The position numbers were made by a program, and so were the translations under genes. A DNA stretch of 32,000 bases. Source: Nostoc mirabile CHAB5784 (lineage in GTDB: Bacteria; Cyanobacteriota; Cyanobacteriia; Cyanobacteriales; Nostocaceae). The notes below the pieces were generated by a model. The model was not told where the DNA came from, made no database searches, and was given only the letters and a program-made list of their open reading frames with translations. This document shows, in pieces, positions 1 through 32,000 of the stretch (positions are counted from its first letter, which is position 1; the number at the start of each line of letters is the position of its first letter). The stretch covers positions 18,504-50,503 of the forward strand of contig NZ_JAIVFS010000053.1 of assembly GCF_020829645.1 (NCBI RefSeq), in the 5' to 3' direction.

Positions 1-1820
1 AACAATTGCGGAATGTGATCATACCCATCTACACCAATAACCGCAATGATTTTAGGGCGATGTTGCTGTAAGAACTTTTGAAAAGCTTCTGCCCCTATCT
101 GTCCTTGTAAAATTGTTAGTAATCCTGCCGCTTGACGCCATTCACGAGAAGCAATTTGCTCCAAAAGATACATTCCCAAACAGCCAGTGTAAACAGTTTT
201 TTCAGAGTTTTGTAAATGGTAATAAGCTTCTGATAAATAAGCTAAGTTACGCCCTTGAAGATACAAATCACCGGAAACTTGCGCTGTTTTAAAGCCATCT
301 TCAAGATATTTAATTGCAGTTTGGTGTTCTCCAATTACTAAATAGGCAATTCCTAAGCTGCTGACACATAAGGCTTTACTTTGAATATCGCCTAATTTTT
401 CTGATAATTTTAAACCTTGTTCTAAATAGTTAATTGCGGCTTCATAGGTTTCTGGTTCTAGATTCTCCAGTTGTTGAGCCTGCATGACTTCGCTGTAACC
501 TAAATTTACCAGCGCGTTTGCTTCCCCTGTTCTATCGCCTGCTTGCCGACTCAGTATTAATGCTCGTTGACTGTAGTTAATTGCCTCAGCATAATTTTGC
601 TGTTGCACATAGGTGCGGCTGAGGTGGTTGAGATTGGCGATTTCACAGGCGCGATCGCCTGCATTTCTGGCTATCTCTAACGCCTCCTGATGAAAATCAA
701 TAGAGCGCTGGTATTGTCCTAAAGCACGCTGAGAATAGCCTAAAAGGGTCAAAATCCGCGCCTTTTCTTGGGTTCCCTCGCCTCGTCGTAGCGGTTCATC
801 CAAATAATCTAGGGCATCTCGCAAATAAGTGCCAGTAAAAGAGGCAAAAATCCCGCCGTAAAAGGGAAAATATGGACGCTGGGCAAAGGTTCGCAAAATC
901 TGGAGCATAATTTGAGAACAGGCATCGCTGTATACTGTCCCAATGCTCCTAAAACCACTTGCTAACTGACTCCAAATCACTGCAAAGGTCAAAAAAGTGG
1001 AAATGGACAACTTTGGCCCGGCTTTAACATCGTAAGCTTGTTGGTCAAACCAGTTAATTAGTCCCCGTTGCAAGTACTGTAAAATCAATGCCATTTCCAC
1101 CCAATCTCTAAGGGTGATCCCCCGTTGTCGCTCGGCAAACTCTATGGCAGATTCTTCCATAGCTAAGGTGCGAAGCAGTGCTTGGGGTAACTCACTATTG
1201 AGTTGTTTCGCCCAACTTGCCCAAGGGCCACGTTCTCCTGGTACGCCGCCAAATCCCAGAGATTCTTTTTGCTCGTACATCCAACTGAGCAAGTTGTCTT
1301 GCAATCGCTGCCAAGAAGCTAAACCACGGGTAATACCTTCGGAAAATTGTTGTAAATCAGCATCTGCCTGGGCAAATTGCTGTAATGCTTTTGACAACTG
1401 CTGTAGCTGTTGCAAATTTAGCGGATACTTCTGATTGGGATCAGTAACCCTTAAAAACACCGCTAGACGCTCGTCAGCAGTGGCTGTGGTAATTTCTGTA
1501 ACTGCGGAGGCGATCGCTTCTGTGACTTTGTTTTGCTCCTGCCAACGTTGCCATTGACTTTGAATAGTTTTAATGGCTCTCAAACTCCGAGTAGCCTTAG
1601 CTTTTTTGAGTTCGTCTTTTTCATTATCGACTTGGCTTTGGAGAGCATTCAGGCGATCGCTCAAAACTAGCTCAAAGACTTCCCCTGTACCAGAAGTAAT
1701 CCCTTTAAGCAGCATTTGATACACCATCTCAACAGAGCTAATTTTGCCCTTGAGGGTGGTTTCGACAATTTCATCAATTAAGGCAAGATAGCGATCGCGC
1801 AATGGCAAAGAGTCTGGCAC
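1..1820 (-). CDS. TPR-repeat protein, partial (C-terminus lies beyond the window edge); GTG start
   Basis: An uninterrupted minus-strand frame runs from GTG (1818-1820) to position 1. It is absent from the ORF track because no stop lies inside the window. My translation starts VPDSLPLRDRYLALIDEIVETTLKGK. The C-terminal half shows TPR-like units such as ALGQYQRSIDFHQEALEIARNAGDR and NYAEAINYSQRALILSRQAGDR. The in-frame stop upstream is at about 1839-1841. Confidence 0.65.
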   Translation of the reverse strand, partial: MPDSLPLRDRYLALIDEIVETTLKGKISSVEMVYQMLLKGITSGTGEVFELVLSDRLNALQSQVDNEKDELKKAKATRSLRAIKTIQSQWQRWQEQNKVTEAIASAVTEITTATADERLAVFLRVTDPNQKYPLNLQQLQQLSKALQQFAQADADLQQFSEGITRGLASWQRLQDNLLSWMYEQKESLGFGGVPGERGPWASWAKQLNSELPQALLRTLAMEESAIEFAERQRGITLRDWVEMALILQYLQRGLINWFDQQAYDVKAGPKLSISTFLTFAVIWSQLASGFRSIGTVYSDACSQIMLQILRTFAQRPYFPFYGGIFASFTGTYLRDALDYLDEPLRRGEGTQEKARILTLLGYSQRALGQYQRSIDFHQEALEIARNAGDRACEIANLNHLSRTYVQQQNYAEAINYSQRALILSRQAGDRTGEANALVNLGYSEVMQAQQLENLEPETYEAAINYLEQGLKLSEKLGDIQSKALCVSSLGIAYLVIGEHQTAIKYLEDGFKTAQVSGDLYLQGRNLAYLSEAYYHLQNSEKTVYTGCLGMYLLEQIASREWRQAAGLLTILQGQIGAEAFQKFLQQHRPKIIAVIGVDGYDHIPQL

Positions 1821-2057
1821 TTTGGCTACTAAAGAATGTCACGTCCATTCTAATTCTAGTCTGAGTTTGACCGAGTGGATTGGACGTTTGTAGGGATTGA
1901 GAGCATTCGAGGGGTAGGCAATGTCTGACGGGCTGACTAAGGTGGGGCGTTTATACATCTCATAGTGTGTCTAAAATAAAGTTAAACGGAGGTATTGATA
2001 TATCAATGCATTTGCTATACATTTTTTATGTAAGTTTTAATTTTACAGGTTTAAGGA

Positions 2058-2294
2058 ATGGTTATTAAAATTTTAAAATTAAGTACTCTGACGGTGCTTA
2101 CCGAAGAAGAACAAGAAAGCTGTAAAGGAGGTATTGGCGAGACCGTTCCTGCCGTTACCAAAGCCGTAAAGGCAATCGTTAATAACACGGGTGGTACTAC
2201 CATTCCTTTGACCATAAGTGGTGCTAAGGATGCTGTGAAACTCACTACAGATCCCCTAATAGATGTTGTGCAAAAACAACTTGAAACAACGTAA
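2058..2294 (+). CDS. Small secreted-peptide candidate with a double-glycine-type leader (bacteriocin/RiPP-precursor-like)
   Basis: 78-aa ORF. The N-terminus LSTLTVLTEEEQESCKGG resembles the L-x-x-x-E-x(5)-GG leader cleaved by C39-peptidase ABC exporters. It is followed by a Thr/Val/Ala-rich core and a strong hairpin terminator on the same strand. Confidence 0.45.
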   Translation: MVIKILKLSTLTVLTEEEQESCKGGIGETVPAVTKAVKAIVNNTGGTTIPLTISGAKDAVKLTTDPLIDVVQKQLETT

Positions 2295-2373
2295 GTATAA
2301 GTTGCTACTAGCAATTTTATAAGATAGAAAGCAGCTATTGTTCTTACGTTTAAAAAGGTGGTATTGAAACAAG

Positions 2374-2406
2374 AACCGGAGAAGACAAAAAACTTCTCCG
2401 GTTTTG
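2374..2406 (+). terminator. Rho-independent terminator
   Basis: Perfect 11-bp stem AACCGGAGAAG / CTTCTCCGGTT with loop ACAAAAAA, followed by TTTTG. It lies 80 nt after the stop of the 2058-2294 ORF. Confidence 0.6.
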
Positions 2407-2453
2407 CACCTTGTATCTAGTGCATTTTCCGCTAATATAAATTTTCTACTTTA

Positions 2454-2864
2454 GTAGGACTTACGCACTGTACAAATGCATCGTGATGTGCATTACCTAT
2501 CTTGAGGAAGTTTTCAGGCTTTTCTTAATTATCCTGCGATCGTAAATAGACCATACTGTAGGGGCTAAACATTGCTCATTGGTGTCAACTTAACGTAAAA
2601 GTCATGTCTCGCAAGGAACTGAAGTTCCTTGCTAATAGCGAAAGTCTTCTGTTGATGACTAAAATATACCCAAAAATCTGTAGTCTACTTCAGTAGACTT
2701 TAGCTAAAAGCCAAAGAAATTTATTTCTGGGCGGGTGAGGAAGCTAACAGTTAAGCTATTTCTAGCTTAAGTTGACACGTATGAACATTGCTTAGCCCTT
2801 ACGAAAGATATGGTTTTTAACCTTGCTCCATATTTGGTATTTCTTGTCAATGCGTAAGTCCTAT
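2454..2864. mobile_element. Composite (nested) MITE-like element with outer TIR TAGGACTTACGCA
   Basis: The outer inverted repeats are TAGGACTTACGCAcTG (2454-2469) and CAaTGCGTAAGTCCTA (2849-2864). A second, roughly 37-bp imperfect inverted-repeat pair lies inside (2558-2594 and 2766-2802). Two perfect hairpins sit in the centre (2611-2632 and 2682-2699). There is no ORF. Confidence 0.55.
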
Positions 2865-2878
2865 TTTTATTAAACTAT

Positions 2879-3512
2879 TCAAGTACGCCCGGTGAGATTG
2901 GCAACTATAGCTGCTAACTCGGCCGGATTAACTGGCTTGGGCACATGGAGTTGAAAGCCTGCTAAGAGGGCTTGCGTGCGGTCTTCTGCCCTAGCATAGG
3001 CTGTCAGCGCCACTGCTGGAATCCGCCCACCCTGCTCTGTTGTTAGCTTCAATATATTCTGGTGGTATCATGTCGCGCCATCGAAGCCCTGCTAGCAAAT
3101 CCTCTTGCGAATAACCTACCATTGTTAAAAAAGCATCGTTAGCTTCTGCGATCGCCCCGTCCATATTGGCTACAATTACCCCAATAATGTTGGACTCTAC
3201 CAACCTTCTAAATTTTGCCTCGCTTACCTGTAGCTTCTGCAAACTCACTTGAAGATGTTGTTTAGCAGTGCGTAACTCTGAGGTGAGCAAGCTGATGAGT
3301 ATTGTCACCAGCATAAACAAGCCTAACCGCACTATGCTGTCAATATTATCAACAAAAAGCGAAAACACTGGCTCTAAGAAAAAGTAGCTGACGGCTAAAG
3401 TAGACAAAGCAGTAGCTAGTAACCCTGCTTTTATACCGCCATACCAGGTACTAACCGCCACGGCAGGAAAAAATAACAGTAAGCAAAGAATTAGCATAAT
3501 CTGAGCCTGCAA
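2879..3512 (-). pseudogene. Remnant of a hybrid sensor histidine kinase (DUF4118-like TM region + PAS start fused out of frame to the last ~55 aa of a receiver domain)
   Basis: The 173-aa ORF has TM helices (STWYGGIKAGLLATALSTLAVSYFFLEP) and a PAS start (FRRLVESNIIGVIVANMDGAIAEANDAFLTMVGYSQEDLL), then runs into nonsense. A different frame of 2879-3050 reads QGGRIPAVALTAYARAEDRTQALLAGFQLHVPKPVNPAELAAIVANLTGRT*, a typical receiver C-terminus. The HisKA and HATPase regions are missing. Confidence 0.6.
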
Positions 3513-3696
3513 TTGCAGCCGTTTCAGCAGAAAGGTTTGTTGTTGTTATTTGTATGATTCGGCAAGGTTATTGTTGGTTTGTCGATCATACATTCCATTA
3601 CTAACGAGCGTATCTACTTGGGTTTTGTCAGAGTTACTTGGATGAATTATGCACTTTTTGCGTTATTAGTAATCAAGGGACTAGGGACTCAATTCT

Positions 3697-3745
3697 ACCC
3701 AATCCCCAATCCCCAGTACCCAGTACCTAATCCCCAATCCCCATA
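3697..3745. repeat. STRR-type heptamer tract (7 units: ACCCAAT CCCCAAT CCCCAGT ACCCAGT ACCTAAT CCCCAAT CCCCATA)
   Basis: Direct reading. The tract ends 1 nt before the ATG at 3747. Confidence 0.9.
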
Positions 3746-3746
3746 A

Positions 3747-5396
3747 ATGGCTCGTACTCCTACATTAAATTTTGATCGCGGCACATTAATTTTGCATCCA
3801 CCACCACGCGGCAAAGGTTGGATGGATTATGCTACGTGGGATGATAGAGTTGAAAAATTCCGCATTCCAGCAATTAGATACCGATCGCTAGTGGAAGCAC
3901 TACAAGCGGAAGATGTTTATTTTATCGATGAGGCAAAGCAATTTTATCCTGTAGATTTGGTTTCCAGTTTGGAAATGGAACCCTATCCCCACCAGACTGA
4001 GGCGCTAGCAGCTTGGAAACTGGCGGGTAGACAGGGGGTCGTCGTACTTCCGACGGCGGCGGGAAAGACTTATTTAGCGCAAATGGCGATGCAGTCAACG
4101 CCGCGCACGACGCTAATTGTGGTGCCAACTTTGGATTTGATGCATCAGTGGTATGCACACTTGGTAGCGGCTTTCCCCGATGCTGAGGTGGGATTGTTGG
4201 GGGGTGGTTCGCGGGATAGAACGGCAATTCTAGTTGCAACTTATGATAGTGCAGCAATTCACGCTGAGACGTTGGGAAATCAATATGCGTTGCTTGTTTT
4301 TGACGAATGTCATCATTTACCAACAGATTTTAATCGGGTGATTGCTGAATATGCGATCGCACCTTATCGCCTTGGACTCTCCGCTACACCAGAACGCACC
4401 GATGGTAAACACGCTGACTTAAATATCCTCATTGGTCAAGAAGTATATCGCAAACGCGCTGAAGATTTGGCGGGGAAGGCGTTAGCAGAACATGAAATTG
4501 TCCAAATTAAGGTAAAGTTATCGCAACTTGAGCGGGAAAGATACAATCAACTAATTCAAACTCGCAACGACTTTTTAAAGCAATCAAAGATTTCTTTAGG
4601 GAGTCTGCAAGGTTGGCAAATGTTCGTGCAAATGAGTGCTAGATCGCAATCTGGACGTAGGGCGATGTTAGCGCACCGAGAAGCCAAAGATATCGCTTTG
4701 GGTACTGATGGGAAGTTGCGAATTCTGATTGATTTATTGGCAGAACATTATCCGGCAAGAATTTTGATTTTTACTGCTGATAATGCGACGGTTTATCGCA
4801 TTTCTCAAGAGTTGCTAATTCCGGCAATTACTCATCAAACTCCTGTGAAGGAACGCCATGAGATATTAACAAAGTTTCGGGAGGGTAAATATAATACTTT
4901 GGTTGCTTCTCATGTGTTGAATGAAGGGGTTGATGTACCTGCGGCTTCTGTGGCGATTATTTTATCGGGGACGGGTTCGGCTAGGGAGTATACTCAGCGC
5001 TTGGGGAGGATTTTACGAAAGGGGAATATTGAGAATAAGCAGGCGATTTTGTATGAGGTGGTGGCGGAGGATACGAGTGAGGAGGGGACTTCGGCTAGGC
5101 GGAGAGGGGAGAGGAGAGACGAACCGCAGAGGCGCAAAGGACGCAGAGAGGAGGAGGAGAAGAGAGGGAAGTTACAGGTTGTGTATGGGAGTGGGAAGGA
5201 AAGGAGTTTGAAGGCTGCGGAACAGTTAGAAATTAATTATTCAGTCCAAAATCGTTCGACTGAGCAAAGCCGTTCGCGTAGCGTTCCGCAGGAAAGTCCA
5301 AAATCTAAAATCCAAAATTCAGCAGATGTTACCGACAGATTTACTGATGCATCGCCAAAACGGGGAGGAGATCATTCCGAAGAGACTGAAGATTGA
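3747..5396 (+). CDS. XPB/Rad25-like SF2 DNA helicase with a charged, low-complexity C-terminal tail
   Basis: Motif I is LPTAAGKT, motif II is FDECHH and motif III is SATPER. The C-terminal helicase lobe reads HQTPVKERHEILTKFREGKYNTLVASHVLNEGVDVP and TQRLGRILR. The N-terminus LNFDRGTLIL is typical of XPB-type damage-recognition domains. A DUF790 gene lies immediately downstream. Confidence 0.8.
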   Translation: MARTPTLNFDRGTLILHPPPRGKGWMDYATWDDRVEKFRIPAIRYRSLVEALQAEDVYFIDEAKQFYPVDLVSSLEMEPYPHQTEALAAWKLAGRQGVVVLPTAAGKTYLAQMAMQSTPRTTLIVVPTLDLMHQWYAHLVAAFPDAEVGLLGGGSRDRTAILVATYDSAAIHAETLGNQYALLVFDECHHLPTDFNRVIAEYAIAPYRLGLSATPERTDGKHADLNILIGQEVYRKRAEDLAGKALAEHEIVQIKVKLSQLERERYNQLIQTRNDFLKQSKISLGSLQGWQMFVQMSARSQSGRRAMLAHREAKDIALGTDGKLRILIDLLAEHYPARILIFTADNATVYRISQELLIPAITHQTPVKERHEILTKFREGKYNTLVASHVLNEGVDVPAASVAIILSGTGSAREYTQRLGRILRKGNIENKQAILYEVVAEDTSEEGTSARRRGERRDEPQRRKGRREEEEKRGKLQVVYGSGKERSLKAAEQLEINYSVQNRSTEQSRSRSVPQESPKSKIQNSADVTDRFTDASPKRGGDHSEETED

Positions 5397-6540
5397 TCAG
5401 AAAACTTCGGAGTTGGCGATTGAGTTAATTAATTATTTTCAATCAGCAGTGGGGAAGACTCAAGGTGTGCTTGAGCGACAATTGACTGATTTTGAAGGAG
5501 ATTCTACAGATTATCGGGTGAAGCGGGGATTAGCTTATATTCTCAAAAGCAGTTTTTGCACTTTTGAGGTGGTTAGTCCTTTGGAGCCACAGATGTTAAG
5601 AGAACGGGTGTTTTCGTTGGCTGCAAAGTCGGTTTCTAGTCGAGAATATACACAAGTTACTTTGAGTAAAATTGCTGATGAATTAACTCAAGAACTTGAG
5701 CGGGAAGTTTTATTAGAACAGGTTCGGAATGGACTCTATGCTGATTTATCTGAAAATAAAATTTTGACAGTGTTTGATGCACCAACAGCGCCAGATTTGT
5801 TAAATCGATATAACTTATCTCAGGTGCAGGGTGTATTTTATAAGGCCAGTCAATTGGTGTTAAATGCTCACCGAAATGTTCCGGGTGAATATAAGCTGTT
5901 ATTTCGCTATTTGAAGTTGTTTCAATTGATGGCTTATATTGAAGGTGATGCTGACCACGGGTTTACAATTACGATAGATGGGCCGACGAGTTTGTTTAAT
6001 CCTAGTACGCGATATGGGTTAGCGATCGCTAAACTTATTCCGGCTTTACTTCACGTTACTAAATGGAGTCTTTCGTCGATTCTCCAAACCCGCGATGCTT
6101 ATACAAATACTTGGAAAACTGGACGTTTTACTCTCAATTCCGAATGTGGTTTGGTATCCCATTATCCACCAGGTAAACCCTACGATAGTATGCTAGAAGC
6201 ATCCTTTGCTGATAAGTGGGATGCGTTGAAAAGTGGTTGGGCGTTAGAGCGAGAAGTTGATTTGATACCGATTCCTGGTAGCGTAATGATTCCTGATTTT
6301 CGCTTGGTGCATTCTGATGGACGTACTTTCTTGTTAGAAATTGTTGGTTATTGGCGACCAGAATATTTACAAAAGAAGTTTTCTCAGGTGCGGAAGGCTG
6401 GACGTGATGACTTGATTTTGGCTATTTCCGAGCGGCTTAATTTAGAAAAAGCGGGAGTAAAATTAAATGATGTCCCCGCGAGAATTGTTTGGTTTAAAGA
6501 TAAGTTATTGCCAAAAGCTGTGTTAGCTGTAATGGATTGA
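5326..6540 (+). CDS. DUF790 family nuclease (Bax1-like partner of XPB)
   Basis: 404 aa with the N-terminus MLPTDLLMHRQNGEEIIP. The C-terminal PD-(D/E)XK-like block is MIPDFRLVHSDGRTFLLEIVGYWRPEYLQKKF. Its start overlaps the helicase ORF by 71 nt. Confidence 0.75.
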   Translation: MLPTDLLMHRQNGEEIIPKRLKIDQKTSELAIELINYFQSAVGKTQGVLERQLTDFEGDSTDYRVKRGLAYILKSSFCTFEVVSPLEPQMLRERVFSLAAKSVSSREYTQVTLSKIADELTQELEREVLLEQVRNGLYADLSENKILTVFDAPTAPDLLNRYNLSQVQGVFYKASQLVLNAHRNVPGEYKLLFRYLKLFQLMAYIEGDADHGFTITIDGPTSLFNPSTRYGLAIAKLIPALLHVTKWSLSSILQTRDAYTNTWKTGRFTLNSECGLVSHYPPGKPYDSMLEASFADKWDALKSGWALEREVDLIPIPGSVMIPDFRLVHSDGRTFLLEIVGYWRPEYLQKKFSQVRKAGRDDLILAISERLNLEKAGVKLNDVPARIVWFKDKLLPKAVLAVMD

Positions 6541-6555
6541 TTAAGGATAAATGAG

Positions 6556-6798
6556 ATGAAAATTATAGAAACAATTGCCACAGTTACCAAAGATGGTAAT
6601 ATTACAGCCCAATTACCATTGGATATTCCAGAGGGTGAGCATCAGGTGGTGATAGTAATTGATGAAAAGCCTGTGGTAGAGAAACCAGAGAGCAAACAAA
6701 AGCGTCCTCCTCTAAACTTTCCTGTGCATAATTATGGGCCTTGGCCTGAAAATCTTTCTTTAAGACGTGAGGATATGTATGGTGATTGGGGGCGGTAA
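6556..6798 (+). CDS. Putative VapB-type antitoxin, copy 1 of 3
   Basis: 80-aa ORF (MKIIETIATVTKDGNITAQLPLDIPEGEHQVVIVIDEK...). It is about 90 percent identical in nucleotides to copy 3, which precedes an intact PIN gene. Confidence 0.6.
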   Translation: MKIIETIATVTKDGNITAQLPLDIPEGEHQVVIVIDEKPVVEKPESKQKRPPLNFPVHNYGPWPENLSLRREDMYGDWGR

Positions 6799-6877
6799 TC
6801 CTGTTTTTCTGGACACGAACATCTTAATGTATGCAAATGTGTCTGAATATCGCTTTTACCAAGTAGTGATGTATTAA
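6779..6877 (+). pseudogene. 5' stub of a PIN (VapC) toxin gene, 32 codons
   Basis: Reads MVIGGGNPVFLDTNILMYANVSEYRFYQVVMY*. It matches the first ~27 codons of the intact PIN gene at 7450, then breaks at the duplication junction CAAG/TAGTGATGTATTAATC. Confidence 0.7.
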
Positions 6878-6892
6878 TCTAATAGAAATACT

Positions 6893-7129
6893 ATGAAAAC
6901 TATAGAAACAATTGCCACAGTTACAAAAGATGGTAAAATTACAGCGCAGTTACCATTGGATATTCCAGAAGGTGAACATCAGGTGGTAATAGTAATTGAT
7001 GAAAAGCTTTTGACTGAAGAAACGGAGAAGAAAGAAAAGAAAGCACCTCTCAAATTTTCCGCCTATCCTGTAGGATTAGTCTCGGAAAGTTTAACTTTCC
7101 GCAGAGAAGACCTTTATGCAAACGACTAA
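6893..7129 (+). CDS. Putative VapB-type antitoxin, copy 2 of 3 (divergent C-terminal half)
   Basis: 78-aa ORF. The first 38 aa are nearly identical to copies 1 and 3, and the remainder (LLTEETEKKEKKAPLKFSAYPVGLVSESLTFRREDLYAND) diverges. Confidence 0.55.
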   Translation: MKTIETIATVTKDGKITAQLPLDIPEGEHQVVIVIDEKLLTEETEKKEKKAPLKFSAYPVGLVSESLTFRREDLYAND

Positions 7130-7211
7130 TAACCCTGTATTCATCGATACGAATATTTTAGTTTATGCAAATGTGTCCGAATCTCCCTTTCACCAAGTAG
7201 TGATGTATTAA
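7116..7211 (+). pseudogene. 5' stub of a PIN (VapC) toxin gene, 31 codons
   Basis: Reads MQTTNNPVFIDTNILVYANVSESPFHQVVMY*. It has the same junction sequence as the first stub. Confidence 0.7.
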
Positions 7212-7226
7212 TCTAATAGAAATAGT

Positions 7227-7469
7227 ATGAAAAGTATAGAAACAATTGCCACAGTTACCAAAGATGGTAAGATTACAGCGCAGTTACCATTGGATATTCC
7301 AGAGGGTGAGCATCAGGTGGTAATAGTAATTGATGAAAAGCCTTTAGTACAGAAAGCAGAGAGCAGGGAGAAACGTCCTCCTCTAAACTTTCCTGTAGAT
7401 AATTATGGTTATTGGCCTGAGAATCTTTCTCTAAGACGTGAGAATATGTATGGTGATTGGGGTCGCTAA
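7227..7469 (+). CDS. Putative VapB-type antitoxin, copy 3 of 3 (adjacent to the intact toxin)
   Basis: 80-aa ORF that overlaps the PIN gene start by 20 nt. Confidence 0.65.
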   Translation: MKSIETIATVTKDGKITAQLPLDIPEGEHQVVIVIDEKPLVQKAESREKRPPLNFPVDNYGYWPENLSLRRENMYGDWGR

Positions 7470-7902
7470 CTCTGTATTTCTGGACACGAACATCTTGGTG
7501 TATGCAAATGTGTCCGAATCTCCCTTTCACCAAGCAGCACTACAAGCTATTGAAAATCGTTATGACGCAGGAATTGAGTTATGGATTAGTCGCCAGGTGT
7601 TGCGGGAATTCTTGATGATTCTCAGTCGTCCACAAGCATTGATGAATCCCCGACCTGTTGCGATCATAATTGAGCGTACCCGATTTTTTCAAGCTCAATT
7701 TCGAGTAGCTGACGAAACCGCCCAAGTGACAGAAAGACTTTTATCTCTAATGGAGCAAATTGCTATTGGTGGGAAGCAAGTTCATGATGCAAATATTGTC
7801 GCCACGATGCTGGTTTATGGTATTCCTCAATTACTAACTCACAACACAGGTGATTTTGCAAGATTTTCTGGGTTAATTACTGTCTTGCCATTACAAGGTT
7901 AG
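7450..7902 (+). CDS. vapC: PIN-domain toxin (VapC family)
   Basis: Carries the FLDTNILVYA N-terminal acidic motif and HDANIVATM later. I prefer the ATG at 7450 (MVIGVANSVFLDTN) over the track start at 7438. Confidence 0.8.
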   Translation: MVIGVANSVFLDTNILVYANVSESPFHQAALQAIENRYDAGIELWISRQVLREFLMILSRPQALMNPRPVAIIIERTRFFQAQFRVADETAQVTERLLSLMEQIAIGGKQVHDANIVATMLVYGIPQLLTHNTGDFARFSGLITVLPLQG

Positions 7903-7967
7903 ATTGCTTGTTATTACTACTCGTGAAAATTTACTTCACGTTATGAAATGCAGTCTTTCGGTAATTG

Positions 7968-8123
7968 TGCAATCCCACTCAATACGGTTCGGATAAGATC
8001 CCCCCGCCTGCGGCGACCCCCTTAAAAAGGGGGTAAAGAGGAGAAAAAGCCCCCCTTTTTAAGGGGGGTTGGGGGGATTTTCAAGAGACAAATATGTTAA
8101 CCGAACCGTATTGCAATCCCACT
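7968..8123. mobile_element. MITE-like insertion (about 134 bp) with perfect 13-bp TIR and ~11-bp flanking direct repeat
   Basis: The TIRs are CAATACGGTTCGG (7980-7992) and CCGAACCGTATTG (8101-8113). The flanking direct repeats are GCAATCCCACT (7969-7979 and 8113-8123). Internal G/C hairpins include CCCCCTTAAAAAGGGGG. Confidence 0.5.
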
Positions 8124-8125
8124 GA

Positions 8126-8815
8126 CTAACCCCAAACACTTCTGCGTTCCCAAAACTGGGCGACCCTTTTTTCCCATTGTTCCCAGTAATCTTTGATAAC
8201 TGCTGATTCAAACCAAAATACCTCAGCTGGCATTTCTGGAATCGCTACTACCAACAAAGCGTGCTTTAGCTGAATGCCATAATCTTGATAATACTCGTTA
8301 GCTGCTCCTATGTACGCCGTAAGTTGCAGTGGATGTTCATATAAATGCTCAATTGAGCCTTTGGGTTTATCTGCTGTTTTCCACTCGCAAATACAGGGAA
8401 TACCTTGATAGCTGGCAATACAATCAACTTTGCCAGAATAACCCAAATCATCATGAAAAACAGAGCCTTCCACTAGTCTAACTGTGTCGATTTGTTCTAA
8501 AACTGGCTTGATACTCTCCCAATAAGGGCGACTTGCTTCGGGACAAACAGGGTTTTGTCCAAGAAGGTAGCGCTCAATTTGCTTGTGTGTTTGGGTTCCC
8601 CGACGACTAGCAGATGTAGTAATACGGGTAGCTTCTTCTGTACCAACACGCGCTTTCCAGTTTAATAATCTGTCTCGGTCTGCTTGTGATTTGGTGGCAT
8701 TAAGTATTGTAGTAACGCTGGGAAAGCGATTTCCCTTGGCATCTACATAATATTGTTTACCATTTTCTCTCTTGGATGTGGCATTAATACGTGGTAGCAG
8801 TTGGGTATCATGCAT
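8126..8815 (-). CDS. PD-(D/E)XK superfamily nuclease (RecB/Cas4-like exonuclease fold)
   Basis: 229 aa. The block GKVDCIASYQGIPCICEWKT fits D-x(n)-E-x-K. The N-terminal block FPSVTTILNAT...RGTQTHKQIERYL is typical of this family. Confidence 0.6.
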   Translation of the reverse strand: MHDTQLLPRINATSKRENGKQYYVDAKGNRFPSVTTILNATKSQADRDRLLNWKARVGTEEATRITTSASRRGTQTHKQIERYLLGQNPVCPEASRPYWESIKPVLEQIDTVRLVEGSVFHDDLGYSGKVDCIASYQGIPCICEWKTADKPKGSIEHLYEHPLQLTAYIGAANEYYQDYGIQLKHALLVVAIPEMPAEVFWFESAVIKDYWEQWEKRVAQFWERRSVWG

Positions 8816-8817
8816 CA

Positions 8818-8852
8818 GTAATTCGTAGTTCGTAATTCGTAATTCGTAATTA
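8818..8852. repeat. Heptamer tract GTAATTC x5 (one variant GTAGTTC)
   Basis: Direct reading. The same heptamer family recurs at 25045-25206. Confidence 0.9.
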
Positions 8853-9153
8853 AGAAAGTGGCGATTATAAATTTCAGTTCATCTTCCACACAGGCAAAAC
8901 TTGCTTTTGCAGGTTTTAAAACTTTAATTTTTATTAGTCCGCGTAGGTAGACTACCCTGCGGTAAGGGAACTCCAACAAATAAATTATTCAATGTTGTGG
9001 GGTGGGCATCTTGCCCGCCCAGTTCACAGGACGGGCGAGACGCCCATCCTACAAGAAATATTGGGATATTTTACTACTTGGAAGTCCCTAAGCCACAAAG
9101 CGTCTATGTTTGTATGGGCGCGAATTCTATTCGCCAGATCATTGAAAATGATT

Positions 9154-9426
9154 TTATTTGGGAAAATAACGATAAATATCTTTCCGGTGTACTACTCGCT
9201 GAAATAAAACTGTTTCTCCATCAAAAATAAGTCCAATACGATAATCACCGACGCGGATGCGATAAGCATTTTCATAACCCTGAAGTTTTTTAAGGTTAGT
9301 AATTTCTTCAAAGATTAATATTTGTGGTATTTATTCAAAAGCAAGGGTTCTAATAGTCTCATAGTAAGGTGTACTTTTCAGAGCCTTGAGATCCTTGATA
9401 AAGCTGGGTAGATATTGGGTAATCAC
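9154..9426 (-). pseudogene. RelE/ParE-family toxin gene with one in-frame TAA (codon 32)
   Basis: Reads VITQYLPSFIKDLKALKSTPYYETIRTLAFE-TAA(9331-9333)-IPQILIFEEITNLKKLQGYENAYRIRVGDYRIGLIFDGETVLFQRVVHRKDIYRYFPK*. Both halves are in the same frame. The second half carries the YRIRVGDYRI...HRKDIY signature. Confidence 0.75.
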
Positions 9427-9428
9427 TC

Positions 9429-9650
9429 TTATTCTAGTTGTGCTAATGCTTCATCAATATTCAAAGGTGTTTCATGTTCTACTGCCTTCATTGCTAAGAT
9501 AAGTCCTTCATCCTCAATAGCTTCTAGCAAGCGTAGATAGTCATCAAAATCTATGACTACTTTGCGGATATTACCTTCCATATCAGTAATCAGTTCTTGA
9601 GCAAAAGGGTATTTATCAGCTTGCATTTGGGTTGTGATTTTAGTTGTCAT
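9429..9650 (-). CDS. Antitoxin (RelB/Phd-like) cognate to the decayed RelE/ParE gene
   Basis: 73-aa ORF ending 2 nt before the toxin GTG, with an acidic C-terminal half (DFDDYLRLLEAIEDEGLILAMKAVEHE). Confidence 0.6.
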   Translation of the reverse strand: MTTKITTQMQADKYPFAQELITDMEGNIRKVVIDFDDYLRLLEAIEDEGLILAMKAVEHETPLNIDEALAQLE

Positions 9651-9840
9651 ACTATGACTTTAGCGTTAATAGATATAGTATGGCTTTAGTAAATGTATTT
9701 GTGAGATTTTACTCAAGAGAAAAACGCGATAAAACCCGCCTTCCAAGATAAATATTAAGAATTTTGTGTTATCTCTTCTCAGATGAGATGCACTAAAGTA
9801 AAATATCTCACAGTTTTATTTTGTAATTAATGGGTAAAAT

Positions 9841-10230
9841 ATGGAGCCTGTAACCCTGACAGCAGCTGCGATCGCAACCTTAGTGATTACAAAAGCTTTT
9901 GAGAAAACTGGCGAAATCCTGGGAGAAAAAGCTTTAGAGCAAGGTGGTAACTTATTATCATTGCTTAAGCGTAAAGAACCTACCACAGCGACAGCTATCG
10001 AACTAGCTCAAGCACAACCTTTAGATTATGGTCAAGCTTCTCTGGTTGAGCAGGTAGAAGAAGCTGCAAAGAAAGACCCTGAAATTGCTCAAGCTGTTAA
10101 GGATGTGGCGGATACTGTTAAATCTCAACCCTCTATCATCCAGAATTTTACGAACACAGTTGATAAAAATTATGGCGGGAATGTTGGGAACGTTTCTAAT
10201 GACAACCGCAATCAAACGTTTAATTTCTGA
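9841..10230 (+). CDS. 129-aa helical protein; probable detached N-terminal module of the downstream STAND NTPase
   Basis: It has a hydrophobic first helix (MEPVTLTAAAIATLVITKAF), amphipathic helices and an N/G-rich tail. It is in the same reading frame as the 10306 ORF, separated only by TGA (10228-10230) and 25 sense codons. Confidence 0.6.
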   Translation: MEPVTLTAAAIATLVITKAFEKTGEILGEKALEQGGNLLSLLKRKEPTTATAIELAQAQPLDYGQASLVEQVEEAAKKDPEIAQAVKDVADTVKSQPSIIQNFTNTVDKNYGGNVGNVSNDNRNQTFNF

Positions 10231-10305
10231 CTACAGTCGCCTGAACGGGAACGGGTAAAGTCAAATCCCTCTACTGAAACACCGCAAAATTTACCCCTGA
10301 GTGGG

Positions 10306-13251
10306 GTGGTGGAGTTTGTTGGACGTGAAGATGAATTGCAAATCCTGCATGAGATGTTGCAGGAAAATAATCAGGTGGTAATTGCTGCGATCGCTGGCAT
10401 GGGTGGACTGGGTAAAACAGAACTGGCCTTACAATATGCAATGGCTCACCGTGAAACTTACAAAGGTGGAATTTGCTGGTTGCTGGCAAAGGCTGGAGAT
10501 GTGGGTATTCAAATTGTGCAGTTTGCCAGAACTCAGCTTGATTTAAACCCACCAGAAGATTTTGATATACTCGCCCAAGTGCAATACTGCTTTCGGCTTT
10601 GGTGCGAGGGTAATGTGCTGCTAGTATTAGACGATGTTGGAGAATATCAACAAGTTAAGCCTTACCTACCTCCGCCATCTTCCCGGTTTAAAGTGTTGAT
10701 TACCACGCGGGAAAAATTACAGCCGCCGATAGTGCTATTACATTTAGATGTGCTGAAACCACTAGCGGCAATCAATTTATTAAAATCTTTGGTGGGTAGA
10801 AAACGACTGCAACATGAGCCTTGGATTGCTAGAAAACTTTGTAAGTGGCTGGGATATTTGCCCTTGGGTTTAGAATTAGTCGGGCGTTATTTGTTAGGTG
10901 ATGAGGAATTATCTCTAGCAGAAATGCTGCAAGACTTGGAAAATGAGCGTCTGACGAATGAATCTTTAGACGAAGCTCGACCAGAAATGACTGCTAAATT
11001 GGGTGTGGCTGCTGCTTTTGAGTTGAGTTGGCGACGTTTGCGAGAAAATGCCCAACTTTTAGGCTGTCTTCTGAGTTTATGTGCCCTAGCTCCGATTCCT
11101 TGGAAACTGGTGGAGGCTATAACAATAGCAGATGAAGCTCAAGATTGGAAAAAAGCCAGACGTGATTTGTTACAGTTACATCTACTCCAATATAAGGGTG
11201 AGAAAATCTACCAACTGCATCCATTGCTAAGGGAGTTTTTCCAATATAAGCTTACAGGTTTAGAACAGGCAGAGGAATTAAAGCGATCGCTTTGCGAGGT
11301 AATGGTAGCAGTTGCAAAAGAAATTTCTGAAAACGCTACCCTTAAGCAAATTACTGCTGTTTCCCCTGCCATTCCTCATATAGCTGAAGTAGCGACTCAT
11401 CTCATTCAATACGTCAGCGATGATGATTTACCTTGGCCTTTCGTCGGCAACGCTAAATTTTATAATGCTCAAGGTTTATATAACCAAGCTTTACCCTGGT
11501 TGGAACAATGTCTAGAAGTCACTAAAAAGCGCTTGGGTGAAGAACATCCATATGTCGCCTCTAGCCTCAGCTTCTTCGCGTTACTCTACCACTCCCAAGG
11601 CAGATACAGCGAAGCCGAACCCCTTTTCATCCAAGCATTGGCACTCAAGCGTCAACTGCTGGGTGAAGAACATCAAGATGTCGCCATTAGCCTCAACAAC
11701 CTAGCAGAACTCTACCGTTCCCAAGGCAGATACAGCGAAGCCGAACCCCTTTACATCCAAGCATTGGCACTCAGGCGTCAACTGCTGGGTGAAGAACATC
11801 AAGATGTCGCCATTAGCCTCAACAACCTAGCAGAACTCTACCGTTCCCAAGGCAGATACAGCGAAGCCGAACCCCTTTTCATCCAAGCATTGGCACTGAT
11901 GCGTCAACTGCTCGGAGATGAACATCCATCTGTCGCCACTAGCCTCAACAACTTAGCTAATCTCTACAACTCCCAAGGCAGATACAGCGAAGCCGAACCC
12001 CTTTTCATCCAAGCATTGGCACTCACGCGTCAACTGCTGGGTGAAGAACATCCAGATGTCGCCCAAAGCCTCAACAACCTTGCCTTACTCTACAACTCCC
12101 AAGGCAGATACAGCGAAGCCGAACCCCTTTTAATCCAAGCTTTGGCACTGATGCGTCAACTGCTGGGTGAAGAACATCCAGATGTCGCCCAAAGCCTCAA
12201 CAACCTAGCTTCTCTCTACAACTCCCAAGGCAGATACAGCGAAGCCGAACCCCTTTTCATCCAAGCATTGGCACTGATGCGTCAACTGCTGGGTGAAGAA
12301 CATCCATCTGTTGCCCAAAGCCTCAACAACCTAGCAGAACTCTACAACTTCCAAGGCAGATACAGTGAAGCCGAACCCTTTTACATCCAAGCATTGGCAC
12401 TCATGCGTCAACTGCTCGGAGATGAACATCCATCTGTCGCCCAAAGCCTCAACAACCTAGCTAATCTCTACAACTCCCAAGGCAAATACAGCGAAGCCGA
12501 ACCCCTTTACATCCAAGCTTTGGCACTCAGGCGTCAACTGCTCGGAGATGAACATCCATCTGTCGCCTCTAGCCTCAACAACCTAGCTTCTCTCTACTAC
12601 TCCCAAGGCAGATACAGCCAAGCCGAACCCCTTTTCATCCAAGCATTGGCACTGATGCGTCAACTGCTCGGAGATGAACATCCATCTGTCGCCTCTAGCC
12701 TCAACAACCTAGCTTATCTCTACTGTTCCCAAGGCAGATACAGCGAAGCCGAACCCCTTTTCATCCAAGCTTTAGCACTCTGGCGCAAACTGCTCGGAGA
12801 TGAACATCCATCTGTCGCCACTAGCCTCAACAACCTAGCGTCACTTTACTACTCCCAAGGCAGATACAGCGAAGCCGAACCCCTTTACATCCAAGCTTTG
12901 GCACTCAGGCGTCAACTGCTCGGAGATGAACATCCAGATGTCGCCTCTAGCCTCAACAACCTAGCGTTACTCTACGACTCCCAAGGCAGATACAGCGAAG
13001 CCGAACCCCTTTACATCCAAGCTTTGGCACTCATGCGTCAACTGCTCGGAGATGAACATCCATCTGTCGCCACTAGCCTCAACAACCTAGCTTCTCTGTA
13101 CTACTCCCAAGGCAGATACAGCGAAGCCGAACCCCTTTACATCCAAGCTTTGGATATTTTTGAGCGACAGTTAGGGTTGAATCATCCCAATACTATTAGT
13201 GTTCGTGAAAATTTAGCATATTTGCGCGATCGCCTCCCCCCACCACAGTAA
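10306..13251 (+). CDS. NB-ARC (STAND) NTPase with a C-terminal array of TPR repeats
   Basis: Walker A is GMGGLGKTELA, Walker B is LLVLDDV, and the LITTRE and GYLPLGLELV (GLPL-like) motifs are present. These are followed by 13 units of 42-aa TPR. There is no ATG start, and the open frame continues upstream to the TGA of the previous ORF. Confidence 0.85.
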   Translation: MVEFVGREDELQILHEMLQENNQVVIAAIAGMGGLGKTELALQYAMAHRETYKGGICWLLAKAGDVGIQIVQFARTQLDLNPPEDFDILAQVQYCFRLWCEGNVLLVLDDVGEYQQVKPYLPPPSSRFKVLITTREKLQPPIVLLHLDVLKPLAAINLLKSLVGRKRLQHEPWIARKLCKWLGYLPLGLELVGRYLLGDEELSLAEMLQDLENERLTNESLDEARPEMTAKLGVAAAFELSWRRLRENAQLLGCLLSLCALAPIPWKLVEAITIADEAQDWKKARRDLLQLHLLQYKGEKIYQLHPLLREFFQYKLTGLEQAEELKRSLCEVMVAVAKEISENATLKQITAVSPAIPHIAEVATHLIQYVSDDDLPWPFVGNAKFYNAQGLYNQALPWLEQCLEVTKKRLGEEHPYVASSLSFFALLYHSQGRYSEAEPLFIQALALKRQLLGEEHQDVAISLNNLAELYRSQGRYSEAEPLYIQALALRRQLLGEEHQDVAISLNNLAELYRSQGRYSEAEPLFIQALALMRQLLGDEHPSVATSLNNLANLYNSQGRYSEAEPLFIQALALTRQLLGEEHPDVAQSLNNLALLYNSQGRYSEAEPLLIQALALMRQLLGEEHPDVAQSLNNLASLYNSQGRYSEAEPLFIQALALMRQLLGEEHPSVAQSLNNLAELYNFQGRYSEAEPFYIQALALMRQLLGDEHPSVAQSLNNLANLYNSQGKYSEAEPLYIQALALRRQLLGDEHPSVASSLNNLASLYYSQGRYSQAEPLFIQALALMRQLLGDEHPSVASSLNNLAYLYCSQGRYSEAEPLFIQALALWRKLLGDEHPSVATSLNNLASLYYSQGRYSEAEPLYIQALALRRQLLGDEHPDVASSLNNLALLYDSQGRYSEAEPLYIQALALMRQLLGDEHPSVATSLNNLASLYYSQGRYSEAEPLYIQALDIFERQLGLNHPNTISVRENLAYLRDRLPPPQ
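11533..13170 (+). repeat. 13 tandem 126-bp coding repeats (42-aa TPR units) with very high internal identity
   Basis: The unit is LGEEHPDVAQSLNNLAxLYxSQGRYSEAEPLxIQALALxRQL, and adjacent units are near-identical at nucleotide level. Confidence 0.9.
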
Positions 13252-13420
13252 AATTTGACTTCTGGGCAAAGCATACCGTGATAAAACTGAAAAGAGCGTT
13301 AGCGGAGCTTACCGAAGGTATCGCTTTAACTCGGCCTTTCCTGTTCTGAACTCTGAGGTAGAATGAGGTTCCCCACAACCTACGCCAGTTTTAGTTTTTA
13401 GCCTTAACCCAAGCGTATTG

Positions 13421-13932
13421 TTATATAGGCAATCGCCTTACTCGGAAAGTTTCATTACTTACAGAAATAATTGTCCCTAACTCTAAATCTTCCTGGCATT
13501 CACTCAAAACTTGAGTCAACCGTTCATTAATTGCATCATAATTTTCGTTCCCCAACCTAAACAAAATCACACTGGGTAAACTATCCCCACTCACGGCTAA
13601 AAGTTGGGCAAAATCTAAATCTATAGCACTTCTCTGTTGAGTACAATACAGACCTAACCCCCAACCCCTTCCCTACTAGCGTTGGGGAGTAAAATTCAAA
13701 GCCTCTCTCCTTTTAGGAGAGAGGAATGGAAGTGAGGTCAAAGTGTATTGCTTCCATTCGAGAACCGCTATATAGTTAATCAAATTCTTCCTTCTGCACG
13801 GGCTTTAATTAAAATCTCATTATCTGGTAGTCTTTGCAAACCTTCATCGCGCAAATGCACCACATCATAACCAGCACCACGCAACCAAGTTACAGTGCGT
13901 AGTGAAATTCCCATATCTGCCAAAAACTTCAT
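13421..13932 (-). pseudogene. DUF5615-type (Mut7-C/PIN-like) toxin gene, inactivated by a TGA codon and a MITE insertion
   Basis: The N-terminal fragment is MKFLADMGISLRTVTWLRGAGYDVVHLRDEGLQRLPDNEILIKARAEGRI-TGA-LTI. The C-terminal fragment is IDLDFAQLLAVSGDSLPSVILFRLGNENYDAINERLTQVLSECQEDLELGTIISVSNETFRVRRLPI*. The frames join exactly when 149 bp are removed. Confidence 0.8.
13627..13770. mobile_element. 144-bp MITE flanked by 5-bp target-site duplication TATAG
   Basis: TATAG occurs at 13622-13626 and 13771-13775. The ends are imperfect TIRs containing TTCTC...CAATACA. The interior has a G/C-rich hairpin (CTCTCTCCTTTTAGGAGAGAG). Confidence 0.7.
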
Positions 13933-13941
13933 TATTACTTG

Positions 13942-14214
13942 TTAAGCACTTTTGAAGGTATAAACCCGTTCTTGAGTCAACCACGCTGCATAAAGAAGAG
14001 ATTGACGAATATCTTCTGCTTCTAAATCAGGATATTCTTCTAAAATTTCTTCTATAGGCTTTCCATGAGCTACCAAATTTACCACTAAAGAAACTGGAAT
14101 TCGCATCCCGCGAATGCAAGCTTGTCCAGCCATAATGCTAGGGTCAAATGTAATTCTCTCCAGACCTAACATAAATGATCGCTCCAAAATCTTTTTTATC
14201 GTTCTGAGGTGCAA
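13942..14214 (-). CDS. DUF433-domain protein (putative antitoxin partner of DUF5615)
   Basis: Reads ITFDPSIMAGQACIRGMRIPVSLVVNLVAHGKPIEEILEEYPDLEAEDIRQSLLYAA. The likely true start is M15 (14172). It ends 9 nt before the DUF5615 ATG. Confidence 0.75.
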   Translation of the reverse strand: MHLRTIKKILERSFMLGLERITFDPSIMAGQACIRGMRIPVSLVVNLVAHGKPIEEILEEYPDLEAEDIRQSLLYAAWLTQERVYTFKSA

Positions 14215-14407
14215 TGATATTGTAAAGCCTAACGCTCTATTTTTGATTTTAAACCCACAAGCGATCGCCTCCCCTCAAATCCAGAATAAACTACATGGAG
14301 CTACAAATTTACAGGTTTTATGAAAAGCGTACCGTAATAAAACTGAAAAGTGCGATCGCCTAGACTAAAATTCATATTGAATTAAGTAAAAATGCCTGAT
14401 TGCTTAC

Positions 14408-14680
14408 TCAAAAGCAGCTTTTACTTTCTCAAAAGCAGCTTTTACTTTCCCTTTTTAGTGTTTTCCACAAGCAAAAGCAGCTTTTACTTCTTCAAAAGCA
14501 GCTTTTAATCTCGCATTTTAGTGTTTTCCACAAACAAAAGCAGCTTTTACTTCTTCAAAAGCAGCTTTTAATTTCGCATTTTAGTGTTTTCCACAAACAA
14601 AAGCAGCTTTTACTTCCTCATTTTGGTGTTTTCCGCAAGCAAAAGGAGCTTTTACTTTCTCAAACCCCAGTTTGCTTTCT
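14408..14680. repeat. Thirteen consecutive 21-bp units: palindrome-bearing type A and DnaA-box-like type B (iteron-like array)
   Basis: Type A is tCAAAAGCAGCTTTTACTTyy with the palindrome AAAAGC-A-GCTTTT. Type B is gCATTTTAGTGTTTTCCACAA. The order is A A B A A B A A B A B A x, and all spacings are multiples of 21 bp. Confidence 0.9.
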
Positions 14681-14835
14681 CATTTGAGTAATTTACGCAT
14701 TCATTTTGGATATCATTGAGCCGAAAGAAAAGCGTAGGCGTAGCCCGCACTTCGACAAAGCTCAGTGACCATCGGAGACATCGCTTTAGTTTAGAGTATA
14801 AATCGACAAGCGATCGCCTAGTTTAGAGATGAGCA

Positions 14836-15225
14836 TTACTCAAATAAATCAAATCCCTTTTCGCTTCTCAACTTTCTGTCAAAAGTTGCTGTTGAACTAC
14901 AACCAGAATTTTGAGCAATTACACCAATTAAATAATCAGAAAAATCTGCACTTCCCTGCTGAAATCGCTGTAATGCTTGATAAACTATAGAACGATTTTC
15001 TAACTCAAATACAGAACATTGCAGCATCAAATCTATGGTGTTACTAATTTCTTCACTACTAAATTGATAAGGGTTCCCGCGCAAAACCCAGACTAATTCA
15101 CAGAGAACTATATTAGCAACAAAACATTGCTCTCCCCTTTCGATAATTTCCGCAGCTTGCTTCCACTGCTTTTCATCATCTTTTGTCAGGTAACGCACTA
15201 AAATATTTGTATCAAGTCCAATCAC
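14836..15225 (-). CDS. vapC: PIN-domain toxin (VapC family)
   Basis: The N-terminus is MIGLDTNILVRYL and the protein is 129 aa. It overlaps the upstream AbrB-type antitoxin gene by 14 nt. Confidence 0.85.
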   Translation of the reverse strand: MIGLDTNILVRYLTKDDEKQWKQAAEIIERGEQCFVANIVLCELVWVLRGNPYQFSSEEISNTIDLMLQCSVFELENRSIVYQALQRFQQGSADFSDYLIGVIAQNSGCSSTATFDRKLRSEKGFDLFE

Positions 15226-15457
15226 TTGAACCTTCTTGGATTGCTGCTTCCATTTCTTCTAAAGTTGCGCTTTTCATCCCCGGACGGTGTAAAATCCCCG
15301 ATAAGCTTTGGATGGGGATATTTAGGGGAATCAGTTTAACTGTTCCATTTTCATCAATGACAAAATCAACCTTACTACCTGGATCAAGGTTAAGATAATC
15401 CCTAATTTCTTGAGGAATAGTTATTTGTCCTTTACTGGTGATGGTCGCACTAGCCAT
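15212..15457 (-). CDS. vapB: AbrB/SpoVT/MazE-fold antitoxin (VapB)
   Basis: Reads MASATITSKGQITIPQEIRDYLNLDPGSKVDFVIDENGTVKLIP, a looped-hinge-helix signature. Confidence 0.85.
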   Translation of the reverse strand: MASATITSKGQITIPQEIRDYLNLDPGSKVDFVIDENGTVKLIPLNIPIQSLSGILHRPGMKSATLEEMEAAIQEGSSDWT

Positions 15458-15549
15458 ACGCGTTTTCCTTACATCAGTTCCTTGTTTAAGGATAACGTCT
15501 ATTGACTAATCCAGAAAGCGATCGCTCTTATGTGGTTGTGAATAATGGC

Positions 15550-15840
15550 GAGCGATGTCTGCCTTAAAAAGTTTGGACCGGAGGAAACCTCCGCTCCAAC
15601 TTTTCGCTACGACGGGCTATTCGGCGTCGCCCAACAAAAAATCAGCTACATAAATCATATAATTCTCTTCAGAAACACAGAAAAGCGTAGACGCAAAGCG
15701 GTGAGGGGGTCGCAGTCTTGGCGGTTCCCGTCGATTGCTCTCTTCGCAGCGTTAGCGACTGTGCGTAGCGTCACCCCCGAACCCGTTGGCGCAGCCTCTG
15801 TAGAGAAGGGCTTGTCGTCAGACATCGCTTCTCGGCAAAT
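15550..15840. repeat. Cluster of nested small dispersed repeats (SDR-like)
   Basis: GCGATGTCT...ACGACGGGCTATTCGGCGTCGCC is split by a 48-bp hairpin element (15561-15608). Further interleaved copies of GCGTAGACG and CGTCAGACATCGC-type units follow. Confidence 0.6.
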
Positions 15841-15841
15841 C

Positions 15842-16105
15842 TTAAAGGCTATTCCATTCTTCTGGCGTGATTTCCCGCTCTAGAATAACCTCAACTTCCC
15901 CAATCATCATCCGCAATTGCGGTACAGAATACTCATCATTAGAAGGAATAGTTAGACGATATTCCCCGTAAACCATAAACTGATGTCTTGTTCCAGAAAA
16001 AAGCCCCTCAAACCCAATCCATCGTAATTTCTTCAAAAAATCCCGACGCTTACAGGGTATCCATCGGCTCAAGAGTCGGCTCCTTGTTGAGGTCAATATT
16101 ATCAA
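15842..16105 (-). CDS. hicA: HicA-family toxin (start uncertain: TTG 16105 or TTG 16072)
   Basis: Reads CKRRDFLKKLRWIGFEGLFSGTRHQFMVYGEYRLTIPSNDEYSVPQLRMMIGEVE, which is HicA/YcfA-like. It overlaps the 3' end of hicB. Confidence 0.7.
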   Translation of the reverse strand: MIILTSTRSRLLSRWIPCKRRDFLKKLRWIGFEGLFSGTRHQFMVYGEYRLTIPSNDEYSVPQLRMMIGEVEVILEREITPEEWNSL

Positions 16106-16322
16106 TTACTGGTAGAGAATGTCCCAGCTTTAACCCAAGCAAAATCCAGTCTTCCAGTGTTGAGCGTAATTCATCCTCACACTCGCGCAAAGTTGATGCA
16201 AAAGCTATCACTCCTTTGCAAACAGGAATTCTACCTGCAAATGTACCATCTTCTAACTTGTCATAAATTGCCTGAGCGATCGCTCGATCAACATAGTCGC
16301 TCAAAATAAACCTTATCGCCAT
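16050..16322 (-). CDS. hicB: HicB-family antitoxin
   Basis: 90 aa. Reads FAGRIPVCKGVIAFASTLRECEDELRSTLEDWILLGLKLGHSLPVID, a HicB N-terminal-domain-like sequence. Confidence 0.7.
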   Translation of the reverse strand: MAIRFILSDYVDRAIAQAIYDKLEDGTFAGRIPVCKGVIAFASTLRECEDELRSTLEDWILLGLKLGHSLPVIDNIDLNKEPTLEPMDTL

Positions 16323-16522
16323 GAAATCTCGCGTTGTACTACCAGTTTAATCTTATGTTAAATGATGGTGTTTCGCCGATGAAGCGTCTACGCTCTACTT
16401 TCAAGTGTAAATCTACAGGCGATGTCTACGACGGGCTATTCGGCGTCGCCTGTGAGAGTTGAGAGATGAATATAATTGCGTCAAGGTAATCAACCCAATT
16501 GATTTTATTTTAGAGGTATGAA

Positions 16523-16732
16523 ATGAAAATTAAAGTTATTGACGAACAAGAAAATTTACAAGAAGTGATGCAGGTTCTACTCACCCACTTAGAACCATCG
16601 AAGGTAATGAAATTTTGGGCAGCTTGTAAACTAGGTGAAGGCGATTATTTGGAACTTAAAGAAAAACTGTTTGCTGAAGAAACAGTTGCCAGTTTATATG
16701 CCAAAGTCAAAGAATATCAAGATGAATCCTAA
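16523..16732 (+). CDS. Hypothetical 69-aa acidic protein
   Basis: Clean ORF with ATG. I do not recognise the family. Its stop coincides with the breakpoint of the vapB fragment on the opposite strand. Confidence 0.4.
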   Translation: MKIKVIDEQENLQEVMQVLLTHLEPSKVMKFWAACKLGEGDYLELKEKLFAEETVASLYAKVKEYQDES

Positions 16733-16824
16733 TCAACCTTACTACCAGTATCAAGATTAAGATAATCCCTAATTTCTTGAGGAATAGTTATTTGTCCTTT
16801 GCTCGTGATGGTCGCACTAGCCAT
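16729..16824 (-). pseudogene. Truncated second copy of the AbrB-type vapB gene (first 31 codons only)
   Basis: Reads MASATITSKGQITIPQEIRDYLNLDTGSKVD*. The sequence, including the upstream leader, is near-identical to 15365-15480. Homology ends at about 16731. Confidence 0.75.
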
Positions 16825-16954
16825 TACTCAAGTTCCTTACATCAGTTCTTTACTTGATTATAATGTTTATTTACCAATCTAGTATTAATCATCACGGCAT
16901 CAAAGTAATTGAGGTAAAATATCCTTAACTCCAAATACTTGAGGTGCAACAAAG

Positions 16955-17194
16955 ATGGCAACGCTTCAACTTAATATTGAGCAAGTCATAACACTAGTGA
17001 AGCAACTAGCAATTCCAGAGCAACGGATGATATTGCAAGCCATCAAAGTAGAGCAAGATGCTTGGTGGCAAAATAGACTCGAACAGGGAGAGTTACAGAT
17101 GCGCTCTTTGAGTACAACACGGGGACTCAACTGGGATATTATGAGTGAACAAGAGCGAGAAGAATTCATAGACGATCTCATGCATGAAAAGTAA
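16955..17194 (+). CDS. Putative antitoxin of the downstream PIN_3 toxin
   Basis: 79-aa ORF whose stop overlaps the toxin ATG (TAATG at 17192-17196). Confidence 0.55.
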   Translation: MATLQLNIEQVITLVKQLAIPEQRMILQAIKVEQDAWWQNRLEQGELQMRSLSTTRGLNWDIMSEQEREEFIDDLMHEK

Positions 17195-17610
17195 TGATCT
17201 CTTATGTAGTTGTTTTCGATACAAACATGCTCTTTTCCGGGCTAGGTTGGCGAGGTAGTCCCTATCGTTGTTTAGAACTTGCTAGAAACGGGCAGATTGA
17301 ATCTGTAACTTGTCGAGAAATTTTATTAGAGTTACGCGAAAAGTTGCAGACAAAGCAAAATCGTTCTCCAATGGATGCAGCCATTGACATTGAGCAAATT
17401 CTCGCTTTTTCACGCTTGGTGGAAATTCCTAATACCCTTAAAGTTGTTGTTGATGATCCTGATGACAATATGGTTATCGAGTGTGCAGTTATCGGGAGAG
17501 CAACACACATTATCACAGGTGATAAGCACCTACTATCATTAGATAAATATCAGGATATTCCTATTCTCAAAGCTGGCGATTTTCTGGGATTACTTGAGCA
17601 AAAGGGATGA
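17194..17610 (+). CDS. PIN-domain toxin (PIN_3 / TIGR00305-like)
   Basis: Reads VVFDTNMLFSG ... DDPDDNMVIECAVIGRATHIITGDKHLL, typical of the putative-toxin PIN family. Confidence 0.75.
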   Translation: MISYVVVFDTNMLFSGLGWRGSPYRCLELARNGQIESVTCREILLELREKLQTKQNRSPMDAAIDIEQILAFSRLVEIPNTLKVVVDDPDDNMVIECAVIGRATHIITGDKHLLSLDKYQDIPILKAGDFLGLLEQKG

Positions 17611-17677
17611 TTGCTTTTCTCTTCTGGTGAATAATGGAATGCCTAGACGCGCAGGGGCGAGTCAAGAGACATCGCAA

Positions 17678-19045
17678 TTAAAACAAGTGTTCAATACGAT
17701 TATTATTTAAACTCTCACTTTTTTTCAGATATTGTCGGAAATATAAACGATATAATTCACACGCAACAGTACTGCGATCGCCTTCTAAATTAATTAGCCC
17801 CATACTCTGTAATTTACATGCCAATGCTGGCTCTAATTGCACATAATTTGTAGCGTTAATTACCTCATAAAAAGCATTTTGCAATTCTGGCTCATCTTGT
17901 AGCACTAACACAAACTGCTTTAAATACTCGTGATAAATTCCTGCTTCTGTGGGTGTTTCTTGCAATAGCTGTTCTAAATCCCTTTCTAGTCCCCCTTTAC
18001 CCACAAGGTGATAAAAAGCCAATCGCACCAAATAAGGATATCCTCCCACCATTGCCATTAAACTCTCGACGTTTTTACCATTTGTCCAATCCAAGCCGTG
18101 ACGTAGTGCCAAATCCAGCACCTGCTCTCTTGTAAAGGGAGATAAATTAATCGGTAAACCAATATTAAATGGTGATTGAGTCAGTTTTATCGGAACGAGA
18201 ATTTCCGTTGAATAAACCAGAACTAGACGCAGTTTTTGCCAAACTTCTACCCCTTTGGCTTGTTCATACCACGATCGCACCAATGGTAACAATTCTTCAA
18301 CAATTTCTTGATGCTCAAACACCCAGTCCACCTCATCCAATACCAAAACAAGGGGAGTTTCTGGCGCAGACAGTAAATATTCTTGGAAATAGATAAAGCA
18401 ACTGACTTTGCTATCCATATCTTCATTCCAATAATCATTAAGTTTTGGTTCTAGCTGTAACTCCCGACTGACGTTTGTACAGAACCAGCGCAGAAATGTA
18501 TCCAAACTGGCAAATACTGCTTTATCTGCTTGCTGAAAGTCCAACGTCACGGTGCGAAAGCCTTGATTGTTAGCGCGTGCAAGCAACCGCAAAATCAGAG
18601 AGCTTTTCCCCATCTTCTTCGGTGCTTTGATGCAGATGACACTCCCAGGTTTAGCCATTTCTGCGTAGGCGAGTTCCTCAATTGGCGGGCGAGGGATGTA
18701 GAATCTGGAATTAAGGGATACTGGGCCACTAGGAAATTCTAAGGATATAGCCGTGGCTGCTTTATTGAATTCCTTAACTAACTGTTGATGCGCTTTGCTA
18801 AGACGGTGATTTTCTACACTCTGGCGGAAGTTTGATTTATTTATCGGTTCTTTGCAAAAATTACTCAGTAATTGCCATAAATGAGCAGCAATTTTCCTGA
18901 CACGTTCCTCGTCGTAGTCAGCTTCACAGGCTATATTTGTGTAGGTTTTTCCTTCCCACGAAGAACGCAATATAATCTCTTGGAGTGTCGTTAAACCGGT
19001 TGCTTGACTGGCTTTTAGTAGCAATACTACTTCATCTATAGTCAT
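17678..19045 (-). CDS. AAA-like (AAA_35 / STAND-like) ATPase with an N-terminal HTH-like domain
   Basis: 455 aa. Walker A is KAPKKMGKSSL and Walker B is LVLVLDEVD. The N-terminal ~80 aa read LTTLQEIILRSSWEGKTYTNIACEADYDEERVRKIAAHLWQLLS. Confidence 0.65.
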   Translation of the reverse strand: MTIDEVVLLLKASQATGLTTLQEIILRSSWEGKTYTNIACEADYDEERVRKIAAHLWQLLSNFCKEPINKSNFRQSVENHRLSKAHQQLVKEFNKAATAISLEFPSGPVSLNSRFYIPRPPIEELAYAEMAKPGSVICIKAPKKMGKSSLILRLLARANNQGFRTVTLDFQQADKAVFASLDTFLRWFCTNVSRELQLEPKLNDYWNEDMDSKVSCFIYFQEYLLSAPETPLVLVLDEVDWVFEHQEIVEELLPLVRSWYEQAKGVEVWQKLRLVLVYSTEILVPIKLTQSPFNIGLPINLSPFTREQVLDLALRHGLDWTNGKNVESLMAMVGGYPYLVRLAFYHLVGKGGLERDLEQLLQETPTEAGIYHEYLKQFVLVLQDEPELQNAFYEVINATNYVQLEPALACKLQSMGLINLEGDRSTVACELYRLYFRQYLKKSESLNNNRIEHLF

Positions 19046-19417
19046 TACTCATCGGCTCTAAAGCATGAAATTTTCTCACACCATTATTCTTTGGAACTCA
19101 ATGTAACCTGGCTTCTATGGATAGCAGCCAGTCCTTTCCCAAAAATCTACAAACAAAGCTTGACAATTTTTTTGTATCCTGAAAAATTTGACGTGACTTC
19201 AGCATAGAATTTTTTTTACAAATTTTTTCGAGTTTTTAGGTAATTATATGTGATTTTAACTACTTTTTTTAGACATATCTTAGAATGTAGATGCACACAA
19301 TGGAGCTATTTTTTCTAAAAATGGCCACTGCGATCGCATTACCTTTTTCTAAATTCCATCCAAATTGATGATATGGGCAGTGACAGCCTAATCAACTAAG
19401 TAGACGATTTATCTATT

Positions 19418-19508
19418 AGGACTTACGCAAAAGTACACGCGCTCAGGGGCAATTCATGAATTGCCCCTACGTGAAATAAGGGTTTCGACTATTGTTTGCG
19501 TAAGTCCT
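19418..19508. mobile_element. 91-bp MITE of the AGGACTTACGCA TIR family
   Basis: The TIRs are AGGACTTACGCAAA (19418-19431) and TTTGCGTAAGTCCT (19495-19508). There is an internal hairpin AGGGGCAATTCATGAATTGCCCCT. The termini match those of the 2454-2864 element. Confidence 0.65.
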
Positions 19509-19585
19509 GTCTATAACTGGATCGTCAGGGTGCTAAGACAGCGTAGAGAGAGCTACAGGATATCTTCCTCATCGTACCAGCAGCT

Positions 19586-21112
19586 ATGCATATCGAAAAA
19601 CCCGTTACCCATGAACCGGAAGCTCTATCAGTACAAGATTCCCAGAGTTTCCCAGAAACAAAAGACTTATCTCAAGAAAATTTAGATACTTGTCAATGCT
19701 CACAAGCCGCTTTACAAATGGCATTAATAGCCAGTGGCTTGGGGTTGTGGGATTGGAATCTAATAACCAATAAAACCTATTATGATCCTCAGTGGAAAGG
19801 CATTCTGGGGTATGGAGTAGACGAAATCGATAATGACTATAAATCCTTTGAGCAACTTGTACATCCACAGGATTTACCAAGAATTCGCCAGGTATTGCAC
19901 GATTATCTGGAAGGATGCACACCTGTGTTTGAAGTCGAATTGCGAATGTTGACTAAATCCGGTGAGTGGAAGTGGATTCTGGCTTGTGGGAAAGTATTTC
20001 AGTGGGATGAATTCGGTAAGCCAGTGCGGATGGCGGGGACGCACAAGGATATTACTCAGGATAAAGCGATGTCTACGACGGGCTGCGCCTACGCTACTCA
20101 ACAATACCAACTATTTGAACAACTCCAGTCTACCGAAGACCAAGTTAGGGAAAAATCACAGCAGCTAGAAACTACCCTCGAAGAACTCAAATATACCCAA
20201 AAGCAGTTATTGCAGAACCAGAAAATGGCTAACCTCGGTCAACTGGTGGCGGATATGACTAACGAAATTAACAACCCCGTTAGCTTCATCTACGGCAATC
20301 TCCATCCTGCGAGTCAATACGCTGAAGACTTAATCAGAATCATTGAACTTTACCAACATCACTATCCCACACCGACACCAGTCATAGCCTTACAGCTGCA
20401 ACGCCTTGACCTTGGTTTCGTGAAGAAAGACTTTTTGAAACTGCTGTGGTCAATGCGAGCCGGATCTGAGCGCGTTAAAGAAATTGTTTTCGCCTTGCAG
20501 AATTTTTCAAACTCTGACGAAAGTCAAATGAAAAAGGTTGACCTCCATGAAGGACTTGATAGTGTTCTAAGGATTTTGCAGCATCGTTTGAAAGAAAAGC
20601 CTGATAGAGCCGGGATTGAAGTAATTAAAAACTTTGGGGAATTGCCCTTAATCGAGTGTTACCCTGGTGAACTAAATCAGGTATTTATGAACATTTTGAC
20701 TAATGCCATTGATGCCTTAGAAGAAAGGATGAAACATGATTATTCCTTTACTCCCAATATTTTTATTCATACAGAAATTATTAGCAGTCATTTATCATTA
20801 GTCAATAGTAATGAACTTTGGGTAAATGATAAACTACTAGGAAAAAAACACAAAGTTATAATTCGCATTTCTGACAATGGCAAAGGCATACTTCCCCATA
20901 TTCAAAGACAGATATTTGAACCATTTTTTACGACTAAACCAGTAGGCAAAAGTCAAGGGCTAGGACTATCAATTAGTCGGCAAATTATAGTTGAAAAACA
21001 TCAAGGTAAACTTAAGTGTAATTCTCAATTAGGTCAAGGCACAGAGTTGGTGATTGAGATGAATACAACAGCAAGACACTATACCGCTATTAGAAAACAC
21101 GCCAGTTTTTAG
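19586..21112 (+). CDS. PAS-domain sensor histidine-kinase-like protein (H-box histidine replaced by Asn)
   Basis: The PAS region reads GLWDWNLITNKTYYDPQWKGILGY...GTHKDITQ. The H-box-like region is LGQLVADMTNEINNPVSF. The N-box is FMNILTNAIDA, G1 is DNGKGI and G2 is GLGLSIS. Confidence 0.8.
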   Translation: MHIEKPVTHEPEALSVQDSQSFPETKDLSQENLDTCQCSQAALQMALIASGLGLWDWNLITNKTYYDPQWKGILGYGVDEIDNDYKSFEQLVHPQDLPRIRQVLHDYLEGCTPVFEVELRMLTKSGEWKWILACGKVFQWDEFGKPVRMAGTHKDITQDKAMSTTGCAYATQQYQLFEQLQSTEDQVREKSQQLETTLEELKYTQKQLLQNQKMANLGQLVADMTNEINNPVSFIYGNLHPASQYAEDLIRIIELYQHHYPTPTPVIALQLQRLDLGFVKKDFLKLLWSMRAGSERVKEIVFALQNFSNSDESQMKKVDLHEGLDSVLRILQHRLKEKPDRAGIEVIKNFGELPLIECYPGELNQVFMNILTNAIDALEERMKHDYSFTPNIFIHTEIISSHLSLVNSNELWVNDKLLGKKHKVIIRISDNGKGILPHIQRQIFEPFFTTKPVGKSQGLGLSISRQIIVEKHQGKLKCNSQLGQGTELVIEMNTTARHYTAIRKHASF

Positions 21113-21224
21113 GTAATTAACCTTGGGCAGAACGTGTTAATTTTTGCAAGTCGATGCATTAACAAGGCGGCCTTCGCATTCACAATACCTAAGTTCGATA
21201 GATTTAGTCTTGTCTTTTTTACAC

Positions 21225-22049
21225 CTAAATTACAGCACAAGCCATCAGTACACTTCCTACGACAATTACCGCGATCGCACTAATTATCGGCGTATACTGC
21301 TGTAATGGTTGCACCCATGAAAAACCCTTCAGCCATTGGTGAGCATAAATAATGACTAAACCAATGGTTACTAGTACGATTGCTAATCCCACACTGAATG
21401 CACACACCAAGATTAAACCGTATGCAGTTTGGTGAAGTGCAATCGCACTCAACAATAATACCAGCGCTGACGGGCAAGGAACTAGACCACCAGCGATTCC
21501 CAGAGTTAAAAGAGACTGTAACGTAACTTGAGAATTTGCAGAATGATGGCGATCGTTGTGAGTGTGATGATGATAAGCAGAATCATTGTGAGTGTGATGA
21601 TGATGTTTGGGTGCGGGGTTGAGATAGCGATCAAGTAACCAAAAACCAACACTACAGACCATCAATCCGCTCAGTAAACTGAGAAATGGATACAATTGCT
21701 CTGGTAAAATATATTGAGATAATAACAAGGCTAAAATACCGAGTGCAAAAACGCTGATTGTGTGGGTAAGGGTTGTCACCAGCCCCAGCACAACTGCTTG
21801 CTTAGGAGTACCCCGCGAACCAACGAGATATGCTGCTACCATCGTTTTTCCGTGTCCAGGTGAAAGAGCGTGTCCGGCTCCCGCCATCAGCGCGATGCCG
21901 ATACCACTGAACATTAAAGATGGAGAGAGGGTCATCTGAGCCAGGTTTTGCATCAGAAAGCTACCATGTCCGATGTGAGCCACGGCTGGTTGACTCGGCA
22001 GAAAACTAACTAGCAATGCCAAACCGAAAACCAGGATCAGCCTGTTCAT
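21225..22049 (-). CDS. NicO/RcnA-type nickel/cobalt transporter with a His-rich loop
   Basis: It has multiple TM helices, the HGKT motif and the loop HHHHTHNDSAYHHHTHNDRHH (internally duplicated 30-nt segment). Confidence 0.65.
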   Translation of the reverse strand: MNRLILVFGLALLVSFLPSQPAVAHIGHGSFLMQNLAQMTLSPSLMFSGIGIALMAGAGHALSPGHGKTMVAAYLVGSRGTPKQAVVLGLVTTLTHTISVFALGILALLLSQYILPEQLYPFLSLLSGLMVCSVGFWLLDRYLNPAPKHHHHTHNDSAYHHHTHNDRHHSANSQVTLQSLLTLGIAGGLVPCPSALVLLLSAIALHQTAYGLILVCAFSVGLAIVLVTIGLVIIYAHQWLKGFSWVQPLQQYTPIISAIAVIVVGSVLMACAVI

Positions 22050-22483
22050 AGACCACTCGCTTCCGACTTAGAAGCGCGGTACAAACCATAGCCAATCAAC
22101 GCCAAAATAACGCTGACTGTTGCAACAGCAACGTTAGGATAAATGGGAATGCCTCCTATAATTGGTGGAGCTTCTTTAAGATCGGCTTGCAAACTGGTTC
22201 CAGGAATCACTAGCGTCACAAAGAAAAAGGGCGACCAGAAGGTCACAGGTACTAACATTGCGACGGTGTAACCGATGTCAGGTTCGGTAGTTCGTCGCCA
22301 TAGTAACCACAGCGCCACAATACTCATTCCACTCAGTAACCATAGCATCACTGCATCATGGAATTTAGCATGGGGATGCCATTCGGGGTTAAAGAGGTGA
22401 GTCGCGTTCCAATCTACCGCTACGGAAACTACAGCAGTGCTGACGAGAACGACAGAAAGCAATATACGACTAATTCTTCTCAT
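22046..22483 (-). CDS. Small integral membrane protein (about 4 TM), co-oriented with the transporter and overlapping it by 4 nt
   Basis: 145-aa hydrophobic ORF with an ATGA overlap with the downstream gene. I do not recognise the family. Confidence 0.5.
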   Translation of the reverse strand: MRRISRILLSVVLVSTAVVSVAVDWNATHLFNPEWHPHAKFHDAVMLWLLSGMSIVALWLLWRRTTEPDIGYTVAMLVPVTFWSPFFFVTLVIPGTSLQADLKEAPPIIGGIPIYPNVAVATVSVILALIGYGLYRASKSEASGL

Positions 22484-22733
22484 AAAATTTTTTGGTGTAC
22501 CCTTAATTAATCGCTTTCACTGGTGTGTGTTCATCAGTCGTAGATCCCACAAATGAAGGTACAATGTGCTACTGGATAAACGATAGACTTTTCTTGCTAT
22601 ATCTAATCATGATTTAGGTCATTCTTGCGATGCCTACGGCGGGCTACGCCTACGGGATTCGTATCGCGGAGTTCTACTAAGCGTAAGGTTAGGGCTAGGG
22701 GAGTATAAGGGTAGTACAAACAGCACAGTAGTA

Positions 22734-23225
22734 ATGTTTACGTTTCACCTAATCGACGAGAGTAACGCACGCGCTATCCTAAGTTGGCGATATCAGCCAC
22801 CCTATGATTTATACAACTACTTAGAGGATGAAGCTAATCTACTACAACATATTCTTCACCCCCAGAATACCTTCTACAGCATTATGGATGAAAATAGCGA
22901 GTTAGTAGCTTACTGTTCATTTGGACAAGATGGACAGGTCACTGGTGGTAATTACCATAATCAGGCGTTGGATATTGGCATGGGAATTCGCCCTGACTTG
23001 ACCGGACAAAGAAAGGGTGCTGAGTATGCTAATGCCGTATTGGAATTTGCAGAGAGTTTATTTAAACCAAAAACTTTTCGGGTAACGATCGCAGCATTCA
23101 ACAAGCGTGCGATACGGGTATGGCAGAAATTGGGATTCCAGTATCAGCAATCATTTGAGCGAGGAAGTGATGGAATGCAATTTATTGTTTTATTGCGAAC
23201 AGACTACTGTAACAGCAATCAGTAA
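22734..23225 (+). CDS. GNAT-family N-acetyltransferase
   Basis: 163 aa, with the Q/R-x-x-G-x-G/A-like block LTGQRKGAEYANAVLEFA and NKRAIRVWQKLGF. Confidence 0.7.
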   Translation: MFTFHLIDESNARAILSWRYQPPYDLYNYLEDEANLLQHILHPQNTFYSIMDENSELVAYCSFGQDGQVTGGNYHNQALDIGMGIRPDLTGQRKGAEYANAVLEFAESLFKPKTFRVTIAAFNKRAIRVWQKLGFQYQQSFERGSDGMQFIVLLRTDYCNSNQ

Positions 23226-23271
23226 AGGAGTACTGACTAATTTAGAACTTCCCAAACCAGATGTACCCATT

Positions 23272-24180
23272 CTAATTTTTCTTTAAAAACATCCTGGGTG
23301 TGACTCCGACATATTTTTTAAAATGTCTTGTAAAGCGGCTTTGGTCTGCACAACCAACGAGCAAAGCAATTTCTGCGATCGCATATTTTTTTTGTTGCAA
23401 TAGTTCTTTAGCTTTTTCCATTCGTTGCCCAAGCACATATTGATAGGGTGCTACACCCATTGACTGTTTAAATAATCTGCAAAAATAATATTGACTCATG
23501 CCTGAAATTTCTGCTAGTTCAACCAGATGTAGCGGTCGATCCAAATAGCTGTCAATGTAGTCCAACACTGCCTGGAGTCGATTGTTAGGCATACCTCCCA
23601 CGTTGGGCTGTATTTTTGGTGAAAATGCACAGTATTGTCGCAGCAAGTGAACGATCAACACCTCTGCCAGCGATTCGGCATAAAGATAACCACCGATTCC
23701 ACCCGTGTCAAATTCTGCTTGAAACAAACAAGCGATCGCTTTAATCTGTGGATCATGGGCACTTACCTTACTGAGCAATTCCACTTTGTTTTCATTCAGC
23801 CCACCAACTTCTTCTGCCGTTCGAGACAAAAACAGTGGATCAATCACAAACATCAGCGATTCATCAGTACTATCCCATGCCCAAAGCCCCGACATCTTTG
23901 CAGGACAAATCCAGAAATCCTCTTTGGCTTGAGGTTTTTCCGATTTTTGTTCACCGATGCGAGTGATTTTTTGTTGATTGCAATCGCTTAACAAAAGACA
24001 AAGGAGATGATGGTTGCATCCGGGGAATTCAAGCTCGTTCGGTGCTGAAATATGACGATCAATAGTTAATCCAGGCAATTGAATCATCCGGCGCTCAGAA
24101 ATCCATGTTTCCTTCATATCAGTCCGATTAGCGATCGCCGCTAGGGATACACTGCATAGAATATCTTTGATCGTGGGCAC
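23272..24180 (-). CDS. AraC-family transcriptional regulator
   Basis: The C-terminal double HTH reads LVELAEISGMSQYYFCRLFKQSMGVAPYQYVLGQRMEKAKELL...IAEIALLVGCADQSRFTRHFKKYVGVTP. The start may instead be the ATG at 24117. Confidence 0.8.
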   Translation of the reverse strand: MPTIKDILCSVSLAAIANRTDMKETWISERRMIQLPGLTIDRHISAPNELEFPGCNHHLLCLLLSDCNQQKITRIGEQKSEKPQAKEDFWICPAKMSGLWAWDSTDESLMFVIDPLFLSRTAEEVGGLNENKVELLSKVSAHDPQIKAIACLFQAEFDTGGIGGYLYAESLAEVLIVHLLRQYCAFSPKIQPNVGGMPNNRLQAVLDYIDSYLDRPLHLVELAEISGMSQYYFCRLFKQSMGVAPYQYVLGQRMEKAKELLQQKKYAIAEIALLVGCADQSRFTRHFKKYVGVTPRMFLKKN

Positions 24181-24351
24181 TAAAACAGCTTACAGCATCT
24201 TAGCAGCATCACTCAACAGCCCGTTGTAGACATCGCCCAATTTTGAAAATTTAGCTTAAAACAACCTTAGCCACACCTAAACTGACATTTAAAACAGCAG
24301 ATGGTAAACCATCAATGTCAGAATACTGAGTCATAGGATGGGAAAATAAAG

Positions 24352-25026
24352 GTGAGTAATGTCCACCCCCAAATTTGCTGGACTATTTACCCAAGACAGA
24401 TAAACAACAAATTTTATCAGTCAAAATCTATGACTTTGACCCCCTCTCAAACTCGAAAGCCACCCACCCAAGCAATAGGAGCCAAAATTTTCCACTGGTG
24501 TAACATCATTAGTCTATTTATCATGCTCACCAGTGGACTACAAATTTACAACGCCAACCCTGTTTTTGGTGGACGTGCAGGTTTGCACATTCCTCCGATA
24601 TTTACGTTAGGAGGTTGGCTCGCAGGAGGTAGACACTGGCATTTTGCAGCAATGTGGCTATTTTCACTGAATCTCCTGTGGTATGGAATTTACGTTTTAA
24701 TTACCCGACGCTGGCGACATCGCTTTGTAGGTGCTAATGACTTCAAAGCATTACAAAAAAGTCACAATTCCAAACGTCTAATTTATGCTTGGCATCGGAT
24801 TGCGTATACAGCAATTATTCCTATCTTGCTGCTAGCGTTATTGACAGGAATAGGAATGTATAAACCTGCTCAATTTCCCTGGATTGTGGATTTGTTTGGC
24901 GATTGGCAAGCATTGCGAATTGTTCACTTTGCCTCAGTGCCGATGGTTATCTTATTTGTAGCAATTCACTCTCGATTAGGGCGGAAAGCTGGTGGTACTG
25001 AATTAACAGAATCAATGTTTTGGTAA
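24352..25026 (+). CDS. Cytochrome b561 / b-type cytochrome membrane subunit-like protein
   Basis: It has four TM helices with conserved His residues (FHWCNIIS, RHWHFAAMW, AWHRIAY, IVHFASV). The start is more likely the ATG at 24430. Confidence 0.55.
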   Translation: MSNVHPQICWTIYPRQINNKFYQSKSMTLTPSQTRKPPTQAIGAKIFHWCNIISLFIMLTSGLQIYNANPVFGGRAGLHIPPIFTLGGWLAGGRHWHFAAMWLFSLNLLWYGIYVLITRRWRHRFVGANDFKALQKSHNSKRLIYAWHRIAYTAIIPILLLALLTGIGMYKPAQFPWIVDLFGDWQALRIVHFASVPMVILFVAIHSRLGRKAGGTELTESMFW

Positions 25027-25044
25027 ATAAACTATGGTCAAAAT

Positions 25045-25270
25045 AATTCGTAATTTATAATTCGTAATTCGTAATTATTACCCCACGACTGAAGTCGCTT
25101 GCTCTGAAATAAGGAATAAATTTATTTGTCTCCATAAAATGTTAGTTAGTTGCTCTGTACCTTTAATTACGAATTACGAATTACGAATTACGAATTAGTA
25201 ATTATTTGGTCATGGAGATAGGGAAACGCGGGGACTAATGACCAATGACTAATGACCAATGACTAATGAC
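25045..25270. repeat. Three heptamer tracts: AATTCGT block, its inverted complement AATTACG block, and GACTAAT/GACCAAT (STRR2-like TTGGTCA) block
   Basis: The blocks lie at 25045-25079, 25165-25206 and 25233-25270, by direct reading. Confidence 0.9.
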
Positions 25271-25289
25271 TCTTTTTTAAATAAAAAAA

Positions 25290-26723
25290 ATGAACTTTTT
25301 TGATAAATTGAATCGTAATATCTTGCAAAATCAAAGCTTACTATTTGTAGGACTTGATCCAAATCCAGAAATGATGCCTGTGCGTTATGAATCTGAAGAA
25401 CTCATCATTGGTTTGTGGAAGTGGTTGCAATTCATTATTGCGGAAACTTCTGATTTCGTTTGTGCTTATAAACCGACACTTGGCTTCTACGAGGCGCTAG
25501 GTATTCCCGGTTTAGAATTGCTGTACAAAACCTTAGCAGCTATTCCAGCCCATATTCCAGTAATTTTAGATGCCAAACACAGTGACTTAAATACTAGTAC
25601 CATTTTTGCCCAAACTGTGTTTAAACAATGGCAGGTGGATGCAATCACTCTCAGCCCCTATACAGGACAAGATCATGTAGCACCTTTTTTAGTCTATCCT
25701 GATAAAGCGGTGTTTATTTTATGCTGTACTTCTAATCCAAGTGCAGAAGCTTTACAGCAATATCCTACAAACGAATCACCCCTTTATTTACAGGTGGTAA
25801 GAGAATCAAAAACCTGGGGAACTCCAGAGCAATTGGGTTTGGAAGTGGGAACTACAAATCCTGAGATTTTAGCACTTATTCGAGCGATCGCGCCTGAACG
25901 AATTATTATGGCGCGTAGCATCTGGGCGGAAGGCGCAAACCTGAAGCAAATTTTAGAAGCGGGCTTGAATACTAACGGTGATGGTTTGCTGATTCCTGTT
26001 CCTCAAGATATGTTGGGAAACACACAACTATCTGAGGAAATCCAGTCTCTACGCGCAGAAATTAATCAAATTAAAGCTGAGATTATTCACGAAAATTCCA
26101 CATGTTCTGTGTGGTTTCCTGATGTTTGTTTCCTAAATCAGCACCCCCACCAGGATTTGATTTTACAACTTTATGATATTGACTGCATTATGTTTGGCAG
26201 CTTTGTCCAAGCATCAGGAGCTATATTTCCTTATTACATCGACTTACGCAAAATTATTTCCAATCCCCAAGTTTTTAATCAAGTTCTCACAGCTTATGAG
26301 GATATTTTGAAGAACCTCATTTTTGATAGGTTAGCGGGTATTCCCTATGGTTCTTTACCTACTGCGACTGGTTTAGCTTTGCGCCTCCATTGTCCGATGA
26401 TTTTCCCCCGTAAAGAGGTAAAGGCACACGGAACTCGGAGAGTCATTGAGGGTAACTTTCATCCTGGTGAAACAGTTGTAGTGGTTGACGATATTCTCAT
26501 CAGTGGTAAAAGTGTTATGGAAGGGGCAGGAAAGTTGGAATCAGCAGGATTAAATGTTAATGATATTGTGGTATTTATCGACCATGAACAAGGGGTGAAA
26601 GATAGGCTACAGCAAAATGGTTATCGCAGTCACGCAGTTTTAACTATTTCGGAAATTACTAATACTCTGTATCAAGCAGGGCGAATAAATGAGGAGCAAT
26701 TTTTAGCTTTCGCTGAAAGTTAG
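25290..26723 (+). CDS. pyrF: Bifunctional orotidine-5'-phosphate decarboxylase / orotate phosphoribosyltransferase (PyrF-PyrE fusion)
   Basis: The N-terminal half has LFVGLDPN and ILDAKHSD (OMPdecase). The C-terminal half has the PRPP-binding motif VVVVDDILISGKS (OPRTase). Confidence 0.85.
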   Translation: MNFFDKLNRNILQNQSLLFVGLDPNPEMMPVRYESEELIIGLWKWLQFIIAETSDFVCAYKPTLGFYEALGIPGLELLYKTLAAIPAHIPVILDAKHSDLNTSTIFAQTVFKQWQVDAITLSPYTGQDHVAPFLVYPDKAVFILCCTSNPSAEALQQYPTNESPLYLQVVRESKTWGTPEQLGLEVGTTNPEILALIRAIAPERIIMARSIWAEGANLKQILEAGLNTNGDGLLIPVPQDMLGNTQLSEEIQSLRAEINQIKAEIIHENSTCSVWFPDVCFLNQHPHQDLILQLYDIDCIMFGSFVQASGAIFPYYIDLRKIISNPQVFNQVLTAYEDILKNLIFDRLAGIPYGSLPTATGLALRLHCPMIFPRKEVKAHGTRRVIEGNFHPGETVVVVDDILISGKSVMEGAGKLESAGLNVNDIVVFIDHEQGVKDRLQQNGYRSHAVLTISEITNTLYQAGRINEEQFLAFAES

Positions 26724-26735
26724 TGATTGGAATAA

Positions 26736-26798
26736 TGGGGAGTGGGGAGTGGGGAGTGGGGAGTGGGGAATAGGGAATGGGGAATGGGGAATGGGGGA
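26736..26798. repeat. STRR-type heptamer tract, 9 units (TGGGGAG x4, TGGGGAA/TAGGGAA x4, TGGGGGA)
   Basis: Direct reading. It is the complement of the CCCCA-type heptamers at 3697-3745. Confidence 0.9.
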
Positions 26799-26872
26799 AG
26801 ATTTTTCTTGTCTAAGTAAGTAGGCGAGAAGAAATCAAAGTAAGTTAAGTAATGTAAAAAATATTGAAATTA

Positions 26873-26926
26873 GTTCGTAGTGAGGACTTTAGTCCTTATT
26901 TGAGGACTTTAGTCCTCACTACGAAC
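26873..26926. repeat. Dispersed-repeat hairpin GTTCGTAGTGAGGACTTTAGTCCT...AGTCCTCACTACGAAC with an internal 16-bp duplication
   Basis: The outer arms are perfect inverted complements, and TGAGGACTTTAGTCCT occurs twice. Confidence 0.8.
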
Positions 26927-27024
26927 CTTTAATTATTTACGCCGCTCTACTTACTTCCTCTTGAGTAGATTTAATTACTCGGTTCAATCTAGTAACTAGA
27001 ATAATTTTCGCTTTTAAATTAATT

Positions 27025-28125
27025 ATGAATTTTCCACTGAATCAATTACTTAGATGGTTAATTTTTACGCTGTTATTTCCTTTAGTGTTTCTGAATGGTT
27101 GGCTAGCATTTTTGCTGGTTAAAAACTTTCAACCTGTCGTAACAATTCTTGTCTTAGCTACTTTGCTTGCATTCGTTTTAAACTATCCTGTTGCCATTCT
27201 CCAAAAGCGAGGAGTTAAACGTAGCTATGCAGTAGCATTAGTTTTTATATCAGCATTGATAATTATTATGGCTCTGGGTATTACTTTGGTTCCCATTGTT
27301 TTAGAGCAATTTAATGAGATGGTGAAAGTCCTTCCCCAATGGATTGATTCTAGCAAAGAAAAACTTCATATTTTAAATGATTGGTTTTTTACACACAAAT
27401 TAAATGTGAATTTAAGTCAGTTATTAAGCAGATTAACTGAGCAATTACCCAGTGAATTAGAGTTTCTTTCAGATAAACTTTTAAGTATTATCATAGATAC
27501 GATTGATAGTATCTCTGAGGCATTAATCACAATAGTATTGACTTTCTATCTGTTGTTAGATGGCCCAAGGATTTGGGAGGGGATATTTAAAAAGCTACCT
27601 GGAAGTTTTGCTCAGAAGGTAAGCCAATCTATTCAACAAAACTTTCAAAATTACTTGATTGGTCAGGGAAGTTTGGCTTTGCTGATGGGAGTTTCATTAA
27701 CATTATTGTTTTTAGCTTTTCAAGTCCAGTTTGCTTTACTTTTTGGTTTGGGGGTTGGGCTTTTGAGTTTAATTCCCTTTGGCGATGTCGTTAGTCTTAT
27801 TGTAATAACTTTAATAATAGCCACACATGACTTTTGGCTAGCAGTAAAGATTTTTGCAGTAGCTGTTGTCATAGACCAGTTAATTGATCAAGCGATCGCA
27901 CCACGGCTTTTAGGTAAATTTACTGGCATCAGACCAATATGGGTATTAATTGCTTTGCTTGTAGGAACCAATGTTGGTGGAGTCTTGGGTTTGCTAATCG
28001 CGGTACCTGTAGCTGGTTTTATCAAAGATGTAGCAGATGGTTTTTCTAAATCTGGTGATTCTGATAATGTAGTTAAGAGTGAAGTAGCATCAGAATTGTT
28101 AACAGAGAAATCAATATCGCAATGA
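27025..28125 (+). CDS. AI-2E family transporter (PerM/UPF0118)
   Basis: 366 aa with about 8 TM helices and the family-typical blocks YLIGQGSLALLMGV and IPFGDVVSLIVITL. Confidence 0.7.
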   Translation: MNFPLNQLLRWLIFTLLFPLVFLNGWLAFLLVKNFQPVVTILVLATLLAFVLNYPVAILQKRGVKRSYAVALVFISALIIIMALGITLVPIVLEQFNEMVKVLPQWIDSSKEKLHILNDWFFTHKLNVNLSQLLSRLTEQLPSELEFLSDKLLSIIIDTIDSISEALITIVLTFYLLLDGPRIWEGIFKKLPGSFAQKVSQSIQQNFQNYLIGQGSLALLMGVSLTLLFLAFQVQFALLFGLGVGLLSLIPFGDVVSLIVITLIIATHDFWLAVKIFAVAVVIDQLIDQAIAPRLLGKFTGIRPIWVLIALLVGTNVGGVLGLLIAVPVAGFIKDVADGFSKSGDSDNVVKSEVASELLTEKSISQ

Positions 28126-28184
28126 TTTGTAGATAAAAATATTATGCCCCATTTATACCGTTAACAAGAAGTTCAACGGTGTTA

Positions 28185-28626
28185 TTAAGGATGGGGTGTA
28201 ATTGTCAGTATAGTTATAATATCATGTCCGCTTGATTACTTACTAAACCCGGAGAACCCCACCCCGCCAAAGCTACGCTTTGTCTCCCCTCCCCTTAGTA
28301 AGGGGAGGGGATTAAGGGGAGGGGTGCAATGACTGTGGGAATCATAACTAATTATCCGGACATGATATAACTCCTTGTTCAGAACCGTAATACCAAAAAA
28401 CTCGAAAAGCAGCAGGTGTTTTGTTTTCTACATAGGCTTCAAAAATTTCTTCTCCATTAGGCCCTGATAAAGATTCATATTTGTGAGTATTCAAACTAGG
28501 GTGTCGCAGGTTTATTTCCATTAAACCCAGCGTTTTTAAAACTTTTTGGTACTTCTTAGAGTCAGTTTGTTGTAAATTAGCTAATGCTGTACTAGCCTCG
28601 GTTGAAAATATTATCTTAAAATTCAC
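28185..28626 (-). pseudogene. RelE/ParE-superfamily toxin gene whose last 11 codons were displaced by the MITE (current ORF 28348-28626)
   Basis: The current ORF ends ...FWYYGSEQGVISCPDN* inside the MITE TIR. Beyond the MITE, in the frame restored by removing 148 bp, the sequence reads IITILTITPHP* (28185-28220). Confidence 0.7.
28221..28366. mobile_element. 146-bp MITE inserted in the 3' end of a toxin gene
   Basis: The TIRs are ATCATGTCCG (28221-28230) and CGGACATGAT (28357-28366), extendable to about 23 bp at 18/23 matches. An AT dinucleotide lies on both flanks. The interior holds CCCCTCCCCTTAGTAAGGGGAGGGG hairpins. Confidence 0.65.
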
Positions 28627-28727
28627 TATTGCTTAGTGTTGGAGATTAACCTTGTGACAAAGATTATATTTTGAGATCAGTGTCCAGGGCTAGTGTCCTT
28701 GTGACATCTTTGTGTCGTAGAGACACC

Positions 28728-29042
28728 CTATTCATCAATTTCTAGATCCGCATACTGGGTAAATGAGCCTAAGTCGTGAAGTTCACCAGAACTTGCCTGT
28801 TTTATACCAACTTCTAACGAAGTACGAGCTACAGAATTTTCCCATATCCAAAGTTCTCTTTCTGGAATGTTTACAACTGGGTCTAGCAGAATTTGTCCTG
28901 CGTCATTGATGAGGACTCGGTAGCTCTTTGCTTTGGCAACAGTACCCAAGGTTAATCGTCCTTTTTCATCAGTTCTGACAGTATCTTTAACTATGTGGAA
29001 GTTCTGATTTTCAATCATATTGCTGCTATGTCCTAAACTCAT
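28728..29042 (-). CDS. Putative antitoxin (AbrB/SpoVT-like N-terminus) upstream of the RelE/ParE-like gene
   Basis: 104-aa ORF reading DEKGRLTLGTVAKAKSYRVLINDAGQILLDPVVNIPERELW, positioned 101 nt upstream of the toxin GTG. Confidence 0.5.
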   Translation of the reverse strand: MSLGHSSNMIENQNFHIVKDTVRTDEKGRLTLGTVAKAKSYRVLINDAGQILLDPVVNIPERELWIWENSVARTSLEVGIKQASSGELHDLGSFTQYADLEIDE

Positions 29043-29241
29043 TATAAACAGCTGTGGGTAGGTGGGTATTGGCCATTAAAAAGGAATTGCATAAAAATAA
29101 GCCCCCAGCATTTATACTAGGGGTGAGATATAATACCATTTCACTTTATGTTTGTCGGAGATGCCCCTGCCATTGCCTCTACTTACATAAGAGGCTGGAG
29201 TGTTTCTCAAATATTACAGCAAAAAGCGATCTGGTATAAAA

Positions 29242-31695
29242 TTAGCCAACATTTGCCAAGAGCAATTCTCGTTTTTCTGATTTTTGTACTCTCACCTGAG
29301 AGTCATCATCAACATCGATAAGCGCTGTGTCTCCTTCTGTAATTTGACCAGACAGCATTGCTTCGGCGAGAGAATCTTCTAAAAGGCGCATAATTGCCCG
29401 ACGTAATGGCCTAGCACCGTAGCTGGGGCTGTAGCCTTCTTGGACTACAAGCTCTTTGAAGCGATCGCTAACTTCTAAGATAATTCCCTTTTCTGTCAAG
29501 CGCTTAGAAACTTCACGAAGCATAATCTCAGCGATTTGCTTAACTTCATCCCTAGAAAGCTGGGTGAAGACGATAATTTCATCGAGACGGTTAAGGAACT
29601 CAGGACGGAAGTAAGCTTTCAATTCCTCATTTACCAAGGTGCGGATGCGGTTATAACTAGCATCGGCTTGAGTATCGAAGTCAAAGCCTAAACCACTACC
29701 ACCTTTTTCAATCACCTTGGAACCGATGTTGGAAGTCAAAATGATTAGCGTGTTCTTGAAGTCCACTTTCCGACCTTTGGCATCGGTAAGATGACCGTCA
29801 TCCAACATTTGCAGCAGCATATTGAATACATCGGGGTGTGCTTTTTCGATTTCGTCGAATAGCAATACCGTGTAAGGTTTCCGCCGCACAGCTTCTGTAA
29901 GCTGTCCGCCTTCGTCGTATCCCACATAACCAGGAGGCGAACCAATTAGCTTGGCGACGGTGTGGCTTTCCATGTATTCGGACATATCTAGGCGAATCAT
30001 GGAGTCTTCCGCACCGAAGAAGTAGGCAGCTAGTGCCTTCGCCAATTCTGTTTTACCGACTCCGGTAGGCCCAGAGAAGATAAAGCTAGCAATGGGACGA
30101 TTGGGATTCTTCAAGCCGACACGGGCGCGACGGATACCGCGAGATACAGCCGAGACTGCTTGCTCTTGACCGATAAGCCGTTGATGCAGAGTGTCTTCTA
30201 GGTGCAGGAGCAACTCTGACTCAGATTCGGTTAGTTTGTTGACTGGTACGCCAGTCCAAGAGGCAACGATTTGGGCGATGTCTTCTTCGTCAACTACAGT
30301 CGAGTTGACAGGTTGATCGTTTTGTGCAAACGTTGCTTGCAGTTGTTCTGCGAGTTTTAACTCTTGGTCGCGCAGTTGTGTAGCTTTGTCAAAATCTTGG
30401 ACTCTGACTGCTGCTTCTTTTTCTTTGGTAACGCCAGCGAGTTCACGCTTGAGTTCTTTATTCGGAGAACTTTGAGAGTTCCGCAAACGAACGCGAGAAC
30501 CAGCTTCATCAATCAAGTCTATTGCCTTATCTGGCAAGAAGCGATCGCTAATGTAGCGGTCTGATAATTCTGCTGCTGCTACAAGTGCTGAATCCAAAAT
30601 TGTGACTTTGTGGTGCTGTTCGTAAGCGCCGCGCAAGCCGTAAAGAATTTGTACGGTTTCCTCTACTGAGGGTTCCCCGACCATGATTGGTTGGAAACGA
30701 CGCTCTAGGGCGGCATCGCGCTCGATATGCTTACGATACTCATCGAGGGTAGTTGCGCCGATGCACTGGAGTTCACCCCGTGCTAAGGCTGGTTTGAGGA
30801 TGTTGGCTGCATCCAAACCACCTTCTGTACCACCAGCGCCAACCAAGGTGTGAATTTCGTCAATCACCAAGATGATATTGCCCACAGTGCGGACTTCTTC
30901 CACAACTTTTTTGATGCGTTCTTCAAAATCGCCACGGAAGCGAGTTCCAGCTACCAATGACCCCATATCGAGGCTGATAACTTGCTTGTCTTGCAAACTT
31001 TCGGGAACATCCTGGTTGATAATTCGTTGAGCTAGACCTTCTGCGATCGCAGTTTTACCAACTCCTGGTTCTCCAATCAACACTGGGTTATTCTTGGTGC
31101 GGCGACCAAGGATTTGGATCGCCCGCTCAATTTCCTTCTGGCGACCAACTACAGGGTCGAGTCTGCCTTCTTGTGCTAATTTGGTCAAATTCCTACCAAA
31201 CTCTTCCATAGTTAGCGGTTGAGTGCGCTTTTGACCACCACCACCAGCTATAGCTGGTGCATTTTCACCCAAACGGCGAACTATGGCACTGCGGACAGTC
31301 TTGAAGTCAACTCCTAGATTTTGCAGTACTTTGGCGGCAACACCTTCACCAGCCTCGGTCAATCCTAAGAGTAGATGTTCAGTGTTAATGTAATTCTGTC
31401 CCAGACTATGAGCTTCTTTAAACGATTGCTCGAAGAGGCTTTTTACTTTAGGAGTAAAAGGAATTTCTGGTGGTACAAAGCCAGAACCCCTACCAATAAT
31501 TTTTTCTACCTCGCGACGTGCATCTTTGAGGGTAACGCCTAATTCCGCCAGCACTTTAGCAGCAACCCCAGTTCCTTCTCCCATCAAACCTAGGAGAATT
31601 TGTTCAGTTCCTACAAAATTGTGTCCCAGGCGACGTGCTTCCTCCTGAGCTAACATAATTACTCTAATGGCTTCGGAAGTGAAGTGTTCAAACAT
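29242..31695 (-). CDS. clpC: ATP-dependent Clp protease ATP-binding subunit ClpC
   Basis: It has the N-terminus [37 protein letters not shown] and two AAA+ modules ([18 protein letters not shown]). A UVR-like linker ([11 protein letters not shown]) is also present. I prefer the ATG at 31695 over the track start at 31752. Confidence 0.95.
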
Positions 31696-31865
31696 AATGG
31701 GTTCTTGCTCCCTAGCTGCTTGGACTTTGGGTGAGATAAAATTCACCCTCATCTAAAGTTTTTTGTATTTTCTTAAGGACTAATGTAACTTTATTTAAAG
31801 TTAGCTGGCAGTGGTGAGAGCCGTAAGACCTCAGGTGTAGTAGCCGTCTAAGAAGAGTTGGGAGT

Positions 31866-31915
31866 AGAGACGCGATTAATCGCGTACAGGAGAGACGCGA
31901 TTAATCGCGTACAGG
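31866..31915. repeat. Two tandem 25-bp units, each with the perfect 16-bp palindrome ACGCGATTAATCGCGT
   Basis: AGAGACGCGATTAATCGCGTACAGG occurs twice (31866-31890 and 31891-31915), 170-220 nt upstream of clpC. Confidence 0.85.
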
Positions 31916-32000
31916 AGTTCTCAATTTGACAATTACCTTGTCAGTGCAGAAGATGATTTTCTTTTGCCTTTTCTGCTCCTCATCTCTGGGCTAAACTTAA

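Follow-up and report, generated by a model that had tools for sequence, protein, structure and literature searches.

Bell domains are reported both as partners of NLR proteins and as part of 'all-in-one' NLR fusions (Dyrka et al. 2020, bioRxiv 10.1101/2020.01.06.895854). In the two-gene Bell/BASS–NLR pairs described there, a helical Bell domain of ~100 aa with a MEPIS-type N-terminal helix and a G/N/Q-rich tail of ~25 aa is accompanied by an adjacent, collinear NB-ARC/TPR NLR in filamentous cyanobacteria, and what defines the pair is that the NLR N-terminus bears a second copy of the tail motif. The locus described here shares these properties except the last: the NLR-side copy is absent, and the NLR ORF continues the Bell ORF across a conserved UGA-C and an RNA element. 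Bab/Agp of E. coli provides a functional example of the class, in work that also describes the MEPIS motif (Ibarlosa et al. 2024, bioRxiv 10.1101/2024.11.07.622273), and the structure of the Bab 'Babybell' is PDB 9H9V. A stop codon or readthrough is mentioned in neither of these two papers, and our literature search found no report of a Bell effector and NLR sensor made in this way. The fungal HET-S/NWD2 and HELLP/PNT1 systems resemble the one proposed here in that an NLR-nucleated amyloid fold activates a membrane-targeting helical executioner, but they consist of two separate genes, each with a motif copy, and involve no recoding.

Layout of the Nostoc mirabile locus

The window analysed is a 32,000-nt stretch of the Nostoc mirabile CHAB5784 genome (NZ_JAIVFS010000053.1:18504-50503). 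It contains what appears, from its sequence, to be a Bell/BASS–NLR amyloid-signalling cell-death module in which effector and sensor are encoded in one reading frame. A 129-aa ORF, running from the ATG at 9841 to a TGA at 10228–10230, and an NB-ARC/TPR ORF lie on the same strand and in the same frame, with TGA-C (10228–10231) as the sole interruption. The 25 codons that follow (10231–10305; LQSPERERVKSNPSTETPQNLPLSG) are open and in frame with GTG codons at 10306 and 10309, and the gap from the TGA to the first of these is 75 nt. A preliminary description of the locus had pointed out the shared frame, the open codons and the UGA-C context, all of which hold at these positions. It had also named the two GTG codons as the available starts, as we find, but its statement that no obvious SD is present needs correcting: immediately before the two GTG codons there is a weak SD-like GAGUGGGG. 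Nor is ATG lacking ahead of the P-loop, as had been claimed: an in-frame ATG occurs at 10354–10356 (the M of LHEM), and starting there would cost the protein its conserved FVGRE entry helix. Between the two ORFs, neither a promoter-like nor a terminator-like site was matched, in keeping with a single transcript. The features, in order of position, are as follows.

9776–9804, + strand: promoter-like site, TTCTCA-17-TAAAAT, a weak consensus match only, ~37 nt 5′ of the ATG
9841–10230, + strand: ORF of the 129-aa Bell-BASS effector with its UGA stop; protein WP_229497764.1 (Nostoc sp. CHAB 5784 / N. mirabile)
9841–10143, + strand: Bell domain, from alignment; hydrophobic N-terminal helix with MEPIS-type motif (MEPVTLTAAAIATLVITKAFEKTGE), then amphipathic helices
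10144–10227, + strand: G/N/Q-rich C-terminal tail (NFTNTVDKNYGGNVGNVSNDNRNQTFNF), a BASS-type amyloid signalling motif, from alignment and model
10228–10231, + strand: UGA stop plus +4 C, continuing as CUA; proposed readthrough site (TGA invariant, C in 60/61 in-frame loci)
10231–10238, + strand: 8-nt spacer between stop and pseudoknot, from alignment of loci
10231–13251, + strand: putative readthrough extension, the NLR with NB-ARC and TPR; 1006 codons from the stop, 981 from GTG 10306
10239–10269, + strand: proposed H-type pseudoknot, from nucleotide conservation and covariation
10239–10242 (GCCU) with 10253–10256 (GGGU), + strand: S1, proposed pairing
10243–10246, + strand: L1, proposed loop
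10247–10250 (GGGA) with 10266–10269 (UCCC), + strand: S2, proposed pairing
10251–10252, + strand: L2, proposed loop
10257–10265, + strand: L3 (AAAGUCAAA), proposed loop
10270–10305, + strand: linker codons …TETPQNLPLSG, with an amino-acid-level coding signature from ~10291, upstream of every candidate start in the window
10327–10959, + strand: NB-ARC NTPase (PF00931, E=1e-14, residues 33–243 of the 1006-aa translation)
11542–13153, + strand: TPR sensor array, 126-bp unit x12.8, 90% matches

The Bell effector and its NLR

Homology places the 129-aa protein among the Bell-domain effectors of cell death. It has a helical domain of ~100 aa that opens with a hydrophobic, MEPIS-type helix (N-terminus MEPVTLTAAAIATLV…) and is homologous to published Bell proteins, being 63% identical to the protein of locus L043, RCJ33357.1, which serves as the 'Nosto' Bell exemplar in Dyrka et al. 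2020; RCJ33357 was not found in the supplementary tables searched. There are 300 homologues, and among the 120 matches listed all are standalone proteins of 102–163 aa. The AF2 model contains seven helices at a pLDDT of 68. Pfam models gave no match to the protein, and a Foldseek search of this model against the PDB gave none with E<2 (a plant Rx-CC domain ranked fourth, without significance). A PDB profile search returned designed coiled coils only, and neither search linked the model to Bab or another solved Bell-like fold. The hydrophobic and amphipathic helices had been likened in the preliminary description to NLR-type executioner domains, a reading supported by the assignment to a family that does occur fused to NLRs. 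The effector is not of an uncharacterised kind, as had been thought, but a known combination of Bell domain and BASS amyloid tail. The tail (NYGGNVGNVSNDNRNQTFNF) is the variable cassette of the family and is predicted by AF2 to be disordered in the monomer; it agrees with the BASS effector motif, a C-terminal stretch of ~20–25 aa that is rich in G/N/Q/V/I and prone to β structure. In our interpretation, the tail would assemble into amyloid and the system would bring about cell death.

The downstream protein is a STAND NTPase of the NB-ARC clade, with a P-loop (GMGGLGKT, 10396–10419) followed by a repeat array of 14 TPR_12 units, and it is collinear with and closely linked to the Bell ORF, as expected of a BASS pair. 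It scores 447 bits against NCBIfam FxSxx_TPR, reflecting common architecture. Against PADLOC models, which cover Avs and other catalogued defence systems, the NLR had only a generic TPR match and some weak PDC candidates, and the Bell protein only insignificant ZorA matches.

The NLR-side copy of the tail motif is absent in the window and in all 61 loci with an in-frame TGA, where the corresponding N-terminal region reads LQSPERER…NLPLSG. In relatives whose Bell ORF ends in TAA or TAG, the NLR lies in a different frame (10/10) and its N-terminus carries its own copy of the Bell tail; in one such locus (L079) the Bell tail, TTIENWKGINIKGGNSTINNPNFNF, is echoed by an NLR that opens with MTTENWNGINIKGGNPVINISQ. 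Stop type, frame and NLR-side motif co-occur perfectly across loci. In the window, the NLR would carry such a motif only if the stop were read through. The restriction of this absence to TGA loci had been missed in the preliminary description.

The stop codon, the frame and the downstream RNA element

Homologues of the small ORF were compared at 80 genome loci, of which 77 are intact; degenerate loci include L053, L069, L072, L078 and L091. In 61 of the 77, an in-frame ORF follows directly on a TGA and either reaches at least 200 aa or runs off the contig end; the +4 base is C in 60 and A in one, and the sequence after UGA continues as CUA or CUG. These loci span Nostoc, Komarekiella, Calothrix, Aulosira, Aerosakkonema, Floridaenema, Microcoleus and Lyngbya. 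On sequence comparison the association of TGA with a contiguous in-frame ORF is far beyond chance; the loci are phylogenetically related, and our shuffle and Fisher statistics overstate their independence. The distance from TGA to P-loop is 48, 49, 50, 51, 52, 53 or 55 codons with no stop inside, so that the spacer differs in length only by whole codons. The TGA-C junction stands, always in frame, ahead of at least seven different downstream proteins, including NB-ARC/TPR proteins, a 1200-aa P-loop NTPase and a NACHT-like/WD40 protein, among others. In metagenomes, TGA lies directly 5′ of the downstream element in 18/18 genuine matches, which were picked with a pattern covering most of both stems, and the Bell identity to the window falls as low as 30%. 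No sense codon replaces the stop in the 77 intact loci, in 5.8 billion proteins searched or in the 18 metagenome elements.

The RNA element is 74–98% identical in nucleotides, and the ~40 nt after the UGA 88–98%, versus 55–67% in the flanks. Entropy is flat across the three codon positions (0.27/0.33/0.22), which places the conservation at the nucleotide level. The element fits a compact H-type pseudoknot positioned 8 nt from the stop, a fold backed by covariation: 88.5% of cells in the proposed pairs are paired, versus 23–58% when the partners are slid, six of the eight pairs show changes on both sides, and all eight form in 42 of 46 unique elements. The pair Y33:R44, for example, occurs as CG (19), UG (11), UA (8) and GC (1). 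Stem variants include GUCG/CGAC (L021) and GUCC/GGAU (L028), AGGA is always paired with UCCU, and GAGA with UCUC. In L047, both stems and a 9-nt L3 are kept despite a different L3 sequence and one additional nucleotide in L1. A large sub-class with a 25-codon spacer, which includes the published exemplar locus L043, retains the in-frame TGA-C layout without L3 and S2b. An Rfam search with the element gave no match. The conserved structure after the stop had escaped the preliminary description.

Several properties of the element recall eukaryotic viral readthrough signals. The 8-nt spacer, compact H-type fold and A-rich L3 are found in the MuLV gag-pol signal, and C-U-A after the stop in the type II UGA-CUA/UGA-CGG contexts (PMC3159437). 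As in these viruses, conservation at synonymous sites is unusually high 3′ of the stop, and the minor extended product would hold the larger 'enzyme' part. Unlike them, the present element lies on a bacterial chromosome and would be decoded by 70S ribosomes with RF2, has stems of only 4+4 bp, lacks half of the structure in one sub-class and is known from sequence alone. Weak UGA codons are used to make a minor extended or alternative product in the phage Qβ coat/A1 readthrough and in RF2 (prfB) autoregulation at UGA-C. The Qβ case is viral, without a known stimulatory pseudoknot, unlike the cellular gene considered here, and in prfB the product arises by +1 frameshifting aided by an SD further upstream, whereas the frame is unchanged at the present locus.

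Proposed readthrough and its alternatives

The conserved in-frame UGA and the small RNA pseudoknot point to deliberate stop-codon readthrough. The loci combine a conserved leaky stop and context, an open in-frame extension and a covarying 3′ structure at ~8 nt, the last failing in the 25-codon-spacer sub-class. We consider it probable that programmed readthrough supplies free Bell-BASS effector in abundance together with a rare Bell-BASS-NLR sensor to seed it; the occurrence and efficiency of readthrough and the identity of the inserted amino acid are points of inference. Most ribosomes would stop at the UGA-C and release the 129-aa Bell-BASS protein, which would be a latent executioner directed at membranes and ending in an amyloid-forming tail. 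A minority would decode the UGA, most likely by a near-cognate tRNA such as tRNA-Trp, aided by the weak UGA-CUA context and the pseudoknot, and would proceed through the linker into the sensor to give a rare Bell-BASS-NB-ARC-TPR chain. When the TPR sensor is triggered, NB-ARC oligomerization would bring the N-terminal BASS segments together and nucleate the amyloid fold, which would template the free Bell-BASS pool and lead to membrane attack (abortive infection or programmed cell death). The extended chain would match the 'all-in-one' Bell-NLR (or HeLo/CC-NLR) layout in joining executioner, switch and sensor. In contrast to that layout, the locus is never a single ORF, and the fusion would keep an amyloid motif for which all-in-one proteins have no use. 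Since no sense codon takes the place of the stop in the sequences searched, a free effector is evidently required.

An unlikely alternative is that two proteins are translated separately, with UGA always terminating and the NLR started at GTG 10306/10309, at a TTG or by 70S re-initiation; the RNA element would then be a translational coupling or attenuation device holding the NLR low, and the shared frame inherited history. Bell/NLR pairs are usually two genes, often overlapping or tightly coupled, and programmed readthrough is very rare in bacteria. A GTG/ATG pair stands just before FVGRE in 41/54 loci (76%), preceded by a weak SD-like, G-rich stretch and near a CCCC-UGAGU-GGGG hairpin, so some independent initiation of a Bell-less NLR is possible. 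No NLR start codon is conserved in the loci compared, however. The pair is absent in 13/54 loci, six of which have no in-frame ATG, GTG or TTG anywhere before FVGR, and in 53/54 none of these codons occurs in the first 17 spacer codons. The candidate starts show no sign of selection, with synonymous changes of GTG to GTA (17/50 unique sequences) and of TTG to TTA or CTC. By the pattern of substitution, the residues upstream of them are under amino-acid selection: NLPLSG varies synonymously (Leu TTG/TTA/CTC, Leu CTG/TTG/CTA/TTA, Gly GGG/GGA/GGT), and fused EAD4-NB-ARC paralogues contain the same NLPLS..FVGRE linker internally. Re-initiation needs no shared frame, open spacer or whole-codon lengths, yet all are kept across the at least seven downstream protein types, and a separately started NLR would lack the BASS motif for signalling to its Bell partner, a motif that every TAA/TAG relative has. 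Orthologues with two genes, an SD-preceded start and a non-homologous spacer were not seen; TGA-C, frame and an open, homologous spacer are kept. The preliminary description had named such orthologues, and membership of the 129-aa protein in a family never fused to STAND NTPases, as conditions that would refute it; its reading of the locus withstood both checks and is supported, with readthrough itself as its conjectural part.

It is improbable that the ~40-nt stretch is instead a DNA-level recombination junction that shuffles Bell-BASS cassettes onto NLR genes, its conservation reflecting gene conversion and common descent. Near-identical junction DNA does join very different Bell tails to different downstream proteins, with flanks far more divergent than the junction, but compensatory changes maintain two helices, the helices persist in L047 where loop sequence and frame differ, and such a junction would not account for the invariant TGA-C, the invariant frame or the missing NLR-side motif. 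A recombination junction and readthrough are not mutually exclusive. Complete recoding of the UGA, by selenocysteine or a dedicated suppressor tRNA and with the fusion as only product, would suit an in-frame UGA with conserved 3′ RNA structure and is very improbable: the element is a small pseudoknot rather than a SECIS-type hairpin and has no Rfam counterpart, no homologue with Cys or another sense codon at the stop position exists among the proteins and metagenome elements searched, unlike in typical selenoproteins, the linker position offers no redox role, and no tRNA gene lies in the window. For Cyanobacteria, PMC1794560 reports no detection of the Sec trait. A recent nonsense mutation (an option raised in the preliminary description), an error in sequencing or the decay of an all-in-one Bell-NLR into a pseudogene might be suspected from a single sequence, and a few loci are clearly degenerate; this can be set aside, as TGA-C is present in 60 independent assemblies, TGA-A in one, and TGA in 18 metagenome contigs, with both flanking ORFs intact and under purifying selection.

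Deliberate stop-codon readthrough is, to our knowledge, almost unknown in bacterial chromosomal genes, and the precedents we know of for stimulation by a pseudoknot or UGA-CUA are eukaryotic. The chances seem evenly balanced that filamentous cyanobacteria possess a dedicated cis-acting recoding signal, composed of UGA-CUA, an 8-nt spacer and a compact pseudoknot, by which one ORF yields an abundant Bell executioner, activatable by amyloid, and a rare executioner–NLR fusion to nucleate it. If so, readthrough would stand in for the second, NLR-side motif copy of classical two-gene systems, set a low sensor-to-effector ratio and keep the motif identical on both partners. Structure-stimulated programmed readthrough would then be seen for the first time in a gene of a bacterial chromosome, and NLR signalling would gain a third architecture, between 'two-gene amyloid' and 'all-in-one'.

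The Bell-domain protein and its locus

As the preliminary description stated, a single in-frame TGA-C separates the 129-aa ORF from the NB-ARC ORF. The locus is organized as follows:

9841–10230, forward strand: Bell ORF, 129 aa, from ATG 9841 to TGA 10228–10230, then C
3' of the TGA: spacer of 25 open codons (LQSPERERVKSNPSTETPQNLPLSG), same frame as GTG 10306 and GTG 10309
10306/10309–13251, same frame: NLR ORF, 981 aa, with an NB-ARC domain (PF00931, E=1e-14), P-loop GMGGLGKT and 14 TPR_12 units

A promoter-like site at 9776–9804 marks the probable mRNA start region, and no terminator was found between the Bell and NLR ORFs. The TPR array (11542–13153) consists of 12.8 copies of a 126-bp unit with 90% identity. 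Among NB-ARC loci whose ORF ends inside the contig, the in-frame ORF 3' of the TGA ranges from 380 to 1053 aa (L016 and L031), suggesting rapid expansion and contraction of the TPR repeats.

Pfam, NCBIfam and PADLOC assign the 129-aa protein to no significant family. Its N-terminus is a hydrophobic helix of the MEPIS type (MEPVTLTAAAIATLV…), a hallmark of Bell/Hell/HeLo-like executioner domains (Ibarlosa et al. 2024, bioRxiv 10.1101/2024.11.07.622273). An AF2 model predicts a bundle of helices and a disordered tail, and the family includes the protein of locus L043, identical to RCJ33357.1, which serves as the Bell-domain exemplar from Nostoc punctiforme in Fig. 1C of Dyrka et al. 2020 (bioRxiv 10.1101/2020.01.06.895854). 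On these three grounds we assign the protein to the Bell domain family. Neither a Foldseek comparison of the AF2 model with the PDB nor a PDB profile search gave a significant match, Bab (9H9V) included. In the family alignment the Bell domain is conserved and the C-terminal tail is variable, G/N/Q-rich and usually ends in …F-N-F; judged from the alignment, its position and composition are those of BASS amyloid signalling motifs. The earlier proposal of an N-terminal executioner or adaptor module is thus supported, though the effector is of a kind already described rather than uncharacterised. Two rare long relatives of the subfamily, P0371 (700 aa; Bell plus HEAT-like repeats) and P0363 (412 aa; Bell, N/G-rich segment, TM helix and C-terminal domain), indicate that uninterrupted Bell fusions exist, though not with this NB-ARC.

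Several toxin–antitoxin-like and nuclease genes lie near the Bell locus: a PIN gene at 14836–15225(-) with an AbrB-like partner at 15212–15457(-), small ORF pairs at 13780–14214(-) and a PD-(D/E)XK nuclease gene at 8126–8815(-). A 334-bp tandem repeat (6556–7534; 2.9 copies, 75% identity) holds two copies of a small antitoxin-like ORF, at 6893–7129 and 7227–7469, directly upstream of a PIN/VapC gene (7438–7902). At 3747–6540, an XPB-like helicase gene (XPB_DRD, ResIII and Helicase_C) and a DUF790 gene (E=2e-155) overlap in what looks like an XPB–Bax1-like helicase/nuclease pair. The window also contains a 63-bp repeat (14409–14620; 3.4 copies) and an intergenic run of nine AATGGGG units (26734–26796) downstream of an OMP-decarboxylase/phosphoribosyltransferase fusion gene.

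Stop codon, frame and NLR-side motif across loci

We detected 300 homologues of the 129-aa protein; the best 120 are all standalone proteins of 102–163 aa from Nostocales. A scan of one genome per species gave 80 loci, 77 with an intact small ORF. In 61 of these 77 the stop is TGA (60 TGA-C, one TGA-A) and a long ORF follows in the same frame with no further stop; six have TGA and then a shorter in-frame ORF, some of them degenerate in appearance, and ten have TAA or TAG. The in-frame TGA loci are found in Nostoc, Komarekiella, Calothrix, Aulosira, Aerosakkonema, Floridaenema, Microcoleus and Lyngbya. Distances from the TGA to the P-loop are 48, 49, 50, 51, 52, 53 and 55 codons, so the spacer always varies by whole codons.

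Metagenome contigs were searched with a pattern of the RNA element that leaves out the stop codon. Two of the 20 matches are unrelated chance matches, and all 18 genuine ones have TGA directly 5' of the element; the pattern spans most of both stems, leaving only the TGA, loop L3 and the 3' strand of stem S2 (S2b) as independent observations. The Bell-like ORFs upstream are 30–51% identical to the window protein. No sense codon replaces the TGA among these matches, and an artificial fusion of Bell, W and the NLR N-terminus retrieved no sense-codon variant from 5.8 billion proteins. Matches to this fusion at 75–81% coverage are EAD4–NB-ARC paralogues, whose N-terminal alignment to Bell is spurious. 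The preliminary description had raised the question of whether orthologues carry a fused ORF with a sense codon here; the TGA and the frame are kept in those 61 loci, and no sense codon was found.

In 10/10 TAA/TAG loci the NLR lies in another frame, overlapping or a few dozen nucleotides downstream, and its N-terminus duplicates the Bell tail (L079: Bell tail TTIENWKGINIKGGNSTINNPNFNF, NLR start MTTENWNGINIKGGNPVINISQ; L020: Bell tail KLAEKIGIVVQGGTVNIEKLSL, NLR N-terminus KMAEKIGVVNYGKTNIGTLIVG). Such loci have the classical two-gene Bell/BASS–NLR arrangement. At every TGA locus the NLR is without a motif of its own, and the stop leads through a short linker into FVGRE. The association of TGA with a shared frame and no NLR motif, and of TAA/TAG with another frame and a motif copy, has no exceptions in the sample (Fisher p ~3e-12 on a 58-versus-10 table, the final TGA count being 61; the loci are related, so this is an upper bound on significance that overstates independence). 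The same TGA-C junction continues in frame into at least seven different downstream proteins:

NB-ARC/TPR
~1200-aa P-loop NTPase (Microcoleus and Lyngbya)
NACHT-like/WD40 protein
divergent NB-ARC
two TM-containing proteins
small ORF of 124–133 aa
another P-loop protein (L100)

The ~1200-aa product, at loci L066, L074, L075, L086, L093 and L094, has a GASGQGKT P-loop and is uncharacterised. In Floridaenema (L027:6415–6480) the junction keeps only TGA CTA CAG TCG before the NACHT-like/WD40 protein, which has its own N-terminal G-rich motif (VLGGIVVYVSGGQAIFG), unlike the Bell tail.

The conserved element downstream of the UGA

Column entropy was averaged by codon position for the 36 loci with a 28-codon spacer.

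Mean column entropy at codon positions 1, 2 and 3
Spacer codons 1–20: 0.27, 0.33, 0.22
Spacer codons 21–28: 0.23, 0.13, 0.67
NB-ARC: 0.27, 0.11, 0.72

The flat profile of spacer codons 1–20 indicates that conservation in the first ~60 nt acts on the nucleotides rather than the codons. From the TGA onward, 42 nt show 74–98% identity to those of L033, L070 and L066, loci found by protein similarity, compared with 55–66% in the flanks. The conserved element reads UGA CUA CAG UCG CCY GAA SGG GAA CGG GUA AAG UYA AAU CCC, has no match in Rfam, and fits a predicted H-type pseudoknot:

10231–10238: spacer, CUACAGUC, 8 nt
10239–42 with 10253–56: stem S1, GCCY / RGGU
10243–46: loop L1, GAAS
10247–50 with 10266–69: stem S2, GGGA / UCCC
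10251–52: loop L2, AC
10257–65: loop L3, AAAGUYAAA

In this arrangement 88.5% of cells are paired, against 23–58% when the partners are slid, and all eight pairs form in 42 of the 46 unique full-length elements. Six of the eight pairs change on both sides. The covariation seen is reached by 0/500 shuffles (an upper bound on significance, since the loci are related). Standard pairs at the inner Y:R position of S1 comprise C-G (19), U-G (11), U-A (8) and G-C (1). S1 varies as GUCG/CGAC in L021 and GUCC/GGAU in L028; in S2, AGGA always occurs with UCCU (L017, L018, L037) and GAGA with UCUC (L015). In locus L047 both stems persist, as does a 9-nt L3, here of unrelated sequence; L1 has one additional base and the element lies in a different codon phase. 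Two other foldings were set aside. A stop-codon hairpin (UGAC-NNNN-GUCG) reaches 85% pairing, but with the stop fixed it has no covariation, and it is not relied on; a proximal CCY-GAAS-GGG hairpin is broken in several sequences that keep the distal pairing, and S1 is preferred.

A sizeable sub-class with a 25-codon spacer (L030, L032, L034, L035, L038, L040–L043, L048, L052, L055, L056, L058 and L071; junction at ~6376 in most) includes the RCJ33357.1 locus. Here a 9-nt deletion removes L3 and S2b and alters the 3' strand of S1, while TGA-C, frame and openness are retained; RNAalifold gave no convincing alternative structure, just two small adjacent hairpins. The linker between BASS and NB-ARC in TAA-type L079 reads CAG TCT GAA CGG GCA AAG TTA AAT CCT CCA. 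It corresponds to the 3' half of the element (L079:3050–3085), with one GAACGG copy followed by GCAAAGTTAAATCCTCC, and encodes S-E-R-A-K-L-N-P-P; TGA-type loci have GAACGG-GAACGG plus CGCCC. The pseudoknot may therefore, speculatively, derive from an ancestral BASS–NB-ARC linker through a short duplication.

Translation of the NLR and implications of the proposed readthrough

The preliminary description had found only a GTG pair as a start, with no ATG before the P-loop and no obvious SD. The GTG pair stands; an in-frame ATG exists at 10354–10356, though starting there removes the conserved FVGRE entry helix, and a weak G-rich SD-like stretch lies 5' of the pair. At 10294–10311, directly 5' of GTG GTG, lie a potential small hairpin, CCCC-UGAGU-GGGG, and the weakly SD-like GAGUGGGG; the third positions of the P-L-S-G codons here are unusually conserved. 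Internal initiation from this region, giving some Bell-less NLR, is conceivable.

Among 54 NB-ARC loci of TGA type, spacer codons 1–17 contain no ATG, GTG or TTG in 53, and six have none anywhere upstream of FVGR. The GTG/ATG pair used by annotation pipelines is absent from 13. Of 50 unique sequences, 32 have GTG and 17 have GTA as the Val codon at the annotated start, a mixture that we read as free synonymous drift. The codons 5' of the pair (Leu TTG/TTA/CTC, Leu CTG/TTG/CTA/TTA, Gly GGG/GGA/GGT) are under amino-acid selection, and the NLPLS..FVGRE segment is internal in paralogous NLRs with fused EAD4 or other N-terminal domains. In the closest NB-ARC paralogues (P0128, P0129, P0151 and others; identity up to 75%), EAD4 PF19959, PF19954, PF19955, PF19961, trypsin-like and other domains replace the Bell module, all joined via NLPLS..FVGRE. 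The lack of a conserved start, the amino-acid selection and the whole-codon spacer suggest that translation of the linker arrives from upstream, seemingly through the UGA.

Independent initiation of the NLR, with the RNA element serving as a coupling or attenuation device, has an appreciable chance but is unlikely given these observations; 41 of the 54 loci retain a possible GTG/ATG start beside a G-rich stretch, so some Bell-less NLR may be made too. A DNA-level recombination junction is improbable and in any case compatible with readthrough. Full recoding of the UGA, as Sec or by a dedicated tRNA, is more doubtful still: the element has no Rfam counterpart, the Sec trait was not detected in Cyanobacteria (PMC1794560), and a tRNA scan of the window found none. 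A fresh nonsense mutation or pseudogene, listed in the preliminary description, is refuted by the conservation of stop, frame and open spacer across loci. Frameshifting (-1/+1) was rejected: the junction has no slippery heptamer, a stop is reached after five codons in the -1 frame, and the ORFs are already in frame. An NCBIfam match to an FxSxx-COOH RiPP system reflects common NB-ARC/TPR architecture, with no radical-SAM partner gene in the window.

Under the proposed readthrough, most ribosomes would terminate at UGA-C to give free Bell-BASS, and a minority, helped by the context and the pseudoknot, would continue to produce Bell-BASS-linker-NB-ARC-TPR. When a ligand drives the NLR to oligomerise, the BASS segments would be brought together and would nucleate the amyloid fold, which would convert the free Bell-BASS pool and lead to membrane damage. 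An NLR-side motif would then be dispensable in TGA loci only. This would merge the 'all-in-one' and 'two-gene amyloid' Bell/NLR architectures.

The candidate signal resembles the classical ones of eukaryotic viruses, where type II contexts are UGA-CUA and MuLV combines an 8-nt spacer with a pseudoknot (PMC3159437); here the same UGA-CUA, 8-nt spacer and compact pseudoknot occur with an A-rich L3. Bell domains, BASS motifs, Bell/NLR pairs and pseudoknot-stimulated readthrough in eukaryotic viruses are already known, and a conserved in-frame UGA-C with a 3' pseudoknot joining a bacterial executioner to an NLR appears to be unreported. Dyrka et al. 2020 and Ibarlosa et al. 2024 mention neither readthrough, stop codons nor an in-frame arrangement; RCJ33357 has no entry in the supplementary tables searched from the Bell/BASS work, and a full-text literature search returned nothing tying amyloid signalling, Bell or NLRs to bacterial readthrough. 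Only 346 gene pairs were matched by Dyrka et al., compared with a total of 1816 non-redundant Bell C-termini.

In current annotation pipelines the NLR begins at an arbitrary GTG, and the Bell gene is called 'hypothetical'. The element, at ~42 nt, is portable, which makes a reporter test direct. To our knowledge, readthrough signals with a 3' pseudoknot are essentially limited to eukaryotic viruses; if the model is true, bacteria would gain a clear case of programmed stop-codon readthrough with such a structure, both widespread and conserved across the phylogeny. One motif copy would be shared via recoding, with no co-evolution of two copies required, and the sensor-to-effector ratio would be set at translation. 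Readthrough would also account for how the many cyanobacterial Bell proteins that lack a matching amyloid motif in the adjacent NLR are coupled to their sensor.

What the first reader, a model, noticed from the sequence alone, without database searches (positions are those of the whole stretch)
14408..14680. Unannotated 273-bp array with strict 21-bp phasing: seven perfect AAAAGC-A-GCTTTT palindromes interleaved with TTTTCCACA (DnaA-box-like) motifs
Thirteen back-to-back 21-mers make up the array. Type A units (tCAAAAGCAGCTTTTACTTyy) carry a 13-bp palindrome. It is perfect at 14410, 14431, 14473, 14494, 14536, 14557 and 14599, and degenerate (AAAAGGAGCTTTT) at 14641. Type B units (gCATTTTAGTGTTTTCCACAA) carry TTTTCCACA at 14461-14469, 14524-14532 and 14587-14595, plus TTTTCCGCA at 14629-14637. 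The order is AAB AAB AAB AB A x. Palindrome spacings are only 21 or 42 bp, and box spacings are 63, 63 and 42 bp, so every site faces the same side of the helix. TTTTCCACA fits the DnaA-box consensus TTWTNCACA and is the variant used for cyanobacterial oriC prediction. An AT-rich stretch (14361-14399) abuts the array. No dnaA, dnaN, rep or par gene lies in the window, and the array sits between two TA operons. It could be a plasmid- or island-type iteron origin or an oriC-like remnant. It could also be a datA-like DnaA-titrating site, a partition centromere, or a multi-operator for an unknown palindrome-binding regulator. The 95-aa ORF drawn over it (QKQLLL repeats) is a translation artefact of the repeat. 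The three perfect boxes arose by unit duplication, so they are not independent evidence.
Basis: partly seen in the sequence, partly recalled or inferred. Interest (0 to 1): 0.75.

Follow-up and report, generated by a model that had tools for sequence, protein, structure and literature searches.

The report
Nostoc 21-bp terminator-like repeat array
The 273-bp array is real, but it is one copy of a non-coding 21-bp tandem-repeat family found at several intergenic sites in Nostoc chromosomes and built from terminator-like hairpin arms, so it is not a replication origin or a DnaA-box cluster.

Summary
There are seven perfect AAAAGCAGCTTTT palindromes and one degenerate copy, three TTTTCCACA and one TTTTCCGCA, all in strict 21-bp phase.

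The origin/DnaA reading fails. Homologous arrays occur in about 39 Nostocaceae loci, several per genome. At least two lie 0.8 Mb apart on one closed chromosome. All are intergenic and none sits near a replication or partition gene. Across relatives the "DnaA box" is mostly TTTTCCGCA, and whole sub-families lack it. No reading frame is conserved, and there is no Rfam, plasmid or phage match.

In unrelated bacteria the same palindrome pair is an ordinary intrinsic-terminator hairpin. Six Nostoc arrays keep a perfect 13-bp hairpin, always at the array's first unit pair. Stem (13) plus loop (8) gives 21 bp. Because each arm is itself a palindrome, the two arms are also direct repeats, so replication slippage can expand them.

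Palindrome cores vary about four times less than spacers. Arrays sit mostly between convergent or co-directional genes, typically about 100 bp after an NB-ARC/TPR gene. The phased A4/T4 tracts also predict extreme intrinsic curvature.

Best reading: an amplified bidirectional terminator or insulator module. An operator or scaffold role for an unknown protein is not excluded. Interest is moderate to low.

The parts
14352..14407 (+). Conserved left flank. It holds HIP1 GCGATCGC (14352-14359), a -10-like TAAAAT (14366-14371) and a degenerate first unit (14387-14407, TAAAAATGCCTGATTGCTTAC).
   Evidence: The flank is conserved in the window-type (fam1) loci and is homologous to the left flank of sub-family 3. 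The promoter-like match CTGAAA-17-TAAAAT is found in the window and in L099, but is no more frequent than in shuffles.
14408..14470 (+). Module 1: A (14408-14428), A (14429-14449), B variant (14450-14470, carries TTTTCCACA).
   Evidence: The A-A pair folds as a 6+6-bp hairpin with an A.A mismatch, dG -11.7 kcal/mol.
14471..14533 (+). Module 2: A, A, B (GCATTTTAGTGTTTTCCACAA).
14534..14596 (+). Module 3: A, A, B.
14597..14659 (+). A (14597-14617), B2 (14618-14638, TTTTCCGCA, the commonest form in the family), A with degenerate core AAAAGGAGCTTTT (14639-14659).
14660..14679 (+). C-type unit TCAAACCCCAGTTTGCTTTC, with its own mini-palindrome CAAAC-CCCA-GTTTG.
   Evidence: It recurs in relatives and forms A-C-B modules in L120 and L121. 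Most variants change the 4-nt loop rather than the stem.
14680..14722 (+). Conserved right flank made of two degenerate B-like units. Relatives read TTTTGGTATATCATTGAGCC, an extended -10-like TGGTATATC. The window copy has lost one T (TGGATATC).
14723..14821 (+). Junction segment of short dispersed repeats ending in HIP1 (14810-14817). The same junction motif bounds the neighbouring toxin-antitoxin cassettes.
   Evidence: Direct-repeat families D4 and D6. This part alone matches Nostoc plasmids.

Best explanation
The array is one copy of a Nostocaceae-specific, non-coding intergenic element made of 21-bp head-to-tail units, flanked by degenerate units.

The A unit is one arm (13 nt, A4-GCAGC-T4) plus the 8-nt loop of an intrinsic-terminator-type hairpin. 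The B unit is the T-rich tail. Because the arm is itself a palindrome, the two arms of the ancestral hairpin were direct repeats 21 bp apart as well as inverted repeats. Replication slippage or unequal exchange could therefore amplify arm+loop units (A), arm-tail units (AB) and hairpin-tail units (AAB).

In transcripts from either strand, each neighbouring A-A pair folds into a 12-13-bp hairpin followed by a U-rich stretch. The array is thus most likely an iterated, bidirectional terminator or insulator between converging or tandem transcription units. In the window these units are the VapBC and DUF433/DUF5615 cassettes. In the ancestral arrangement the array followed the NB-ARC/TPR gene. The strong predicted curvature of the duplex is a by-product of the phased A4/T4 tracts.

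Shown here: family membership, several chromosomal copies per genome, non-coding status, hairpin potential, gene context, and higher conservation of core than spacer. Inferred: origin by slippage from a terminator, and present-day termination activity.
For: 1. Family. About 39 Nostoc, Desmonostoc and Tolypothrix loci carry arrays whose palindromes are spaced only 21 or 42 bp apart (gap 8 in 49 cases, gap 29 in 53, nothing else). Several genomes have 2-4 loci. Nostoc sphaeroides CCNUC1 chromosome CP045226.1 has arrays near 2.39 Mb and 3.18 Mb.

2. Terminator link. The non-Nostoc hits inspected (the 13 with a 21- or 42-bp spacing) are, apart from one (L029), single hairpins of the form AAAAAGCSGCTTTT-loop-AAAAGCSGCTTTTTT, the classic intrinsic-terminator shape.

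3. Ancestral hairpin. Six arrays keep a perfect 13-bp hairpin with complementary centres (T/A or A/T). In all six it is the first unit pair, that is, the poorly homogenised edge of the array. The L105 pair is called terminator-like by the scan.

4. Folding. dG is -11.7 kcal/mol on the + strand and -15.4 on the - strand for window A-A pairs, and -15.5 to -16.8 for perfect pairs. The array's + strand is 38% T.

5. Constraint. In six arrays with identical unit order, pairwise difference is 0.041 in the palindrome core against 0.168 in the spacer (loop). It is 0.042 in the B T-tracts against 0.117 in the rest of B.

6. Palindromy kept through paired changes. An in-register edge unit, AAAATGSCATTT, differs from A by G7>T with C11>A and by C8>G with G10>C. 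The C unit mostly varies in its loop.

7. Context. All arrays are intergenic. Flanking genes are convergent in 13 cases, co-directional in 15 and divergent in 3. In about 10 loci the array starts 40-400 bp (typically about 100 bp) after the stop codon of an NB-ARC/TPR gene on the same strand.

8. No other terminator-like site lies between the neighbouring genes and the array in the window, or on the gene strand after the NB-ARC/TPR stop in L099. From established knowledge, cyanobacteria lack Rho and so depend on intrinsic termination.
Against: The window hairpins carry a central A.A (or U.U) mismatch and only four G-C pairs. The consensus terminator scan calls none of them.

Arrays with an A-B-A-B order (L044, L047) would have 29-nt loops.

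Some arrays have homogenised cores that are no longer palindromic (L017, L061, L088), so the constraint is not absolute.

Three arrays lie between divergent genes, and sub-family 3 always sits about 90 bp upstream of a molybdopterin oxidoreductase gene. That placement fits an upstream regulatory role at least as well.

Core conservation and palindromy would also be expected of a protein-binding site, and template-switch mutation can restore palindromes without selection.

Many loci are orthologous, so the context counts are not independent. There are no expression data.
Confidence: 0.45

Rival explanations
1. The array is a set of binding sites on one helical face for an unidentified Nostocaceae DNA-binding protein that recognises A4-GCAGC-T4 (with B as a second site or spacer). 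The protein wraps an intrinsically curved scaffold that regulates an adjacent promoter or acts as a boundary element.
For: The strict 21-bp period equals 2.00 helical turns. The core is conserved about four times better than the spacer.

Predicted curvature is the most extreme in the 32-kb window: end-to-end/contour 0.095 (Bolshoy), 0.58 (De Santis) and 0.40 (AA-wedge). These values lie in the 1-4% tail of permutations that keep the period, and correspond to 20-30 degrees per unit.

Sub-family 3 always lies about 90 bp upstream of one gene. Arrays lie 110-170 bp upstream of a conserved 122-141-aa gene in L017, L044 and L062. An extended -10-like TGGTATATC sits at the right end in most relatives.

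Curved DNA upstream of cyanobacterial promoters is known to activate transcription (PMC2758279).
Against: No candidate protein travels with the arrays, and neighbouring genes differ from locus to locus. Most window-type arrays face the 3' ends of genes.

Conservation of the two half-sites is unequal: G7 86% and C8 81% against G10 98% and C11 93%. Units with different palindromic cores (C and AAAATGSCATTT) sit in the same register, which a single dimeric protein would not explain.

Any 21-bp tandem repeat sums its small bends. The wedge parameters were recalled from memory.
Confidence: 0.25
2. The array is a functionless by-product: a minisatellite that expanded by slippage from a hairpin or other seed and persists neutrally in gene-poor, recombination-prone islands.
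For: Unit number and order vary between loci (8-13 units). The array edges are degenerate. Within-array variants are homogenised, including broken palindromes in L017, L061 and L088. The taxonomic range is narrow and patchy. The array region diverges faster than the flanking genes (86-93% against 93-97% identity). Arrays sit among toxin-antitoxin cassettes and dispersed repeats.
Against: Variability is four to seven times lower in the core and T-tracts than in the spacers. The unit order AABAABAABABA is identical in six arrays from six different assemblies. Paired changes preserve palindromy.
Confidence: 0.2
3. The array is an RNA gene: a repeat-structured small RNA transcribed from the conserved TAAAAT element at its left end. 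It might act, for example, as a decoy or type III-like antitoxin for the PIN-domain RNases of the surrounding toxin-antitoxin cassettes.
For: A conserved -10-like box lies at the left end. The modules are repeated hairpins. The array is bounded by the same junction repeats as the toxin-antitoxin cassettes. The minus-strand fold has a z-score of -3.3.
Against: There is no Rfam match. The promoter-like match is no better than in shuffles. No toxin gene is consistently adjacent. Sub-families 2 and 3 lie outside toxin-antitoxin islands. The order of A and B units is not fixed, so no single RNA structure is conserved.
Confidence: 0.05
4. The array is a replication element: an iteron-type origin, an oriC remnant or a datA-like DnaA-titrating cluster.
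For: The direct repeats have a 21-bp period. An AT-rich stretch abuts the array. Three TTTTCCACA boxes fit the consensus TTWTNCACA that is used to locate Nostoc oriC (PMC5987646).
Against: The box is TTTTCCGCA in 46 of 86 family B units, and three sub-families lack it. All boxes point the same way and are duplicates. One chromosome carries at least two arrays, and several genomes carry several. The window has no dnaA, dnaN or rep gene. The array part matched nothing in PLSDB plasmids or IMG/VR. The window-wide count of box-like sites equals chance, 15 against 13.45. There is no GC-skew extremum at the array.
Confidence: 0.02
5. The array is a partition centromere: tandem repeats wrapped by a ParR/ParG-type ribbon-helix-helix protein.
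For: Short tandem repeats with predicted superhelical curvature resemble the parC sites of R1 and pSK41 (my knowledge). Ribbon-helix-helix and AbrB-type antitoxin genes lie nearby.
Against: No parA, parM or parR gene lies next to any copy. The arrays are chromosomal and occur at several loci. They are absent from the Nostoc plasmids searched.
Confidence: 0.02
6. The array encodes a repeat protein, either the 95-aa QKQLLL ORF or the minus-strand EEVKAAF heptads.
For: An open 95-aa frame exists in the window. The 21-bp unit equals 7 codons.
Against: No frame stays open across 15 related arrays. The minus-strand frame has stops in every B unit of the window. There is no Pfam hit. Only 16 hits were found in 5.8 billion proteins, all Nostoc 'hypothetical' singletons. 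Variation is not codon-periodic but follows the core/spacer division.
Confidence: 0.01

Closest known systems
Bidirectional intrinsic (Rho-independent) terminators
   Same: A-tract, G+C core and T-tract with a hairpin of about 13 bp and an 8-nt loop. The very same sequence pair serves as a single terminator-like hairpin in Bacteroidota, Clostridia and others. Location is after gene 3' ends and between convergent genes.
   Different: Here one arm plus loop is iterated head to tail 8-13 times. Most hairpins have a central mismatch and few G-C pairs. Termination has not been shown.
REP/BIME clusters of enterobacteria and BOX elements (boxA-boxB(n)-boxC) of Streptococcus pneumoniae
   Same: Intergenic and non-coding, with palindromic units. 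The build is modular, with conserved ends and a variable number of internal units. Elements are often at 3' ends and present at several loci per genome.
   Different: Units here are strictly direct, not alternating in orientation. The period is exactly 21 bp. Copy number is a handful per genome, not hundreds. No RAYT-type transposase link was tested or seen. There are no terminal inverted repeats.
Iteron arrays of theta-replicating plasmid origins (RK2, P1, F, pSC101)
   Same: Direct repeats of about 20 bp spaced two helical turns apart, next to an AT-rich stretch and a DnaA-box-like motif.
   Different: No Rep gene is present. The arrays are chromosomal and occur at several loci. The unit is palindromic. 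The DnaA-like box is not conserved. No plasmid carries the array.
Curved upstream DNA of cyanobacterial promoters (rpoD1 P2 and psbA2 CIT of Microcystis aeruginosa K-81; PMC2758279)
   Same: Phased A/T tracts give intrinsic curvature. Some arrays lie just upstream of promoters (sub-family 3; L017, L044, L062).
   Different: Those elements are unique sequences, not near-exact tandem repeats. Most arrays here are not upstream of a gene.
STRR heptamer repeats of heterocystous cyanobacteria
   Same: A lineage-restricted tandem intergenic repeat of the same organisms. The C unit contains the STRR1 motif CCCCAGT.
   Different: The unit here is 21 bp with a palindromic core and two or three unit types, not a 7-bp unit.

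Membership tests
oriC / DnaA-box cluster (including datA-like sites) | Several DnaA boxes (TTWTNCACA) conserved in related sequences | tested here: not met
   Of 86 B units in 25 related arrays, 46 read TTTTCCGCA and 32 read TTTTCCACA. Sub-families 1 and 2 have no B unit, and sub-family 3 has TATATTCAGCAA instead.
oriC / DnaA-box cluster (including datA-like sites) | One site per replicon, next to dnaA/dnaN or at a GC-skew switch | tested here: not met
   At least two arrays lie on chromosome CP045226.1. The window has no dnaA or dnaN. There is no skew extremum at 14.4 kb.
oriC / DnaA-box cluster (including datA-like sites) | DnaA binding | not testable with these tools
   Needs EMSA or ChIP.
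Iteron-type plasmid origin | Direct repeats of 17-22 bp phased at about two helical turns | tested here: met
   21-bp period, equal to 2.00 turns.
Iteron-type plasmid origin | Adjacent rep gene, located on a plasmid or mobile replicon | tested here: not met
   No rep gene was seen in the window or at the ~37 Nostocaceae arrays whose neighbouring ORFs were listed. Arrays lie on contigs of 6.5-8.7 Mb. The array matched no PLSDB plasmid (caveat: BLAST's low-complexity filter was on).
Partition centromere (parC/parS/parH type) | Adjacent parA/parM and a centromere-binding protein gene | tested here: not met
   None in the window or in related loci.
Intrinsic terminator | G+C-containing hairpin followed by a T run | tested here: inconclusive
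   The L105 first pair passes the scan (13 pairs, loop 8). Window pairs fold at -11.7 to -15.4 kcal/mol but have a central mismatch and fail the scan.
Intrinsic terminator | Lies downstream of a gene's 3' end | tested here: met
   28 of 31 arrays have at least one gene end facing them. The array typically starts about 100 bp after the NB-ARC/TPR stop codon.
Intrinsic terminator | Transcripts end there | not testable with these tools
   Needs 3'-end mapping or a read-through reporter.
REP/BIME/BOX-like intergenic repeat element | Strictly intergenic, palindromic units, several loci per genome, modular ends | tested here: met
REP/BIME/BOX-like intergenic repeat element | High copy number (tens to hundreds) and single dispersed units | tested here: not met
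Only one stray palindrome-like site lies elsewhere in the 32-kb window, a 1-mismatch match at 5545.
REP/BIME/BOX-like intergenic repeat element | Cognate RAYT/Y1 transposase | not tested
   Whole genomes could not be searched.
Protein-coding gene | Reading frame conserved among relatives; homologues with known domains | tested here: not met
Known RNA family (Rfam 15) | Match at gathering score | tested here: not met
   No match at gathering score. The best sub-threshold hits have E >= 0.12 and are to unrelated eukaryotic families.
Type III toxin-antitoxin RNA repeat array | Repeat array followed by a terminator and a ToxN-like toxin gene | tested here: not met
   The neighbours are type II pairs on the opposite strand. 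There is no constant neighbour across loci.

The most novel reading that the evidence does not exclude
The arrays are cis-acting nucleoprotein scaffolds. On this reading, about 270 bp of DNA pre-bent through roughly a full circle carries eight phased palindromes bound by an unidentified Nostocaceae protein. The scaffold would act as a boundary or recombination anchor next to NLR-like (NB-ARC/TPR) defence genes, around which toxin-antitoxin cassettes are exchanged.
Probability: 0.12. Interest if true: 0.65.

Novelty: new member of a known kind. Interest (0 to 1): 0.3.

Why it matters
The result removes a false origin or DnaA-site call from a Nostoc chromosome. It also explains a recurrent spurious "hypothetical protein" in Nostoc annotations.

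It documents a repeat family for which no published description was found in the held library. The family shows how a terminator hairpin whose arm is itself a palindrome can seed a tandem array with a period of stem plus loop.

If the modules do terminate transcription, they would be a compact natural insulator for Rho-less cyanobacteria and could be useful as a synthetic-biology part. If instead a protein binds them, they would identify a new regulator. Either way the biological stakes are modest.

Tried and rejected
- Rfam at gathering and E-value thresholds gave nothing relevant.
- Six-frame translation across 15 related arrays showed no conserved frame. Pfam on the 95-aa ORF found nothing. 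A search of 5.8 billion proteins gave 16 Nostoc-only singletons.
- PLSDB plasmids, near and distant modes: only the junction repeat at 14731-14791 matched, not the array.
- The IMG/VR pattern scan gave one chance hit in a giant-virus MAG.
- A test for terminal inverted repeats, as in a MITE, was no better than shuffles.
- Whole-array RNA folds gave z = -1.3 (+ strand) and -3.3 (- strand). These values are expected from the palindromes alone and are not decisive.
- The idea that a 122-141-aa gene downstream of arrays in L017, L044 and L062 encodes the cognate binder was dropped. The gene has no Pfam or NCBIfam family and is absent from the window.
- Literature searches for the palindrome, for 21-bp Nostoc repeats and for Nostoc minisatellites found no description.
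- One call failed on wrong-strand coordinates.
Full report
**1. Observation**

The sequence at 14408-14680 is exactly as described. AAAAGCAGCTTTT is perfect at 14410, 14431, 14473, 14494, 14536, 14557 and 14599, and AAAAGGAGCTTTT lies at 14641. The window holds 9 sites at <=1 mismatch against 0.33 expected by chance. TTTTCCACA occurs at 14461, 14524 and 14587, and TTTTCCGCA at 14629.

Read in 21-bp phase the order is AAB AAB AAB AB A plus a variant unit. Tandem Repeats Finder sees a 63-bp super-unit, 3.4 copies, 93% matches. The window is cyanobacterial in character, with HIP1 GCGATCGC sites and heptamer repeats, and its closest DNA and protein matches are all Nostoc.

The window carries chromosomal housekeeping genes (a Clp ATPase, a gene with OMP-decarboxylase and phosphoribosyltransferase domains, an AI-2E transporter) and a defence-type island. 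The island holds an XPB-like helicase with DUF790, a PD-(D/E)XK nuclease, an NB-ARC/TPR protein, an AAA_35 ATPase and several toxin-antitoxin pairs. No dnaA, dnaN, rep or par gene is present.

**2. The array is one member of a family**

Thirty-nine of these loci are Nostoc, Desmonostoc or Tolypothrix. In them the gap is always 8 (49 cases) or 29 (53 cases), which means a spacing of 21 or 42 bp.

Four sub-families share the core and the period but differ in the 8-bp spacer:
- The window type ("fam1") has A = TCAAAAGCAGCTTTTACTTTC and B = TCATTTTGGTGTTTTCCGCAA.
- Sub-family 1 has A-only arrays with spacer GCGACT.
- Sub-family 2 has A-only arrays with spacer CATGTC.
- Sub-family 3 has A plus TCATTTTGGTATATTCAGCAA.

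The window-type arrays also share both flanks, which read as degenerate A-like and B-like units in register. These flanks are recognisably homologous to those of sub-family 3. Six arrays from six different assemblies, the window included, have the identical unit order AABAABAABABA.

Several genomes contribute 2-4 loci. The closed chromosome of Nostoc sphaeroides CCNUC1 (CP045226.1, 6.48 Mb) carries arrays near 2.39 Mb and 3.18 Mb. The array part of the query matched no PLSDB plasmid (the low-complexity filter was on). It matched no IMG/VR contig apart from one chance hit.

**3. Why the origin/DnaA reading fails**

- Across 25 window-type arrays (24 related loci plus the window) the B-unit box is TTTTCCGCA in 46 of 86 units and TTTTCCACA in 32. 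TTTTCCACA belongs to the B variant that travels with the 63-bp super-unit. Sub-families 1 and 2 have no B unit, and sub-family 3 has a different sequence there.
- All boxes point the same way.
- Box-like sites in the rest of the window are at chance level, 15 against 13.45.
- More than one array lies on a single chromosome.
- No replication or partition gene accompanies any copy.
- Cumulative GC skew has no extremum at the array.

The consensus TTWTNCACA is indeed what Nostoc annotators use to find oriC (PMC5987646).

**4. The array is not coding and not a known RNA**

No frame remains open across 15 related arrays. The minus-strand "EEVKAAF" frame has a stop in every B unit of the window. The 95-aa ORF has no Pfam family. 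It has only 16 relatives among 5.8 billion proteins, all Nostoc "hypothetical proteins" in clusters of 1-5 members. The authors of the Nostoc N6 genome state that they removed such ORFs over mini-satellites. Rfam gives nothing at gathering score, and only noise below it.

**5. What the units are**

The non-Nostoc hits of the same scan are informative. Their gaps are spread over 8-29 nt, and the 13 printed (those with a 21- or 42-bp spacing) are, apart from one (L029), single hairpins of the form AAAAAGCSGCTTTT-loop-AAAAGCSGCTTTTTT, with complementary centres and a T run. This is the classic shape of a bidirectional intrinsic terminator.

In the Nostoc arrays two neighbouring A units form the same hairpin: a 13-nt arm, an 8-nt loop and a 13-nt arm. 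Stem plus loop equals 21. Because the arm is itself a palindrome, the two arms are direct repeats as well as inverted repeats, so replication slippage between them would duplicate exactly one 21-bp unit.

Six arrays still have a perfect hairpin with centres T/A or A/T. In all six this is the first unit pair, the edge of the array where homogenisation is weakest. The L105 pair is called terminator-like by the consensus scan (13 pairs, loop 8, tail TATTTCTCAT). Internal units all carry the same centre base, which gives an A.A or U.U mismatch. The window pairs fold at -11.7 kcal/mol on the + strand and -15.4 on the - strand, against -15.5 to -16.8 for perfect pairs. The B unit is T-rich and follows the hairpin as a tail. 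On the minus strand the hairpin is followed by UUUUGUUUGUGG. The array's + strand is 38% T.

**6. Evidence of constraint**

In the six arrays with identical unit order, mean pairwise difference is 0.041 in the 13-nt core against 0.168 in the spacer. It is 0.042 in the B T-tracts against 0.117 in the rest of B. Over 162 A units the A4 and T4 tracts are 95-100% conserved, the centre 81-98% and the spacer positions 48-98%.

Two other unit types keep self-complementarity with different sequences. An edge unit, AAAATGSCATTT, sits in register and differs from A by two paired changes (G7>T with C11>A; C8>G with G10>C). The C unit, CAAAC-CCCA-GTTTG, mostly varies in its loop.

This pattern favours a nucleic-acid hairpin over a single sequence-specific dimeric protein. 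Template-switch correction of quasi-palindromes could also produce it without selection.

**7. Context**

All arrays are intergenic. Of 31 with both neighbours resolved, 13 lie between convergent genes, 15 between co-directional genes and 3 between divergent genes. These counts are not independent, because many loci are orthologous.

In about ten loci the array begins 40-400 bp (typically about 100 bp) after the stop codon of an NB-ARC/TPR gene on the same strand. In the window a DUF433/DUF5615 cassette (13226-14260) has been inserted between that gene and the array. The cassette is flanked by direct repeats 13226-13303 and 14261-14359.

To the right of the array, different genomes carry VapBC, HicAB or other genes, mostly on the opposite strand. 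The consensus scan finds no other terminator-like site between the neighbouring genes and the array in the window, or on the gene strand after the NB-ARC/TPR stop in L099. From established knowledge, cyanobacteria lack Rho.

Some contexts do not fit a terminator. Sub-family 3 is always about 90 bp upstream of a molybdopterin oxidoreductase gene. In L017, L044 and L062 an array lies 110-170 bp upstream of a conserved 122-141-aa gene of unknown function, twice in a divergent setting.

**8. Curvature**

The A4 and T4 tracts alternate at 9 and 12 bp, and 21 bp is 2.00 helical turns in the Bolshoy model. I computed helix paths with three wedge parameter sets recalled from memory (Bolshoy 1991, De Santis, and an AA/TT wedge only). 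The script reproduces the known contrast between A4T4 (curved) and T4A4 (straight).

The array's end-to-end/contour ratio is 0.095, 0.58 and 0.40 in the three models. In the Bolshoy model it is the most curved stretch of its length in the 32-kb window; in the other two its first 147 bp lie below the window's first percentile. It lies in the 1-4% tail of permutations that keep the 21-bp period, and the bend is 20-30 degrees per unit. Nearly all arrays of every sub-family fall below about the first percentile of window background.

Curved DNA upstream of cyanobacterial promoters is known to stimulate transcription (PMC2758279). I treat the curvature as a likely by-product of terminator-type A and T tracts, but it keeps the scaffold/operator rival alive.

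**9. Verdict**

- What it is (high confidence): a copy of a Nostocaceae-specific, low-copy, non-coding 21-bp tandem-repeat element. It is not an origin, a DnaA site or a centromere.
- How it arose (moderate confidence, inferred): amplification of an intrinsic-terminator module whose arm is self-palindromic.
- What it does now (lower confidence, inferred): iterated bidirectional termination or insulation between cassettes.

The rivals are a binding or curved scaffold for an unknown protein, and no function at all.

The closest known kinds are intrinsic terminators and REP/BIME/BOX-type intergenic repeats. The array differs from them in its strict head-to-tail 21-bp build and its low copy number. 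I found no published description.

Noticed in passing
window 13226-16882: The region downstream of the NB-ARC/TPR gene is a mosaic of small cassettes: DUF433/DUF5615, the array, VapBC, HicAB and others. They are separated by recurring HIP1-containing junction repeats (13226-13303 ~ 14261-14359; 14233-14270 ~ 14782-14819 ~ 16391-16428). The same cassettes occur in different orders around the array in other Nostoc genomes (L059, L093, L094, L099, L104, L114, L117), which suggests cassette exchange by recombination at the junctions.
   Followed up: partly
window 13421-13932: The DUF5615 (PIN-like) toxin gene is split into two ORFs, 13780-13932 and 13421-13594. The ~185-bp insert between them carries a 10-bp-stem hairpin (13702-13724) and matches repeated DNA in L003 and L062. 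The gene is probably a disrupted toxin.
   Followed up: partly
window 15364-15514 and 16731-16882: The first ~94 nt of vapB plus its upstream region is duplicated (95% and 78% identity) 1.37 kb away without the rest of the operon. This looks like a remnant of a replaced VapBC cassette.
   Followed up: no
window 9841-10306: A 129-aa ORF with no Pfam family ends at a TGA (10228-10230) and is in the same frame as the NB-ARC/TPR ORF that follows. It may be an N-terminal effector domain cut off by a single stop codon (pseudogene, read-through or sequencing error). Its C-terminus (GGNVGNVSNDNRNQTFNF) is Asn/Gly-rich.
   Followed up: partly
window 11542-13153: The TPR region consists of 12.8 copies of a 126-bp unit at 90% identity. 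This is unusually homogeneous for a coding repeat. 126 = 6 x 21, but there is no sequence similarity to the 21-bp array.
   Followed up: no
window 6556-7534: A 334-bp unit is repeated 2.9 times at 75% identity. Each copy starts with an ATG-led small ORF (MKTIETIATVTKDGKITAQLPLDIPEGEHQVVIVIDEKPL...). The repeat lies just upstream of a PIN-domain gene (7438-7902) and may be a tandemly triplicated antitoxin-like gene.
   Followed up: no
L017 5623-5991; L044 6289-6714; L062 2601-3026: A conserved 122-141-aa protein of unknown function (40% identity between types, no Pfam or NCBIfam family) lies 110-170 bp downstream of arrays of two different sub-families, on the same strand. The array may form part of its upstream region.
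   Followed up: partly
window 31866-31917; L017 5150-5215; L120 3880-3945; L121 4255-4320: A ~25-bp element, AGAGACGCGAT(T/A)AATCGC..., occurs as direct or inverted pairs at the window's end and immediately beside arrays in three other loci. It is probably another Nostoc dispersed repeat.
   Followed up: no
window 15607-15631 and 16426-16450: An exact 25-nt repeat, CTACGACGGGCTATTCGGCGTCGCC, occurs at two cassette boundaries. It is related, in reverse orientation, to the GCGTAGCCCG...GGAGACATCGC motif to the right of the array.
   Followed up: no
window 3747-6540: An XPB-type helicase (XPB_DRD, ResIII, Helicase_C) is followed by a DUF790 protein, a Bax1-like nuclease partner (by my recollection). 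This pairing is better known from archaea.
   Followed up: no
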